64,000 nucleotides of DNA from a virus: positions 32,001 through 96,000 of IMG/VR virus record IMGVR_UViG_3300010354_015978. One strand, given 5' to 3'. Below the pieces are notes generated by a model, which made no database searches, was not told where the DNA came from, and was given only the letters and a program-made list of their open reading frames with translations. Within the stretch, counting starts at the first letter, position 1, and each line of letters opens with the position of its first letter. The translations under genes were made by a program, and so were the position numbers. Positions 1 to 64,000 of this stretch are shown here, in pieces.

Positions 1-2
1 TG

Positions 3-1622
3 GACTATGAAACAGCACAACAATGGCTGTTATCACAATGTGAATCCTTGCACCGGGCCCAATACCAGGACAATCAACGGCTGGTGTTCCAGTTGACCCA
101 GGGTGACTACTATGTGGCAGATAGCCGCGTGGGACTGATCCTGAGGAATTTACAAATCGTGTTGAATGAAGTTGACATCAGCAACTTTTTTGTTGTGTTC
201 ATGAGTCCCAACCCCAACCTCATGGCAGAACTAGACATTATCCGACGTATCAGCAGCGACTCAGTACCCATTACTGGTGTCAGCGTGCAAGGTGAATGGA
301 ACACTATAAGCCTGGCCCAGCACCCTGTGAGTCGCAAAGAAATATACCAGTATGGATCTTTGAATCCGGTCAAGATAGATCTCAATCAACTCAGTGAACA
401 CGAAAACTTCTTGCTGACCCAATCCAAAGTTTTTTGCATATATCCATGGACTCACATACATGCATGGCCCACTGGGCAGGCTTTTCCTTGCTGCATGAGC
501 GAACCCGCGGGACAAATTGGTGATACCAAGCAACAAACCCTTCGTGAAATCTGGAATGGTCCTAGCATGAGACAGTTGCGGCTGAACATGACCAGTGAAC
601 GTCCCAGTGATGCCTGTACCAGATGCTATGAACAAGAGCAGGCAGGATTTTTTAGTGGCAGACTCAGCGCCAACAAACATCACGGACATCATGTGGACCG
701 TGTGTTGGAGACACAAGCGGACGGCACCTTGGATCGATTTGAGATGACCTATTGGGACATTCGCTTCAGTAATCTGTGCAATCTACGCTGCCGTAGTTGC
801 GGACACATATTCAGCAGCAACTGGTATCAGGATCAAGCTCGTCTTGCGGGACCCGAATGGAAGCGTGACAATCTACCCCTGAAGTACGCAGGTCGTCACG
901 AGCTGGACATGTGGGAACAGTTGGAACCGCACCTGGACTATGTTGAACAGATCTACTTTGCTGGTGGCGAGCCCTTGCTCATGGAAGAACACTACCGCAT
1001 CCTGGAAGAACTAGTGCGGCGAGAGAAGTTCGATGTGCGCTTGATCTACAATACCAACTTCACACAGACCTATCTCAAGAACCGATCGGTATTTGAATAC
1101 TGGCGACAGTTCCGCAGCGTGGCCGTGGGAGCCAGCCTGGATGCGTCAGGCGACAGGGCCGAGTACATCCGCAAGGGCACAGACTGGGCACAGGTGGTGG
1201 AGAATCGCAGAGAGATGCTGCGGGTATGCCCCGAAGTGGACTTCTACATTTCACCCACGCTCAGCATCATGAACGCCTGGCACCTACCCGACTTCCATCG
1301 CGAGTGGGTGGATCTGGGCTTTATACGTCCACAGGATCTCAACGTCAACATCCTGCAAGACCCCCGACACTATCGTATAGATGTAGCCACAGCCGCTTAC
1401 AAAGAGAAACTGGAGCAGAGATTCCAGGATCATCTGGCATGGCTGCGTCCACAGGATCCATTGCAGCGCGCCACAGCGGGATTTGAAAGCGCCATCAAGT
1501 TCATGTGGGCCCAAGACAACACGCATCTATTGGATCAGTTCTGGGTGCGCACACGCCAATTGGACAGCATACGAGGAGAGCGCGTGTTGGCCTGGTTGCC
1601 GGAACTGGCGGAACTGGAATGA
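3..1622 (+). CDS. Radical SAM protein with N-terminal twitch/SPASM-like Cys domain (5' partial)
   Basis: CxxxCxxC motif SNLCNLRCRSC, GGEP motif, FCIYPW...PCC twitch domain; frame is open to the window edge. Confidence 0.88.
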   Translation, partial: DYETAQQWLLSQCESLHRAQYQDNQRLVFQLTQGDYYVADSRVGLILRNLQIVLNEVDISNFFVVFMSPNPNLMAELDIIRRISSDSVPITGVSVQGEWNTISLAQHPVSRKEIYQYGSLNPVKIDLNQLSEHENFLLTQSKVFCIYPWTHIHAWPTGQAFPCCMSEPAGQIGDTKQQTLREIWNGPSMRQLRLNMTSERPSDACTRCYEQEQAGFFSGRLSANKHHGHHVDRVLETQADGTLDRFEMTYWDIRFSNLCNLRCRSCGHIFSSNWYQDQARLAGPEWKRDNLPLKYAGRHELDMWEQLEPHLDYVEQIYFAGGEPLLMEEHYRILEELVRREKFDVRLIYNTNFTQTYLKNRSVFEYWRQFRSVAVGASLDASGDRAEYIRKGTDWAQVVENRREMLRVCPEVDFYISPTLSIMNAWHLPDFHREWVDLGFIRPQDLNVNILQDPRHYRIDVATAAYKEKLEQRFQDHLAWLRPQDPLQRATAGFESAIKFMWAQDNTHLLDQFWVRTRQLDSIRGERVLAWLPELAELE

Positions 1623-2830
1623 CTCTGCCTACACCCACATTCTGTGTGTTGCCATGGGTGAGTCTGGAGACGTCGCCCATTGGTACCGTGCGTCCCTGCT
1701 GCCTGGCCGAAGATGAGATCCGCGATGCCGCGGGCAACAAGTTCCATCTCACCACGGCCAGTCTACGTGACATACGTGACAGTGAATACATGCGTGACCT
1801 GCGCAGTAAGTTCCTGGAGGGTCAGCGTCCTGATACATGCCGCAAGTGCTGGCGCGAGGAGAACTCCGGGCGCACCAGCAAGCGCATGCACACCCTGGAT
1901 CGTCTCAAGCATCTGATCCAGGATCAGCCTTGGACGCAGGATGCGCGACCCTTGTTGTTCCTGGATCTCAAACTGGGCAACATCTGCAATCTCAAGTGCA
2001 GGATCTGCGGATCTTGGAGTTCCAGCACATTTGCAGCGGAAGAATTATCGGCACTGCCACACAGTCAACGCCGGCAGAGTTATCACTACGACATGGTACG
2101 CCAGGGCGCCTGGCCCAGGACCAGCGATCACTTCTGGCAGGAACTGGACACAGTCACGCCGGACATACGCTACATCGAGTTCACGGGGGGTGAGCCCTTC
2201 ATGATCGATCAACACTTTGATCTCCTGCAGCGACTGGTGGATCAAGGCCGTGCAGCCAATATCGAGATACACTACAACACCAATGGCACCATATGGCCAC
2301 TGCGCGGACCCGACATATGGCAGCATTTCCGCTTGGTGGAGATAGCGTTCAGTATCGACGATGTGGGTGAGAGATTTGAATATCAACGCAGCAACGCGGT
2401 GTGGCAGGAAGTGGAGCAAAACATCCAACGCTTCCGCGAGCTGCGGGATCGGTGCAACAATATCCAACTGCAGGTATGCAGCACAGTCAATGTGTTTAAT
2501 GTGATGTATCTTGATGAACTGGCTCGCTGGAACCGGGCACAGGGCTTTGACTTTGTGTATTGGAACATGCTGCACGAAGCCTTCTACTTCAGCATCAGCA
2601 CCCTGCCTGACCAGGCCAAGACACGTGTGGTGGAAAGCCTGCGCCTGGGCGATGTGCCCCAACAGGATCGTGACGAGTTCCAGCGCATCGAAACCTTTAT
2701 GTTGTCGGGACCCAGCCTGGATGGCCACATACTGCGCGGCAAGATACGCGAACTGGATCAGCGCCGTGGGCAGGATCTAAGACGTGTGGCGCCCGAACTG
2801 GCCGAGGCCATCCATTATGACGGTCCCTGA
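1619..2830 (+). CDS. Radical SAM protein with twitch/SPASM-like domain
   Basis: GNICNLKCRIC, TGGEPF, FCVLPW...PCC; ATGA overlap with the previous stop gives the start at 1619. Confidence 0.88.
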   Translation: MTLPTPTFCVLPWVSLETSPIGTVRPCCLAEDEIRDAAGNKFHLTTASLRDIRDSEYMRDLRSKFLEGQRPDTCRKCWREENSGRTSKRMHTLDRLKHLIQDQPWTQDARPLLFLDLKLGNICNLKCRICGSWSSSTFAAEELSALPHSQRRQSYHYDMVRQGAWPRTSDHFWQELDTVTPDIRYIEFTGGEPFMIDQHFDLLQRLVDQGRAANIEIHYNTNGTIWPLRGPDIWQHFRLVEIAFSIDDVGERFEYQRSNAVWQEVEQNIQRFRELRDRCNNIQLQVCSTVNVFNVMYLDELARWNRAQGFDFVYWNMLHEAFYFSISTLPDQAKTRVVESLRLGDVPQQDRDEFQRIETFMLSGPSLDGHILRGKIRELDQRRGQDLRRVAPELAEAIHYDGP

Positions 2831-4115
2831 ACGTCCCCCGGGCCTGTGCATGGCGCCCTGGACCCACACCTATGTGAGTCCCCAGACCGAGCGCAGGATG
2901 TGCTGCGCCAGCCGCGAGCCCGCGCAAAACTTCCGCCAGTACATAGACACACAGGCAGGGTCGGGTCAATACCAGCCCATGACCCTGGATCAGCACTGGA
3001 ACAGCGAGCACATGAAAAGCGTGCGTCGCAGGATGATGACGGGCGAGACCCTGCCAGAGTGCGAGGTGTGCAACCATCGCTTGCTCAATACCGCGGTGTA
3101 TCGCGATTACTTCTGGCACTTGTTTGGTGATCGCTACAGCGAGATCTGGCAGCGGACCACTGCTGATGGCGAGACCGACATGCTGCCCGTGAGCTGGGAC
3201 TACAGGTTCAGCAACCTCTGCAACTTCAAATGCAGGATGTGTGGCGACATGCTCAGCAGCGCCTGGGAGAGTGAACAGCGCCAGCATGGCATGGTCAACT
3301 GGAACGATGCCAAGAATCACTGGATGCTGCCAGAAGTGCGTAGTCGCATCACTGAGTTCCAAGATCGTGAAATCGAGCGTGAGTTTGCCGAGGCTGTGGA
3401 ACAACATCGTGTGCAAGAAGTATACTGGGTGGGAGGCGAACCGCTCATGTACGAGCAGCACTGGCGCTACATGCGCCGCATCATAGAACTGGGAGACGGC
3501 GATCGTGTCTATGCAAGGTATAATACTAATCTCAGTCGCGTTGATTATCGCGGCTGCAATCTCTATCGTGACATACTGGACCATGTCAGAGACTGGCAAA
3601 TATGCGCCAGCCTGGACGGGACTGGAAGAATCGGGGAGTATATTCGTACAGGGCTTGATTTTGACAGTTGGTGTCGCAACTTTGAACAAGGACTCCAGCA
3701 CCAGCGACACCCCCGACAGATGCGCATAGACTTTACCTTGACTTTACCGGGCCTGTTTGAGACCGATGCCATACAGAAATTGGCACAGGGATGGGGAGTT
3801 GATGTATTGGCCAAGGTCATGTTTGCTTTTTCACCTGACATCATACTGAGTCCCTTGGCGCTGCCACGTGCCCTGCTGAACCGCCAATTGGACCGCTGTT
3901 TGACCACAGCGCAGGGCGCCATGCGCGATGTCCTGATGCAGTTGCGTGAGCGCCCCACGTTCCAAGAGCAGTGGCCCGACACCTGGCAGCAGGCGCTGCG
4001 CCAGGGACGTGACCGCATAGAACATCTGGAACGCATACGCGGCGATACATATACTTTGCGCGACATCCTGTCGCAAGATCCCGAACTCGAGGCCTGGTAT
4101 GAAGCAATTAGATGA
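2817..4115 (+). CDS. Radical SAM protein with twitch/SPASM-like domain
   Basis: SNLCNFKCRMC, VGGEPL, LCMAPW...MCC. Confidence 0.88.
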   Translation: MTVPERPPGLCMAPWTHTYVSPQTERRMCCASREPAQNFRQYIDTQAGSGQYQPMTLDQHWNSEHMKSVRRRMMTGETLPECEVCNHRLLNTAVYRDYFWHLFGDRYSEIWQRTTADGETDMLPVSWDYRFSNLCNFKCRMCGDMLSSAWESEQRQHGMVNWNDAKNHWMLPEVRSRITEFQDREIEREFAEAVEQHRVQEVYWVGGEPLMYEQHWRYMRRIIELGDGDRVYARYNTNLSRVDYRGCNLYRDILDHVRDWQICASLDGTGRIGEYIRTGLDFDSWCRNFEQGLQHQRHPRQMRIDFTLTLPGLFETDAIQKLAQGWGVDVLAKVMFAFSPDIILSPLALPRALLNRQLDRCLTTAQGAMRDVLMQLRERPTFQEQWPDTWQQALRQGRDRIEHLERIRGDTYTLRDILSQDPELEAWYEAIR

Positions 4116-5160
4116 AATTCGCATAGAGCTGCATGCCTATGACTGGTATCCCGACGTCATGACAGTGTATGTGGATGTCTGGGACAACAGCCTAAGTCGC
4201 AAATGGTTGTCGGCACTTAATCATGCTCTGAAATCTGCACTGCATCTTGAAAAGAATTACTGTTTCATGGGCTGGCCCGATGCAGCACGCCATGGATGGT
4301 TCTTGTTGCAACAAATAAATCACAGCATCCGGGCCATCAATCACAGCGACGTCGGTTACAGCATCCAGGATCATTTCACCATGAATCAGCTGCTGGACGA
4401 CAGCGACAATCCTCGCCAGGAACGCATGAACGATCTGCATCGCTACTTTGAAGATCTGCAGGGGCATGCCGGCGCCATGAGTCAGTATTGGCAACGAGCC
4501 GATGATGTCACGCGCTGGCACATACGTCAACTCAACCTATTGTGTCATGAGTTTGAATCATGGGCTCTCAGTAATCGTCGCCGTCGTACAGCCCCCGAAT
4601 GGGTGAGACCCAGCCAACTCATGTGCTGGTTGCATTCGCCGCGATTTGAGCTGGAGCCCCAGGATCTTGAGCTGTTTGGTGTGGACACCATAGCGCGACC
4701 TCAGGGCGGTGTGTATGTGGGCGTGAACAAGGCCGTGGGCAAACATCATTGGGAAGTGTTCCGTGACGAGGGACGCGACAGCAGGATATCGGAACTAACC
4801 ACCACGGCACTACGCCCACAAACTCTGGCATCAGCAGACTTTGACATTGAGTGGGGCCAAGACACACGGGGGCAGCCCTGGATGCAGCAAGAGCTGGCAG
4901 ATTTCCGCCACTGGCTGACCACGAATGGGTTCGATCCCCAGGACCCCGGTCTCACCATTGGACACCCACAGGTGGGGCAAGTCAATCTCTTGCGCAGTTT
5001 CAAAACCAACGATGCCACGGAAATCATGAACCAGTTAGGACACTATCTTGACGTGGTCAGCATACATACCAGCACAGCCAGCGCATGGTACGACTACCAC
5101 TGGAGCGATGTGGGCTACGCTGCTCTACAGCAGCGAATATTATCAGGAAAAACATCATGA
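4099..5160 (+). CDS. Hypothetical protein (353 aa)
   Basis: Long ORF overlapping both neighbours in an operon. Confidence 0.75.
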   Translation: MKQLDEIRIELHAYDWYPDVMTVYVDVWDNSLSRKWLSALNHALKSALHLEKNYCFMGWPDAARHGWFLLQQINHSIRAINHSDVGYSIQDHFTMNQLLDDSDNPRQERMNDLHRYFEDLQGHAGAMSQYWQRADDVTRWHIRQLNLLCHEFESWALSNRRRRTAPEWVRPSQLMCWLHSPRFELEPQDLELFGVDTIARPQGGVYVGVNKAVGKHHWEVFRDEGRDSRISELTTTALRPQTLASADFDIEWGQDTRGQPWMQQELADFRHWLTTNGFDPQDPGLTIGHPQVGQVNLLRSFKTNDATEIMNQLGHYLDVVSIHTSTASAWYDYHWSDVGYAALQQRILSGKTS

Positions 5161-5258
5161 AATGGATAAAACGCATCATTGATCGCATACGATTGGAAAT
5201 CCGTTATCGTAAAAAACTGCGTGAACTGCGCAAAAGAGATCCCTTTATCTATAAATGA
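5157..5258 (+). CDS. Small basic peptide MKWIKRIIDRIRLEIRYRKKLRELRKRDPFIYK (33 aa)
   Basis: ATGA overlaps at both ends; fills the gap before the carbamoyltransferase exactly. Confidence 0.7.
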   Translation: MKWIKRIIDRIRLEIRYRKKLRELRKRDPFIYK

Positions 5259-6739
5259 AGCACTATCTAGGTATCAGTGCTGGATTCCATGATGCTGCTG
5301 CCGCAGTGGTGCGCGAGGACGGTGAGATCCTGTTCGCCGGACACAGCGAACGCTACAGCAAACGCAAGAATGATGCCCACATACACTCTGGGCTGATCAA
5401 AGATCTCGATGCCTGGCAGTACGATGTAGTGGCCTTTTATGAACGTCCCTGGCTGCACAATGTACAGCAGTGGGTGTCAGGGCAGCGTGAGTGGGGCGCC
5501 TGGACCGTGCAAGGTGCCCTGCGGCAACAACTGGGCGACTGGGTGGATCGCATACCCCGGCAGCGGGGTTACGGGCATCATCTCAGCCATGCCGCAGCGG
5601 GCTTCCAGACGTCGCCATTCCGTGAAGCCACAGTGGTGGTGATTGATGCCATAGGCGAACTGGACACCATCAGCATATACCGTGCCTGGTACGATCAGGC
5701 AGGCCGTGCGCAGTATCGCAGGCTGTGGCGCTCGGGATATCCACACAGCATTGGGCTGTTCTACAGCGCAGCCACTCAACGCTGCGGCCTGCGAGCCCAG
5801 GAAGAAGAATACATCACCATGGGCATGGCTGCCTATGGCACACCGCGCTGGCAACTGGACATGCGTCAGGCCTTGATCACGCATGATCATGATCGTGTGT
5901 TGTTCCGAGAAAACCTGCACACCGGTTGGCCACAGGATCTCCTGCGCGATGCCACAGCAGAGGACATAGCAGCCTCGGCGCAGCAGCTCACGCAAGACAT
6001 GGTCTTGGACATCATGCGCCTGGCTCGCACGATCACGGACAGCCGCAATCTAGTGTACATGGGCGGCGTGGCCCTGAACTGCGTGATCAACAGCCAGTTG
6101 GGACGCATCTGGGACGATGTCTGGATCATGCCCAACCCCGGTGACGCTGGATCAAGCCTGGGCGCAGCGGCCCTGGCACATGGTGGCCCCTTGCACTGGC
6201 GCACGGCATTCCTGGGGCACAGCATCGCAGGGGAATATCCGGTACGAGCCTTGCTGCATGAACTGGAGCAGGCCGGCATGGTGGGTGTGGCGTCAGGACG
6301 CGCGGAATTTGGACCCAGAGCCCTGGGCAATCGCAGCCTGCTAGCGGACCCACGTGGCCCAGATATCAAGGACAAGGTAAATGACATCAAAAGACGACAA
6401 CGATTCCGACCATTTGCGCCGGTCATTCTGGAAGAACATGTTCATGACTACTTTGCTATGCCTAGCGGCTGGAATCACAGTAGGTACATGCAGGTCGTCG
6501 CTGATTGCCGGCGTCCTGACCTATATCCTGCTATCTGTCATGTTGACAACACTAGTCGTGTACAGACTGTTGCGCAGGATGGATCTGGGATACGACGGCT
6601 GCTAGAGGCCTGGTATCAGCGCACCGGCTGTGCTATGCTGTTGAACACTTCCTTGAACATCCGAGGTGAGCCCATGGTCAATGACCGCGTGGATGCAGCC
6701 AGGTTCACGCGCCTATACGGGGTCAGGGTCCTGGGCTAG
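5255..6739 (+). CDS. O-carbamoyltransferase (NodU/CmcH/TobZ family)
   Basis: GISAGFHDAAA, HHLSHAA, GGVALNC, GRAEFGPRALGNRS, RFRPFAP, LNTSLN motifs. Confidence 0.95.
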   Translation: MKHYLGISAGFHDAAAAVVREDGEILFAGHSERYSKRKNDAHIHSGLIKDLDAWQYDVVAFYERPWLHNVQQWVSGQREWGAWTVQGALRQQLGDWVDRIPRQRGYGHHLSHAAAGFQTSPFREATVVVIDAIGELDTISIYRAWYDQAGRAQYRRLWRSGYPHSIGLFYSAATQRCGLRAQEEEYITMGMAAYGTPRWQLDMRQALITHDHDRVLFRENLHTGWPQDLLRDATAEDIAASAQQLTQDMVLDIMRLARTITDSRNLVYMGGVALNCVINSQLGRIWDDVWIMPNPGDAGSSLGAAALAHGGPLHWRTAFLGHSIAGEYPVRALLHELEQAGMVGVASGRAEFGPRALGNRSLLADPRGPDIKDKVNDIKRRQRFRPFAPVILEEHVHDYFAMPSGWNHSRYMQVVADCRRPDLYPAICHVDNTSRVQTVAQDGSGIRRLLEAWYQRTGCAMLLNTSLNIRGEPMVNDRVDAARFTRLYGVRVLG

Positions 6740-7525
6740 ACCTCGCGCACGCAGCGCCGGCAACAGGTGTTGACGCGTCCATGCCAAATTGGCCTCTATG
6801 GTGGGATGCTGGGTATGATCTAGTTGGCCCATGGACATGGCATAGTCTCCAATGGGCAGCACAGTGCGCATGAGATCGCCCACGCGCTGGCTCAAGGCGC
6901 CCGGTATCACTGCAAGATCTGGTGTGGGATCTTTCCAGCTCATGAACATCCATTCAAAGCCGCGGCTTTCTAGATAACCTGCCAGGGCCACGATGTTGAT
7001 CATGCTTTGTAATACCTGCGAGTCTGCATCGATTACTCGCTTGTAATGATTGCGCATCTGCACTATGGGATCTTTATCATCCCGGGCTACATCTCGCCAA
7101 TTTTCGATCTTGAGTGTGCTGAATCTATCATTGAATCTATATACCCCGTCTGTGACATCTCGATTTTGAATGGAAAGATATGCACGTCGCGTCCAGGGTT
7201 CTACCAAGGCTGTTTCGGCTATGACATCAGTGCGTGTCATGCCTGACCACATCACTATGACCAGGGTGTTGTGTGGTGATACCAAGGGGTTGTTTTCGCA
7301 CTCGTTGATGATGCTGTTGTATATGTGTTGGCAACCACCACCCGACAGCGACACATCTAAAACCCGCTGGAACCCCGCCAGGTCCCGTAGATAATAGGGC
7401 CAATTCACCACGTGTTTGTTGGCGTGGTTGTGTGTGAAACTGCACCCGCTGACCAAGAGGTGTGCATGGCGACTTTGGGTTTCGGCAGCCAGTGTGCGGG
7501 GAGGATCGCGGTGATAGTGTGTCAT
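6713..7525 (-). CDS. SGNH/GDSL-like hydrolase or acyltransferase
   Basis: N-terminal GCSFT block and C-terminal DxxxHP. Confidence 0.6.
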   Translation of the reverse strand: MTHYHRDPPRTLAAETQSRHAHLLVSGCSFTHNHANKHVVNWPYYLRDLAGFQRVLDVSLSGGGCQHIYNSIINECENNPLVSPHNTLVIVMWSGMTRTDVIAETALVEPWTRRAYLSIQNRDVTDGVYRFNDRFSTLKIENWRDVARDDKDPIVQMRNHYKRVIDADSQVLQSMINIVALAGYLESRGFEWMFMSWKDPTPDLAVIPGALSQRVGDLMRTVLPIGDYAMSMGQLDHTQHPTIEANLAWTRQHLLPALRARGLAQDPDPV

Positions 7526-8559
7526 AGATACCTTTCCAGCCCACCGCGGCGACGTATGTCTTGTGTGCAGCAACTTATGCCCGAATCAAAAAAGTATTTG
7601 TGACGCTGTTCCACTATGATGGGTTCAATACCATGACGTTGGCAAAAATCAAAAACACCTTTGTTGTAACTGCTGAATATCACGTGCTGCTCGTCCACTA
7701 CCAGGCAGTTGACATCAAACACAGTCTCGGACACAAAACCGGTCCATTTGGTGAGATAGGTGTCCACGAACTGTGCAAATGCAGGATCGGGCTGCGGCTG
7801 CTGCACGTACCAGCGTCCGTTGAAGTTTTCATATTTGAACTTGCCCACTTCCTGTGCGGCAAATATGCTGGCGTCCCAGACCTTGTGGACTTCCCATCCG
7901 GGAAATGATTCGCGATAATTTATGTCAGCATCATGCATGCTGGAAATGATAACGCCGGGCTTGAGTATGGCAAACACAGCATCGCCGTGCCCATTGGTCT
8001 GGCAGTGATGCACACGGTATCGCGAGTCCAGTACATTGTCGCGGATCCACTCCATGTGCTGGGTAGTCAGGAACTCTGAATTATCAAAGAACACATCTTC
8101 TCCACAGCGCACGATGCATGAAGCCACGGCGCCCACTATGGGATGCGTGGCGTTGTAGCGTCCTTGATGCGGATCCAGTACCGAGCCCGGCTGTTGCTGC
8201 TCGTAGTGGTGCAGCACCCGGTCCATTTCCGGAATGTTCAACACACGCAACAAGCGTTCGCCCAGCGTGATCTGCCAATCACGCGGGGTCAAGGGCGGCA
8301 GTGGCGCATAGTGCTGTCGCACCGCATGCTGCGTGAAACGATCTACATCAATGAGATCGGGGCGCCGTACCGTGACTCCAAACCCCTCCAGTACTTGACA
8401 CAGTCGATCAAGATCTTCAGCGGTCTCGCTCAAGAGCTGTCCCAATTGATCACGCACCTGTTTGTTTTCTATAAAGGCAAAATGTTCTGGCGTGTAAACG
8501 CGGCCCACGATGATCTCTTCCAGGGGCTGCCAACTGGTATAACTGCTTATCTGGGACAT
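7522..8559 (-). CDS. Amidinotransferase (glycine/inosamine-phosphate amidinotransferase family)
   Basis: SYTSWQPLEEIIVGR start, PRD, H-x-D, C-terminal SGISCCTQDIRRRG catalytic Cys motif. Confidence 0.85.
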   Translation of the reverse strand: MSQISSYTSWQPLEEIIVGRVYTPEHFAFIENKQVRDQLGQLLSETAEDLDRLCQVLEGFGVTVRRPDLIDVDRFTQHAVRQHYAPLPPLTPRDWQITLGERLLRVLNIPEMDRVLHHYEQQQPGSVLDPHQGRYNATHPIVGAVASCIVRCGEDVFFDNSEFLTTQHMEWIRDNVLDSRYRVHHCQTNGHGDAVFAILKPGVIISSMHDADINYRESFPGWEVHKVWDASIFAAQEVGKFKYENFNGRWYVQQPQPDPAFAQFVDTYLTKWTGFVSETVFDVNCLVVDEQHVIFSSYNKGVFDFCQRHGIEPIIVEQRHKYFFDSGISCCTQDIRRRGGLERYL

Positions 8560-9743
8560 TGTAACCGCCTCGCTATGTCATATATAGGTTCCCGCACACG
8601 GCCCTGGAACATTTCTTGGTTGTGTGCAAGATCGGGCAGGATGCTGTCCCACCATACCTCGCTGTTGCAATCACGCGCCACGCGGCGTGCCGACTCTATA
8701 AAGGCCCGGGCGCGATCATAGTGGTCCAGCACTGTGTCATAGCCATGATCTATCACATGATCAAATGTGCGATAGCCCATGTTGCGCAGTTCCTGTATGT
8801 TGCCTGCTGCACCAGCGATCAAAAAAGGTTGTCCATGCTTGATGGGTTTGAATGTCTTTTCCGTGAGGAACACACCCTGGCTCTGATCCACGTCAAAATG
8901 AGTCTCCAACACGATGTGGCAACGGCTGCGGAAAAGATCAAGATTGACATCGTGGTGTGCATTGTGTTGCTCGGCAGAAAAATCATCGCAGCGGTGCGGT
9001 GTGTGCTGCAGAAACAGGTTGAGATGCCCCTGCCACTCCCGATCATGGGTGAGATCGATGGGGTTATCACTGCCATGATCCTGCGCGGGCAGATCCGCGG
9101 TGTTGTAACTCCACATGCTGCTTTCCAACAAACCATGGCGCCACAGGCCACTCATGATGGTGGCGCGCCACCATTTGTGATATCGATTCACTGCGGTAAA
9201 GGTATAAGGTCCTGCTGTGCGATTTAGACTCAGGGTGCGCTGATTGCGATTGACATGGCGGAAAAAGAATTCATGATCGGGGAAGTAAATGAAGTTGTCA
9301 ATGTCACGCGCCGCGGTATTGGCTGAAATGAATCGGTAGCAGTCCCGGGGCAGATCGTTGCGATCTGCCATGAGATCCAGTTTGTTTTTTATCCTATAGG
9401 GATTGTCGCCTTCATGATAGTAAAACAGCACGCCCACCTGGCGCCGTTGTATGCGCTGACGCAGCATGTCATTGAACATGGCGAAATAGTCAAGATCCAG
9501 GTCAAACCAGCCCAGGGCCACGGGATACCAGGCCCAATCAAAATCTTCCCATATGGTGCACACACGGAAGTCCACGTGCGCGTCGCGCAGATAGGTCAAC
9601 AGCCTCAAGGGAATGGTACGGGGATAGTGGTGATCAAACTGTTTCCATTCCGGTGTGCGTGGCTGTGCATGCCAGCGAGCCAGGTTGGGATGCGGCGTCC
9701 CAGGCTCCAGTACTTGATCATAACAAAATATCAGCTCAGTCAT
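8547..9743 (-). CDS. Putative glycosyltransferase-like protein
   Basis: C-terminal ETH...FLTEKTFKPI...GYRTF...YD block resembling GT-B donor-binding domains; paralog of the next gene. Confidence 0.55.
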   Translation of the reverse strand: MTELIFCYDQVLEPGTPHPNLARWHAQPRTPEWKQFDHHYPRTIPLRLLTYLRDAHVDFRVCTIWEDFDWAWYPVALGWFDLDLDYFAMFNDMLRQRIQRRQVGVLFYYHEGDNPYRIKNKLDLMADRNDLPRDCYRFISANTAARDIDNFIYFPDHEFFFRHVNRNQRTLSLNRTAGPYTFTAVNRYHKWWRATIMSGLWRHGLLESSMWSYNTADLPAQDHGSDNPIDLTHDREWQGHLNLFLQHTPHRCDDFSAEQHNAHHDVNLDLFRSRCHIVLETHFDVDQSQGVFLTEKTFKPIKHGQPFLIAGAAGNIQELRNMGYRTFDHVIDHGYDTVLDHYDRARAFIESARRVARDCNSEVWWDSILPDLAHNQEMFQGRVREPIYDIARRLQCPR

Positions 9744-10836
9744 TGAAATCATCTCTGATTTGCTTCAGCATGGCCGTGAGTTCGCGCCATAGTATTTGCT
9801 CAAATGCACCGCCGTAGAAGTGTTGATGATTGTGTTGGACCACGTCTCTGCATTGATCATTGAGGATACCAAGCTCACGATCTGTGCGTTGATCCATCCA
9901 CAGCAATAGCTCGGCCACGCGCTGCGCACGAACATCATCGTTGGGCTCTAGATCGTAACTCTCGTCCCAGACATCATGGAAGGTGCGGAATCCATAACTG
10001 CGCAGGTACTCCAGACTGCCCGGTGCTGCCAACAGTACAAAAGGTCTGCCCATGGCAACAGGTTTCAAAGTCTTTTCCGTGAGATGCAGGCGCTGTGCCG
10101 AATACACAGTTTCTGTGACCACATAGGCCAGACTGTCATGGGCTTCCTGCCACTGCGTGAGTTCATAACTGCGCATGGGGTGGTCATGTTCGCCTGCAAA
10201 GTTCCAGGGCAGCCCGGCGCGGGCAAACACGCCGACAGCATCCTCCGGCAAGTGATCCACGAGATCCTGTACAGCCACACCTTCCTGTGGACATGTAGCG
10301 GGGAAACTCACATGGGCATTGCGCACGCCGCCGCGCAAGAGGTGGTACATCAAGGTGACCCTGTGGCGCCGACGCCCACCAATGATGCGATTTGGCGCAA
10401 GGAAACTGCGGGTGATGCGCGACTGCTGAGGTCGCAGCCAGGTGCGGTCATAGCCCCGGAACCAATCCAGAGCAGCCCAACCATGGAAGAAATAATAGTA
10501 GGACTTCCAACCCCATCGCTCACAGGCCGCCCGCACAGCATCACTGTTCATCTCACTGTGCACCAGGGCGCGACTGCGCGGACCAATATGATTATTGAGA
10601 TCCCGGCTGCGTTCACGCACAGCATCAAACAGGGGCGCATGTAGATCCAAATGGATTGGCTCTTGGTCATGAAATAGTATATAATTAAGTTCGTGACTAC
10701 CAGCACCATCACTGACGCACAAGTTCTCCACACCGGTGTGACCAAATGGCGCACAGTGATAGAATCTGGTCCTGGGCACGTTACGCTGCAAATAGGTGCC
10801 AAATACCTGATGGTAGATCTCGTCGATCCTAATCAT
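9736..10836 (-). CDS. Putative glycosyltransferase-like protein
   Basis: ETVY...LTEKTLKPV...GFRTF..WDESYD block. Confidence 0.55.
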   Translation of the reverse strand: MIRIDEIYHQVFGTYLQRNVPRTRFYHCAPFGHTGVENLCVSDGAGSHELNYILFHDQEPIHLDLHAPLFDAVRERSRDLNNHIGPRSRALVHSEMNSDAVRAACERWGWKSYYYFFHGWAALDWFRGYDRTWLRPQQSRITRSFLAPNRIIGGRRRHRVTLMYHLLRGGVRNAHVSFPATCPQEGVAVQDLVDHLPEDAVGVFARAGLPWNFAGEHDHPMRSYELTQWQEAHDSLAYVVTETVYSAQRLHLTEKTLKPVAMGRPFVLLAAPGSLEYLRSYGFRTFHDVWDESYDLEPNDDVRAQRVAELLLWMDQRTDRELGILNDQCRDVVQHNHQHFYGGAFEQILWRELTAMLKQIRDDFND

Positions 10837-12445
10837 GTTTGATGTTTTTTATCTAGACCGGCCCACTGGATTGTTCCCGCATGAGCGCTGGGCGCGTGAC
10901 CTTGATCATGCGCGGGCCCAAAGCGGTACCCGATACTGCTGGGTGCTGGATTACTTATCGGACTATCGGGGCTTTGATTTCCTTTGGGAACCCGCACCCT
11001 GGCAGAGCCATCAGGCACATGCCTGGCCCAGTCAGCATCAGGTCACGGGTGGTACATGGTTGTTGCCCAGACAGGGCTACAGTGACGTCAATCGTGAACA
11101 TGATCCTGTGCCACGACGTGCCTCGGTACCTCGTCTGCACATACATCATTGTGCTGCGACACTAGATCATGGTGATGCCAACACGCGCTATATTTCCAGT
11201 TACCTGGGCACTCTGCGACGCGCTCTGTCCAAGACCGATTGGCAGCACTGCTGGGTTACCACGGACGTGTGCGACTACATGGGTTTTGATTTTTCTTGGC
11301 ATCCCAGCGAGTGGCAGCAGGATCTCTTGCATGTCTGGCACAGCGATGATCAAAAGTTCGGTGACACCTTTTACATTCATGTGCCCACGTTTCTCGAGCG
11401 CAGCGAACGCCTACAGGCTCTGGAACACTATCCTGGACTGAACTTTGTGGATGTGTCAGTACCGCGCTGCCCCGTGCCCCAGATACGCTATAGTGAGCAT
11501 ACTGTGGTCAATGCCATACTCGCACACGAATTTGATACCCCCGTGGTACAGTTCCATCGCGAGCATGCCATTAACACCCCGCCGGCTGTGTGCCTGTGGC
11601 AGGAACGCACCAAAGCCGTTACGCCACTCAACACCAGCCACAGCACTGTGCTGGTACCTCGCGAAGCCAAGAACCATGTGCGCACCCAGGTCTATGACTA
11701 TGCCTGGTTGGATCGCGACAAGATCATGTACCCCGATGCTCCCCTGGACGTGGTATTCATCAGCAATGGCGAGCCCAGGGCCCAAGAGTTCTATCAACAG
11801 TTGGTGCGATCGGTACAAAGCCGTGGATACACCAACAACATACACTGGGTCCGGGATGTAGCCGGCCGGGTCGCGGCCTATCATGCAGCAGCTCGGGCCA
11901 GCATGACACCCTGGTTCTTTGCGGTGTTTGCCAAGTTATGGGTGTCAGAAGAGTTTGATTGGTCATGGCAGCCCGACTACCTACAACAACCCAAGCACTA
12001 CATCTTTCATGCGGTCAACATGGCAAACCGATTGGAATACGGGCACCAGGCCATGATAGCCTACAATCGCGACTTGGTGTTGGCCAATCCTGGCCTGGGG
12101 CTGGACTTTACGCTGGATTCACCACACCAAGTGGTGCCCGTGCTGTCGGGGCGCGCCATCTCTACGTCGGCCTGGCAGGCCTGGCGCACAGCGTTCCGTG
12201 AAGTGATAAAACTGCGGCACAGCCTGCCCGACATAGACAGCGAATATCGCATCTCGCAGTGGGTGTTGCCCAATCCACGCCAGCAAGAGCTCTATGGTGA
12301 AGACTGGAGCGCTCTGGGCGCCCAGGATGCCCTGGCCTACTACGACGAAGTGGGTGGTGACTTTGACGCCCTGCGTCTCAGTTATGAGTGGTCTTGGCTG
12401 GCGAGCTATGCGCTGTTACGGCGTGGGCTCGCACCTGATCAATGA
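10835..12445 (+). CDS. Hypothetical multi-domain protein, possibly glycosyltransferase-related (536 aa)
   Basis: Long ORF with repeated FDF.W.P..W motifs and a DVVFISNGEP domain. Confidence 0.65.
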   Translation: MFDVFYLDRPTGLFPHERWARDLDHARAQSGTRYCWVLDYLSDYRGFDFLWEPAPWQSHQAHAWPSQHQVTGGTWLLPRQGYSDVNREHDPVPRRASVPRLHIHHCAATLDHGDANTRYISSYLGTLRRALSKTDWQHCWVTTDVCDYMGFDFSWHPSEWQQDLLHVWHSDDQKFGDTFYIHVPTFLERSERLQALEHYPGLNFVDVSVPRCPVPQIRYSEHTVVNAILAHEFDTPVVQFHREHAINTPPAVCLWQERTKAVTPLNTSHSTVLVPREAKNHVRTQVYDYAWLDRDKIMYPDAPLDVVFISNGEPRAQEFYQQLVRSVQSRGYTNNIHWVRDVAGRVAAYHAAARASMTPWFFAVFAKLWVSEEFDWSWQPDYLQQPKHYIFHAVNMANRLEYGHQAMIAYNRDLVLANPGLGLDFTLDSPHQVVPVLSGRAISTSAWQAWRTAFREVIKLRHSLPDIDSEYRISQWVLPNPRQQELYGEDWSALGAQDALAYYDEVGGDFDALRLSYEWSWLASYALLRRGLAPDQ

Positions 12446-13514
12446 TGTAGTCCACCTGCAGGTCCGTGAGCTCGGGATACAGGGGCAGGCTCAACACACG
12501 ACGGGCCAGAGCACTGGCCCTGCTGAGTATACCGGGACCCGCGCACTGACGGAACTCGCCCAGTTCATGCAGGGGCTGCGCATAATGCACTCGTGTGTCG
12601 ATGCCGTGCTGCGCAAATTGCTGACGCAGCACATCGCGATCATCCACATCAATCACGAACTTCTGCAAGGCATGTCCGCGGATGTTGTCGCGCGTGACCA
12701 GGCATCGTACCGGTGTGTTGTTGAGTTGTTCCATCCAGTAGGTGGCGATCTTTTGCCTGCGCGCCTGCCACTGGTCCACATACTGTGTCTTGATCATCAG
12801 CACCGCGCAATCCAGCTCGCTCATGCGGCTGTTGGTGCCTGACACACGGTGATAGGGCTTGCCATTGTCTCTCCAACTCTCGGCAAAGTCCGCCAGCTCG
12901 CTGTCATTGGTCAGCACAGCGCCGCCATTGCCCATGGCTGCGAGATTTTTCATGGGATCAAAGCTCACGGCTGCATCGCCGATGCGCTGACAGTCGTCTG
13001 ACAGCCAGTGCTGTGCAGCATCCTCCAGCAACAGCCTGGGACTCTGCCAGGCCTGCTGCCAGGCACGGAAACTATTGAGTCCCAGATATTCACTGACCCC
13101 GGCACCATACAGTCCCACCAGCATCACAGCGTTGAAAGTGCTATCACCCGCGCGAGTCACATCCATGATGCCACGTTCGTCGGTGTCGGCAAACACTACT
13201 TCCCAGCCTGATCGCATGAAAGCATTGGCCGAAGCAGCATAGGTCAGCGCAGGCACCAGTATCCTGGGCGGATCCATGACGTGTTGCAGCGCATGATACT
13301 GGGCCAGGCACTCCAGCGCCTGTGTGCCGCTGTGTACCGTGATGGCATGACGCACACGGTTGCGCTGGGCCAACCAGGCCTCGAACTCCGCTGTGTAGTT
13401 GCCGTTCATGAGCTGACCCGATCGCAACACTTCATCGGTGCGATCCAGGATCTCGCTGCGCAGATTGCTATACTGTTTTTGGAGACCAGTAAAGGGAATT
13501 TTTAAGCCAGTCAT
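12378..13514 (-). CDS. DegT/DnrJ/EryC1/StrS PLP-dependent sugar aminotransferase
   Basis: SGTQAL, EDAAQ, SFDPMKNL..MGNGG, GTNSRMSE, LSLPLYPEL. Confidence 0.93.
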   Translation of the reverse strand: MTGLKIPFTGLQKQYSNLRSEILDRTDEVLRSGQLMNGNYTAEFEAWLAQRNRVRHAITVHSGTQALECLAQYHALQHVMDPPRILVPALTYAASANAFMRSGWEVVFADTDERGIMDVTRAGDSTFNAVMLVGLYGAGVSEYLGLNSFRAWQQAWQSPRLLLEDAAQHWLSDDCQRIGDAAVSFDPMKNLAAMGNGGAVLTNDSELADFAESWRDNGKPYHRVSGTNSRMSELDCAVLMIKTQYVDQWQARRQKIATYWMEQLNNTPVRCLVTRDNIRGHALQKFVIDVDDRDVLRQQFAQHGIDTRVHYAQPLHELGEFRQCAGPGILSRASALARRVLSLPLYPELTDLQVDYIIDQVRAHAVTAHSSPAKTTHN

Positions 13515-14442
13515 GATAGGCCTGGAATCCTTGTTCCACATCCACCTGTGGGTTGAAGTCAAAGTCACGTCGCGCAGCGTCGATGTTGAGCGCGCCACGG
13601 CTGGGGAAGTCCTGGTCTCGATCCAGGCATTCGATGCTGCCACGTCCAGCGATCCTCACGGCCAATTTGGCAGCATCCAACAGGGTGCGACTGTGGCTCT
13701 TGGTGATGTTGTAGGTGCGATTGGCAGTGTTGTTGCTCAAGGCCGCAGCCACAATGCCGGCAGCAGCATCATCCACGTAGGTGAAGTCCAGGGTCTCTTG
13801 TGCGCCTCGCACCTGCAGAGCGCGACCTTGCATGGCCTGCAACAGGAAGCGAGATATCACTCGATCGCCCATGTCCAAGGGACCGTACACAGCACTGGGA
13901 CGCAGGATCACATGTTCAAAAGCACCCCGGCGCGTGTAGTCGCGCAGCAGCATCTCGCCTGCCAGTTTCATGATGCCATACTGTCCTTGGGGATGGCAGG
14001 GTGCATCTTCGCGCACGTCGTCTTGGAAATCTCCGTACACCATGCTGCTGCTGGCATACACCAACCTTGACACCGAGTTCTTTCGCGCCAGTTCACACAG
14101 GGTCAATGTGCCCTGCATCATGGTACGTGCAGCAAGATCGGGATTGGCACCCACGACCTTTTGTCGCGGAAAACTGGCCAGGTGTATGATGATGTCGGGA
14201 CGCTGTTCTTCCAGCACGATGCGAGTGGCCCGTGCATCTGCGATGTCGCTGACAAACAGGCGCGTGTTGGCATCGATGCGGCGCTCACGCTCCTGCATGA
14301 GATAATCTACTTCCGCGGGATCCAGAACTTCGTAGTTGGTAAGGTTGTCTATCACACTGACTGTGTGTTGTTGCTGCTGCAACTGTCTCACCACGTTGTG
14401 TCCGATCAAACCCAGGCCACCGGTCACCAATACTTTAGCCAT
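13468..14442 (-). CDS. NAD-dependent epimerase/dehydratase
   Basis: VTGGLGLIG Rossmann motif, SSSMVYG, YGIMK (YxxxK). Confidence 0.93.
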   Translation of the reverse strand: MAKVLVTGGLGLIGHNVVRQLQQQQHTVSVIDNLTNYEVLDPAEVDYLMQERERRIDANTRLFVSDIADARATRIVLEEQRPDIIIHLASFPRQKVVGANPDLAARTMMQGTLTLCELARKNSVSRLVYASSSMVYGDFQDDVREDAPCHPQGQYGIMKLAGEMLLRDYTRRGAFEHVILRPSAVYGPLDMGDRVISRFLLQAMQGRALQVRGAQETLDFTYVDDAAAGIVAAALSNNTANRTYNITKSHSRTLLDAAKLAVRIAGRGSIECLDRDQDFPSRGALNIDAARRDFDFNPQVDVEQGFQAYHDWLKNSLYWSPKTV

Positions 14443-14674
14443 GTCGCAATCTCCAAAAAGTCAAGTCAGCCCCATCCAGCCAGGCCACGATGTCGTATCG
14501 GTAGCCCCAGGCATCCTGGCTCATGCTCCGGCGCCACATGGGCTGCTGCTTGCTGTGTTCCATGATCCAGCGACCTTCGTCGGTCTGCTGCCACTGCCAG
14601 ATAGGATCGGCTACGAAAAGATCAGGGTCTTCCACATCGCCCATGCTGATGGTGTGTACCACTACTGGCTGCAT
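14435..14674 (-). CDS. Hypothetical protein
   Basis: Short ORF MQPVVVHTISMGDVEDPDL in the operon. Confidence 0.65.
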   Translation of the reverse strand: MQPVVVHTISMGDVEDPDLFVADPIWQWQQTDEGRWIMEHSKQQPMWRRSMSQDAWGYRYDIVAWLDGADLTFWRLRHG

Positions 14675-14690
14675 ACACTCTAGTGTAGCA

Positions 14691-15383
14691 TTATCCTGCT
14701 GAGTCAGCAACGAAGTCTGATGCCATGGGGAATACCTGGGCAATGACTTGCGCACAGGCTCGCGCCACTTCTTGATGTTCTTTTTGTGTGCCGTGTCCGC
14801 TGCGCAGTTCTATGAAATGGATCCAACTGCGCAGGGTACCATTCATGTAGAGTCTGCTTTCTACAAGCCCTTCTGGTAGCACGGCCCGAGCCTGCTCTTT
14901 GGCGATGCCATTGCGGGCCGCCCACTCGTATACTTCACGGGCCTTGTTGATGACTTCCAGTTGCTTGGTGTGCCAGACCTTGGCCAGTTCCTGGGCCTCG
15001 GTGTCAGTGGGGTCAAGCTCTATGCTGTTTTGTCGATTCTTGGTGTCTTGTAGCCGTGCTTCTCTAACCACGAAATCGAGGTCTCGAGTTGGGTCAGCAT
15101 ATCTCTGGCTGAATTCCTGGAATGAGAAACTTCTGTGTCGGAGGATTTGTCGGGCGATGTCTCGGGTGGTGCGGATTTCAAGACATGCTGACACCATTTC
15201 GAGCGGGCTCCAGTGTTGGTGTCGTACCAGGTATCGTATGAGCCGTTGGGATGTTTCGCTGTTAAATTGGTTGCTGGGATTGCTGACACGGGCGCAATAC
15301 GCGATGAGTTCTTGCGCATCCGTGAGGCCCAGATCTCTAAATTCCTCAGTGGGTTGGCTGTGGGATACGAGACGAACATTCAT
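14691..15383 (-). CDS. thyX: FAD-dependent thymidylate synthase
   Basis: RHRSFSFQEFSQRY signature, EQARAVLP, LRSW. Confidence 0.97.
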   Translation of the reverse strand: MNVRLVSHSQPTEEFRDLGLTDAQELIAYCARVSNPSNQFNSETSQRLIRYLVRHQHWSPLEMVSACLEIRTTRDIARQILRHRSFSFQEFSQRYADPTRDLDFVVREARLQDTKNRQNSIELDPTDTEAQELAKVWHTKQLEVINKAREVYEWAARNGIAKEQARAVLPEGLVESRLYMNGTLRSWIHFIELRSGHGTQKEHQEVARACAQVIAQVFPMASDFVADSAG

Positions 15384-15685
15384 TGTATACCTTTTAAGAG
15401 TTTGTCGGTTTCGGGCTGCAATCGTTCCGCCACGGCTTCCACATCCAGCACGAATTCCATGCTGGCGATGTGTTGCTCGTTATCGCGGATGTAGCGATCC
15501 ACGATGTTTTCTACCACGGCCGGGGCTGCGCCTTGATCGCGCAGTTTACGTAGATTGATAGTGCGTTGTCTGCGATCCTGTGTGCGGAATATGATCTTCT
15601 TGACACATTCAATTGGTACATGCTCTTTGTCAACTTGCTCTACGATGTCTTCCCAGCGTTTTAGGAAGTCATTAGTTAGCAGCAT
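15380..15685 (-). CDS. Hypothetical protein
   Basis: ORF overlapping both neighbours. Confidence 0.7.
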   Translation of the reverse strand: MLLTNDFLKRWEDIVEQVDKEHVPIECVKKIIFRTQDRRQRTINLRKLRDQGAAPAVVENIVDRYIRDNEQHIASMEFVLDVEAVAERLQPETDKLLKGIQ

Positions 15686-16370
15686 CCGCCACCGCCTTGA
15701 CTTTAGCAGGACGACCACGCTTGGGTTTGGCGGCTTCGCTAGGCACTCCAGTGAGACCAGCGGCTTGACTCATGAGACGCTCGGCTTCGGCCAATAGCCC
15801 TTTGGCTTCTCGGCTCATGCGTTCGGCCTGTGTCTGCAGGTCACGAGCCAAGGCAGCATCGTCCAAGGCCCGGGCAGCATCACTGCCGGCCACTGTGGAA
15901 CTGCCTTGACGCACTTGATCAATGGGCGCACCTACCTCGCGACCGAACTCATCGCGCGGGCGAACCTTGCCGGTCATGCCCTTGTTGGCATCCAGTTCGG
16001 CCAATCGCTTGATGGCCTGTTCGCCTGCGTTCATCTCGCGCAGGATGTTGTTCATCTCTTCCAGGTTCACATGGCTGCTGGGATTGGGCGTGACCACCAC
16101 TTGTTTGGTCTGCACCTTTTTCAGCATGCCCTCGGCGTGCAGGGTCTGCAGCATGGGGCGTCCATCGTTGAACAGTTCACGGAACAGCACATCAGCAAGA
16201 CTGTCGGCGTTTTGTGCCACCGGGCCTTCGATCACGCGCATCATGGTGTCGTGCATGGCTACCGGCAGCGTGTCGGTGTATACCAACAGCGTCATGTGTT
16301 CTTCACCGGGCACTTCCCGGAATACTATGGCTACCTTGCGGTCGCCGTGTCTACCTACGTGCTTGATCAT
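15672..16370 (-). CDS. Hypothetical protein with basic C-terminal KRGRP motif
   Basis: 232 aa ORF with GGAG RBS; AT-hook-like tail. Confidence 0.75.
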   Translation of the reverse strand: MIKHVGRHGDRKVAIVFREVPGEEHMTLLVYTDTLPVAMHDTMMRVIEGPVAQNADSLADVLFRELFNDGRPMLQTLHAEGMLKKVQTKQVVVTPNPSSHVNLEEMNNILREMNAGEQAIKRLAELDANKGMTGKVRPRDEFGREVGAPIDQVRQGSSTVAGSDAARALDDAALARDLQTQAERMSREAKGLLAEAERLMSQAAGLTGVPSEAAKPKRGRPAKVKAVADAAN

Positions 16371-16588
16371 AAACTTTCTCCTTGGGACTCTTGTGGTATG
16401 TTGGGCAGATTATTCTGCGTCTGTTCCTGTGCCCGGGCTACTACGCCGTTCAGGAAGGCATCCAGTTTGTTGTACAGAGTGCCAATGGCTGCCATCTCGT
16501 TGGCTTTGAATGCTCCACGGCTCTGTGCCAGTTCCACGATTTCTCGTAGACCCGCTAAATCGTTGATGTTGAATTCTAGGTTATCCAT
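16367..16588 (-). CDS. Hypothetical protein
   Basis: ORF MDNLEFNIND preceded by TAAATA. Confidence 0.7.
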   Translation of the reverse strand: MDNLEFNINDLAGLREIVELAQSRGAFKANEMAAIGTLYNKLDAFLNGVVARAQEQTQNNLPNIPQESQGESL

Positions 16589-16603
16589 GCAGTTATTTAA
16601 TGC

Positions 16604-16637
16604 AAGAAAAACCCCGGTGAGCAAAACCCACCGGGGT
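16604..16637 (-). terminator. Intrinsic terminator
   Basis: ACCCCGGTG/CACCGGGGT stem followed by a U-tract on the minus strand. Confidence 0.8.
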
Positions 16638-16662
16638 AATCATGCGGTTCTGGACAAATTGA

Positions 16663-17934
16663 TCAGTCGTTGTCGCCGTACAGCGCAAACACACCAAAGG
16701 GCGGGCTGGGGTTTTTGTCACCGTGTATGATCCACACCGTGTCGCAGTAGTTCTCGTCGCCCCAGGAACCGCAGGGGTAACCGTCCGTGAACACTACCAG
16801 GCGTTTGGGTTCAATGTCCTGGGCCTTCATGAAGTTGAACATGCACTCAAAGTCTGTGCCGCCACCGCCCATGAGATCGTAGGTGTCGATGCTGTCCAGA
16901 TTCTCGCTGGTGAACACCTGCAGGTTGTAGACTTCTGTGTCAAAGCATGCCACCATGATACGGTAGGCATCAAAGGTCTCCATGATGCCGCGGATCTCGC
17001 TGAGGAAGTCGCGTCCCTGCTGCTCACCAATCGAGCCCGACATGTCCATAAACACCATGATGTCGATCATGTCGGTGTTCTTCATGCCCGGCATCACAGC
17101 ATCCACGTGCCAGCCCTTGCGCGAACTGCGCAGCCAAGTGTAGTCTGACTTGATGGTGCTCTCCAACTGCATGCGCAGGAGTTCGCGCCAGCTCATCTTG
17201 GGCTCGGTCAAGTTTTGGATGATGCGTTTGATGCCACCGGGCAAGGTACCAGCATCGCAAGTCTGCGCGGCGCTGAGTATGGCTTCCTTGATCTCGTCCT
17301 TGATCTTCTCGCGTTCTTCTTTGGTGAGTCGGGGACGTTTGCCGCCTTTACCGGGTTCCTTGCCTTCGCCGTCGCCCTCACCTTCATCACCGTCCAAGTG
17401 TTCGTCCAGCACACGGTCCAAGAGATCGCTGAGAGAGATCTTGTCGGCCTTTTCGTAGAGATCATCGTAGATCTCTTCCGATGCCTTGCCTTCGTATTTG
17501 GCGTCGTACAGGCACGGCACCGAAGTGATGAACTCGCCTACCTTGTGTTTCTTGAGATCGCCGTTGACAGCGAAATCATTGGCCACGTTCCACAACTGCG
17601 GATCGCGTTCGCCGCGCCGACCAAAATGGTCATAGCAAACGTGCAGTACCTCATGCCCAAACAGGAATTCGATCTCCTTGGGCTTGAGCATCTTGATGAA
17701 ACGAGTGTTGTAGTAAAAGTGGCGCCCGTCAGTGGCTGCGGTAGCACACCAGTCGTCGGCATTGACCAACTTGAGGCGCGTGGCAAGATTGCCAAAGAAC
17801 GAACTGCGCAACAACAAGCCCACGCGGGCAGTTACCAGGGTTTCACGTACTTCGCGATCCACCTTGGGATCGGTGGGACCGATGAGTTGGGCAAACTTCT
17901 TTGCCATGTCTTTGTTAGCGGTATCAGTGCTCAT
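16663..17934 (-). CDS. Metallopeptidase-like + VWA domain protein (DUF2201-type)
   Basis: HEVLH zincin motif, DMSGS MIDAS motif, GGGGTDF, FTDG. Confidence 0.88.
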   Translation of the reverse strand: MSTDTANKDMAKKFAQLIGPTDPKVDREVRETLVTARVGLLLRSSFFGNLATRLKLVNADDWCATAATDGRHFYYNTRFIKMLKPKEIEFLFGHEVLHVCYDHFGRRGERDPQLWNVANDFAVNGDLKKHKVGEFITSVPCLYDAKYEGKASEEIYDDLYEKADKISLSDLLDRVLDEHLDGDEGEGDGEGKEPGKGGKRPRLTKEEREKIKDEIKEAILSAAQTCDAGTLPGGIKRIIQNLTEPKMSWRELLRMQLESTIKSDYTWLRSSRKGWHVDAVMPGMKNTDMIDIMVFMDMSGSIGEQQGRDFLSEIRGIMETFDAYRIMVACFDTEVYNLQVFTSENLDSIDTYDLMGGGGTDFECMFNFMKAQDIEPKRLVVFTDGYPCGSWGDENYCDTVWIIHGDKNPSPPFGVFALYGDND

Positions 17935-17959
17935 CAAGATACTCCTTTACTGTAGTCTA

Positions 17960-17988
17960 ATTATATGGGATATCGCAATACCCGTCAA
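17960..17988 (-). promoter_or_regulatory. Sigma70 promoter
   Basis: TTGACG-N17-TATAAT followed by AAGGAG RBS. Confidence 0.85.
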
Positions 17989-18066
17989 CCGAAATAACTC
18001 ATTGAGAATCAATGACTTATAGCGACCGTGGTTCTAGCAAAATCAATGACTTACGTAGCCTAAGCG

Positions 18067-18417
18067 TCACTTGGTCCTGGGGTGCGCCATCATAAAGAAA
18101 CTCAGTTCCTTGTCCGTGGCCACGTAGATGCGGCATTGATTGTTGATGCCGTTGGTCCAACTCCAGTGCGGATTGATGACCAAGGGCATCTCCATTTCGT
18201 CCTTGAGCCAGTGATTGGTCTTGCTGACATACTCACGGATGTCGTCGTACTGGCGCACTTCGGCACTCCAGCCATAGGTGTTGAAGAACCACATCTGCGC
18301 TTCGGCAAAGTGCAAAGGTCCGTAGCCGGTGTGCATGCGGTTGGAAAATGCAATCTGGTACTGAAACAATTTGTTGTACCGATACCGCCCATCTAGTTTG
18401 GTGACTTGGTAATTCAT
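18067..18417 (-). CDS. Hypothetical protein
   Basis: 116 aa ORF with ATGA overlap. Confidence 0.7.
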
Positions 18418-18653
18418 GATGCTCGACCCAGGTATTTAAGAGCGAATATGGTGGCATCGTAGGGATTGACGAAATGGAAATCTATGATCCAGCCGTTGGT
18501 CTCTACAAGGGGCGTCTGGGCTGAAACGAATCGCCACCGCTGACCCGGGCGACCAAAGTCTTTGGAAACCCGTTGCAGTAGATCTCGCACATCTTGATGA
18601 GAATAAGGTACGAACTCGTACCTTACTCGAGAAGTTGGGGTTGGGTCCGACAT
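18414..18653 (-). CDS. Hypothetical protein
   Basis: [13 protein letters not shown] with upstream GAGG. Confidence 0.6.
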
Positions 18654-18693
18654 AGCCCTATGTCCCTCGCGGTATGGACCCAACCCCGTTTTC

Positions 18694-19785
18694 TCAGGAG
18701 TTGGCTTGCAGGATGTACTTGCCGTAACGCTGGTGGAACTCGTCAAAGTTCTTGAGCTTGGTGGGCTGGAACGGCAGGTTGTAAGTAGTGAGCGCGATAC
18801 GCGCACCCATCACCACCAACTCAGTTTCAAAGTTGTCCATCATGAAGCGGAAGAAGTTGTCCGACATGTTGTGGAACTCCTTGTCCGGCACCTTGCGATT
18901 CTCGATGGCATCGCGCAGTTCGTAGCACATGGACGTCACAAGACTGTACATGGCGCTGACTTCTTTCACCGACAACTCTTTGGCTTTGCCAGCCAGGATG
19001 TCTTCGGGTTTGGGCAAGCGACTTGCGATCTTGCGGTGAGCCATGAACTTCACAGCCAGCCCTTCGCCCACAGTACCTGCGATCAAGTCCGTGGCAGTGA
19101 CATCTTCGATGTCCTCGTCTTCAATGATCTGGCTGACAAAATGCCAGGAGCGCGGAGTAGCAAATGCACGGCTGGAACTGCGAGCATCAAAGTCGTACAG
19201 GTCTTGCTTGGCGAAACTCAAGTAGCCCACTACGTCGGGATGTTCGCCGTTGCGCACAGCCCACTCCAACCAACTGGCAAAGTCCACGCGCATCTCACAG
19301 TGGACGAAGCGATTAGCCAGGGGAGTGGGCATGCGATACGTGACACCTTTGTCCGACTCGCGGTTACCGGCAGCGATCATGACCACATTGTCGGGCAAGC
19401 GATAGCGACCGATACCGCGGTTCAGCACCAACTGATAAGCCGCTGCCTGTACCGCGGGAGCCGCAGAGTTCATTTCGTCCATAAACAGCACCACCACCGG
19501 GTACTGGCTAGCCAACTCCGCATCGGGCAAGTCCACGGGCGGAGCCCAGTCCATGCGTCCGGTATCTTTGTTGTAGAAAGGGATGCCACGGATGTCAGTG
19601 GGATCCATTTGACCCAAGCGAAGGTCGATCATGAAGCCGCCCAGCTCTTGTGTGATGCTGGCTACAACTTCACTCTTGCCGATGCCGGGAGGACCCCACA
19701 AAAACATGGGACGCTTCTTGGCAAAGCACTTCATGATGGCTTTGCGGGCACCGATTGCGGTTACTGTACGATGTTCGACGGACAT
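18694..19785 (-). CDS. MoxR-like AAA+ ATPase
   Basis: Walker A GPPGIGKS, Walker B LFMDEMN, AAGN, LANRF; near the VWA gene. Confidence 0.92.
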
Positions 19786-19825
19786 AGGGCTTATCCTTTA
19801 GGGTTATTTACAAACTACAGAACAG

Positions 19826-19854
19826 AGTATACACGGGGTTGAATTGTGTGTCAA
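19826..19854 (-). promoter_or_regulatory. Sigma70 promoter of the AAA gene
   Basis: TTGACA-N17-TATACT. Confidence 0.85.
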
Positions 19855-19985
19855 GCCTTATTGTAGGCTCGCACTTGCCATTCGCCATTGCCCATCAGCC
19901 ACAACACCATGTTGGGATAGGTGTGCTGCGCCATGTACTGCTCGGCATAGCGACGACGGAATGTTGAATAAAGCACGGTGTACAT
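19851..19985 (-). CDS. Small hypothetical protein (44 aa, MYTVLYSTFRRRY...)
   Basis: ORF directly behind the promoter at 20014-20043. Confidence 0.55.
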   Translation of the reverse strand: MYTVLYSTFRRRYAEQYMAQHTYPNMVLWLMGNGEWQVRAYNKA

Positions 19986-20013
19986 ACAATCTCTATTTCC
20001 TTATTGTCCTCGT

Positions 20014-20043
20014 AGTTTACGACATCCTGGGATTTTCGGTCAA
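20014..20043 (-). promoter_or_regulatory. Sigma70 promoter
   Basis: TTGACC-N18-TAAACT. Confidence 0.7.
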
Positions 20044-20059
20044 CCAGATTAACTCTAAT

Positions 20060-20102
20060 AGAATCAATGACTTACAGGCGTCCAGCGTAAGTCATTGATT
20101 CT
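20060..20102. repeat. Inverted repeat AGAATCAATGACTTAC-N11-GTAAGTCATTGATTCT (promoter-linked motif)
   Basis: Perfect 16-bp inverted repeat; same motif at 18007, 18041, 45519/45540 and 46405. Confidence 0.85.
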
Positions 20103-20168
20103 CAAAGGATTCTTTTTGCGTGGAATCTGTGGTTTTTTCGCAACACTTGGGGTGGACTTAAATACAGC

Positions 20169-20402
20169 ATGACCCCGGCTCAGCAGCACCTACGCGACAG
20201 CGACATGACCTATTGGTATCATCTCAGGCACAGCCTGGGCAACAGCCTGACCTTGGCCAAGTTGGCCTTGACCAGTTTCGTGCATGCGTTCCTGCCGCAG
20301 GTATGGCCACAACATTCGGCGCGCGGTGTCATACGCATCTACAATCGCATGCGCAGGTACAGTCACCTGCGACGCCTGCAGAACGATCTACGAGACCTTT
20401 GA
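20169..20402 (+). CDS. DUF6356-like small protein
   Basis: H..D.DMTY..H......VHAFLP pattern; TAAATA upstream; paralog at 51246. Confidence 0.65.
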   Translation: MTPAQQHLRDSDMTYWYHLRHSLGNSLTLAKLALTSFVHAFLPQVWPQHSARGVIRIYNRMRRYSHLRRLQNDLRDL

Positions 20403-21080
20403 CCCGCGACCGCTGTAGACTTCGTGCGAAGTCAAGGCGCGCATCACAGTGACACCAGGCCATACCACGCTGTGGTCCGCCAACAGCATGGCACGACCAC
20501 GGCGAGCGATCACGGTTGAGCTGACCCCCACATACACATGATGTCCAATCTGCACGTTGCCGGTGAGCCTGGCGCCGATCTGTATCACGCTGTCAGGGCC
20601 CACAGTTACATCATGACTGACATAGGCCTGGTCACGTATGGTCACATGGTCATGCACCACAGCGCCATGGTTCACCATGGCTAGGGCACCCACGCGCACG
20701 TTGCGCCCAAATCTAGCACCGGGTGATATCACGGCAGTGGGATGTACGATGGTGGCGCCCACGAGGTTGAAGCGTGACATCCACTCCAGGTACTGCTCAC
20801 GTTTGGCGTTGTTGCGCTGGATGTCGGCATCGCGGCCCGGCTGCCAGCCAGTGGCCACAAAGAACTCGTATTGCTCGCGAGTGCCGGCTCTTAAGTATTC
20901 ATGATCGGGCAACAATGGTAGGCCATGTATACTGTCCTGGCCACGATAGTCACGGTCCATGATGCCATGCACCCGGCGACCCACCAGCTCAAGACTTTCC
21001 ACTACATTGGGCAAGGTGCTGCAATGGCCCATGATGATCACGGGCAGATGGTCTTCACGGATGGCTTGTATGGTGCGCAT
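20388..21080 (-). CDS. Sugar O/N-acetyltransferase (NeuD/PglD-like, hexapeptide repeat)
   Basis: ATIVHPTAVISPGA and left-handed beta-helix repeats. Confidence 0.8.
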   Translation of the reverse strand: MRTIQAIREDHLPVIIMGHCSTLPNVVESLELVGRRVHGIMDRDYRGQDSIHGLPLLPDHEYLRAGTREQYEFFVATGWQPGRDADIQRNNAKREQYLEWMSRFNLVGATIVHPTAVISPGARFGRNVRVGALAMVNHGAVVHDHVTIRDQAYVSHDVTVGPDSVIQIGARLTGNVQIGHHVYVGVSSTVIARRGRAMLLADHSVVWPGVTVMRALTSHEVYSGRGSKVS

Positions 21081-21105
21081 GTATAGATTTATCACCTAGT
21101 CAAGG

Positions 21106-21405
21106 CGAGACCCACCGAAGTGGGTCTCGGGAAGTTTCTGTTTCTCGGTATTCCTACCTCAGCAAGCCTCAAGCGGCCAGTGCGTATAGATCGTCGTTTG
21201 CGTCTATAAATTTGCTCGTTTAACGTCCGTCGCCTGACGTGCTGTCCACTCAGTTACTCTTTGCCCTGTCGAAACCTTGACTGGCCCATCAAAAAACTTC
21301 TTAGCCGACCTTTCGGTATTCTACGGAAAGAAGCCTTTTGGTGGACCAGGTGGGAGTCGAACCCACGTCCAGAACACCTTTCTCATCGCTTCATACAGCA
21401 ATAAT
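21106..21405 (-). ncRNA. ssrA: tmRNA, circularly permuted (two-piece); tag ANDDLYALAA
   Basis: Acceptor piece ...GTGGGTTCGACTCCCACCTGGTCCACCA ends at 21339, upstream of the GGGCCAGTCAAGGTTTCGAC 5' end at 21287; G3:U70 pair; tag ORF 21201-21169; terminal UUCG hairpin 21106-21129. Confidence 0.92.
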
Positions 21406-21800
21406 CAAAAATTTACCACGAACCTGCGACCACGATACTCAAACATCACGGTCTCGCCTACTTGTCGCTGCACGGGCACAGTGTTGCAGACCTGGCGCTG
21501 TTCCACATTGACCTGATCACGGCCGATGCGTTTGCCCACACCAGCACCCACAAGAGCACCCACCACAGTGGCTGCATCACGACCACGACCGTCGCCCACT
21601 TGGTGACCGATGATACCGCCGGCCACGCCGCCGATCACGGTGCCCACGCCAGAATTGTCACGGGTGACATCTTCCATGTAGCATTCTTGCTGATAGGCAG
21701 TGACCATGCGAGGACGACTCCAGACTACCTGGGCCACGTCTTCCGCTGCCATGGCAGCACCGCTGACTACAAATAGACCAATCGCAAACCACTTTTTCAT
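21405..21800 (-). CDS. Glycine-zipper 2TM secreted/membrane protein
   Basis: Signal peptide, GTVIGGVAGGIIGHQVGDGRG. Confidence 0.85.
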   Translation of the reverse strand: MKKWFAIGLFVVSGAAMAAEDVAQVVWSRPRMVTAYQQECYMEDVTRDNSGVGTVIGGVAGGIIGHQVGDGRGRDAATVVGALVGAGVGKRIGRDQVNVEQRQVCNTVPVQRQVGETVMFEYRGRRFVVNF

Positions 21801-22091
21801 GGTGACTCCTTTCTTGATATTTATTACTTTACACAAAACCAATAGGTGCGTCAACCAATTTGGCGCGAAATGGGAAACCTGGGTCATGCCCAGGTCTCCT
21901 CGTATTTGATAAGTGCCAGTTGTCTCGCTAACCAAAGCCTGAACAGCACGTAGTCCGAAAGTTGGTCTTGGTGCTGACAGGTCGGGTCGGTGTTGACTTC
22001 TGGCCGCCTATATCCCACATAGATCGATTCGTCGTCAATGTAGTATGCATCATCGACTCTGCCGGCCTGTAGTAGGATAAACCTTGAAGGA

Positions 22092-22304
22092 TTACTTCTT
22101 AGCGGTTTCGGCTTTCTTATCAGCAGGCTTGGCCGCTTCGCTTTTGGCAGGCTCGGCCTTCTTTTCAGCAGGCTTGGCTGCAGGAGTGGAAGGTGCAGCA
22201 GCAGCGGGCTTGGCTTCGGCCTTCTTTTCAGCGGGCTTGGCGGGTTCGGCTGCAAAAGCGGTCACAGCAAACATGCTGGCTACGAGAGTTGCTAGGAGTT
22301 TCAT
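22092..22304 (-). CDS. Secreted Ala/Lys/Pro-rich low-complexity protein
   Basis: Signal peptide MKLLATLVASMFAVTAFA followed by AKPAEKK repeats; AAAGGA RBS. Confidence 0.75.
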   Translation of the reverse strand: MKLLATLVASMFAVTAFAAEPAKPAEKKAEAKPAAAAPSTPAAKPAEKKAEPAKSEAAKPADKKAETAKK

Positions 22305-22371
22305 ACAGTTTCCTTTCGGTTAAAAACATAGATCCTGTCTATGTACTATATTAAACGCCTTGACCTGCGTC

Positions 22372-22956
22372 CTAGTTGACATCTCTTGGCAGGGGTTTGC
22401 CCAGATCGCTCCACTGTTGATCAGTGACCCCCCGCATGCGCAGGCTGCAGGACACCCGGGGTACTGGCCCGGCATTGACTTGTACGCTGTGTGGAACTTT
22501 GATTTGGATCAAGGTTGGCCGCCGGATCGTGACCCGATGTGTTTCTTGGACATTGTCAAGATCGAATCCCAGATAGGTCACGGGACCGGCACCAATTGTG
22601 CGTCGTGTAGGCTCGGTTCGAGCATGGTAGAATATTGTGTCAGTTTGGTCGGTGTTGAGAATAGGTAAAACCAAACTGTGATCACAATCGCCGGTATCAA
22701 GATGTGGTGACAAGCCGTCTTGATAGGATACAACAATACCAGTACATTTCCAATTGGCCATCAATCCTAAGTCATTGATCATTTTGCGCAGCGACGAGAT
22801 TTTGGTAAATCTGTCAGGTTGCTGGTAGTGCCAATCGTCCAGATAAAAAACTGAGGTCGCTGTTTGATCTTGGATGTTTGGGTGTATCAACGCCAACAGG
22901 TCCTCGCGTACTTGAGGCCAATTCGGATGTTGTAGTTCGATATAGGGGGTTGACAC
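22372..22956 (-). CDS. Hypothetical protein, possible 2OG-Fe(II)/cupin fold
   Basis: PHLD ... PHSV HxD...H pattern. Confidence 0.55.
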   Translation of the reverse strand: MSTPYIELQHPNWPQVREDLLALIHPNIQDQTATSVFYLDDWHYQQPDRFTKISSLRKMINDLGLMANWKCTGIVVSYQDGLSPHLDTGDCDHSLVLPILNTDQTDTIFYHARTEPTRRTIGAGPVTYLGFDLDNVQETHRVTIRRPTLIQIKVPHSVQVNAGPVPRVSCSLRMRGVTDQQWSDLGKPLPRDVN

Positions 22957-22970
22957 AAGGTACTTATGGT

Positions 22971-23045
22971 TGGTAGGCGGTGAGGGGATCGAACCCCCGA
23001 CCCTCTCCGTGTAAAGGAGACGCTCTACCTCTGAGCTAACCGCCT
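22971..23045 (-). tRNA. tRNA-Val(TAC)
   Basis: Cloverleaf, anticodon loop TTTACAC, encoded CCA. Confidence 0.95.
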
Positions 23046-23048
23046 AAA

Positions 23049-23126
23049 TGGTCGGAATGGAGGGATTCGAACCCCCGACCCTCTGCTCCCAAAGCAGATG
23101 CGCTAGCCAGGCTGCGCTACATTCCG
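23049..23126 (-). tRNA. tRNA-Pro(TGG)
   Basis: Cloverleaf, loop TTTGGGA, CCA. Confidence 0.95.
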
Positions 23127-23393
23127 GGAAGTGCTGTCAGTGGTAAGTGGGCTGCAACCACGAAACACATAGGCTTTGGCCGTGCGTAGTTCCATGAGGC
23201 TGAGCACACCGTCACTGTTCTTGTCGGCCTGGTCAAACAGGCTCTTGCTGATCTCGCAGTCCAGGCGCAGTTCTTCAAGACTGAGGCGACCGTCCAGATT
23301 CTGATCATAGAGATCTAATCTACGTTCGGTGGCCGACTGGGCCAAGGCCGACACGCTGGCAACGGCCATCAATGACACGATTAACTTCTTCAT
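23103..23393 (-). CDS. Secreted EF-hand protein
   Basis: Signal peptide, DQNLDGRLSLEE and DKNSDGVLSLME EF-hand loops; stop overlaps tRNA-Pro. Confidence 0.75.
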   Translation of the reverse strand: MKKLIVSLMAVASVSALAQSATERRLDLYDQNLDGRLSLEELRLDCEISKSLFDQADKNSDGVLSLMELRTAKAYVFRGCSPLTTDSTSRNVAQPG

Positions 23394-23419
23394 ATTTGGT
23401 ACTCCTATATAGACCAACT

Positions 23420-23493
23420 TGGCTGGGGTGCATGGGCTCGAACCACGATTAGCGGAATCAAAATCCGCTGTCCTACCATTAGACGACACCCCA
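23420..23493 (-). tRNA. tRNA-Gln(TTG)
   Basis: Cloverleaf, loop TTTTGAT, CCA. Confidence 0.95.
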
Positions 23494-23495
23494 AA

Positions 23496-23744
23496 TTAGT
23501 TTTCGAAACAGCGATAACCGGCCTGATGTTCGAAAGTCAACAGGCCAGCGCGAGGAGAACCTGGACGGGTACAAATCCCCCAATCCGTGCCAAGATCCTT
23601 GCCCAGCGGGCGCCACCACCGACAGCCGCTGGAGCAGTCGGGGTAGTATTCTTCGGGATGGTCCCAACGTTCCACTTCTCCACCGTAGTCACGATAGTCT
23701 GTGGGCAAACGCACCAGGATGTTCCAGTACCCTTTTTCACTCAT
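23496..23744 (-). CDS. Cys-rich hypothetical protein (DUF3027-like)
   Basis: CSSGCRWW...DWGIC...FEH...C pattern. Confidence 0.55.
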   Translation of the reverse strand: MSEKGYWNILVRLPTDYRDYGGEVERWDHPEEYYPDCSSGCRWWRPLGKDLGTDWGICTRPGSPRAGLLTFEHQAGYRCFEN

Positions 23745-23756
23745 GGGCGTAGTATA

Positions 23757-24191
23757 CTACACCACATATTCATAGTTAATGGTTTCTGGGTTGCTGCGGA
23801 ACACCAAAGCACCATTTCGGAGATGGAACTTGCGCGCCATCTCGGTGGGTGGACTGAGAGTGACGAACCTAGTGATCTCGGGGCGATGTTCGCGGATCCA
23901 ATCGCGCGCCTGGAAAATGAGATCACGCCCGGCTCCGGGCTGATAACTCCATATTGTGTAGAAGATCGCGACCAAGGGATGATCGCAGTCCTGAAAGAGA
24001 TCACGCTCGCTCTCGGGTATGGTGGCCTGATAACTCACACAGGTCACGGCCAGAGCACGGTCTTGGTCCCGGCTCACAAACACATCGCGATTGGGACCTA
24101 TGCGTGTCTGTTGTGGGATGCCGGGACGCACGGGATCTTCCTCTAGCAGTCGGAACAGGTCATCGGTGGTGTTGCGTATAAGATGGAGCAT
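23757..24191 (-). CDS. Hypothetical protein, possible GNAT-like fold
   Basis: FYTIWSY..GAGR...FH..NG pattern. Confidence 0.65.
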   Translation of the reverse strand: MLHLIRNTTDDLFRLLEEDPVRPGIPQQTRIGPNRDVFVSRDQDRALAVTCVSYQATIPESERDLFQDCDHPLVAIFYTIWSYQPGAGRDLIFQARDWIREHRPEITRFVTLSPPTEMARKFHLRNGALVFRSNPETINYEYVV

Positions 24192-24231
24192 AATCAACGT
24201 ATATATCTAAAAGATTAAAAAACAACTAGAA

Positions 24232-24308
24232 TGGCCCGGCCGGAGGGATTCGAACCCCCGACCGTGGGATTAGAAATCCCATGCTCTATCCTACTGAGCT
24301 ACGGCCGG
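24232..24308 (-). tRNA. tRNA-Arg(TCT)
   Basis: Cloverleaf, loop TTTCTAA, CCA. Confidence 0.95.
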
Positions 24309-24311
24309 ACA

Positions 24312-24387
24312 TGGAGCGGGAGACGAGGCTTGAACTCGCGACATCCGGTTTGGAAGACCGGTGCTCTACCAACTGAGCTACTCCCGC
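24312..24387 (-). tRNA. tRNA-Gly(TCC)
   Basis: Cloverleaf, loop CTTCCAA, CCA. Confidence 0.95.
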
Positions 24388-24390
24388 GTA

Positions 24391-24861
24391 TTAGGCCACC
24401 ATGGCGCGCTGCAAGCGATCAGCGGCGTAACTGGCCGCAAACGCATTGGGCTTGACCATGGGGATGACATTGCAGGTACCGCGTATGTAACCAATGGCCT
24501 GCTGTATCACGCAACTGCTGCCGTAGTGATCGTTGGGGTTGATGTCAAGATGCACTTCAACTTCACGATCAGCCAGCACCGGTGACAGTCTTTGATACAT
24601 CTCACTGACACGATAAACTTCGTTCATGAGACGCATGCTGGGCCGGTCCACTCTCTGATCAAAGTCGCGCTCGCGCGAAACTTCGCCAAAAATTTTGCAA
24701 CCGTTGTTGCCATTGACATGCACCACGATGGCCACGGTGTATTCCGCCCACCAGGTATGACGGAAACGATACCTGACGCTATCAGCACCCAAGTACACCC
24801 TGGTGCCAGGTCCCTGTTGTTTAATGAAGTCCTGGACTTCTTGTAGGTTTATTTTTTGCAT
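24391..24861 (-). CDS. RNase H-like YkuK/DUF458 family protein
   Basis: VYLGADS, RLMNEV, EVHLDIN, KPNAFAASYAAD. Confidence 0.8.
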   Translation of the reverse strand: MQKINLQEVQDFIKQQGPGTRVYLGADSVRYRFRHTWWAEYTVAIVVHVNGNNGCKIFGEVSRERDFDQRVDRPSMRLMNEVYRVSEMYQRLSPVLADREVEVHLDINPNDHYGSSCVIQQAIGYIRGTCNVIPMVKPNAFAASYAADRLQRAMVA

Positions 24862-24873
24862 AAGTCACTTGTT

Positions 24874-25455
24874 TTAATCCACGGTGTTGAGAGACGAGCT
24901 CTTGAACCCCACCATGCCGCCTTCCTGCTGGATGCGTTTGATGACATCTTCAAACAGTATGGGGCGATAGTCTGTGTGTTCCACGCACACACAATGATAT
25001 CTAGTGTCAATCACCGGCTGGGCACCGGCATATTTGGCTCGCATCACGCGCCGGTAGTGCAGGTGACCGTGTATGTTACAGCCAAAGCGTCCCAGGCTTT
25101 CTTCATGCACCGGCACATGGCTCAATATCATGCCGTTCATGACATGGTAGCTGCGGATGTCGCGGAAGTGCGCAGCATAGTCATTGAGCTTGAAGATGTC
25201 ATGGTTGCCCTTGATCAAGACCTTGTCGCCCTTGAGACGGCGCAGGATGTTGAGACTGCGTCGATTGATCACGACATCGCCGAGATGATACACTTTGTCA
25301 TTGGGGCGCACGGTTTCGTTCCAACGCTGCACCATGGCTTCGTCCATTTCTTCAACGTCGTCCCAGGGGCGCAGTTTGCTACCGTCATCCCGGGTGAATC
25401 TGCAGACGCCGGTATGGCCAAAGTGAGTGTCACTGACCAGATATACCGCGGGCAT
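24874..25455 (-). CDS. Calcineurin-like metallophosphoesterase
   Basis: SDTHFGH, HLGD, GNHD, HGHLH. Confidence 0.92.
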   Translation of the reverse strand: MPAVYLVSDTHFGHTGVCRFTRDDGSKLRPWDDVEEMDEAMVQRWNETVRPNDKVYHLGDVVINRRSLNILRRLKGDKVLIKGNHDIFKLNDYAAHFRDIRSYHVMNGMILSHVPVHEESLGRFGCNIHGHLHYRRVMRAKYAGAQPVIDTRYHCVCVEHTDYRPILFEDVIKRIQQEGGMVGFKSSSLNTVD

Positions 25456-25466
25456 GATAGTTCTCC

Positions 25467-26063
25467 TTATATGAGTTTGTGCGCAGCCACCATGAACCAG
25501 GCCGGGATGTTGTGCCCCGGCACTGGCATCTGTACGCTGCGAATGCTTTCTATGTCAAGATGTGGTTGCACAGCATCCGCTATGTCAGCAAGACTGCGGT
25601 GACTGAGCTTGGGATCATCGCGGCGTCTTTGCTCGGTGCAGTCTACCACGCTGATGTATCTACCATGTGGTGCAAGATGCCGTGCTGCCGCGGCCACCAA
25701 GGCACTGCGGTCCTGACTGCGATTCAACACCACCATGACTCCGCGTTCAAACACCACGTCAAACTTGCCAAGATCCACACCGGGATCCAGTATGTCCGCA
25801 TGTCGGAAATCTATGTTGGGCCAAGATGCACGACATTGTTGTATGATGTAATCGCTGATGTCCACGGCCACTACATCATGTCCCTGTGATTCTAACCAGG
25901 CCGCATTGTAGCCTTGTCCGCAACCAATCTCCAGAACACGCAGGAAACGCTGTGGCTGCGATGAGAGCCATGCTTCTAGGTCAGCATCATGCACATGGTG
26001 CATCCATGCCGCTGACATCTGCTGCCACTGTTGATTCCAAAATTGTTGTAAAGGTTTGTCCAT
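25467..26063 (-). CDS. Class I SAM-dependent methyltransferase
   Basis: VLEIGCGQG, AVDIS, FDVV. Confidence 0.85.
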   Translation of the reverse strand: MDKPLQQFWNQQWQQMSAAWMHHVHDADLEAWLSSQPQRFLRVLEIGCGQGYNAAWLESQGHDVVAVDISDYIIQQCRASWPNIDFRHADILDPGVDLGKFDVVFERGVMVVLNRSQDRSALVAAAARHLAPHGRYISVVDCTEQRRRDDPKLSHRSLADIADAVQPHLDIESIRSVQMPVPGHNIPAWFMVAAHKLI

Positions 26064-26283
26064 AGCAAAGGTCACTGTCCTGTGTTTAAGAGCCAGGTGT
26101 GTTGGCCAGGGCTACCTGCCCTGCACCCAGCTCTCCTGATCATGCTTATTCCAGAAGCCATCCGGATACCACCCAATTGGGTCGCAGTGGATCGTGGATC
26201 GGTTGCTCCCCTGACAGTTGGGGTATTGCTGGCGAAGCGGTCTTTCGCTCACGACCTTTGCTATGGTCACACGTAATTATAAC

Positions 26284-26375
26284 TGGTACCCCGGGCCGGA
26301 GTCGAACCGACATTGGCCAATTATCTGTTGCACACGGGATATAAATCCGCTGTTTTACCATTAAACTACCGGGGC
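26284..26375 (-). tRNA. tRNA-Ile(TAT) with long variable arm
   Basis: 7/5 cloverleaf, loop TTTATAT, 22-nt extra arm, CCA. Confidence 0.75.
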
Positions 26376-26381
26376 ATGTCA

Positions 26382-26459
26382 TGGAGCATCGGGTGAGATT
26401 CGAACTCACGAATCGACGGCTTTGCAGGCCGCGCCATTGGACCACTCTGGTACCGATGC
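26382..26459 (-). tRNA. tRNA-Cys(GCA)
   Basis: Loop CTGCAAA, U73, CCA. Confidence 0.93.
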
Positions 26460-26464
26460 ATGAT

Positions 26465-26539
26465 TGGAGCGGACGGAGGGATTCGAACCCTCGACATTCA
26501 CGTTGGCAACGTGACATTCTACCACTGAATTACGCCCGC
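26465..26539 (-). tRNA. tRNA-Gly(GCC)
   Basis: Loop TTGCCAA, CCA. Confidence 0.95.
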
Positions 26540-26552
26540 TTATAAATATCCT

Positions 26553-27140
26553 ATGTTTCAATTCTTCACTAATGGTCGTTTGGCTTGGTTGCGTGTCCTG
26601 AAAAATGCCAGTTCTAGTTATGCTCGTGTGTTCGAAGATCTGGACTGGGAATTACACGATCTCTACAAAACCAAAATTGATACTGACTCTCTGACTTGGT
26701 TTGGTCTACTACGCGATCCCAATGTAAGACACAGCATGGGCATCGTGCAGTATCTCATGGAGCAAAGCCTTCAGGCCTGTCTAGATGAACCACTGTGTCA
26801 TCCCTTGCTGACATCGGCCTGCTTGGATGCACATAGCATGCCCATCACGGCCCAGATACCCGAAAGCATCGTGCATCGGGCACACTGGTTTGTGCTGGAC
26901 CATCCTACGTACGATCATGAGCGACTGTTGAGAAATTTTCTAAGAACTCACAAATTTGAACTGCCACCGGTGCCACGCATACACGAAAGTACCGCGGAAA
27001 AACGACAAATGCAGCAGCGCATCGAAGATCTCAAAAAAGCCAATACCATGGCCTGGTACAAACTACAGATGGTGTTGGGTGCAGATCTCAAGCTCTATCG
27101 ACACAGACTGCAGATGCAGCATCTATACGATACGCCATGA
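26553..27140 (+). CDS. Hypothetical sulfotransferase-like protein
   Basis: KNASSS and RDP motifs; TATAAATA directly upstream. Confidence 0.6.
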   Translation: MFQFFTNGRLAWLRVLKNASSSYARVFEDLDWELHDLYKTKIDTDSLTWFGLLRDPNVRHSMGIVQYLMEQSLQACLDEPLCHPLLTSACLDAHSMPITAQIPESIVHRAHWFVLDHPTYDHERLLRNFLRTHKFELPPVPRIHESTAEKRQMQQRIEDLKKANTMAWYKLQMVLGADLKLYRHRLQMQHLYDTP

Positions 27141-27142
27141 AC

Positions 27143-27234
27143 TGGCGGTGAGTGTTGGATTCGAACCAACGGACCCGGTTGCCCAGATCGACAGGTTAGC
27201 AACCTGCTGCTTTCGACCACTCAGCCAACTCACC
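27143..27234 (-). tRNA. tRNA-Ser(GCT)
   Basis: Loop TTGCTAA, long variable arm, G73. Confidence 0.95.
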
Positions 27235-27236
27235 TT

Positions 27237-27341
27237 TTATTCGTCTTTGTTGCGCCACGGCCACCACATGTAAGCGGTACAGGCCGCTGCGGCGATTGTA
27301 AATGCCAAGATACCAACGATGTTTGCTGCTATGAATTCCAC
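27237..27341 (-). CDS. Small membrane peptide (34 aa)
   Basis: GTG start, hydrophobic IVGILAFTIAAAA stretch. Confidence 0.45.
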   Translation of the reverse strand: MEFIAANIVGILAFTIAAAACTAYMWWPWRNKDE

Positions 27342-27362
27342 TGTTCTACTCTCTCTGTTGTA

Positions 27363-27437
27363 TGGTGCCGGCGGAGAGATTTGAACTCCCGACCAACGGT
27401 TTACAAAACCGCTGCACTACCACTGTGCTACGCCGGC
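27363..27437 (-). tRNA. tRNA-Thr(TGT)
   Basis: Loop TTTGTAA, CCA. Confidence 0.95.
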
Positions 27438-27484
27438 GCGATTTGATTATTATATAGCAAGGCATATGGCCTTGCAATGCTATC

Positions 27485-27577
27485 TGGCGGAAAAGGTGAG
27501 ACTCGAACTCACACACTCCTGTCGGAGCCTTCGGTTTTCAAGACCGCTGCCGCTAGTCCAACTCGGCTAACTTTTCC
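27485..27577 (-). tRNA. tRNA-Ser(TGA)
   Basis: Loop CTTGAAA, long variable arm, G73. Confidence 0.9.
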
Positions 27578-27684
27578 AAGATCCGGTTACCCAGTCCGGA
27601 GCAGGCGTTAGGTCCCTGCGGCGCCTCAGTTCACCCATCCCGATGCCATGCCAAGCAGAGAGCCAGCCGGACGTTCGCTGTGTA

Positions 27685-27759
27685 TGGTGCTGATGAGTGG
27701 GATCGAACCACCGGCTTCCTCCTTACCAAGGAGGTACTCTACCACTGAGTTACATCAGC
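27685..27759 (-). tRNA. tRNA-Thr(GGT)
   Basis: Loop TTGGTAA, CCA. Confidence 0.95.
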
Positions 27760-29314
27760 GTTGTTGTCTTGCCTGTTGCCAGACTATGTCTTTGTATTGC
27801 CTGGCCATGCGCCACTTGCGACGCACGATGTCGTCCCAGGGCAGTTGATCATAAGGAACACGGAACTGCTGTAGGTCATCGTAGCCCAGGCCCATGAATG
27901 TCCAGACCTGGTTGCTGGTGGGTCTGCGCACCACGCCAAAGTTGGCTTTGTCGCTGAGTTCACAGGCGCGGTAAAAGTCCATGTGATCGTTTTCCCAGTA
28001 CAGCACGTTGGGATTGTCCTCGCAGGGACGGATGTTGCGATAGCCGTACTTTTCGGGATTGAGCTCTATCTTGCTGGGATAGAGATTGTATCCACGGTAG
28101 AGGTAGAACGCCGGCATGGCATAACTGTCCAAGGGGTTTTCGCTGCTGCGCAACCACTCTATGGTCTGTTCTAGGCTTTCCTGTGTCTCGTGTGGCAGGC
28201 CTGCTATGAGACTGGCACTGAGCATGGTCTTGGGCCAGCGATGCCGGAGTTCTTGCAGTCCCGCCGTGATGCGTTCGCGATCGGCACTCTTGCCAATGGC
28301 GCTGCCGGTGCGTTTGTTGAGGCTCTCGATACCAAAGTGCGTGGCTCTGCATCCGCTTTCGTAGATCATGTCCATCTGATCACGGTGTGCCACGATGAGG
28401 TCCAGTCTTAGATAGGCCCAGTACTCCAGCTCAAATGGCAGCGCACGACTGAGATCCAACATGTACTGCACCTTCTCTCGGCTGTCGTTGAAGGTGTCAT
28501 CCAAGAGATAGTATCGCGTGATGCCATAGCGTTCGTAGTTTTCCACCATCTCGCGATACAAGAGATCGTGTCGCTTGATGTAGTCCAGTTTGTTCTTGCC
28601 ATTGAGCGGATAACTGCAAAATGCGCAGTGGAAGATGCATCCACGCGACACTTCTATGGGCAGGCTTTCGCCGGGCAAGACACCATCATAGGGCCGGTAA
28701 CTCATGGTGGAGTTCACAAAGTCATATGACTCGGCCCGGCGATCATCTATGATGGTCGGACCCCAGATGCTGCGCTGCCGTTTGGGCAGCCTGATGCCTT
28801 GGCTGAGGTGTTGTGCCAGCCATACTATGCTGAGGTCAGCGTAGCCTGGTATCACGTAGTCATAATCGCGATTGAAATCGCTGTCGTGTGCCAGGGGACC
28901 GCCCAACACAAACTTGACTCTGGGATTGATACCATGTACATGGGCTTTGAGCTGTTGGTTGTATTGATGTCCGTGTGGCAGCATGGCGCCGTTCATGCGG
29001 CTCATGCTGTGGCTCAACACCATGTCGCGATCTCGGGGCTCTGCGATGCTGTAGTCAAACTGCCGTATCTCGCGGTAAAACATGGGATTGAACCCAATGA
29101 ACAAGGTCTGGTCGCTGACCAGTCCCGACAGGATGTCAAAGATTTCCTCGGGAGCGAACACATGAGCGTGGTGCAGCACGAACACTTCAAACCCAGCCTG
29201 CCGGAGCTCATAGGCCACTTTGTAGGGCCCGTAACTCTTGGTCAGTCCGTATGTTTCAGTGATGTCCGAGATGAAAATTACGTTGGGGCGACTGTTGTCG
29301 AACCATTCGTTCAT
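27755..29314 (-). CDS. B12-binding-type radical SAM protein
   Basis: EVSRGCIFHCAFC, DDTFN, GIES; N-terminal Rossmann-like domain. Confidence 0.85.
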   Translation of the reverse strand: MNEWFDNSRPNVIFISDITETYGLTKSYGPYKVAYELRQAGFEVFVLHHAHVFAPEEIFDILSGLVSDQTLFIGFNPMFYREIRQFDYSIAEPRDRDMVLSHSMSRMNGAMLPHGHQYNQQLKAHVHGINPRVKFVLGGPLAHDSDFNRDYDYVIPGYADLSIVWLAQHLSQGIRLPKRQRSIWGPTIIDDRRAESYDFVNSTMSYRPYDGVLPGESLPIEVSRGCIFHCAFCSYPLNGKNKLDYIKRHDLLYREMVENYERYGITRYYLLDDTFNDSREKVQYMLDLSRALPFELEYWAYLRLDLIVAHRDQMDMIYESGCRATHFGIESLNKRTGSAIGKSADRERITAGLQELRHRWPKTMLSASLIAGLPHETQESLEQTIEWLRSSENPLDSYAMPAFYLYRGYNLYPSKIELNPEKYGYRNIRPCEDNPNVLYWENDHMDFYRACELSDKANFGVVRRPTSNQVWTFMGLGYDDLQQFRVPYDQLPWDDIVRRKWRMARQYKDIVWQQARQQR

Positions 29315-29330
29315 GTCATTATATATGCAT

Positions 29331-29408
29331 TGGTGGTGATGGGTGGGATCGAACCACCGACCTTGGGGTTATGAATCCCACGCTCTGACCGGACTGAGCT
29401 ACATCACC
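29331..29408 (-). tRNA. tRNA-Met(CAT), elongator type
   Basis: Loop TTCATAA, paired G1-C72 (not initiator); Ile2 not excluded. Confidence 0.85.
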
Positions 29409-29413
29409 GGAAG

Positions 29414-29489
29414 TGGTACGGGCAGAGGGATTCGAACCCACGACCAACAGATTAAAAGTCTGCTGCTCTACCGACTGAGCTATGCCCGC
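29414..29489 (-). tRNA. tRNA-Lys(TTT)
   Basis: Loop CTTTTAA, CCA. Confidence 0.95.
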
Positions 29490-29490
29490 A

Positions 29491-29553
29491 TCAAAGACGT
29501 CGCATCACGATGAACAACATCACGAAAATTACCAAGATGACAAAGGCAGCCAT
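29491..29553 (-). CDS. 20-aa hydrophobic peptide MAAFVILVIFVMLFIVMRRL
   Basis: AGGAG RBS; fills the tRNA spacer. Confidence 0.5.
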   Translation of the reverse strand: MAAFVILVIFVMLFIVMRRL

Positions 29554-29568
29554 GATGTTCTCCTAGAT

Positions 29569-29644
29569 TGGTGCCTGGTGCTGGATTCGAACCAGCGACC
29601 CGCGCCTTATCAAGACGCTGCTCTACCAACTGAGCTAACCGGGC
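29569..29644 (-). tRNA. tRNA-Ile(GAT)
   Basis: Loop TTGATAA, CCA. Confidence 0.95.
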
Positions 29645-29645
29645 A

Positions 29646-29722
29646 TGGGGTGACTGGTGGGAATCGAACCCACGAATGTCGGGATCACAACCCGAGGCCT
29701 TGACCGCTTGGCTACAGCCACC
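29646..29722 (-). tRNA. tRNA-His(GTG)
   Basis: Loop TTGTGAT, G-1/C73. Confidence 0.95.
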
Positions 29723-29729
29723 ATGGACA

Positions 29730-29806
29730 TGGTCTCTGTGACAGGATTTGAACCTGCGACCCCTTGCACCCCATGCAAGTGCGCTACCAGTCTGCGCCAC
29801 ACAGAG
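29730..29806 (-). tRNA. tRNA-Pro(GGG)
   Basis: Loop ATGGGGT, CCA. Confidence 0.93.
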
Positions 29807-29950
29807 AAAAAAGAAATAGTAGGGGTTGAAGAAATCTGGTTCGTCTCTGGCACCTCGAGTATGCCTTGACCCTTGATACTCCCATCGCTGTGCGACAAAC
29901 CTTACACCAGAAGGTAGGGCGGGAAATTCTATTTATAACTGACAATAAAA

Positions 29951-30027
29951 TGGTGCCCCAGAGGAGACTCGAACTCCTAAAATTTGGCTTCTAAGACCAA
30001 CACGTATACCAATTCCGTCACCGGGGC
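29951..30027 (-). tRNA. tRNA-Leu(TAG) with short variable loop
   Basis: Loop CTTAGAA, Leu-type D-loop, only 77 nt. Confidence 0.88.
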
Positions 30028-30037
30028 GATATCAAAA

Positions 30038-30112
30038 TGGTGGAGGATGAGAGAATCGAACTCTCAACTCTGCGATGCAAACGCAGCGTGTTCCCATTAG
30101 CACTAATCCCCC
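30038..30112 (-). tRNA. tRNA-Ala(TGC)
   Basis: Loop TTTGCAT, G3:U70. Confidence 0.93.
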
Positions 30113-30116
30113 AAAC

Positions 30117-30193
30117 TGGCGACCCGTACCGGACTTGAACCGGTGGCCTCATGCGTGACAGGCATGCGATCTAACCAACTGATCTAACGGGCC
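30117..30193 (-). tRNA. tRNA-Asp(GTC)
   Basis: Loop CTGTCAC, G73. Confidence 0.95.
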
Positions 30194-30207
30194 AAATAAA
30201 TATCTAC

Positions 30208-30384
30208 ATGGAAGTCGCAAAACTGCTGCCTGAGTACGTGCCTTTGATTGATACGCAGACGGCACGGGCAACCAATACCGCTGTCAGCACAGCCGCTAGT
30301 CTACTGGTCATGACGCCGCAAGAAATACAACAAAATCTCGAGCGTTGGCGCGAGCACAATGAACGCATCCATGTAGTGGTGTAA
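30208..30384 (+). CDS. Small hypothetical protein (58 aa)
   Basis: ORF MEVAKLLPEY preceded by TAAATA. Confidence 0.5.
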   Translation: MEVAKLLPEYVPLIDTQTARATNTAVSTAASLLVMTPQEIQQNLERWREHNERIHVVV

Positions 30385-30606
30385 GGCGTGGGCTATCGTT
30401 CGCGTATTGGCCGCTACTAGATTGTTGTCAGCCATACCCCCACGCAGCATGGCCTAGTCCGTTACACCTCATGTACAGTCGCGTGATACCCGAACGGACA
30501 ATCTCTCTCACGCCTGCGATGTTGCGTCATGCCCGCTGTAAAAAAATAAGGCGGGGAGCCTCCGGTGATAGCCCTCCCATAACATCGTAAGGTAGGAAGG
30601 CATTGT

Positions 30607-30681
<75 letters not shown>

Positions 30682-30686
30682 AAATG

Positions 30687-30761
30687 TGGTGAACCCAAGG
30701 GAATTCGAATCCCTATTCTCACCGTGAAAGGGTGATGTCCTAACCGTTAGACGATGGGTCC
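30687..30761 (-). tRNA. tRNA-Glu(TTC)
   Basis: Loop CTTTCAC, CCA. Confidence 0.95.
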
Positions 30762-30953
30762 ATGATTGAATTTGCTGACGGCCCAGCGCCACATCCATCG
30801 CTGGCATTTGACCTGTAAAACAAGACCGGTCAGGTGTGTGGTACGCAGTGCCAGCAGATACTTGGGAGCCTCTCTCACGTTCAGACCTCGCTGTACCCTC
30901 TCTCGCCATGTGCCCATGGCGGATTTCTCTGCATCTGCACCGTCAACAAAACT

Positions 30954-31039
30954 TGGTGGGAAAGGAAGGATTCGAACCTACTCAGCCTATGGCGCCAGAT
31001 TTACAGTCTGGTGTGACTCTCCAACTTCACCGCTTGCCC
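30954..31039 (-). tRNA. tRNA-Tyr(GTA)
   Basis: Loop CTGTAAA, variable arm, CCA. Confidence 0.93.
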
Positions 31040-31044
31040 TTAAT

Positions 31045-31140
31045 TACTATATTGAAGCACTCTCTGTTATTTTTCGCAGAACTCACCTAAGAGTCGCCAT
31101 CCAAACACTGTAATACAGTTGAGAGTGCTTCAATATAGTA
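31045..31140. repeat. 20-bp perfect inverted repeat hairpin
   Basis: TACTATATTGAAGCACTCTC ... GAGAGTGCTTCAATATAGTA; related stem at 31566-31635. Confidence 0.85.
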
Positions 31141-31480
31141 AGGTGCTTCCCCCTGCTGGCGGTAATTATAGCGCATCAAGCATTGGGCTCTTCCTTACGG
31201 GTCCCAATACCATCACACACGCCTTCCACCCGCTTCCCAACACAGGGAGATTCTCGCATTGCCAGCGCCCTTCTCTGCCTAAGGGTAAGGTCCTGTGAGT
31301 CATGGTCTCACTTCTCATCGTGCGGACGCACACTATCCGATTATGAGTCGGAACGTTGGGATCACCGTTATGGACAGCAATCTCCCTGCTGCCGTTTGCG
31401 CTCTAGGACTTGTCCGGAATTTCGTCTCTTCGAGCACACTGGGCTGGTTATGGTGGTCACAGCCATTTTCCGGTGAATAC

Positions 31481-31556
<76 letters not shown>

Positions 31557-31822
31557 ATGAATTTCCATATTGAAGCACACTCACGGCTCTAAACCGCTGA
31601 ACAATACTGTGCTGATAGAATGCGCTTCAATATGGCACCACAAAACACATGATACAGGATCACGATTTTGTGGTCAACCATATGGCAGGGTCATGCCCTG
31701 CCCAGGAGTCTTACCAGCCGCGTTGCCGCCACGGCCTTCATGTATCCTGTCCGCCCGTTCGACCCATTTGTTGTACGCCGGTCCCACCCTCGTTGCGGTA
31801 TGGCGTATTAGTAAGTCTGTCT

Positions 31823-31851
31823 AGTATACACGACCACTGGGTCAGCGTCAA
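31823..31851 (-). promoter_or_regulatory. Sigma70 promoter internal to the tRNA island leader
   Basis: TTGACG-N17-TATACT. Confidence 0.8.
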
Positions 31852-31869
31852 CTAGTTTCTTACCATGCT

Positions 31870-31903
31870 AAACGAAAAACCCTGAGTCTTTCGATCTCAG
31901 GGT
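31870..31903 (-). terminator. Intrinsic terminator / attenuator hairpin
   Basis: ACCCTGAG-atcGAAAga-CTCAGGGT followed by TTTTCGTTT. Confidence 0.85.
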
Positions 31904-31934
31904 CCGGTGTAGTCTTGGTGCTTTGGCACTGTGT

Positions 31935-32060
31935 CTACCTGGACCCTCTCCGATCGCTGTTTTCAATCGATACAGTGAGGCCCTTGCCTGTGGCAAACCA
32001 ATAGGTTTGCATCACCGGGGTCTGGTGTATCGTTGATGATTTCAAACAGGAATTCTTCAT
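31935..32060 (-). CDS. Putative attenuator leader peptide containing all 20 amino acids (41 aa)
   Basis: MKNSCLKSSTIHQTPVMQTYWFATGKGLTVSIENSDRRGSR; lies between a promoter and a terminator; stop is inside an antiterminator arm. Confidence 0.7.
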   Translation of the reverse strand: MKNSCLKSSTIHQTPVMQTYWFATGKGLTVSIENSDRRGSR

Positions 32061-32070
32061 CACAGGTCCT

Positions 32071-32099
32071 AGTATATGCTCTTATATATGCCTTGTCAA
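32071..32099 (-). promoter_or_regulatory. Sigma70 promoter of the leader peptide
   Basis: TTGACA-N17-TATACT, 10 nt before the ATG. Confidence 0.85.
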
Positions 32100-32153
32100 G
32101 AACAATCTGGCAAAATAGGCGTTGTTTTTACGCAACAGCCTTTTCCAGCAAGA

Positions 32154-32534
32154 TCACGCTGGGGGAGTTGGCCAAATCACATCGGCAGCATTGGCGTAGT
32201 TCTGGGGCAAGTCGCGCAGCAGTTGACGATACGCTGCCCACTCAGCTCGCATGGTCTCGGCGCGATCCATGAGTTGTGTGTGATCGCACTCACGCAGCAA
32301 TCGATTGCGTTGGGCACGTACCAGTTCCCATGTGGCAGGTGCACTCACTGGCGCCTTGTCCACCAGTGTAAGTTCTCCGTGTACCACGAGAATTTCTTTG
32401 CCGTTGCTGTTGATCTCACGTATCAGTCTGGCATGGTCAACAGCATTGACCTCAATCATGTCATCGGGCAGAGAAGGATACCGGAATCTGCTGTCGTAAA
32501 AACGTCGAGTGCTGGGACTGTAAAGTATGGCCAT
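32154..32534 (-). CDS. Tail fibre assembly chaperone
   Basis: VRAQRNRLL..CD.TQL.D...WAAYRQ.LRDLP...IWPTPP motif; follows the fibre gene. Confidence 0.88.
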   Translation of the reverse strand: MAILYSPSTRRFYDSRFRYPSLPDDMIEVNAVDHARLIREINSNGKEILVVHGELTLVDKAPVSAPATWELVRAQRNRLLRECDHTQLMDRAETMRAEWAAYRQLLRDLPQNYANAADVIWPTPPA

Positions 32535-32535
32535 G

Positions 32536-35500
32536 TCAGTATCCTACCGCGATATAAAACAGTTGTGTGGGCACCGTGGCCTGACTCTGAGATCTTTGCG
32601 ACCACCAGGTAAAGGTGGCAGTGTCCAAAGCATAAACCATGGGCCAGTAGTCGTAATTGGAACCAAAAGCATTGTAGGTCATTGATATGCTCATGCAGGC
32701 TGTGGGAAATGCCACAGGGAAAGCCGCAGTGGGCAACTGACCTTCTGTCCAGTTGGCAAACCCACGGTCGATGCGACCCCACTGCACGATGATGCTGCGC
32801 CCGGTAACAGGATCAGCATCAAACACCATCCATCCAGTGAGTGTGTCGATGGATATGTTTTGAGACACTTGGGTGCCTGGAGTACCAGCAGGCCCTTGTG
32901 GACCAGTTGCGCCGTTGGTGCCATTGTTGCCCGGAGGCCCTTGTACGCCTTGGACACCTTGTGGACCTTGTGGACCCTGTGGGCCCGGTACACCGGCCAA
33001 GTTCACGGTCCAGGATGTAAATGATCCAGACCCCTGGGTGCTGGTTACATTGATGATCATCTGACCGCTGCCGCTGTTGTAGGTTTGGATGGTGCCTACC
33101 ATGTAGCGATTTGCATCGTAGGCCACGATCACAGTCTGTCCAGGTGAGTAGGCCAGTGCAGTGGCAGCAAACAGACTCTGGATGCCAGTGGTGATGCTCA
33201 GCGCTGTGGTACTGGTGGTGCTGTAGCGATCGCCAGGCAAACCTTGTGGACCTTGGGGACCCGTGATTGATGCACCAGCCGGGCCTGGAGGACCCGCAGG
33301 GCCCGCAGCACCAGCCGGGCCAGCGGGACCTTGTGGTCCCTGTGGACCAGGGGCGCCTTGTGCGCCAGTGGCACCAGGGGGGCCAGCGGGACCGGGAACA
33401 CCAGCAAGGTTTAGGCTCCAGGTATTGAAGGTGCCCGAGCCTTGTGTGGCAGTGACATTGATGGTGATGCTGCCAGTGTTGGTATTGTAGGTTTGCACCG
33501 TACCCACCATGTATCGCGTGGCATCTGCGGCCACGATAACAGTCTGACCCGGCGTGTAGGCCAGGCCTTGCCCTGGCAGGAAGGTTTTGAGTCCAGTGCC
33601 AATAGTGGTGCTGGAGCCTTCTGAGAACGTTTTGGAATATCTATCGCCCGCGGGACCTGGAAGTCCTTGTGCGCCGGCAGGACCGGCAGGACCGGCAGGA
33701 CCAGCAGCACCTTGTGGACCTGGTGTTCCGGCCGGGCCCGGAGGACCAGCCGGTCCGGTAGAACCAGCAGGACCCGTGATACCTTGTGGTCCAGGAGGAC
33801 CAGCAGGACCGGCAGGACCCTGTGGACCCGTGGCACCCTGTGGACCCGTGGCACCTGTGGCTCCGGCAGGGCCGGCAGGGCCAGTAGCACCGGCAGGACC
33901 TTGCGGACCCTGTGGGCCCGGAGCACCTGTGGCGCCTGCAAGGTTCACAGTCCAAGAGGTGTAGGTACCAGAACCGGTCTGCGATGTTACTACAAAAATC
34001 AGTTGTCCGTTGTTGACGTTGTAAGACGACACAGTGCCCTGCATGAAGTTGCCGCCATTGGCTGCAACCAGGATACTCTGTCCAGCACTATAGGCCAAGC
34101 CTGCCTGCACTGTAATGGTGTAGGTTCCGGATCCTATAGAGAAGGTATTGCTGCTGGTGGTGCTGTATCGATCACCCTGTGGTCCCTGTGGGCCCTGTGG
34201 TCCTTGGGCTCCGGCGGGACCTTGAGGACCTTGAGCTCCAGTGGGACCAGTTGGACCAATTGGGCCTTGCGGACCCACAGGACCTGTCGGACCTGCGGGA
34301 CCTTGGGCGCCTACTGCACCTGCCAGGCTGATGGCCCATTGTGCGTAACTGCCACCGCCCTGGATCGAGGTCACGTTGACAATACAGGCACCTGTGGTGG
34401 CATTGTAACTCTGTATCACGCCGTTCATGAGATTTTCAGAGTTGACTGACACGATCACGCTCTGGCCAGGTTGATAGGCCAGGCTGGGACCAATATTGAA
34501 ATTCTTCACGCCCACGCTGAGTGGTGTCAGTGTAGAAGTGAAACTTGAACTGTAGCGATCACCGGGCGCACCAGCAGGACCTGCAGGGCCAGTTGCACCT
34601 GCAGCACCGGCAGGACCAGCGGGACCTTGTGGTCCTTGCGGTCCCGGCAATCCTGTTGTGGGGCCAGGTGGTCCGCGTTCACCCTGTGGTCCCTGTGGAC
34701 CTGTGGCACCTTGCTGTCCAGGTTGTCCTTGTGGACCAGTGGCACCTTGTGGACCTTGCGCACCCGCAGTGCCCTGTGGACCCACGAGACCACTGAGGTT
34801 GATCACCCAGTCGGCATAGGTTCCCGATCCTACTACACTCAGCACGTTGACCAAGAGCTGACCGCTGTTGCGATTGTAGGATATCACACGTCCTTCCATG
34901 TAGGTAGACGCGGTGTTGGTCATGATTATGGGCTGCGCCGGTGTCAGCGCCAAGCCAGTGTCCGTGGTAAAGAAAACTTCGCCCAGGCGCATGGTCACGG
35001 CGGTGGTGCTGAGACCAAAGTATCTGTCGCCGCGCTGGCCGTCGGCTCCCGCGGGTCCTTGTGGACCAATGGGTCCTTGTGGTCCCGGCGGGCCCTGTTG
35101 GATGGTCGCGCTGATAGTGGCCAAGACACCGTTGCGCTCCACGGTGATAAAGTCACCGCCCTGGATGTCTACGATGCCGGTGTTTTCAATAAAGGTCTGA
35201 CCAAGATAGGTGGTGGCATTGATGCCAGTACCACCGGTCACTGTGAGCACACCGGTGTTGTTGACCGTGATGTTGCCCTGTGTCTGTATGGGACCGCCCT
35301 GCACTGATATGCCAGGACCTGCAGTGATACCAATCTCGCTCACACCCGACGTGGGCACCACGATGTCGCTGGTGCCATCAAACAGGATACCGTTGATGAG
35401 CCGGCCCGGCGATAGTTTGCTGGCGCTGCTGGCCAGGCCCTTGAATTCTATCGTGGGCAGCAAATTGATGCCCACCACCAGGGTCTCAAAGCCCGCAGGA

Positions 35501-36183
35501 CGATCTGCTGGCAGTATGGTAAAGGCATCTTTGCTGATGATGGCCAGAGCCGTGCCATCCACATAGGCCACAATCACAGCATGTTCGTCAAAGTTAGTGT
35601 CGCGCATCATCTCGCTGCTCCAGCGAGTGATGGCAAAGTTGGAAACGTTTTCGGGACCCACGAAATACCAGGCATTGTCGCGATATACGAACAGTTGATC
35701 GCTGGTATTGTCAAAGTACATCTGTCCCTGCAGGGCGTTGTCAGGCGGGGTAGCAGTGACCTGTATGAGATTGACCGGAGCCCATCCGCCCACGATGGTG
35801 TCATTACGTATGGTCAGGAACTGTGTGGCGGGATTGTACCAAAGGTCGCCGTTGTTGAGGCTGGTAGTGGGCTCGTCAACATCAAAGTACACAGTGTAGA
35901 TGGGCTTCCAAGATCCCTGCTCGGGCAGTATGGTGGGATCACCCTGCCAGGCATACATCTTGTCGTTGGACGTGTTCCACCACAACTGTCCCTCGATGGG
36001 GTTGGGCGGTGGGCTGTCATCAGCGAAATTCTCCAACTGATGCACTAGATTCTCTACTTCGTATTCGCCGTAGGGAGTGACGTTGCGTCCCACCAGTGTT
36101 TGACTGGTAGCGGTTGTATTGATAGTGCCGTCTTCTACGACTGCAATCACCTGTCCACGACTGTTGTTTACGATATACGCCAT
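32536..36183 (-). CDS. Collagen-repeat tail fibre protein
   Basis: Gly-X-Y tracts alternating with five GDRY-domain repeats; C-terminal IVQWG...FP.AFP.AC...YIAVGY tip domain. Confidence 0.88.
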
Positions 36184-36249
36184 GTTGTTCTCTCGGTACT
36201 ACCTATTTATCCAATAAAGCGCCTACAAGTTGCGCCCAGAAATCTCCGG

Positions 36250-37122
36250 CTATTTTGTGGCTGCCGAGATGCTTTCGTAGGATTTTTTCAGTTTACTGTC
36301 AAAATACTGTCTGGCATTGACAGCGGGGTATTTGTTTATGCCCACTAGACTATCTATCATGATTTCCGCACGGGGATGGATAAAATACGGAAAACTCAGG
36401 CGTGATCTATCCAGGGCCGCGTTGGTCACTCGATGGCGTGTGCTGACATAGACATCGTTGGTCCAGCGTTGCAGTAGATCGCCCACGTTGACCAGGCACG
36501 CACCGGGCATGTAGGGCGCTGTGATCCAGTTGCCCTGCCGGGTCTTGACTTCTAGTCCCGGCACATCGTTCTGCCACAACAGGGTCAACGTGCCGATGTC
36601 GGTGTGTTCACCGCCGCGTGTCTGTCCTGGCAATACAGCGTCCTGCCAGCGGGGATAGTGTATCCAGCGAAGGGTGCTGGTAGTGCTGTTGGTGTGCTGG
36701 CTGATCAAGAAACCCAGGGGTAGATCCAGGGCTTCTTCCAGCAGGGACAGCATGATGATCATGCTGTCCCGGCAACTTTGCGTCCAAGCATAGGCTGCTT
36801 GTTGATGATAGGCAGTGGGCCAAATCTTGTCATGCGGCCTACCAGGTCCCCAGGTCATGGCCTCGTGTAGATCAAACGGAGTGCCAGGGCGGAAACTTTC
36901 CAGGAATCTCTCAAACCCTGTGTTGGTGTGGAGATCATAGGGTGCTGCCTGCGTGAGCAGGGATTCGGGCAGCGCGAACAGGGATTCAGCAGCGGCCAGG
37001 GCGCGTTCAAAAGGTCCACCACTGGTGGGCAGGCCCTTGACATAGGCAAACCCAACAGTGGTGAAGGCTTGGTGTAGAGCTCGGGCGCAGCCTGGCTGAT
37101 CGATATCTACACAGGGTATCAT
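36250..37122 (-). CDS. 2OG-Fe(II) oxygenase (IPNS-like)
   Basis: HTDIGTLTLL, NVGDLLQRWTN...STRHRV, RLS. Confidence 0.92.
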   Translation of the reverse strand: MIPCVDIDQPGCARALHQAFTTVGFAYVKGLPTSGGPFERALAAAESLFALPESLLTQAAPYDLHTNTGFERFLESFRPGTPFDLHEAMTWGPGRPHDKIWPTAYHQQAAYAWTQSCRDSMIIMLSLLEEALDLPLGFLISQHTNSTTSTLRWIHYPRWQDAVLPGQTRGGEHTDIGTLTLLWQNDVPGLEVKTRQGNWITAPYMPGACLVNVGDLLQRWTNDVYVSTRHRVTNAALDRSRLSFPYFIHPRAEIMIDSLVGINKYPAVNARQYFDSKLKKSYESISAATK

Positions 37123-37631
37123 GCTCTGGTCATGACTTTACACAGAGCGGCAATCACTGCCGCTGTGCGACCAATATCTCGTAGTTGTTCCACCGACACG
37201 CCCTCTTTGCGCAGCACGTCATAGTGGTTCTTCACGCAGAAATGACACTTGCCCACGATACTGGCAGCCAAGGCATAGGTCTCGAACTTGGTCTTGGTGG
37301 TACCGCCATGCGTGGCGTAGGCGTTCATGCGCAACTGCGCAGGCAGGCCCCGGAGAGCAGGATCTTCGGTCATCTCAACATAGGGATACCAAACATTGTT
37401 CATGGCCATGAGACTGGCCGCGGTCAGGGCCGCAGTGCGATCTTCCTCCAGCATGGTGGGTTTGATGCGTTCTACTATTTCTGCGTTGCCGGCAGCAAAG
37501 GCCGCGGCCAAACACACGCCCTTGACAGTGACTTCATCCAGGGTACTGCGGTTGACCACAGCATCAAGGTTGAGCCTGATGTCTTTGGCATAGTCAGGGA
37601 TCCAGTCTTTGATTTCGTCGGTCCAGCTCAT
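37119..37631 (-). CDS. ahpD: Alkyl hydroperoxide reductase AhpD
   Basis: PDYAKDIRLNL, MAMNNVWYP, CHFCVKNH (CxxC). Confidence 0.92.
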   Translation of the reverse strand: MSWTDEIKDWIPDYAKDIRLNLDAVVNRSTLDEVTVKGVCLAAAFAAGNAEIVERIKPTMLEEDRTAALTAASLMAMNNVWYPYVEMTEDPALRGLPAQLRMNAYATHGGTTKTKFETYALAASIVGKCHFCVKNHYDVLRKEGVSVEQLRDIGRTAAVIAALCKVMTRA

Positions 37632-37738
37632 TTCTTTTTCCTATATAGATGTTCGGCCAGCATCACGGCGATGACCACCGTGATGCTGACCACAACAAGT
37701 TTGAACAGCCATGCATCTACGAGGCTGTTGATCAACAT
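37628..37738 (-). CDS. Small membrane peptide (36 aa)
   Basis: MLINSLVDAWLFKLVVVSITVVIAVML..., overlaps both neighbours. Confidence 0.55.
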   Translation of the reverse strand: MLINSLVDAWLFKLVVVSITVVIAVMLAEHLYRKKK

Positions 37739-38271
37739 TACAGTGTCTCGCCGCCGATGGCGCGATTGCAGGGGCAGAGTTCGCCGGTCTGCAAGGCGTC
37801 CAATACGCGCAGGGTCTCTTCGGGGCTGCGGCCCACGTTGAGGTTGTTGACCGTGACATGCTGTATCACGTTATCGGGATCCACGATGAACGTGGCGCGC
37901 AGGGCAGCACCAGCAGGTGCGTAGAACACGCCCAACTGATCGATGAGACTGCGCTCGTCGCGAGCAGTATCAGCAAACTGTACATGCGTGATCTTGGCAA
38001 GATCGGGGTGGGCTTTCTGCCAGGCCAACTTGCAGAACTCGTTGTCGGTGCTGCCGGTCAGCAACACAGCATCGCGATCCGCGAAATCTTTGGTCAGGCG
38101 GTCATAGGCCACGATCTCGGTGGGACACACAAAGGTAAAGTCCTTGGGATAGTAAACGATGACTTTCCATTTGCCGGCAAAAGATTCTTCAGTGATGGTG
38201 AAGAAATCATCCCGGCCCGGGTTCACGCCAGTGATGGCAAACTTTTCAATTCGGTCTCCGACTGTTTTCAT
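37738..38271 (-). CDS. ahpC: Peroxiredoxin AhpC
   Basis: YPKDFTFVCPTEI, GRSPEETLR, GELCPC. Confidence 0.95.
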   Translation of the reverse strand: MKTVGDRIEKFAITGVNPGRDDFFTITEESFAGKWKVIVYYPKDFTFVCPTEIVAYDRLTKDFADRDAVLLTGSTDNEFCKLAWQKAHPDLAKITHVQFADTARDERSLIDQLGVFYAPAGAALRATFIVDPDNVIQHVTVNNLNVGRSPEETLRVLDALQTGELCPCNRAIGGETL

Positions 38272-38352
38272 TTGATTCTCCTTGATGATAAACTAGACAC
38301 ATTATATAGCCTGCAGATGCCTATAGATCCGCGTTTTTTCATAGGTTTTTCC

Positions 38353-38389
38353 ATGGTTTGTTTCTATGGAGTCCATAGGCTGCACCTAT
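38353..38389. promoter_or_regulatory. OxyR-type binding site
   Basis: ATGG-N7-CTAT-N7-ATAG-N7-CTAT, one mismatch to ATAG-N7-CTAT-N7-ATAG-N7-CTAT, upstream of ahpC. Confidence 0.75.
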
Positions 38390-38408
38390 GACCAGTCTGG
38401 CTAAATAT

Positions 38409-38510
38409 CTCCGGGGAGTAGCCAGCCCAAGGGTGGGCTTCCAGGATCGTCAGCACGGCGCGCAGCGTCCGGTCCTGGGACGAAGAGGCAAGACCATTAC
38501 TTGGGAGATC
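38409..38510 (+). promoter_or_regulatory. yybP-ykoY (Mn2+) riboswitch
   Basis: GGGGAGTAGCC ... CGTCAGCAC ... GGCAAGACC directly upstream of a TerC gene. Confidence 0.85.
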
Positions 38511-38514
38511 CTGT

Positions 38515-39456
38515 ATGGACTTGCTGTTGTCGGCGGCTGTGCTGCCTTGGATTGTATTTTTCATCTTGGTAATCGCGCTCCTGGCGTTCGACCTTGGAGT
38601 GCTTAATCGCAAAGACCACGAGATTTCAGTGCGCGAAAGCCTGTGGCTGTCCGCGTTCTACATAGCAGTGGCGGTGGTGTTTGGTCTGGGCGTGTGGTGG
38701 TGGCGTGGCGGAGAAGATGCGCTGCTGTACTATACCGGCTTTCTTGTAGAAAAAAGCCTGAGTCTAGACAATGTTTTTGTTTTTGCCTTGATCTTTGGTG
38801 CCCTGGGCATACCCAGACTCTACGAACACCGGGTGTTGGTATGGGGCATACTGGCCGCGCTGGTGTTGCGGGCTGCGTTCATAGGATTTGGCGCAGCGGC
38901 CGTGAGTGAGTGGCAGTGGATACTGTGGTTCTTTGGCGCGTTCCTGATCTACACCGGCGCCAAGATGCTGTGGGCCCAGGATGAAGAACCTGCTGGCCTG
39001 GAAAACAATCGAGTGTATCAATGGATGCAGCAGCGCATGAACCTCACCACCGAGTACCGTGGACATGCGTTCTGGTTCAGGGAAAATGGCGTGCGTTATT
39101 TCACGCCGCTGTTCGTGGCGCTGGTGCTGATCAACATAGCAGACATAGTGTTTGCCGTGGACTCTGTGCCGGCCATCTTGGCCATCACCCAGGATCCTTT
39201 CATTGTGTACACCAGCAACATCTTTGCCATACTGGGACTGCGAGCCCTGTACTTTGCGCTCAGTGCCATGATACACCGATTCCACTATCTCAAGTATGCC
39301 CTGGCCTTGATCCTGGTGCTGATCGGCGTCAAGATCGTGCTGATGATGTTGGGAATCAAGTTGGCACCGGCCATCACCCTAAGCCTGACCTTTGGTCTCT
39401 TGGCGTCGGGTGTGGGCTACAGCATGTGGCGGACACGACATGAAACCGTTGCGTAA
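38515..39456 (+). CDS. terC: TerC/Alx family membrane protein
   Basis: EKSLSLDNVFVF, DIVFAVDSVPA, YTSNIFAILGLR; multiple TM helices. Confidence 0.93.
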   Translation: MDLLLSAAVLPWIVFFILVIALLAFDLGVLNRKDHEISVRESLWLSAFYIAVAVVFGLGVWWWRGGEDALLYYTGFLVEKSLSLDNVFVFALIFGALGIPRLYEHRVLVWGILAALVLRAAFIGFGAAAVSEWQWILWFFGAFLIYTGAKMLWAQDEEPAGLENNRVYQWMQQRMNLTTEYRGHAFWFRENGVRYFTPLFVALVLINIADIVFAVDSVPAILAITQDPFIVYTSNIFAILGLRALYFALSAMIHRFHYLKYALALILVLIGVKIVLMMLGIKLAPAITLSLTFGLLASGVGYSMWRTRHETVA

Positions 39457-39532
39457 CATCACCCGCGCTGATCTAGTGATCAGACTGTTGGTAGTGGCTG
39501 TGTCGGTATTGGCCTGGGCCTGCTACCGATAG

Positions 39533-39859
39533 TCACGACACTAGGTTCTTGACCATCAGGATCTGTTGGTCAATGTCGGCGCGCTGGCGCAAAAGATCCA
39601 GCAGCGCGGGATTGCTCTTGGCCAGCTCGACCAGTTCCTGCTCACGGGCCTGGGCCTGTTTGGCCCACTCCAGAACCGAGCGCACTTCCGGCGCTAGGTC
39701 CACGTGGGTGGCTGGCATGGATCTCCACATGCTGCCGTCCCAGACTTCGGTGTTATAGGTCTGCACGTTGTAGCGCATCATGCCCAGTCCCACTGCGCCG
39801 GTGTTGCTGGCATACACACTCTCACTCCAGGCGGTGAGCCCGGGTCCGGTCTTGATCAT
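39533..39859 (-). CDS. Hypothetical protein
   Basis: GMMRYN....EVWDG motif; operon overlap. Confidence 0.65.
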   Translation of the reverse strand: MIKTGPGLTAWSESVYASNTGAVGLGMMRYNVQTYNTEVWDGSMWRSMPATHVDLAPEVRSVLEWAKQAQAREQELVELAKSNPALLDLLRQRADIDQQILMVKNLVS

Positions 39860-40158
39860 TGTCGCATGCTTTCCATGGTGATGAGTTTGCCCAGTTCCCG
39901 ATCAAAGTCCTGTTCTTCGGTGATGATGTAGTGGCGAGAATCCATGCGATCTCGAACTCGGTCATGTGCGCGAAAGGTCACCACAAAACCACCTATGACT
40001 TTTTTGACCATGATATGCAGTCCGTCTCCCCAATTGGTGCTTTCTTCGGGCTGAACCTCTAACAACGTGTCAAGAGATTGCTTAATAGGCCTCCCATGTC
40101 TGGGCTGCTCCATTGCCCAGCGGAATTTTGCCAAAAACCATTTGTCAAACCATTTCAT
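39856..40158 (-). CDS. Hypothetical protein
   Basis: 100 aa ORF with AAGGAG RBS. Confidence 0.7.
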   Translation of the reverse strand: MKWFDKWFLAKFRWAMEQPRHGRPIKQSLDTLLEVQPEESTNWGDGLHIMVKKVIGGFVVTFRAHDRVRDRMDSRHYIITEEQDFDRELGKLITMESMRQ

Positions 40159-40481
40159 AAAGGCTCCTTTGATATCAATTTGCGACGTGCAGGCGTATAT
40201 TGTCCCGCACCAGTACCGTCACCGTTGATGGAGTTGTACCCAAATCCCAGCCCACGCCCGCCATCACCGTGTTCCAACCAAGGAGTGATGTATTCGCTCA
40301 CAGCACCGTAGCCATTACCGCTGGCAAACGCCGTGGAGCCGAAGCCTTGTCCGTTGCTGTATCTGTCACCGTAGCCAAATCCTTGGCCATGCCCACGTCC
40401 ATCGCCGTAGGCGTGCCCGAACCCATCACCATAGCCGTTGCCACTGGGGGTACCTACTGGCCAATACATGCCAACCCCCAC
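40155..40481 (-). CDS. Gly-rich G-x-G repeat protein
   Basis: GNGYGDGFG repeats. Confidence 0.55.
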   Translation of the reverse strand: MGVGMYWPVGTPSGNGYGDGFGHAYGDGRGHGQGFGYGDRYSNGQGFGSTAFASGNGYGAVSEYITPWLEHGDGGRGLGFGYNSINGDGTGAGQYTPARRKLISKEPL

Positions 40482-40708
40482 TCTTGATCCACGGGCACCG
40501 AAAAGATTTCCACAGACTCAGGGATGTCAAGATCAGCCATGGGTCTGAGATCTGCTTGCTCGGGATGTTGTATCACACCGTTGAATCCAATCTTTTCCCA
40601 CTTGAAAACCCATACCACGCGGCTGAGTCGTATGCGTCCGTGCTCGCGACGTGCGTCGCCGGCAAAGATCCAACCACGATCCAGTACCATGATCACTCTA
40701 TTGCTCAT
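40454..40708 (-). CDS. Hypothetical protein (DUF6948-like)
   Basis: IMVLDRGWIFAG motif; precedes the Gly-rich gene. Confidence 0.6.
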   Translation of the reverse strand: MSNRVIMVLDRGWIFAGDARREHGRIRLSRVVWVFKWEKIGFNGVIQHPEQADLRPMADLDIPESVEIFSVPVDQEWGLACIGQ

Positions 40709-41412
40709 GCGTTTGTCTCCAATGTATCCACTATCATGTCAGCAAAGGCTCTGTGCGCTTCCACACCTGGGTGGATACCATCGGGATCAAGGCTGTTGAT
40801 GACATGGCTGTATTCATACATGCCAACGCCAGGCTCGGCCCGCACATAGTTGGCATCAAAATCTTTTATCACTGCGCCCAGGGTCTCGTGCTGGGTGTAG
40901 TCCATCATGGTCATGAAACGAAACGCCAGACCTTGATCTTGTAGGTAGTGCATGAACATGCGTAGCAGCGTGGCGTTTTGTTGTTCCACGCGCTCAAAAC
41001 CCATGTCCTTAATCACGGCGTGGTGGCCAATCAACCATCCGTAGTCCAGCACTGTGCCATCCCAAGGTATGGTGTGCAGATTGGGATGATCCAGCCCGCA
41101 TTGTACATGATATCGAGCAGGATCGCTGACATTGAATACCACCAAGGTATGCTGTGGGCGATAAAGAAATTTGGTCAGCACATCGCAGATCGTGATCACC
41201 GTGGGCATGATACCACCGCCACAAAACGACAGATTCACCAGGCTATTTGCCTCCAGCCGTTGCGCTAAGAATCCAGCCCAGGTCTTGGGATCGCTTGCAT
41301 TGTCGCCCACATAACTATTGCCGCCCCGGAAATTCGCCTTGGTAGGAGGAACACCGCCGATACCATCAGCAGTGAAACTACACCCAGCCGTGATCAAATG
41401 TCTATACTTCAT
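40705..41412 (-). CDS. SGNH/GDSL-like protein
   Basis: AGCSFT, DGIHPG. Confidence 0.6.
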   Translation of the reverse strand: MKYRHLITAGCSFTADGIGGVPPTKANFRGGNSYVGDNASDPKTWAGFLAQRLEANSLVNLSFCGGGIMPTVITICDVLTKFLYRPQHTLVVFNVSDPARYHVQCGLDHPNLHTIPWDGTVLDYGWLIGHHAVIKDMGFERVEQQNATLLRMFMHYLQDQGLAFRFMTMMDYTQHETLGAVIKDFDANYVRAEPGVGMYEYSHVINSLDPDGIHPGVEAHRAFADMIVDTLETNA

Positions 41413-41941
41413 CGGGATCGGTCACCACGCTCCAGCCCAGTCTACGTAGATCCTCTCGTATTTCATCCGTGACCGCGCCCTCGCCCACATAACCTTTGGA
41501 GCCATCTTCGTCGCCATTTCCGAGACCACTGCCTATGCCCGAGCAGTACCAGTCGATGTAGTCACCTTCCTCGCGCATGTCGGCAATGATGCCACCGGCA
41601 TAGCGCCAACTGCAACTCCACTTTTCGCCCTTGAGCACCGGCCATACCTCGATGCGCTGGAAGTCATTGTTGCACATGGCCGCATAGAGATGCTGGCTGT
41701 ATACTTCGCTGGTGCGCACCTTGTCCAAGATCCAGTCGGTGGTGCGGAGATCGTGCTCCATGTTGTTGTGCGACCACTCAACGTCATCCTCGCTGGCGCG
41801 CTTTTTCTGCATCCAGTCCTCTTCAAAGCGTACCATGTTCTGGTAGTTTTTGTCGGTATCAGGATCGCCACCTTTTTCAATCACGCGCTCACGCAATCGA
41901 TCGATGCCAAAGGTGCCCCGCTTGGGGCTACGGCTGATCAT
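41402..41941 (-). CDS. Hypothetical protein
   Basis: LYAAMCNN...WSCSWR..GGIIAD...YIDWYCSG. Confidence 0.75.
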   Translation of the reverse strand: MISRSPKRGTFGIDRLRERVIEKGGDPDTDKNYQNMVRFEEDWMQKKRASEDDVEWSHNNMEHDLRTTDWILDKVRTSEVYSQHLYAAMCNNDFQRIEVWPVLKGEKWSCSWRYAGGIIADMREEGDYIDWYCSGIGSGLGNGDEDGSKGYVGEGAVTDEIREDLRRLGWSVVTDPDEV

Positions 41942-42177
41942 TGCAGTTTCCTTTGCTCGGAGTTTTCGTGGAAGGCATCCAGGATGCGATCCTGCTCATC
42001 GGGCGGCAGCATGTCAAATTGATCTTCTGTGAGTGGTTCGCCCAGTTCAATCAATTCTCCGTTTTCGGCCAGACGAGTCAGCTCAGCCACCATGGCATCC
42101 AGTTCTTCTTGTGTGCCTTCGAAGTTGTCAAAACAACCGGGAGCAAATTCGATCTTGAACTTTTTTTCTGTGGACAT
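41938..42177 (-). CDS. Hypothetical protein
   Basis: FAPGCFDNFEGTQEELD. Confidence 0.7.
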   Translation of the reverse strand: MSTEKKFKIEFAPGCFDNFEGTQEELDAMVAELTRLAENGELIELGEPLTEDQFDMLPPDEQDRILDAFHENSEQRKLQ

Positions 42178-42193
42178 AATCGTACCTGTGAAA

Positions 42194-42269
42194 TGGTGGG
42201 CCCACTAGGATTCGAACCTAGACTCAACGGATTATGAGTCCGCTGCATTGACCGTTATGCTATAGGCCC
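42194..42269 (-). tRNA. tRNA-Ile2(CAT) (lysidine type, probable)
   Basis: Loop CTCATAA; GGGCCTA acceptor typical of Ile2. Confidence 0.85.
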
Positions 42270-42277
42270 AGTGTTTG

Positions 42278-42306
42278 ATTATACTAGGTCAGTGAGTCTG
42301 TGTCAA
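42278..42306 (-). promoter_or_regulatory. Perfect-consensus sigma70 promoter of tRNA-Ile2
   Basis: TTGACA-N17-TATAAT. Confidence 0.9.
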
Positions 42307-42945
42307 CTCATCATTGAGCACTTGGTCGACCAAATCCCGCAGCAGCACATGGTGCCAACCATGATGCCAATGCCGCGGCATCCAGGAATGGTCGGCGTAC
42401 CAGTCAGGCTGTGATTCGGGATGACATCCTATCAAGGTCAATCGATCCTGATGTATGGCCATGGCCTGCCCGGTCTCGTATCTAGCCACTACCTGATGTG
42501 GTCCCGAACCTACAAAGCATGCCCCGTCATAAAAGTACATGCGAGTGTCATGTCCTTGCCACGTCACTGGCATGGCCTTGGGGTGTGGTCTGCTGGTGTT
42601 GGCGACGGGCTGGCGTATGTACTGCTCCACTTCGATATCACGCAACAGGTCAAAATAATGACGTCCCGCCCAGTAGGCGCCCATGCAGATCCCGATGTAA
42701 TGTCCCCCAGCAACCACAAAATTGCGTATGGCATCCGCATGATTAAACATGAGACGATCATAGGTGTCGGCGTCCCCGGTGCCGCCAGGCACCACAACAG
42801 CATCAACATCCTGCCAGAAACTTGCTTCTATTTTGTGCCGGGTAAAGATCTTGAATCTATAGTGCCCGGCCAGGGCATGCATGACTCCATTGGCGCTTTG
42901 TACAGAACACTGTGGTTGGTGTACAAATATCGCCAGAGTTTTCAT
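42289..42945 (-). CDS. BPL-N / class I glutamine amidotransferase-like protein
   Basis: VVPGG, YIGICMGAY, CHPE. Confidence 0.8.
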   Translation of the reverse strand: MKTLAIFVHQPQCSVQSANGVMHALAGHYRFKIFTRHKIEASFWQDVDAVVVPGGTGDADTYDRLMFNHADAIRNFVVAGGHYIGICMGAYWAGRHYFDLLRDIEVEQYIRQPVANTSRPHPKAMPVTWQGHDTRMYFYDGACFVGSGPHQVVARYETGQAMAIHQDRLTLIGCHPESQPDWYADHSWMPRHWHHGWHHVLLRDLVDQVLNDELTQTH

Positions 42946-43400
42946 TATGCAGGCTTTTGTTTGGTTAGTTCACACATCAACAAAAAATGTTCATACGCCC
43001 GGCGCACCGATTCATGCTGCATCAATCGATCCGCTTCGGCTGACATAGCGTCCACCGCTGCCCTGGCCAGATCATAATATGATCCGCGTCTCAGGCTCCG
43101 AGCTTCATCACCCCATACTGCGATTAGGTTCAACCAAGCCTCGTGTTCCTGGGGCGTGAGAGCCCTGCGGGGAGGTTGCACCTGATCTGCTGTATTTAAG
43201 GCCGCGCAGATGGCTTCTTCTGCTATGCGCCCGGCTGCGATCATGGCAGCGTAGTTGGGTTCTACATCGTAGCGACGGCTCTGCCCCCCGGGGTAGCACA
43301 TCACGAGATGCGCACCTTGCGGGAAACTGTCTAAAACGTCGTTGTCGTATTCGGCGCAGGGCACATAGCGGCGCCCCACTTTCTTATAGAGAGTTGCCAT
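42945..43400 (-). CDS. Hypothetical protein
   Basis: LYKKVGRRYVP start; operon overlap. Confidence 0.7.
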   Translation of the reverse strand: MATLYKKVGRRYVPCAEYDNDVLDSFPQGAHLVMCYPGGQSRRYDVEPNYAAMIAAGRIAEEAICAALNTADQVQPPRRALTPQEHEAWLNLIAVWGDEARSLRRGSYYDLARAAVDAMSAEADRLMQHESVRRAYEHFLLMCELTKQKPA

Positions 43401-43620
43401 GCTGGATCCTTCCAATAATGGCTTGCGCATCCGAAAAATCCGTTATCTCTTGCTGGTCCATGTATTCCATGATCATGACATCCACCAGGGCTTGGGCTGT
43501 GGGTCGCACACGCGGCGGCAGTGCCTGCATCCAGGCTCGCAGTTCGTCGATGCCGTCAAGGCTCCAAATATGGTCGCAGAGCTCGCGTTGTAGCGGTGTG
43601 AGGTTGGTGAGTGTGATCAT
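43384..43620 (-). CDS. Hypothetical protein
   Basis: Operon-packed ORF. Confidence 0.65.
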   Translation of the reverse strand: MITLTNLTPLQRELCDHIWSLDGIDELRAWMQALPPRVRPTAQALVDVMIMEYMDQQEITDFSDAQAIIGRIQHGNSL

Positions 43621-43907
43621 GATTTCTGGGACAGTTGTTTCATAAGATAAGCCTGCTCGCTCTTGATACGGCGTTCTTCTAAGGACGCCAAATACCGCGT
43701 TTTGCCATCCCCATCGAGTTGGTTGATGGCCCCGGCCAGCATGGCCATCAGGGTGCCTGTGGCATAAGGGTAGCCATCCACTCCGTGAATGGTGGTTTTG
43801 TTTTCTTTTAGCACCGCAGACACCATGTCATCGATGGCACGACTGATCTGGGCATAGGTGATCTCGGGTTGGGCCAGTCTATCGGTCAGCATGCGTTTTT
43901 TCCTCAT
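43617..43907 (-). CDS. Hypothetical protein
   Basis: Operon-packed ORF. Confidence 0.6.
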   Translation of the reverse strand: MRKKRMLTDRLAQPEITYAQISRAIDDMVSAVLKENKTTIHGVDGYPYATGTLMAMLAGAINQLDGDGKTRYLASLEERRIKSEQAYLMKQLSQKS

Positions 43908-43908
43908 G

Positions 43909-44073
43909 TCAGTAGTGCTGGGCCCAATGCACAAACTCGATCATGTCCGAGTCTACTTTGCCAAAGATCACGCGCTCCACTTCGTCCAAGGGCACATTGA
44001 GACGATGGGCGATTTGGTATTGATCCAGTCCCTGACCACGCAGATCCTTGATCTTTTGTTCGGTTTCGGTCAT
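43909..44073 (-). CDS. Small HTH-like protein
   Basis: LRGQGLDQYQIAHRLNVPLDEVER helix-turn-helix pattern. Confidence 0.55.
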   Translation of the reverse strand: MTETEQKIKDLRGQGLDQYQIAHRLNVPLDEVERVIFGKVDSDMIEFVHWAQHY

Positions 44074-44232
44074 ACCATGTGCCTCTCGTTGTGATCTTGA
44101 TACCACATCCGGAGTTCTTCCTCCAGGCGCTTGACTTCGTCAAAGTTCTGGGCGCGTCCCAGCATCTCCACAAAGTTTCGCAAGGTAGTAAGTTCCACAC
44201 GGGTACCAATGGGCATCACTTCAAAGTCATTG

Positions 44233-44511
44233 CTAGGCATTGTTTCTCTCCTTGTTGATTTTGAGATAGTACATGGTCAAATCACTATCGGGCTCCAACC
44301 TCAACACACGTTCCGGCAGGCATCGATTGGTCCAGTTGTAGCGATGATCACGATGGCTCCATGCCACCTTGATCACACGCGCACAGATCTTTTCCACGCG
44401 CCCCACGCAGACATGACTGGCTCGCGCATAGGCCACGTAGTCACCTGCTACCAGGGGTCTTCCCATCATATCTTGTGCTAATAATGCAGACTGCATCATG
44501 CTGTCTCCCAC
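44233..44511 (-). CDS. Hypothetical protein
   Basis: DMMGRPLVAGDYVAY. Confidence 0.6.
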   Translation of the reverse strand: MGDSMMQSALLAQDMMGRPLVAGDYVAYARASHVCVGRVEKICARVIKVAWSHRDHRYNWTNRCLPERVLRLEPDSDLTMYYLKINKERNNA

Positions 44512-44834
44512 TCTACTTCGTCCAGAAACTGGATGTGTTCACTGCCGTCGTACTCTTGCACGACGAACTTCCTGCCCTGATCAATCCACACCACTTCAAG
44601 ACCCTCCACACTGATGTAGGCATCGGGGTACTTGATGGCACAGATCTCCTGTGCCTTGACGTAGACATCATCAAAGTTGGTTTCGTTGAGCAAAAGATCA
44701 ACCACCTGGGCATCATACAGCATGCCGGGGTAACTTTTGTTCCAGGTGCTCCAGCCCGCACCAAAGCCCCGGCTGATCAACACCGCGACCTTGCCGTCAC
44801 GGTACACGCGGGAGGTTGGTGGTGCTTGATTCAT
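44496..44834 (-). CDS. Hypothetical phage protein
   Basis: VAVLISRGFGAGWSTW...EYDGSE. Confidence 0.7.
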   Translation of the reverse strand: MNQAPPTSRVYRDGKVAVLISRGFGAGWSTWNKSYPGMLYDAQVVDLLLNETNFDDVYVKAQEICAIKYPDAYISVEGLEVVWIDQGRKFVVQEYDGSEHIQFLDEVEWETA

Positions 44835-45121
44835 CGCGCCCCTCGATATATTTCTTTCATGACATGCTCAAATACCTTGGCAGTGTCACTGGTGCAGTAC
44901 AACGCAAAGTCCGTGATCAATGCCGTAAAGCCGGCCCTCATGGTATCTAGATCATCGCCACGATTGAACAACAGAGTGACCCGTTTGTTCATGGTATCGG
45001 CCACCTTGTCCATGATCACGCGACTGTGGGTGTTGGTGCCCAGTTTCCATTGCTCGGGACTGAGATTCACGCTCACGGTGGTACGGATAACGATATTGGG
45101 ATGCGGCTTATAGATGTTCAA
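44831..45121 (-). CDS. Hypothetical protein
   Basis: Operon-packed ORF. Confidence 0.55.
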   Translation of the reverse strand: MNIYKPHPNIVIRTTVSVNLSPEQWKLGTNTHSRVIMDKVADTMNKRVTLLFNRGDDLDTMRAGFTALITDFALYCTSDTAKVFEHVMKEIYRGAR

Positions 45122-45465
45122 ACACTTGCCCTCTTTTCACGGACGTCGCTGTTGAGATTGGGACGCAGGTCCCGTATCAATTCTCGCTCACGAGCATGCG
45201 CCTCTCGCTTGCCGCGTATCACTTCCAGGATGCGGAACTGGAATGCTCCGGTGCCGCGCTCGCGCATGGCTTCGTACAGCAACCAAGACTTGTCTTCAGT
45301 GCGGCTGCGATAGATGTGCTTGTTGATGCGGGTCTTCACGCTCTTGAGCACCGTGCTTTCAGTCTTTGCGGTGACACCAATGTAGAAATCGCGACCGCTG
45401 TCAATCTGGTATATGATATGAGTGCGGTCTGCGCGTCGCTTGCGGGGTGACTTTTTAGCATCCAT
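45118..45465 (-). CDS. GIY-YIG nuclease-like protein
   Basis: IIY...FYIGVT...R..KH...AHARERELI....PNLN. Confidence 0.75.
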   Translation of the reverse strand: MDAKKSPRKRRADRTHIIYQIDSGRDFYIGVTAKTESTVLKSVKTRINKHIYRSRTEDKSWLLYEAMRERGTGAFQFRILEVIRGKREAHARERELIRDLRPNLNSDVREKRASV

Positions 45466-45471
45466 GTTCGT

Positions 45472-45500
45472 AGTATACGACGCCTGGGGTAAGCAGTCAA
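45472..45500 (-). promoter_or_regulatory. Sigma70 promoter (leaderless transcript)
   Basis: TTGACT-N17-TATACT, 6 nt before the ATG. Confidence 0.8.
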
Positions 45501-45518
45501 CCAGAATAATCCATTAGA

Positions 45519-45553
45519 AATCAATGACTTACAGGCGACGTAAGTCATTGATT
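45519..45553. repeat. Inverted repeat AATCAATGACTTAC-N7-GTAAGTCATTGATT
   Basis: Same motif as 20062-20100. Confidence 0.85.
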
Positions 45554-45589
45554 TTATTAGGGCCCTATTTGTGGCTTTTTCGCAACAGA

Positions 45590-45943
45590 TCAGCGTTGGC
45601 AGATCTGCTGATAATGCGTGAGATTTCCCCAGTAATCATACACCGGGATCTTGTGGCACACCAAGGGGCGCACATACTCGGGGTAGGGATAGGGGTAGTT
45701 GGGCGGGGGGTAGGGTGCAGGGCGATACACCACCGGGGGCGGCACACCGATGACCACGCTCACAGGCGGGTAGTGCCGATGCCCGTGATGCCCGTGATCG
45801 TGCCCACGATCACGGCTGAGTTGATACCCAATCACGGCGCCCACTAGAGCGCCCACCACGGCCCTGTCATCGGCCTGTGCAGCAGGGGCAAACCCCGCCG
45901 CTGCCAACGACAGCGCGATCACAGCAACTAGTGTCTTTTTCAT
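45590..45943 (-). CDS. Secreted Pro/His-rich protein
   Basis: Signal peptide, GALVGAVIG, GAGGA RBS, promoter TTGACA-N17-TATCAT. Confidence 0.7.
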   Translation of the reverse strand: MKKTLVAVIALSLAAAGFAPAAQADDRAVVGALVGAVIGYQLSRDRGHDHGHHGHRHYPPVSVVIGVPPPVVYRPAPYPPPNYPYPYPEYVRPLVCHKIPVYDYWGNLTHYQQICQR

Positions 45944-46027
45944 GTCAGTTCCTCGGGGAAATGCCCCATTACAATATCATGATAACACAGGTGCATTTTG
46001 ATGTCAACCTGTGCTAGACCCTGTAAA

Positions 46028-46303
46028 TCACTGCAGGGTAACGCCCTCACAGGCGCTTTCTATCAGGGCCACCGCGATCGTGCTGAGTTCAGCACAATGC
46101 TGCCTATGTGCTTCGTGACTGCTGTCCCACCAAGCGTCAAAATTGCCGCTGTGCAGCGACACCCACATTTCCATGAGCGCAACAAAGTCATCTGCGCCCA
46201 AATTCTCCAACAATAGATGCCCAGCGTCATCCAGTCCATCCACCATGTCATTCACGGTTTGGTAACTGTAGATCTCGCCATCTGTGTGCAGAACTCTGTA
46301 CAT
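46028..46303 (-). CDS. Hypothetical protein
   Basis: MYRVLHTDG start with GAGGA RBS. Confidence 0.6.
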   Translation of the reverse strand: MYRVLHTDGEIYSYQTVNDMVDGLDDAGHLLLENLGADDFVALMEMWVSLHSGNFDAWWDSSHEAHRQHCAELSTIAVALIESACEGVTLQ

Positions 46304-46429
46304 CCGATTTCCTCGGTGATTTATAGTATGTATAACATAACACGAAAAACCCCGGCTCGTCAATGCATCTAAACCAAACTCATTTAGATGCATGGTTGGG
46401 CTGTGTAAGTCATTGATTTTCAAAGGATT

Positions 46430-46792
46430 TCAGTGTTTGCCCACGTTGCGCAACCAATTTTCCACGTCGCCGTACAGCGTGGCCATCATGGCTTCCCGGG
46501 TGCTGAACAACACCAGGCGCCGTGCCCGGCGATCCAGATAGTAGGGCCATTCCAGTTTGCGATCCAGATCCAGCAGCATGGCCTGTGTGAGGTTGCGGCT
46601 GTCCAGTTCCACCTGCCAGCTCACGATGGCCGCTGCGCACAAGGCTTGGTATCCAGTCTCGGTGAGGCGGTAACCACCATCACGGCGGATGTTCTGATAC
46701 CATGTTTTCATGGCACGTTCCAATGTGATGTTGTTGCCGCCTGGCAGCAGGTCCAGGATTACCTGCGTGATGTCACGCCGGCTTTTCGCCAC
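46430..46792 (-). CDS. Hypothetical protein
   Basis: GGYRLT..G motif; operon. Confidence 0.7.
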   Translation of the reverse strand: MAKSRRDITQVILDLLPGGNNITLERAMKTWYQNIRRDGGYRLTETGYQALCAAAIVSWQVELDSRNLTQAMLLDLDRKLEWPYYLDRRARRLVLFSTREAMMATLYGDVENWLRNVGKH

Positions 46793-47075
46793 GGTACACT
46801 ACCTGACCTTCCCGGAGCAGCACCACGCTGAACTTGTCGGTCTTGAACTGGTGGTTGAGCTTGCGAGCCAGATTGATGGCGTGTCCGGAATTGCTGAAAG
46901 ACACCTTCTTGTACTTGGGGCCGGGATACTGTACCAGCATGTTGGCGGTCTTGAGGTTGATGGGTGCGCCATCATAGAAAACCGCGTAGATGCCCGTGGC
47001 TGCCAAGACCTGCTCGGTGCGATAGGTTTGGCGATCTGTGATCTCGGCCAGGATTTTGGGTTTGGGTCTGCTCAT
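46773..47075 (-). CDS. Hypothetical protein
   Basis: MSRPKPKIL..GPKYKKVSFSN; TAAATA and AGGAG upstream. Confidence 0.75.
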   Translation of the reverse strand: MSRPKPKILAEITDRQTYRTEQVLAATGIYAVFYDGAPINLKTANMLVQYPGPKYKKVSFSNSGHAINLARKLNHQFKTDKFSVVLLREGQVVYRGEKPA

Positions 47076-47113
47076 CAATATCTCCTATGATATTTATCAT
47101 AGGAAACACCGAT

Positions 47114-47320
47114 TTAGAACGACCCGCCCTGGATTTCCACTTGCAATACCTCTGCGGCCTGCGGTTTTTGGGCCGTTGTGCGCAGTTCTTCCACTATCAA
47201 GAGCAGGCGCGTGATATCGGCATGGAGATCACGGGCTTCACCCAGGGTCATCATGACATCTCGTGTCTGTCGTGCTTCTGCGCTCTTGATGCGGTCAATG
47301 AAGCGATTGATGTGGATCAT
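47114..47320 (-). CDS. Hypothetical protein
   Basis: 68 aa ORF. Confidence 0.65.
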   Translation of the reverse strand: MIHINRFIDRIKSAEARQTRDVMMTLGEARDLHADITRLLLIVEELRTTAQKPQAAEVLQVEIQGGSF

Positions 47321-47766
47321 GAGCGTCGTGCCTCGTCCGCGGACATGAACGGGCCCTGATATTCATAGCGTTGCAGCAGGATCAATTTGGGGCAAAACAT
47401 CACGCGCCAATCACGCCCATTGCGACGCACACGGTACCAACCTGCGGCCAACCAGGATCGGCTGCGCGGTTCTGTAGTCCACAGGGGCAGTTGATGCTTG
47501 ACATCAAACATGGCGTTGTGCGCGGTGCCCTTGGTGGGGTAGCCATGCACCGATCTAGGATCTGCTTCGGGTGCCTGACGCTCGGCGGTTTCAAATTCTA
47601 CATCGCCCAGTCTCTGGCGCAACATGCTGAGCGTGGTGACTTCCACAGTGTCACCATAGAGGTTCACAGCATAACCACCTGTGGTGGCTTCGATATTGCC
47701 GATCTTGCGATCCTGATCTCGCAAGATCCAGTACTGGTCGGGTATCACGGCTTTGGCTTTGATCAT
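47317..47766 (-). CDS. Hypothetical protein
   Basis: FCPKLILLQRY.YQGPF; AGGAG RBS. Confidence 0.7.
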   Translation of the reverse strand: MIKAKAVIPDQYWILRDQDRKIGNIEATTGGYAVNLYGDTVEVTTLSMLRQRLGDVEFETAERQAPEADPRSVHGYPTKGTAHNAMFDVKHQLPLWTTEPRSRSWLAAGWYRVRRNGRDWRVMFCPKLILLQRYEYQGPFMSADEARRS

Positions 47767-48776
47767 GTTGTCTCCTGGTCTCTTAAATGTCCCGCGTAGG
47801 GACTGTTCAGCCACCGGGCAAACACTTCGGCCTGCTCGCTGATTTTGTTGAGTTCAAAACGTCCGCAAAATCGCATGAAGTGTACACCTACCTGGGGCTG
47901 GATACCAACTCGCACGTTGTCGTGGATGGCAGCGTCTACCGCGGCCTTGACATCGCTGGGCTGGGCAGTAAGGTCTACCAGTTGCCGATTGCGATGATAA
48001 TCATCCAAGACTCTGTGCTCTTGTCCTTCGTGATCGGTCCAGCGGCTCAGCATGAGATTGTTCCAAGCATAACCCTGTCGTTCACGATCTGCAAAGGCTT
48101 CCTGCAATCCCACGCGATTCTTGGTGCCCTTGACCCTCACACCGGGATAGGCCGAGAACACATTGTCAGTGGGATCACCCCTCATGCACTTCTCAAACAA
48201 CAACCACTGGGGGTCAGGAGTGGTCTTGGGCTGCTGGGTTTTCTTGTCTAGTACCGGCTGATTCTTGGCATCAAATATGCCCTGTATGGTCAGCAGTTCA
48301 TCTGTGATGCCGTTGTATTGCTGTACGTTGGGTGCCAACAGTTGAACGAAGTCAGTGTCGCTGGACACAATAATGTGTTCATCGCCGGGGTGTAAAGCGA
48401 TCCAGCGGGCAATGACATCGTCCGCTTCGGCCCGTTCGTGCCTGATCACGGAGCAGTTGGTGTGCTCCAACAAGTATTTAGTCAAGTGATCGTAGGTTTC
48501 CCAGAACACCTGCTCTTCTTCACGCTCTTTTTCTGTCAGTGCAGCACGGTTTTCTGCACGATTGCGCTTGTAGGGCGGATATACATCCTTGCGCCAACTG
48601 CGTCCCTCCAGGGCAAATACCACGTGATCCGCAGGGAATCTACGGTATACCTTGTTGATGCTGCTGAGCGTGATGTGCAGGGCGTAGCCAACTTTCTCCC
48701 ATGTGTCAGCAGCCCGGAAAGCCGCGTGACGGGCACGGAAGAACACATTGGCTGTGTCCATGAGAAGATATCGCAT
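47763..48776 (-). CDS. RNase H / 5'-3' flap exonuclease (T4 rnh-like)
   Basis: YKRNR, EADDVIA, SSDTDFVQL, RGDPTDNV. Confidence 0.9.
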   Translation of the reverse strand: MRYLLMDTANVFFRARHAAFRAADTWEKVGYALHITLSSINKVYRRFPADHVVFALEGRSWRKDVYPPYKRNRAENRAALTEKEREEEQVFWETYDHLTKYLLEHTNCSVIRHERAEADDVIARWIALHPGDEHIIVSSDTDFVQLLAPNVQQYNGITDELLTIQGIFDAKNQPVLDKKTQQPKTTPDPQWLLFEKCMRGDPTDNVFSAYPGVRVKGTKNRVGLQEAFADRERQGYAWNNLMLSRWTDHEGQEHRVLDDYHRNRQLVDLTAQPSDVKAAVDAAIHDNVRVGIQPQVGVHFMRFCGRFELNKISEQAEVFARWLNSPYAGHLRDQETT

Positions 48777-48781
48777 CGAGA

Positions 48782-49495
48782 TTACACCAGTAGTTCGTTA
48801 TCTATGATGTAGTTTAACATGAAATTGGCCCAGGCCGCATGGGCTTCTTGTCCGAAATGCCAAGATTCGGGCGAAACAGTCCTGAAGCGATTGCGTTTTA
48901 GATATGCGTCGTAGGTAAAGTCTGGGCTGTAGGGCATGATGTAGTTCACGCCCCAGTCTCGCCGCTGGCTCTGCACAATGTCACCAAAATGATTGTTGCC
49001 GTTGAAAAACACATGGCGCACATTTTGGGCCCGGAGTTCCAAATGCAGTTGCCAGATGTCTTCGTGTGCGCGTCGTGCGCAGTCACGATAATCCATGTCA
49101 GCAACCCACTGACGATAGCGTTTGTGATGTTTGGCGGGGACATCATCTGTGCCCGAGGCTGTGACCTGATAACTCACACCATCGATCCACCATTCTTCAC
49201 GCTCCCAAGTGCTCCACTGGATCACTATCAAGGTCTCGGGCAACCAGGACTGATTGCGTGACAGCCACTCGCGCGTGGTGCGCAGTATACGGGCATTGCT
49301 GCTGGCCGACTCAGCGTCGGTGTGCAACACTGCCTTGATGTTTTCGCTGAGTCTCTTGGCCCAACTCACTTGCCAGTTATCGGGATGCGGTGCTCGCTTC
49401 ATGTAGTTGAAGCGCGGATCATCCTCGGCAAAGGCATGTGGATTTACTGCTTCAGCGGCAGCAGCGTGGCTGTCACCGTTGACGTAGAGTTTCAT
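48782..49495 (-). CDS. SGNH/GDSL-like protein
   Basis: NGDSH, SNARI, WHF...AH. Confidence 0.6.
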   Translation of the reverse strand: MKLYVNGDSHAAAAEAVNPHAFAEDDPRFNYMKRAPHPDNWQVSWAKRLSENIKAVLHTDAESASSNARILRTTREWLSRNQSWLPETLIVIQWSTWEREEWWIDGVSYQVTASGTDDVPAKHHKRYRQWVADMDYRDCARRAHEDIWQLHLELRAQNVRHVFFNGNNHFGDIVQSQRRDWGVNYIMPYSPDFTYDAYLKRNRFRTVSPESWHFGQEAHAAWANFMLNYIIDNELLV

Positions 49496-49965
49496 GGCCG
49501 TGTGACCTTTTCGGCTTCGGCTGCTGCCACGCGCTTGCGCAGACTGCTGCTGCTGAACGAGTGATCTCGACCGTTGTAGATGATGTCAATGCCGCGCTGA
49601 AAACATTCGTCGCGACCAGAAAAATCTTTGTTTTCGTATTCCACGCCCAGGATGCGCACATCCAGGGGCAGGATCAACAGCAGGTCTATAAGATCGCGTT
49701 CGGTCTCGTACACCACCACCTCGTCCACGTAGCGACAAGCCGCTAACTGTATCTGTCGCTCCACGATGCTCTGCACGGGATGATTCTTGGTGTCGGGACG
49801 ATCTATAGTGGGGTCGGTTTGTAGACCGGCAATGAGATAATCGCAGTGATTCTTGGCTTCGCTCAGCATGGCTATGTGGCCAGCATGCAGCATGTCAAAG
49901 GTGCTGAACGTGATGCCGATCTTCTTGCCATCGGCCTTGAGCTGTTTGACATGATTGAAAATCAT
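49492..49965 (-). CDS. Cytidylyltransferase (TagD-like)
   Basis: FDMLHAGH, YVDEV, RDHSFSSS. Confidence 0.9.
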   Translation of the reverse strand: MIFNHVKQLKADGKKIGITFSTFDMLHAGHIAMLSEAKNHCDYLIAGLQTDPTIDRPDTKNHPVQSIVERQIQLAACRYVDEVVVYETERDLIDLLLILPLDVRILGVEYENKDFSGRDECFQRGIDIIYNGRDHSFSSSSLRKRVAAAEAEKVTRP

Positions 49966-50150
49966 GCGACCTCCCGGAACATTTGTCGCCGGCCTTCTTC
50001 ACCCAAGACAGCATCAAAGATTTCTCGGGTGCGCTGCATCATGGCACAGGCCAGCATGAGCTGATCATGGCTATTCATGCACTCCATGATCTGCCGGTCC
50101 ACCGGCACCATGAGTTGTTCCATGCGTGTTTTTACTGCGTCGTCTGTCAT
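49962..50150 (-). CDS. Hypothetical protein
   Basis: Operon-packed ORF. Confidence 0.6.
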   Translation of the reverse strand: MTDDAVKTRMEQLMVPVDRQIMECMNSHDQLMLACAMMQRTREIFDAVLGEEGRRQMFREVA

Positions 50151-50154
50151 GTCA

Positions 50155-50832
50155 TTACCTCTTGACCAGCACTCCCTGTAGTGAAGTGGCCTGTGCAAAT
50201 TGTTCTATACCGGTTTGGAAAATACCAGGACTTAAATTGTCATTGATCAACTGTGCTAATTTTTGGTGATTTGCCGGCATCAAATGTCCCGTCCTAGCAT
50301 CCAAATAGTGATCATGCCAAGCTCGACATGCATCGTCACTATCGAACAATGGTCTGATCTCCCAACAAGATACGTCGTACAAGTTGAATTGTAACTTCAA
50401 AGGAGGAAAAAAACAAGGGATCACCATGACGTTTGGCCAGGTGCGCATGACATGATGTATAACGGCAGCATTGACAAAGTTGTCTTGCTCTACGTCTACC
50501 AGTTCCATGTAGTAGTCGCGATACACTTGCTGTTTGCGTTGCACTCTAGAATCTTTGCTGACAATAGGTTCAGTCACGCGCCAATGTTGCCAGGTTCGTG
50601 GCCATGGTGGACCATAAGGAGTTGGAAAACTCAGTCGCCCTGGCATGGTAGCGCACCATATGGCCAACTCGTAGTTTGCTGCATGCTCCTGCAGTCGCTC
50701 CACGCTGAACATGATGCTGCTGCCAGGTTCGCCATGGCAGGTCACGTCGTGCCCTAGATCAGCCAGATACCTCCACCAAATTGGAGTTTGGTCAGCGTGG
50801 GCATAACTGTCGCCAAAGACCCCAATCTTCAA
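50155..50832 (-). CDS. SGNH/GDSL-like protein
   Basis: TTG start, KIGVFGDSY, DARTGHL...NH. Confidence 0.6.
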   Translation of the reverse strand: MKIGVFGDSYAHADQTPIWWRYLADLGHDVTCHGEPGSSIMFSVERLQEHAANYELAIWCATMPGRLSFPTPYGPPWPRTWQHWRVTEPIVSKDSRVQRKQQVYRDYYMELVDVEQDNFVNAAVIHHVMRTWPNVMVIPCFFPPLKLQFNLYDVSCWEIRPLFDSDDACRAWHDHYLDARTGHLMPANHQKLAQLINDNLSPGIFQTGIEQFAQATSLQGVLVKR

Positions 50833-51235
50833 CTGTGTTCTCTCCGTCCTCCGCCGATGTCGCGACTGCGAGTGTAGCGCACCTGTGGATTCATGGCCTG
50901 TTCTTGTTCCCAGGTTTCTAGCACACGTTGCGACAAACATTCTGGAACCAACGATCCACGATGTCGGCATCAGTATCTCTGGGATCCTTTTGATATCCAG
51001 CGCGTACAAGATTGGCCACGAACTTGTCATTCCAATCTAGTTCAAACGCACCAGAGTTGATGTCCTCGGGATCAATGTCCATGCTGATAACTGTGATATA
51101 GGGTTCACCGCGCTCGTTGGCCAATTCTTTTTCGGTCTTCTCAGGCGGCTTGGGCGGTTCAGGACGAGGTTCAGCAGCAGCTCGGGGCTTGACCGGCTTG
51201 CGTCCAATATTGAGTAGTTTGTTCCAAAGTTTCAT
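50829..51235 (-). CDS. Hypothetical protein, probably frameshifted near 50924
   Basis: FELDWNDKF..W; ends CRNVC* but a shifted frame continues LETWEQEQ... to a stop overlapping the next start. Confidence 0.65.
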
Positions 51236-51245
51236 GTGGTGTACC

Positions 51246-51479
51246 TCAGTCGCGACTGGCTTGCGCGATCATGTCTTGGTATTCTGCATTGGGATGGTCA
51301 CGCAGTCTTTCGTGGTATAAGTCTATCACGGTCTTGGCCGCAGTGGCCGGGAACAGACTGGGGTGGATGGCATGCAGTAGACTGGCCACGCCGGCACCAA
51401 TCAGTCTCAGTCCCGCTATCAGGGCCCAGCGGCTGTGTTCAGCGTAGGTTACTCCGCTTTCAACTAGATGTGGGTGCAT
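51246..51479 (-). CDS. DUF6356-like small protein
   Basis: HL.ESG.TY.EH...HAIHP.LF. Confidence 0.7.
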   Translation of the reverse strand: MHPHLVESGVTYAEHSRWALIAGLRLIGAGVASLLHAIHPSLFPATAAKTVIDLYHERLRDHPNAEYQDMIAQASRD

Positions 51480-52893
51480 GATCAAGTTCCTGTTGTTTGA
51501 ATGCATACAACAAAATAGGACGACTGGGCTTCATGCCGCTCAGGACTTCGGGCAAGTCAAAGCGTTTGACTGCTTTCAACACATGCCAGGGACTCAAGTC
51601 ACGGGCAATGTCTTGATTGATGCGGTCTAGATCAGCAGGCATGCTGTCGTCAAACACTGCCAGGTAGAGTTCGTTGTCCTGGAAATCGCCCACGACCTGG
51701 AACTGTGACGTGCCAAAGTGTTCACGCAAGTATGTATCCAACGGTGCTATGTCCACGGCTCTTTTACCGCGCCAAATTTTGTAGTTGCGCGCCCGAAAAC
51801 GAACGCCGTGATCCAGCGACTCAAAAACATCTTCGATGCTGTGCCATGCGTGTCCGGCCCAACGCACATCCACGCTGGTGGGGTTGAAACGATATTCAAG
51901 ATTGGGCATGATCTCGTGAAACACGCCGGGCTGGAAATCTTTATAGTTGTCCGGCGTGATCCTGCCCACAAACATCACGCCCACTTCGCTGCACCCAAAG
52001 ATATCCAAGATCTCGCGCGGCTTAAGATTTTCCATGACCCACGACACCTTGTTGGGTGTGGTACCGCGTATGCAATGCAGGCTGAGTTTGCCCATGAGAT
52101 CCGTGGGTCTGGCACGGTCAAAGTCCTGTAACCAGTCATAGGGCACCAGCATGCGTGTCACGCCAAACTGATAGGCATAAGGCAGCACACGACTGGCAAA
52201 GGTTGCACCATCATAGGTTCCACCTTCTAGCAGATCGGACCGGCTCCAAAAATGTGTGCTGCTGACGTGCAGCAAGGGAATGGCATAGTTGAGAAACAGG
52301 CTGGCATGATGCAGCGTTTTCCAATGAAAGGCACGGTCATGCATGTTGAAACCAAACATACCAATGAGGTTGTGCGTGAGATCCGCAACCAATTGGTGTG
52401 TGAAGTCCACGATCTTGGGCATTCCCGTGGTTCCGCTGCTGTGCGTTTTCACTGCCACGGTATTGGCGTCTATGGGCGCTGATATCTGCCACTCAATCTC
52501 GGCGTATTGTGCCTGTGGCGCGTAGTCCGTGGTGCTAAAAGAGATCTTGTCGGCAAAGGCCTCGCGCACCACATGATCATGTATGACCACGTCCACGAAG
52601 TCATAGAAACCGCGGAACTCGGGAATGGCAGTATAGCCTACATGGAAGTCGTGTACAAATACATTGGCGCCCAACTCCCACACCGCCTGCAGGCAAGGCA
52701 CGATGTGGTCAAAGTTGTTGTGCCCAATAAACACCGTGCGGCCCACGGTGTCACCACCCAGCAAGTGATAAAGTTGGTGTTTGTAAAACAACCTGCGGTT
52801 GTTGATCTCGACATGATCAATGAGATTGCCATGGAAATCTATCAGACGCAGATCTCTGCGTATCAGTTCCGCGGCATTCACGAATTGCGTCAT
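51460..52893 (-). CDS. Adenylate-forming (AMP-binding) enzyme-like protein
   Basis: HSSGTTGMPK P-loop, FGCSE. Confidence 0.7.
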   Translation of the reverse strand: MTQFVNAAELIRRDLRLIDFHGNLIDHVEINNRRLFYKHQLYHLLGGDTVGRTVFIGHNNFDHIVPCLQAVWELGANVFVHDFHVGYTAIPEFRGFYDFVDVVIHDHVVREAFADKISFSTTDYAPQAQYAEIEWQISAPIDANTVAVKTHSSGTTGMPKIVDFTHQLVADLTHNLIGMFGFNMHDRAFHWKTLHHASLFLNYAIPLLHVSSTHFWSRSDLLEGGTYDGATFASRVLPYAYQFGVTRMLVPYDWLQDFDRARPTDLMGKLSLHCIRGTTPNKVSWVMENLKPREILDIFGCSEVGVMFVGRITPDNYKDFQPGVFHEIMPNLEYRFNPTSVDVRWAGHAWHSIEDVFESLDHGVRFRARNYKIWRGKRAVDIAPLDTYLREHFGTSQFQVVGDFQDNELYLAVFDDSMPADLDRINQDIARDLSPWHVLKAVKRFDLPEVLSGMKPSRPILLYAFKQQELDHAPTSS

Positions 52894-53789
52894 CAAGTTC
52901 CCCAGGCGTTGCGCCAGATATCCACTTGCAGTCTTGGGCTGTAGCGCCATCCGCGCTGCATGGCCAGTCGTGCCACCTGCTGAGTGTTCAAGTTATATAC
53001 CTGCGGAACTCCGCCCACGGGCATGAGATAGATGGGACCCGAGAAGCCTGCGCCACGGAATTCTTGTACCGCACGGTCTGCATCCTCCACATCCTGCTCA
53101 GTGGCCACCACGAACTTGAGATAGGTCATGCCCAATTCTTGATAAGACGCCACTACTTCGGGACGTATGGCCTTGTCCCAGGGTTCGCCTGAGCATGGCA
53201 GTTTGGGACTCACGCTGAAAGTGAGATTGTCATGATCTCGACCGTGACGTGTGAAATCTGCAAACAGGAAGTCATGCATTTCAGCATAAAGCGCCTGTGT
53301 GCCGTTGGTCTCGAACGTTAGATTCTGCAGGCCGCGTTGCATGCACAGCCCGATCATTTCGGGATACAGTTGCTGATAGCCCAACAAGGGCTCGCCGCCC
53401 GTGATCACGAGATGCACGTCGTCTTGGAAACGATTGTTGGTCCAGTTCCCGCCGGGAATCAAGGCATGCATTCGATCCACGATGACATCTACAGAATCCT
53501 GCTCATTGAACCGCTTGAACTCGGGATAGATGCTGGCATAGGTATCGCAGCCCGATGTGACCAGGGGTAGGTCTTCAAACTTCTGATAGCGTGTGGGCTC
53601 TCGTCGTATGTCATCAATGATGGCGACCACTTCGGGATTGTGCCCGTCAATGACTTCATCCCGCGGGCGCCCAAACTTGCGGCAGCGGAAGTTGCAGCCA
53701 AAGGTTCTAAAGAACACACTGGGCACACCGGCCCAGCGTCCTTCGCCCTGCAGGCTGTAGAATACTTCTGTGTAGGTGATCTTTTCCAT
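52893..53789 (-). CDS. queE: 7-carboxy-7-deazaguanine synthase
   Basis: SLQGEG, GCNFRC...CDT, TGGEP, ETNGT, SVSPK. Confidence 0.9.
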   Translation of the reverse strand: MEKITYTEVFYSLQGEGRWAGVPSVFFRTFGCNFRCRKFGRPRDEVIDGHNPEVVAIIDDIRREPTRYQKFEDLPLVTSGCDTYASIYPEFKRFNEQDSVDVIVDRMHALIPGGNWTNNRFQDDVHLVITGGEPLLGYQQLYPEMIGLCMQRGLQNLTFETNGTQALYAEMHDFLFADFTRHGRDHDNLTFSVSPKLPCSGEPWDKAIRPEVVASYQELGMTYLKFVVATEQDVEDADRAVQEFRGAGFSGPIYLMPVGGVPQVYNLNTQQVARLAMQRGWRYSPRLQVDIWRNAWGT

Positions 53790-54221
53790 CTATACCTCTC
53801 GGGTTTCGTCTAGGTTTGAATCACTGGGAAACTTGAAACTGCCAAACCTGATCAACAGCAAACTGATGGCCAGGATCAATATAGCGCCACACATGGCCAC
53901 GATCTCCCAGATCTTGTCATGAGCAGCCACCAGGTCCACCACGTATCTTGTGATGGCTGTTATGGCTATGTAGGCCAGGAACCGCACCGGCATGTGATTT
54001 GTCTTGAAGTAGATGCCTACCATGGCACCGATCTCAAGATAGATAAACAGCAGCAATAGATCCTGCACCGAAGCATGATGCTTGTCCAGCAGTCCAATGA
54101 AAGTCCATGTAGCAGCCCACACCGTGGCAGCACCTATGGCAAACAAGGCCAGCCGGTGGAACACACCAACCAGTTGATTGCCCAACTGGTCTAGTTTGTT
54201 CATGAGTTTTGTTGTGGCCAT
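53790..54221 (-). CDS. PsiE family membrane protein
   Basis: DLLLLFIYLEIGAMVGIYFKTNHMPVRFL.YIAITA.TR. Confidence 0.85.
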   Translation of the reverse strand: MATTKLMNKLDQLGNQLVGVFHRLALFAIGAATVWAATWTFIGLLDKHHASVQDLLLLFIYLEIGAMVGIYFKTNHMPVRFLAYIAITAITRYVVDLVAAHDKIWEIVAMCGAILILAISLLLIRFGSFKFPSDSNLDETREV

Positions 54222-54637
54222 ATTTCTTCCCTAAGATATCTCAACAGTTCCTTGTCCGTGGGCTCAACGGCGTAGTTCTTTTTGAAAAAGATCTCATAGG
54301 AGTCAGACCCATACTTACCGATACCATACAACATTGTAGCATCATCGCCGTGCCAAGTCAAGAAATCGCGAGTCATGCGCTGCAACCTATTATAGCGCAC
54401 ATTAACCATGCCCAAGGGCCAAATCACATCACGCACATCCTGTTCGCGTGCCTTGACAAACTCCAAGGGACTGCGCCAGCGACTCATGAACACAGGGAAC
54501 ACAGTTTTAACTGGCTTGCGCCCAGTCTGGTTCAGCATGATCACAGCCACCATGTGCTGCCACTTGCCCCAGACAGTGTCTAGGCCATCGGGCAACTGTT
54601 GTTGTACCATGAGATCATCGCGCAAGGGCTTGAGCAT
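54200..54637 (-). CDS. HhH-GPD DNA glycosylase (MBD4-like)
   Basis: IMLNQT, PLG, LYGIGKYGSDSY, PTDKEL. Confidence 0.8.
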   Translation of the reverse strand: MLKPLRDDLMVQQQLPDGLDTVWGKWQHMVAVIMLNQTGRKPVKTVFPVFMSRWRSPLEFVKAREQDVRDVIWPLGMVNVRYNRLQRMTRDFLTWHGDDATMLYGIGKYGSDSYEIFFKKNYAVEPTDKELLRYLREEIWPQQNS

Positions 54638-55319
54638 AGTCGGCTCTCCAGAAGTCGGCCGCGGCCGAGTGTGCTTGTTCAAGTGGGTGTAGTCCAGGTT
54701 GTGTAATGGGGTAATCATGATGCCGACACCACTCCAAAAAGGTCATACCATCCCAAGTGCGCAGGCTGGGGCGTGTCAAGTCCAGCAAGGCCTGTGAGTA
54801 TGCAGGAGCATGTTGGTCGCTGTCAACCAATTCGGGATCCATGTAGGTTTCAATGCTGGTGATGCCGCGCTGCCGGAGAAACTGCTGTGTGACAAACATG
54901 CTGTTGAGACTGCGCCACTTTTCCCATGTGCTGCTATGGCCTGTGAACTTTTCATACACATCCAATACGGCACGCGAATCAGCCTGATTCATGTGTTGGT
55001 GTAGTTTGCTGGGCACACAGGTTGGTCCCAGAGTGACCCAAGATTCAGTGGAGACCACATAGAAATCCCAGCGCAGGGCCCAAGTCCAATTGATCACGGC
55101 CAGGGTGTTGTGCGAGTGGTTTGTGGCAAAATATTCCACGACCTGGCGAGCAATAGCATCGTTGCCGCAGCCAGGTATGGCTCGAGTCTCGTAGTCGCAG
55201 CCTAGGTCAGCGGCAATGCGCCCCGGCCATGCTCGGTGGCCATCGGCGTTGTCCTCAAGTTCGGATCCATATACGAAACTGTCGCCAAAACTTACAATTT
55301 TTATTCTCGCAGAGCCCAA
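54615..55319 (-). CDS. SGNH/GDSL-like protein
   Basis: FGDSFVYG, GCGN, HPLEQAH. Confidence 0.6.
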   Translation of the reverse strand: MGSARIKIVSFGDSFVYGSELEDNADGHRAWPGRIAADLGCDYETRAIPGCGNDAIARQVVEYFATNHSHNTLAVINWTWALRWDFYVVSTESWVTLGPTCVPSKLHQHMNQADSRAVLDVYEKFTGHSSTWEKWRSLNSMFVTQQFLRQRGITSIETYMDPELVDSDQHAPAYSQALLDLTRPSLRTWDGMTFLEWCRHHDYPITQPGLHPLEQAHSAAADFWRADYAQALAR

Positions 55320-56446
55320 TGGTTCTCTCCTCTTATTTGGTCCAGCGTATCATTAAAATTTTCGCTGCGCTTCCAGAGTCCCTTGTCAAATGGCGTGTTC
55401 TCGATCCCCTGTATCAAGCCTCCTAACATGCTACGTTGTTCCTCATCTAGATCCATGTCACGGCACCGCACAAGATATTGCAAAACTTTGCCACGTAGAT
55501 GATCCGGCCAATTATAGGCTGAAAGATAGTATGGTCGATCACACACAAAAAACTGGTGCCGGCAACCAAGATCTCCATGACGACCTTGGGGTTCTCGACT
55601 CAAGGCCTGTGCCCAACGTCCCAACTCCAATACCGGCGCCAATCGCATCACGTTGAGGTTGCTGACCACGGTGTTGATGTCAAGGCTTGAACTGTACTGG
55701 GCCAGCCAGGCTAGATTGGCGTGCACCAAAGACCAGTTGGTACCATGTCGGACAATCTCGGCATCTGCACCCACAGCATCAATGCTGACGGTCCAGTGCA
55801 GATTGGGCAATCTCAGGGTGAGTTCGCGCCAAAAGTCATCGGTGAAACTGCCATTGGTGGTGATCAACACCTGCACATCAGATCTCCCGCTGGCCAGCAC
55901 ATGTTCCAACATGGTTCTAACTTCGGGAATCAAAGTGGGTTCACCGCCTGTAAACATGAAACGTCGTATCTGGCCTACGTTGTTCAGTATCCAATCACGA
56001 TTGATGTCTTGCACACGCACGGTTTTGGTTTCCGGACGATCACCGTACCATTGCAGCAGGACCGGATTCTGTTTGGCTTCGTTGCTGATAGCATGACTGA
56101 AGTCGGGGTGGCAACTGCGGCAACGGTAATTGCAGATATTGCTGCTGCGATAGTCTATAAAATCAATATTGGTCTGATCACTGATTTCATGATTGTAGTC
56201 GCGTAGAGCCTCTGTACGCATGCTGCGTCCGTGTCTTTGTTCGCTGACCCAACAGCCGTTGCAAACTTTAGGCTGTTGGCCGGACAGAAACTGCTGCTGT
56301 AGATTGTTTAACCATGGGTGATTGACCCATTGGTCCAGTGTTACAGCCTGCCGGGGTATTTGACAACAAGGACTGACTCCGTGGCTATCAACAAATACCG
56401 ACTTAAACGGCAGAGGACAGTACCATTGCCGGCCAGCCTCGGTCAT
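55301..56446 (-). CDS. Radical SAM protein with twitch-like domain
   Basis: YCPLPF...PCC, SNICNYRCRSC, TGGEP. Confidence 0.85.
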   Translation of the reverse strand: MTEAGRQWYCPLPFKSVFVDSHGVSPCCQIPRQAVTLDQWVNHPWLNNLQQQFLSGQQPKVCNGCWVSEQRHGRSMRTEALRDYNHEISDQTNIDFIDYRSSNICNYRCRSCHPDFSHAISNEAKQNPVLLQWYGDRPETKTVRVQDINRDWILNNVGQIRRFMFTGGEPTLIPEVRTMLEHVLASGRSDVQVLITTNGSFTDDFWRELTLRLPNLHWTVSIDAVGADAEIVRHGTNWSLVHANLAWLAQYSSSLDINTVVSNLNVMRLAPVLELGRWAQALSREPQGRHGDLGCRHQFFVCDRPYYLSAYNWPDHLRGKVLQYLVRCRDMDLDEEQRSMLGGLIQGIENTPFDKGLWKRSENFNDTLDQIRGENHWALRE

Positions 56447-56814
56447 TTGGGCAAGAAAAATCCGTCCAGTTTGGGAGGTTGCCAATCGTCAGGCTTGAGT
56501 ATCTTGCCATCTTCTCGGCGTCGTACCTTGCCAGTCTTGGGATCAATCTTGGCAAAGTTGCTGCGCATGACTTCTTTCCATGCACCTTTACCATCGGCGC
56601 CTAGGCTGTGAATAGCACCCACTGTGACCACAATGATGTCGATCAAGGCATCCAACGCTTCAACATCATCCTTGGATTGCAGAGCTGCCTGTAGTTCTTT
56701 GTGTTCTTCTGCGATTAGATCACAGTAGAGATTGAACTGCGCATCATCAAATTTATCCACGGTCTGCCCGCAGGCTCGCATGAATTTGCGTTGATCTTCA
56801 AATACGTCACTCAT
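56443..56814 (-). CDS. MazG-like / PRA-PH-type NTP pyrophosphohydrolase
   Basis: LIAEEHKEL, DALID, EV.RSN..K, RREDGKILKP. Confidence 0.85.
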   Translation of the reverse strand: MSDVFEDQRKFMRACGQTVDKFDDAQFNLYCDLIAEEHKELQAALQSKDDVEALDALIDIIVVTVGAIHSLGADGKGAWKEVMRSNFAKIDPKTGKVRRREDGKILKPDDWQPPKLDGFFLPK

Positions 56815-57398
56815 TACTGATGCTCCTCTTGTGGATTCCAACGACGCCACCATTCTTCCCAGGGAAACACTATCCACTGGGGATCGTCTATCTTGTTGAT
56901 GGTTTCCGCACAATAGTCAACGTCCAGTGCGCTGGCACTGTTTTGATTTTCATACAGCACAGCCACGCGCACATTGTTGTTCCATACGTCCTGCCAGGCA
57001 GCATCCTTGGGCAGGCAACTGATCTGCCAGTCATTCTTGATCCAGGTCAGGGTGGCTCCGCTGTCATTGATGTCATCTACCAGCAGGATGTTCTTGCGAC
57101 GTGATATGTGGCTGCTGGTGGGCATTTCTTCCGTGCGCTCGCTCTGGGGCACATAGCCATATGCGTCTTCGGACATCCAGGCGTTGGTCTCGCAATCCAT
57201 TTCTTGGCCGTCGCGCAACGTGACCTTGAGTGTGTGCATGTGACAACCAAGATACTGGCTGATGAGGTTGGCGGGAACCAAACCACCGCGCGTGATGCCT
57301 ACCACATAGTCCGGCTGCCAGCCGTCACGCCACATCTGGCGAATGAGCTCCTGCACTTGGCGCTGCACATCATTCCAGCTCACATAAACTTTTTTCAT
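56814..57398 (-). CDS. Type I phosphoribosyltransferase (Gpt-like)
   Basis: GITRGGLVPA, LLVDDINDSGAT, WIVFPWE. Confidence 0.9.
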   Translation of the reverse strand: MKKVYVSWNDVQRQVQELIRQMWRDGWQPDYVVGITRGGLVPANLISQYLGCHMHTLKVTLRDGQEMDCETNAWMSEDAYGYVPQSERTEEMPTSSHISRRKNILLVDDINDSGATLTWIKNDWQISCLPKDAAWQDVWNNNVRVAVLYENQNSASALDVDYCAETINKIDDPQWIVFPWEEWWRRWNPQEEHQ

Positions 57399-58204
57399 GC
57401 ATACCTCGTCATCTGTCGGTTGGTATCAAACGCCAACATCTTGGCCCAGGGATCGCGTTTGCCTTGTTGGCACTCGGTGTAGGCAGTGGTATCATAGCCC
57501 TTTTCCGTCATGTACTCATGCAAGCGGTGTGCGTCTTGCATGCGTAGTTTTCGGTAGTTGGGATGGTTGAAGTCCCGAGGATTTTGAGGATTTCCCTCTA
57601 GTTCCCACATGCGCCTACCATCAAATGTAGCATCTTTGTTGTTGCCAGTCAAGTCAAAACGGTCATGATCCACACGTATATCGGTGCGCAGCATGATGTC
57701 CAACAACCAAGCAATCTGGCTGATCCAAGCGTCGTTGAGCGGATGCTGGCTGAGATAGCCTAAAACATCGTACCAGGCACGCGGAACAATGGGGAATATG
57801 CTGTAGGGATGGCTCTTGTGAGTGTCAAAGGCCTGGATCACAAACCTACCGGTCTCGGCACGGATCTTGCTGTCCCAACCTTTGTCCAGCATCACAGCAT
57901 CATCGTTCCAGAATATCATCCACTCGCCCTGGGCTTCAGCGGCCAAGGCATTGATATACTCATTGAGTCGTTGGTAACCCAGTCTAGGAAACATCATGAT
58001 TTCGTATGTGCCACCAGACGCTTCGATGCGCGGCAGTATCTGTGTCTGGAAGTAGTCCAGACTGTCTGCATCATCATCGTCAAACGCCATGATCCATTCA
58101 ATGTTGGCAGCATCAGCAGCATTGTCTATGAGACTCATGATGCTGCGCTCCAACATGGTGGTTCGACCTCGGGTGGGCAATAATATAGACAGCAACTCTG
58201 ACAT
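57395..58204 (-). CDS. Glycosyltransferase family 2
   Basis: SILLPTRGR, FDDDD, WNDD. Confidence 0.8.
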   Translation of the reverse strand: MSELLSILLPTRGRTTMLERSIMSLIDNAADAANIEWIMAFDDDDADSLDYFQTQILPRIEASGGTYEIMMFPRLGYQRLNEYINALAAEAQGEWMIFWNDDAVMLDKGWDSKIRAETGRFVIQAFDTHKSHPYSIFPIVPRAWYDVLGYLSQHPLNDAWISQIAWLLDIMLRTDIRVDHDRFDLTGNNKDATFDGRRMWELEGNPQNPRDFNHPNYRKLRMQDAHRLHEYMTEKGYDTTAYTECQQGKRDPWAKMLAFDTNRQMTRYA

Positions 58205-58205
58205 A

Positions 58206-58922
58206 TCAGAACTCCAATACCAAATGACTTCCCATGCGTTGCAGCACTTCGCGAGCCTGCTTGCTCCAACGATCATACAAGGCATCGTCTACCAAGCGGC
58301 AATGCTCCAGTGGGCCGGCATCGCGACCAATCCAGATGGGGTGATAATCAGGCCAGTTCACCACGATGAAGCGTCCCCGGAACTGCTGCACTATACGATC
58401 CCAGATGGGATCAAACACAGGCTCGGGAATGTGTTCCAGGCTTTCCACCATCATGATGGTATCAAATTCCGCCAAGGGAATTTCATCGATGACATCTTCA
58501 ATACCACGCGCGATGGGTACCGCGGACTGGTGCAAGCGACCAAAGTAGTGCTCGCCTGTGTCTCTGTACCAGCGATCGGCGCCGGGACTGAGCTCCACGC
58601 TGACGCAATCGATACCAAGATGCACTAGAGTATTGGCCACTTCACCGCGACCACCACCGATCTCCAAAACCTTTTGCGGCCGGCGCTTGCCCCAGGCACG
58701 TATAAACTCCACCTGCTGGTCAATGTTGTAGCCATGCTGCTCAAATCTACCATTGGGCGTGACTTGGAAGCAGCCCGGGAAGGTTTCGTATAGTTTGGTG
58801 TAGCCGATGTCGTGCGCATAACACACCGCAGCCATGGCGTCTCCGAACTTCAAAGCCCGAGCTCGCCAACTGGCTATGCCATCACTGTGGGTGAAATACC
58901 CGTAATTGTAGATGTCTTTCAT
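58206..58922 (-). CDS. Class I SAM-dependent methyltransferase
   Basis: VLEIGGGRG, FDTI...ESLEHI. Confidence 0.75.
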   Translation of the reverse strand: MKDIYNYGYFTHSDGIASWRARALKFGDAMAAVCYAHDIGYTKLYETFPGCFQVTPNGRFEQHGYNIDQQVEFIRAWGKRRPQKVLEIGGGRGEVANTLVHLGIDCVSVELSPGADRWYRDTGEHYFGRLHQSAVPIARGIEDVIDEIPLAEFDTIMMVESLEHIPEPVFDPIWDRIVQQFRGRFIVVNWPDYHPIWIGRDAGPLEHCRLVDDALYDRWSKQAREVLQRMGSHLVLEF

Positions 58923-59482
58923 CAGCCCTCGTACACAGCAGAGTTGGCATCGTGCTCAAACACTTCCACGCTGCGCAGGCGCACACCCAGGCCCACGGGA
59001 TAGCGTGGGCGATGCACTTTGCCTGTGGGCATGCCCCATGCTTCGCCGCGCTGATAGGTTTCCAAGATGTCCTGCATGGTCTTGTAGGCCAGCTCGGCGA
59101 ATTTTTCACAGCCCACAGCGTCTACTACACGCAGGTCGCAAACAGCACCACGCTCGTTGGGCGCACGGCTCTTGACGTTGTTGTTGCCGTCTGCAGTCAC
59201 GAGATCATTCATCTGCTGGAAAAACGCCAAGTGCGGATCGTCGCGAGCAATCAGCAGTGTGTGATCAAACATGTACTCTGCCCACTCCTTGAAGGCTTTG
59301 AGACCTCCGAAGTCCATGACCCAGTTGCGATCATCCAAGGTCTCGCTTTCAAACACCAGCCGGATGCCGATGCTGTAACCATGCAGCAGGCTGCAATGGC
59401 TGTGTGTGCTGCGCCACTGCCGGAAGCAGCAGCTCAAGCCACGGTCGTTACCGTAAGTTTTGGTTGATAGATATTTGGCCAT
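58922..59482 (-). CDS. queD: 6-carboxytetrahydropterin synthase
   Basis: HCSLLHGY, WVMDFGGLK, FDH, GCE, EH..NSA. Confidence 0.88.
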   Translation of the reverse strand: MAKYLSTKTYGNDRGLSCCFRQWRSTHSHCSLLHGYSIGIRLVFESETLDDRNWVMDFGGLKAFKEWAEYMFDHTLLIARDDPHLAFFQQMNDLVTADGNNNVKSRAPNERGAVCDLRVVDAVGCEKFAELAYKTMQDILETYQRGEAWGMPTGKVHRPRYPVGLGVRLRSVEVFEHDANSAVYEG

Positions 59483-59554
59483 CTTTAGTCTCCACAGTCT
59501 AAGATGGCATGCAGAATATTTAGAGTGGGATGAATGCCGAAGTCCACTTGAACT

Positions 59555-59583
59555 AGTGTACGCGGATATTTAGTGAAAGTCAA
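59555..59583 (-). promoter_or_regulatory. Sigma70 promoter of queD (TAAATA in spacer)
   Basis: TTGACT-N17-TACACT. Confidence 0.7.
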
Positions 59584-59963
59584 CACTGTCGGTAAGAACC
59601 CGTGCGGTAGTTGGCCTGGCCTGGTATGACACCACGCACGCCACCTACAGGGTCAGGGGTATCACCATGACGCCGTGGTATGAGATGCACATGCGGATAC
59701 ATCACGGTCTGTCCCGCAGCAATGCCACGATTGATGCCCACGTTGTACCCATCAGCCAGTCCCTGCGACACCAAGTCATCACCGTGTTTGTGTGCTGCTC
59801 GATAACAGTCCATGACATGGTCCAAGGTGTTCCAGCGCGGCACAAACAGCAGGTGTCCGGGTGCCACAGGAAATCGATCTCGGAATACCACATAGGTGGC
59901 ACCTTGAGTCTCGATGTCCTGCCAGGGCGCCACTCCCTCAGATTGTGCCTGTGCCAGATCCAT
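59580..59963 (-). CDS. HIT family hydrolase
   Basis: FPVAPGHLL, AAGQTVMYPHVHLIPR. Confidence 0.92.
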   Translation of the reverse strand: MDLAQAQSEGVAPWQDIETQGATYVVFRDRFPVAPGHLLFVPRWNTLDHVMDCYRAAHKHGDDLVSQGLADGYNVGINRGIAAGQTVMYPHVHLIPRRHGDTPDPVGGVRGVIPGQANYRTGSYRQC

Positions 59964-59964
59964 G

Positions 59965-60903
59965 TCAGTCCTGTTCTTCTAAATCTTCCCAGCCATATTT
60001 CAGCAGTTCTTCATAGTTCCATTCAGTGTCGCCCTTGGGCATGTAGCCTACGCTGGCGTGAAAACCTTTGCCCCAGGTGCTGAGATAGTCCATATCAACT
60101 GACAATGGTTTCTTGTCATAGAAATATTGATTAATATGTGTAGTCATGGTGTTTTCACAAACACCAAACACTAACTTATTGACATCAAAATCATCACCAT
60201 AAGTTTCTACAACTACACGAAGGAAACTACCTTTTTGTGCATCATAGCACATCAATACTGGTACTGGGTCAACAAGTCCTTTCTTGGTATCGTGTACAAA
60301 CATTTCTGTGCTATAAACGTGTTTCCTATTGTCTGTATTGTAATCCTTGCCTACACCTTTTTCTGTGTACTTTTTTTGGCTCCAATCAAAATTGCGCTTC
60401 TTGGTTTCCTTGTCGTCCCAATCCACAGCACCATCCACATACACAGCCTTGGGATGCAGCACAATCTCAGTAACAGTAAATGAACTGTATTCGCTGCTGA
60501 CAACAGTATCGTGTTCGATACCATCTAGTTCCCAATATTCTACATACTTACGACCTGGCGCAACTTCGGGGCTGTTACTATCAAAGCCGCCCTCTTCTTC
60601 GTCGGACTCACTGTCCTCGTCATCGGTATCTTCATCAAAGTCATCACCATATGCTGCCTTTTCGTGCATGGCCAGGATATGATCTGACAACAGATGCTTG
60701 CGATCTTCATCAAGCCAATACTGCACGAATTCTTCTGATACAGTATCTACCATGAGTTCGCCACCATAGCCACCAAAGTCCAGCATGAAGTAACGTTTGC
60801 CGGCGTGTGGGTCAACAACTTTCTTGACGGCCTTTTTCTTGGCGGTCTTTTTGTTGGCAGAGATCTTCTTGGCAGGTTTGTCCTTGGACTTAGGCTTGGC
60901 CAT
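59965..60903 (-). CDS. Hypothetical protein with basic N-terminus and acidic tract
   Basis: 312 aa ORF; Lys-rich start, D/E tract. Confidence 0.75.
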   Translation of the reverse strand: MAKPKSKDKPAKKISANKKTAKKKAVKKVVDPHAGKRYFMLDFGGYGGELMVDTVSEEFVQYWLDEDRKHLLSDHILAMHEKAAYGDDFDEDTDDEDSESDEEEGGFDSNSPEVAPGRKYVEYWELDGIEHDTVVSSEYSSFTVTEIVLHPKAVYVDGAVDWDDKETKKRNFDWSQKKYTEKGVGKDYNTDNRKHVYSTEMFVHDTKKGLVDPVPVLMCYDAQKGSFLRVVVETYGDDFDVNKLVFGVCENTMTTHINQYFYDKKPLSVDMDYLSTWGKGFHASVGYMPKGDTEWNYEELLKYGWEDLEEQD

Positions 60904-61045
60904 GGCGTTGTTCCTCTAGCCGCGCCTTGAGTTGTTCAAACATGTATTCGATGCTGAGATTATCAAGTTCGAACTCTGTATCGTGTACGTTTTCGTTTAC
61001 CACGACAACTTTTTTACCACTATCAGTTTCCAATGTCAGTTTCAT
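60890..61045 (-). CDS. Hypothetical protein
   Basis: GAGGA RBS, MKLTLETDSG. Confidence 0.55.
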   Translation of the reverse strand: MKLTLETDSGKKVVVVNENVHDTEFELDNLSIEYMFEQLKARLEEQRHGQA

Positions 61046-61192
61046 CTTGGGTCCTCTTGTTTCAATCTTTCGCAATACGATGCCGGGGCTCTGAGAACAG
61101 TTTGAATTGCGGCAGCAACACAAAGCTCAACAAAAAAACAGCGCCCAACAACATCAGTATGGGGGTCAGCAGTAATTTCGCTACAAAATTTT

Positions 61193-61402
61193 TCAAGTAT
61201 TGAAGTACCATATGATCCCGAAAAGCATCATGAATGCACAGGTCACGGCCAGCTCGCCCAACAACGATATGCGTTGTTTTTGTTGTGGACATCCGCCCTG
61301 CTGGTAATCGCAGAACTGTATGGGTCGGCCTAGATCGTCTAATTGACGATTACATCCTTCCACTGGACATCGATCCGGGGTTGATTTTGTTCTCTGGAAC
61401 AT
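61193..61402 (-). CDS. Small Cys-rich membrane protein
   Basis: C..GC...CDY.QG.CP plus C-terminal TM helix. Confidence 0.5.
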   Translation of the reverse strand: MFQRTKSTPDRCPVEGCNRQLDDLGRPIQFCDYQQGGCPQQKQRISLLGELAVTCAFMMLFGIIWYFNT

Positions 61403-61403
61403 G

Positions 61404-61568
61404 TCAGGCCACAATGTTATATTGTTCGCGCAGGATTTTTTTGTAGGGCTTGCCTTCTTCTATGAGCCGGCAAACTAACTTGAGTCGGTCGGCCAATTCA
61501 GCCTCGTTGGTCATTTCCAGTTTGACTACAATGGTGCGAAGTTCGTCTAGTGTGATGGGAAGATCCAT
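61404..61568 (-). CDS. Hypothetical protein (54 aa)
   Basis: MDLPITLDELR with AGGA RBS. Confidence 0.55.
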   Translation of the reverse strand: MDLPITLDELRTIVVKLEMTNEAELADRLKLVCRLIEEGKPYKKILREQYNIVA

Positions 61569-61584
61569 GTCAAGTTCCTATGTG

Positions 61585-62352
61585 TTACTGGTGGCCCTTC
61601 ATGCTCAAGCAGATGTCGTAGAACTCTTGCTTGAGTGCGGGATCTGTGGCAAAAGCGCCCAGCATGATGGCAGTGGTCATGTCAGACTCATGCTCGCGAA
61701 CACCGCGCTGTGTCATGCAGTGGTGCTCGGCCTTGACCACCACAGCGATGTGCTGGGTCTTGGCGTACTTTTTCAAGGCTTCTGCAATCTGTGTGGTCAT
61801 TTCTTCCTGGATCTGTGGACGCTCGCAGATGTGATGCACCAAGCGATTGAACTTGCTGAGACCAATCACCTCATCTTCGGGCACTATGCCCACCCAGCAT
61901 CGACCCACGATGTTCTGGAAGTGATGCGCACAGGTACTGCGTATGCTGATAGGACCCGTGGTATACAGACTCTTGTAACCCATGTTGGGGAACGCAGTGA
62001 CCTTGGGCACAGGACGATAGCGCCCCGAGAAAGTTTCTTTCACAAACATCTTGGCCACGCGACGCGCGGTATCTCGGGTGTTGTGGTCATTGTCGGTGTC
62101 GATCACCAGGCTGTCCAATACACCCTTGAATTTGTCTGCTACCTCTTCTACTAGGGCATCGATCTCACCTTCCTTGATGAAATCGCTGATGTTGTCATTG
62201 GCATGGAAGCGAGCATTGCCTTGATTAACAATGCGCTCGCGGATGACCTGGCTCAAAGGACGGCCATCGGGGCTGACCAAGGCAATGGGCGCGGTGTCGA
62301 ATTCTTCATCGAATTCGTCCAAAAACTTGTAGTCTAGATTTTTCTCTGTCAT
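61585..62352 (-). CDS. folE: GTP cyclohydrolase I
   Basis: STCAHHF, IGLSKFNR, RPQIQE, HHCMTQRGV. Confidence 0.96.
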   Translation of the reverse strand: MTEKNLDYKFLDEFDEEFDTAPIALVSPDGRPLSQVIRERIVNQGNARFHANDNISDFIKEGEIDALVEEVADKFKGVLDSLVIDTDNDHNTRDTARRVAKMFVKETFSGRYRPVPKVTAFPNMGYKSLYTTGPISIRSTCAHHFQNIVGRCWVGIVPEDEVIGLSKFNRLVHHICERPQIQEEMTTQIAEALKKYAKTQHIAVVVKAEHHCMTQRGVREHESDMTTAIMLGAFATDPALKQEFYDICLSMKGHQ

Positions 62353-62417
62353 TGATATCTCCGAGTTATGGGTGGTGGATCACCATGAGTGTATTATAAG
62401 ATCTATTTAGGTCGCTG

Positions 62418-63002
62418 TCAAGGCACAACTGTGAACTGTCGTAGATCTGGGTAGGTAACATTCTGGACTTCGTATGGTTTTTTGGTCCGCAGCAAATCTA
62501 GGCCACGCACACAATCTTCCAGAGTGGGGCAGTAGTGAAAGCCTTGTGGATAGATCTGCTGCTTGGTCCAAGGCGAAAATCTCAAGTCTCGCCCATCACT
62601 GCGCATCTGGCTTAAACGAGCATAGGCATCAGCGTCGTCCAGCAGTATGGCACCAACCTTGCCGATATGCAGGGGTTTGGTGTTGCCGAAACTCAAGCAT
62701 TGCACCTGACCAGGTTTGTACATGCCGGGAGTTAGACAGCGTGCCGAATCCCAGATGTTGGTACCATGAAATCGATACTGTCCTTGCCAGGGCTCGTCCA
62801 ACAATAGATACTTGACGCCCAACAGTTCCATGGTCTGCACCACGCTGAGATAGGTGAAGGCAGTGAACTCACATCTGCGGACTTTGTAGTATCGGAAAGC
62901 CAGCTCAATGGCATGAGTGCAACCATCTGTCAAGACCACATATGGTGCACATGTATATGCCGACAGCGCGGATTCAAACTCAAACAGCCGATCAAAGGTC
63001 AC
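62418..63002 (-). CDS. Short DegT-like PLP aminotransferase
   Basis: DGCTHAIEL, WDSA, CLSFGNTKPL.IG.VGAIL. Confidence 0.75.
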   Translation of the reverse strand: MTFDRLFEFESALSAYTCAPYVVLTDGCTHAIELAFRYYKVRRCEFTAFTYLSVVQTMELLGVKYLLLDEPWQGQYRFHGTNIWDSARCLTPGMYKPGQVQCLSFGNTKPLHIGKVGAILLDDADAYARLSQMRSDGRDLRFSPWTKQQIYPQGFHYCPTLEDCVRGLDLLRTKKPYEVQNVTYPDLRQFTVVP

Positions 63003-63949
63003 AGCGAATACCACTTCCAGGCAGTTTCAATGATGTCCTTGAGCGTGTGTTCTGGCTGCCATCCCGCGGCCAGTCGGAACTTGTCGCTGTTGGCAGTGAG
63101 CATGGCAGGATCACCCGGGCGCCGCGGACCATCGCTGACCACGGGGTTCCTGCCCAGCACTTCGCTCACAGCAGCAATGATCTCGCGATTGCTGACGCCT
63201 CGATCACTGCCGAGATTGTACACGCCACTCTCCACCTTGCTGTCCAAGGCCATGACATGTGCTTCAGCGATATCAGCTACGTGCAGGTAATCTCTCACGC
63301 AGGTACCGTCTGCAGTATCATAGTCGGTGCCCATGAGCCTGAATTCTTTATTGTCGCGCAGGCTTTCCAGCAATCGAGCAATGATGTGCGAGGCTCCGGG
63401 ATATTGGCCGTGTCGCTGCATGGGGTCAGCGCCGCAGGCATTGAAGTAGCGGAACGCCACGTATTTCAGGCCATAGGCCCGGCGGTAACTTTCCATCATC
63501 CACTCGATCATGCGCTTGCTTTCGCCATAGGGTGAGATTGGTTCCGCGGGGTCAATCTCCTGCACCGGTACCATGATGGGTTCACCATACACCGCGGCGC
63601 TGCTGCTGAAGATCACGCGGGCTCCTTCGGCCACCGCACGGCCTTCCAGCAGCGACATGGTCTTGACAAAGTTGTTGTAGTAGTAGGTGCTGGGATCTAC
63701 CATGCTGGGACCTACCAGACTGGTACCGCCGCAGTGGATGATTGCATCACATTGACTGCTGTGCATGGTGCTCAAGGAGTTTGGATCGGCAAAATCCTGC
63801 ATGTAAAAATCATCAAAGAATGCCGACAACCGTGTGGGCACCGGGCGCAGGTCAAACCCTATGACTCGATGTCCGTGTTGTTTGAGATGGATCGCGGTCT
63901 GACCGCCGATGTATCCTGTGGCGCCGGTCACTACTACTGTTTTTGTCAT
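62999..63949 (-). CDS. galE: UDP-glucose 4-epimerase
   Basis: TGATGYIG, SSSAAVYG, YGESK, RYFNACGA, DGTCVRDYLHV. Confidence 0.92.
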   Translation of the reverse strand: MTKTVVVTGATGYIGGQTAIHLKQHGHRVIGFDLRPVPTRLSAFFDDFYMQDFADPNSLSTMHSSQCDAIIHCGGTSLVGPSMVDPSTYYYNNFVKTMSLLEGRAVAEGARVIFSSSAAVYGEPIMVPVQEIDPAEPISPYGESKRMIEWMMESYRRAYGLKYVAFRYFNACGADPMQRHGQYPGASHIIARLLESLRDNKEFRLMGTDYDTADGTCVRDYLHVADIAEAHVMALDSKVESGVYNLGSDRGVSNREIIAAVSEVLGRNPVVSDGPRRPGDPAMLTANSDKFRLAAGWQPEHTLKDIIETAWKWYSL

Positions 63950-64000
63950 TGTGGATCCTTGTTTAGTTGATATTTGGCGGCGGGCACATGATCACGATAG

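Follow-up and report, generated by a model that had tools for sequence, protein, structure and literature searches.

The amino-acid operons of enterobacteria are controlled by attenuators that combine a short translated leader ORF with an intrinsic terminator and a competing antiterminator, the last two being mutually exclusive. Besides trpL, hisL and pheL, these include multivalent leaders, such as the thr leader with Thr and Ile codons and the ilvGMEDA leader with Ile, Leu and Val codons. The cargo consists of biosynthetic enzymes. To our knowledge, little has been learned of how phage tRNA arrays are regulated, and a full-text literature search turned up no paper that places phage tRNA genes under a leader peptide or an attenuator.

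Among published systems, the closest is the trn operon of Anabaena sp. PCC 7120, which consists of about 26 tRNA genes that are kept low and are induced by translational stress (PMC8421152, PMC10272220). It resembles the phage locus described here in being an accessory tRNA array that is predicted, in the phage, to stay low until translation is impaired. The Anabaena operon differs in that it is bacterial, not viral, and in that its control lies at the promoter, where the repressor TrcR binds direct repeats; the text of PMC8421152 does not contain the words "attenuat", "leader" or "terminator". Short ORFs whose translation speed sets downstream expression are also found in E. coli (toiL, PMC12121999) and in mycobacteria (poly-Cys ORFs, 10.1101/834739), the mycobacterial ones being leaderless. 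These ORFs are reported to sense antibiotics or a single amino acid and to act on protein-coding genes; none is reported to sample all amino acids or to control tRNA genes.

The phage locus lies in an IMG/VR contig (record IMGVR_UViG_3300010354_015978, positions 32,001 to 96,000), and "the window" is the whole 64,000-nucleotide stretch that was analysed. A unit at the head of its tRNA/tmRNA island appears to be a ribosome-mediated (leader-peptide) transcription attenuator that would raise transcription of the tRNA array when decoding slows. From sequence comparison and folding models, this reading is given a probability of roughly 0.7. Like the enterobacterial attenuators, the unit has a short leader ORF, an intrinsic terminator and a terminator-excluding antiterminator. 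Its stop codon is placed so that a finishing ribosome would remove the antiterminator, and the amino acids of its leader relate to the cargo. It differs from them in four ways. Phage tRNA genes take the place of biosynthetic enzymes as the cargo. Instead of repeating a single codon, the leader carries about one or two codons for each of the 20 amino acids. The untranslated RNA is predicted to read through, without superattenuation, and the mRNA is leaderless in several lineages. The features of the leader unit in the window are as follows.

32099-32071, minus strand: leader promoter of sigma-70 type, TTGACA-N17-TATACT, 11/12 matches
32060-31935, minus strand: leader ORF, ATG at 32060, 41 codons, then TAG at 31937-31935
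32010-31993, minus strand: hairpin H1 within the ORF, GCAAACC-UAUU-GGUUUGC, holding the single Trp codon
31970-31950, minus strand: hairpin H2 within the ORF, UCGAUUG...CGAUCGG, holding the Asp-Arg codons
31947-31899, minus strand: predicted antiterminator P1/P2, with the P1 5' strand at 31947-31935 and the 3' strand at 31912-31899, the stop codon and P2 being enclosed
31903-31870, minus strand: intrinsic terminator, stem ACCCUGAG-AUCGAAAGA-CUCAGGGU at 31903-31879, then a T/U run to 31870; -14.5 kcal/mol

The -10 box ends only 10 nt 5' of the ATG, and the leader mRNA is therefore nearly leaderless. The ORF occupies the sole open frame across its stretch and encodes the peptide MKNSCLKSSTIHQTPVMQTYWFATGKGLTVSIENSDRRGSR, which contains 20 distinct amino acids in 35 distinct codons, including all four Thr codons, ATA, AGA, AGG and CGG. 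A sequence-only reading of this DNA had proposed the promoter, the nearly leaderless start and a 41-codon ORF of just this composition, and all were recovered as described. The folding energy of the 206-nt leader stretch is far better than that of shuffled sequence (z = -4.1).

P1 is formed by pairing of AGGGUCC-A-GGUAG (31947-31935) with CUAC-ACC-GGACCCU (31912-31899), with the P2 hairpin GUGC-CAAA-GCAC (31929-31918) inside it. The terminator stem starts 31 nt past the first base of the stop codon, and five nucleotides, ACCCU, are common to the P1 3' strand and the start of this stem. That pairing of the stop region would remove ACCCT from the terminator stem had been read from the letters, as had the terminator itself. 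Both hold up: the P1 helix appears when the window leader is folded to minimum energy, and the terminator combines a stable stem with a U run. Folding with and without the stop region blocked had been suggested as a check. Constrained partition-function folding gave a P(terminator) of 0.42 in the naked RNA (P(P1) 0.62) and 0.97 with a ribosome at the stop (P(P1) 0.00); a stall at codon 25 gave a P(P1) of 0.91 and a P(terminator) of 0.26. The covariance model R1 has a single match in the window, at 31872-31946 (57.7 bits).

In the proposed mechanism, host RNA polymerase would start at the strong promoter and transcribe the nearly leaderless, all-amino-acid ORF, the end of which would sit in the stable P1/P2 structure, P1 sharing ACCCU with the 5' strand of the terminator. 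Smooth translation to the stop would open P1, the terminator would fold and transcription would end at about 31870. If the ribosome were delayed at an earlier codon, or never loaded, P1 would form first and hold half of the terminator stem. Polymerase would then continue through the downstream RNA into the tRNA and tmRNA genes. Since the leader samples all 20 amino acids, a shortage of almost any charged tRNA should raise transcription of the array. That the ORF is translated, that ribosome position decides termination, and what the physiological trigger would be, are points that we infer.

The leader could also be a chance ORF beside an ordinary terminator of the upstream tail-fibre operon. 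Completeness in the window alone is unremarkable: the window has 173 ORFs of 35-45 codons, and 2 of these are complete for the 20 amino acids. The question therefore needed relatives. The unit has its own consensus promoter, however, 3' of a tail-assembly-chaperone gene (PF16778, minus strand) that ends at 32154, and its architecture and completeness recur in about 90 diverged units. A chance origin is contradicted by these comparative data, and its probability is negligible.

Relatives were sought by the terminator 31-mer and looser terminator patterns, or by the motif of the downstream RNA, and never by the ORF. With such probes there was no selection on the ORF. The 31-mer occurs exactly in four other IMG/VR contigs, the flanks of which are unalignable. 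The looser patterns matched further viral and metagenome contigs, and the terminator pattern had no match in 185,579 prokaryote genomes. The downstream-RNA motif, a second and independent probe, matched at least 120 IMG/VR contigs in a pattern search. No relatives were found via the neighbouring tail-assembly-chaperone protein. A blastn search of GenBank phages with the window region and a main-clade unit gave tRNA matches only, or nothing, and no cultured phage with the element.

These searches yielded 90 distinct leader units, each next to a tRNA array in a contig of an uncultured phage, and wherever the sequence of a locus extends far enough, tRNA genes lie 3' on the same strand. Each relative found by its terminator has a promoter, an ORF of 38-46 codons, a P1-type helix, a terminator and tRNA genes downstream. 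The ORFs start either 6-11 nt 3' of a consensus promoter, or behind a Shine-Dalgarno-like or A-rich leader, and these putative start signals fit translation. Only one frame is open in every member, beginning at the transcript 5' end or behind a Shine-Dalgarno-like sequence. A second, weak covariance-model match in relative L086 was not counted, because its strand lacks an ORF of 28 codons or more.

The sequence-only reading had suggested looking for such leaders upstream of tRNA arrays in related phages. Both the 20-amino-acid completeness and the geometry of stop codon and antiterminator are kept there despite sequence divergence. Its attenuator reading thus finds support in several features. 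The ORF, the stop codon within the antiterminator and the overlap of 4-6 nt persist, with compensatory base changes, in about 80-90 units that have diverged. Completeness is far above chance while the peptide drifts, and tRNA genes are always downstream of the unit. Given its presence in more than 80 related phage fragments, such phages probably make more of their own tRNAs when ribosomes slow.

All 20 amino acids occur in 58 of the 90 unique leaders, which have about 45 codons each. The best short ORF within 450 nt upstream was scored at 107 non-redundant loci with enough upstream sequence; it contained 20 amino acids at 60 loci, 19 at 19 and 18 at 11. The same procedure applied to 3,997 random 450-nt windows from the same loci gave 20 amino acids in 0.98%. 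Other controls were similar, with 0.2-1.7% complete among real-protein windows, 0.5-3% among independent draws and 4.4% with uniform composition. Even draws from the leaders' own flattened composition were complete in 1-4% of cases, against the 58/90 observed. The suggested comparison with other small ORFs, run on amino-acid completeness, therefore gave two answers: the leader does not stand out in the window alone (2/173), but it does across relatives (58/90 versus about 1% by chance). The 90 leaders form 25 clusters at 50% identity; the median amino-acid count is 20 in 12 of these clusters, and at least one complete member occurs in 16.

A typical leader has six amino acids that occur once only, and random redrawing of 20 residues leaves completeness intact in only 10% of trials. 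The pN/pS ratio is 0.62 (14 disjoint close pairs), and differences are spread across all three codon positions; the peptide sequence evolves almost neutrally. Judged by these comparisons, completeness, and not sequence, appears to be what the leaders maintain. Under a strict footprint model, the first 35 or so "sensing" codons of most units fall one short of completeness, with 19 amino acids; Glu, Asp and Val are often confined to the codons near the stop.

The residues that are nearly invariant are Trp, encoded by a nearly invariant TGG, Asp-Arg and a Gly. Their near-fixed positions would suit a nascent-peptide or drug-type stalling sensor, in which an arrest motif answers one signal, such as a ribosome-targeting compound or a metabolite, and not general tRNA supply. 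Translation-stress sensors made of upstream ORFs are known, toiL (PMC12121999) and the mycobacterial leaderless poly-Cys ORFs (10.1101/834739) being examples. The invariant codons fall, however, in the RNA stems H1, H2 and P1, where the exact codons are kept, and the spacing of Trp, Asp and stop differs among lineages. Moreover, the pN/pS of 0.62 is against such a motif, and a specific arrest motif needs no full set of 20 amino acids. A stalling sensor of this kind is quite improbable.

Conserved Trp and Asp-Arg were likewise rejected as peptide motifs, since the exact codons are kept as stems of H1 and H2. An H1-equivalent hairpin that includes the TGG is present across the family. H2 has the family consensus GCGAUUA...UGAUCGC, and the codons in those columns (Ala-Ile...Asp-Arg) are nearly invariant. 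A C-terminal "RVRE/GSQE" likeness is the P1 strand GGGUCC read in different frames. With near-invariant codons in conserved columns, the whole leader is also a conserved structured RNA. H1 and H2 may act as pause hairpins that keep ribosome and polymerase in step.

The leader, in which an antiterminator/terminator expression platform comes after several covarying hairpins, might also be a ligand- or tRNA-binding riboswitch-like element, with H1, H2 and P1 as the aptamer and the ORF incidental. The tRNA-sensing T-box leaders are a precedent. Against this, no Rfam family, T-box included, was matched even at E = 10. A search of 31000-32400 with E up to 10 gave only tRNA-Trp and chance matches to microRNA, mascRNA-menRNA and CRISPR-repeat models. 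At the gathering threshold, Rfam 15 matched only tRNA, tmRNA, COG2908 RNA and GOLLD RNA (relative L033), all elsewhere, and left the leader and the downstream RNA unmatched. The single open frame of every member also argues against an incidental ORF, as does completeness, which is visible at the level of translation only. A riboswitch-like leader is very unlikely.

The geometry of the putative attenuator is maintained across the relatives. A terminator (hairpin and U run) lies 24-40 nt past the stop in 87 of 90 units, with a median of 30. In E. coli, a terminator 28 bp past the stop was about 90% effective and one 5 bp past the stop less than 10% (PMC4824070). By this comparison, a ribosome on the stop codon does not appear to mask the terminator at a spacing of 24-40 nt. 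In 79/87 units, 4 or more of the 6 bases with which the terminator starts are paired in P1, the shared stretch being 4-6 nt. In each of the 80 units examined, the stop codon lies between both P1 strands, 3-34 nt past the point where the 5' strand begins. With the stop codon inside P1, finishing the ORF requires opening P1.

The two helices differ in stability. The median energy is -22.9 kcal/mol for the antiterminator domain versus -14.2 kcal/mol for the terminator, and when the 3' domain is folded naked, the minimum-energy structure lacks the terminator in 68/87 units. Constrained partition-function folding, an equilibrium model, gave a median P(P1) of 0.97 and a median P(terminator) of 0.02 for naked RNA. 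The medians were 0.02 and 0.90 when the ribosome footprint was blocked at the stop. P1 is still allowed with a ribosome at the stop in 27/81 units in this equilibrium model, the P1 5' strand there being just behind the footprint. No segment was found that would tie up the P1 5' strand when the RNA is untranslated, and H1 and H2 show no pairing with this strand. Since naked RNA favours P1 (median 0.97), the folds give no anti-antiterminator (1:2 hairpin). Untranslated RNA should, on these models, read through by default, unlike the superattenuation of trp.

Plain MAFFT alignments misregister the P1 5' strand, and anchored counting and a covariance-model alignment were used instead. P1 positions 4-6 showed, in the anchored count, the pair types UA 44/GC 26, CG 31/UA 30 and CG 54/UA 8, and P1 pairing was 81-87% compared with 5-57% when the partner was slid. 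The covariance-model alignment, with 89 matches, had 92.3% of cells paired, the slid controls reaching at most 69%. Double-change cells numbered 125 in this alignment versus 34.9 +/- 9 in shuffles, and none of 500 shuffles reached 125. Because the covariance-model alignment is fitted to its model, the anchored count is the less biased of the two. The terminators of the family comprise 52 distinct sequences with covarying stems.

Four further features lie 3' of the terminator in the window.

31851-31823, minus strand: second promoter-like site, TTGACG-N17-TATACT, 10/12
31796-31700, minus strand: conserved structured RNA between attenuator and first tRNA, core AACGAGG...GCGUAC...AACGGGCGG...GGAU
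31677-31649, minus strand: third promoter-like site, TTGACC-N17-TATCAT, 10/12, just 5' of tRNA-Trp
31556-21078, minus strand: tRNA/tmRNA island with tRNA genes, ORFs and tmRNA, the presumed regulated cargo

The sequence-only reading had noticed the second promoter, with the caveat that attenuation may merely add an inducible boost, and had put the leader at the head of an island with 24 tRNAs and a tmRNA. The site and the array were both found as stated. The caveat is shared here: with promoter-like sites 3' of the terminator in the window phage, the attenuator can only add an inducible part to basal expression, and with two such sites the tRNAs of this phage need not depend on read-through.

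These sites would also suit a self-contained small gene or dual-function sRNA, where the transcript of about 190 nt or the 41-residue peptide acts in trans, the tRNAs are made from their own promoters and the P1 overlap merely stabilises the 3' end. The whole transcript is conserved and strongly structured (z = -4.1, H1, H2, near-invariant codons), as such an RNA might be, and terminated attenuator RNAs can act in trans, rnTrpL being an example (PMC6614838). Among the relatives, however, a promoter of at least 10/12 between the terminator and the downstream RNA is present in 10/85 and absent in 75/85, and the spacer between these two elements is only 21-49 nt in 32 relatives. For most members, which lack a strong post-terminator promoter, the tRNAs would be reachable by read-through only. 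Furthermore, the 4-6 nt overlap of P1 and terminator is conserved and the helices are mutually exclusive. The five leader peptides searched matched no Pfam or PHROGs family at E up to 0.1. Action in trans would also leave unexplained both the completeness of a drifting sequence and the match between missing amino acids and missing tRNAs. It is unlikely.

This match was measured on incomplete leaders with at least 8 tRNAs visible downstream, which together have 25 missing amino acids. A tRNA gene for the missing amino acid was present downstream in 3 of the 25 cases, compared with 15.5 expected. The amino acids absent from incomplete leaders are mostly those without a downstream tRNA gene, and leaders are complete before large arrays. 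Synonymous leader codons are not enriched for those read by the array anticodons (400 observed versus 412.6 expected, z = -1.0). The proposal that the leader samples nearly the whole decoding system thus stands for amino acids and fails for synonymous codons set against array anticodons. With no codon-level match, an "all-codon" version is not supported. The leader in the window has one Phe codon although the array is without tRNA-Phe; this gene, intron-containing forms included, was not found in the 110-kb (110,675-base) IMG/VR contig, which is estimated to be about 32% complete.

If the attenuator reading is true, phage tRNAs would gain an inducible, feedback-controlled role beyond codon usage, and the arrays would be tied directly to host defences that cut or deplete tRNAs. 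Leader-peptide attenuation would be extended to non-coding cargo and to a sensor with "one codon of everything". A broader proposal, which is tentative and put at somewhat below even odds, is that the unit is a universal "decoding gauge" in widespread, uncultured and mostly large phages. The translation time of a leaderless all-20 mini-ORF would set read-through into the tRNAs and tmRNA. Loss or uncharging of almost any host tRNA, possibly through anticodon nucleases, starvation or host shut-off, would automatically switch on a replacement set, and the downstream RNA may make the polymerase or the transcript ready for a long array that is not translated. A counter-defence purpose of the device is speculation. 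As a compact natural part of about 190 nt that has an E. coli-type promoter, the unit could also serve to report on translation health; the size of the family gives strong comparative constraints, and the device can be tested in a cell-free system.

The downstream RNA is a second unexplained element, unclassified and outside Rfam (no match in Rfam 15). Its family core, AACGAGG...GCAC-UUUAAAC...AACGGGCGG-N6-GGAUG, occurs in every lineage between the terminator and the first tRNA, and 9 of 10 predicted pairs show covariation. Matches to its pattern in prokaryote genomes were at about the chance rate and in GC-rich genomes, the one real match being a Haliscomenobacter MAG contig.

The island in the window begins with tRNA-Trp (31556) and contains 24 tRNA genes on the minus strand (31556-22971), covering 19 amino acids. 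ORFs are scattered among them, including radical SAM, methyltransferase and RNase H-like ones. A permuted tmRNA gene follows at 21431-21078 on the same strand as the leader; this tmRNA is of the betaproteobacterial type.

Downstream of the attenuator and ahead of the first tRNA gene, the window carries a conserved structured RNA. The same RNA occurs in the related loci L002 and L042 and in about 130 other loci, and its spread covers at least 120 IMG/VR contigs.

window 31700-31796, minus strand: conserved structured RNA
L002:2986-3125 and L042:1258-1397: the same RNA in relatives

Covariation supports two helices in this downstream RNA, and the single-stranded blocks AACGAGG, GCAC-UUUAAAC, AACGGGCGG, GGAUG and GAAAAAU are invariant. 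The GCACUUUAAACA block is reminiscent of rrn boxA. No family in Rfam 15 matched the RNA.

A single prokaryote-genome record among the matches listed, NZ_JBBAKG010000001.1 (locus L180), carries both the downstream RNA motif and the attenuator 3' domain.

L180:5676-5760, minus strand: attenuator 3' domain, 53.5 bits

This record is a 183-kb contig of a Haliscomenobacter sp. MAG. It is either a clue to the host (Bacteroidota) or a phage contig that was binned into the MAG.

Roughly half of the relatives have a conserved ORF, about 50 codons long and with the peptide pattern M..K..EW...HTLTKEQ..., that separates the terminator from the downstream RNA. It is absent from the window. The examples that were read have a Shine-Dalgarno sequence, and searches of Pfam and PHROGs with the product gave nothing significant.

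L002:2826-2978, L042:1094-1246 and L046:4458-4619 (a third relative): ORF of about 50 codons

Other RNAs are found within the tRNA islands. In the window a COG2908 RNA motif is flanked by tRNA-Pro and tRNA-Leu, and a permuted tmRNA, with the tag ANDDLYALAA, forms the last element of the island; L002 has a permuted tmRNA too. The related locus L033 has a GOLLD RNA in its tRNA array, 1.4 kb downstream of its attenuator, and no GOLLD match was found in the window. Long, hairpin-rich spacers without ORFs lie between tRNA-Trp, tRNA-Tyr and tRNA-Glu. ARAGORN detected no tRNA in either spacer, and Rfam gave only weak, chance-level microRNA matches to a 21-bp stem in the second.

window 29880-29924, minus strand: Rfam COG2908 motif, scored at 67 bits against a gathering score of 58.7
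window 21078-21431, minus strand: permuted (two-piece) tmRNA, betaproteobacterial type
L033:1864-2326, plus strand: GOLLD RNA with embedded tRNA, 201.7 bits
window 31142-31475 and 31044-31141, minus strand: long spacers

Protein genes are also embedded among the tRNAs of the window. Their radical SAM, methyltransferase and RNase H-like products are possibly tRNA-modifying or tRNA-processing enzymes that may be co-transcribed with the tRNAs. The window also has a tail-fibre-like ORF in which numerous collagen-like Gly-X-Y tracts alternate with repeated globular segments.

window 27758-29314, minus strand: radical SAM protein, 519 residues
window 25470-26075, minus strand: SAM-dependent methyltransferase
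window 24394-24861, minus strand: RNase H-like protein
window 32536-36183, minus strand: tail-fibre-like ORF, 1,215 residues
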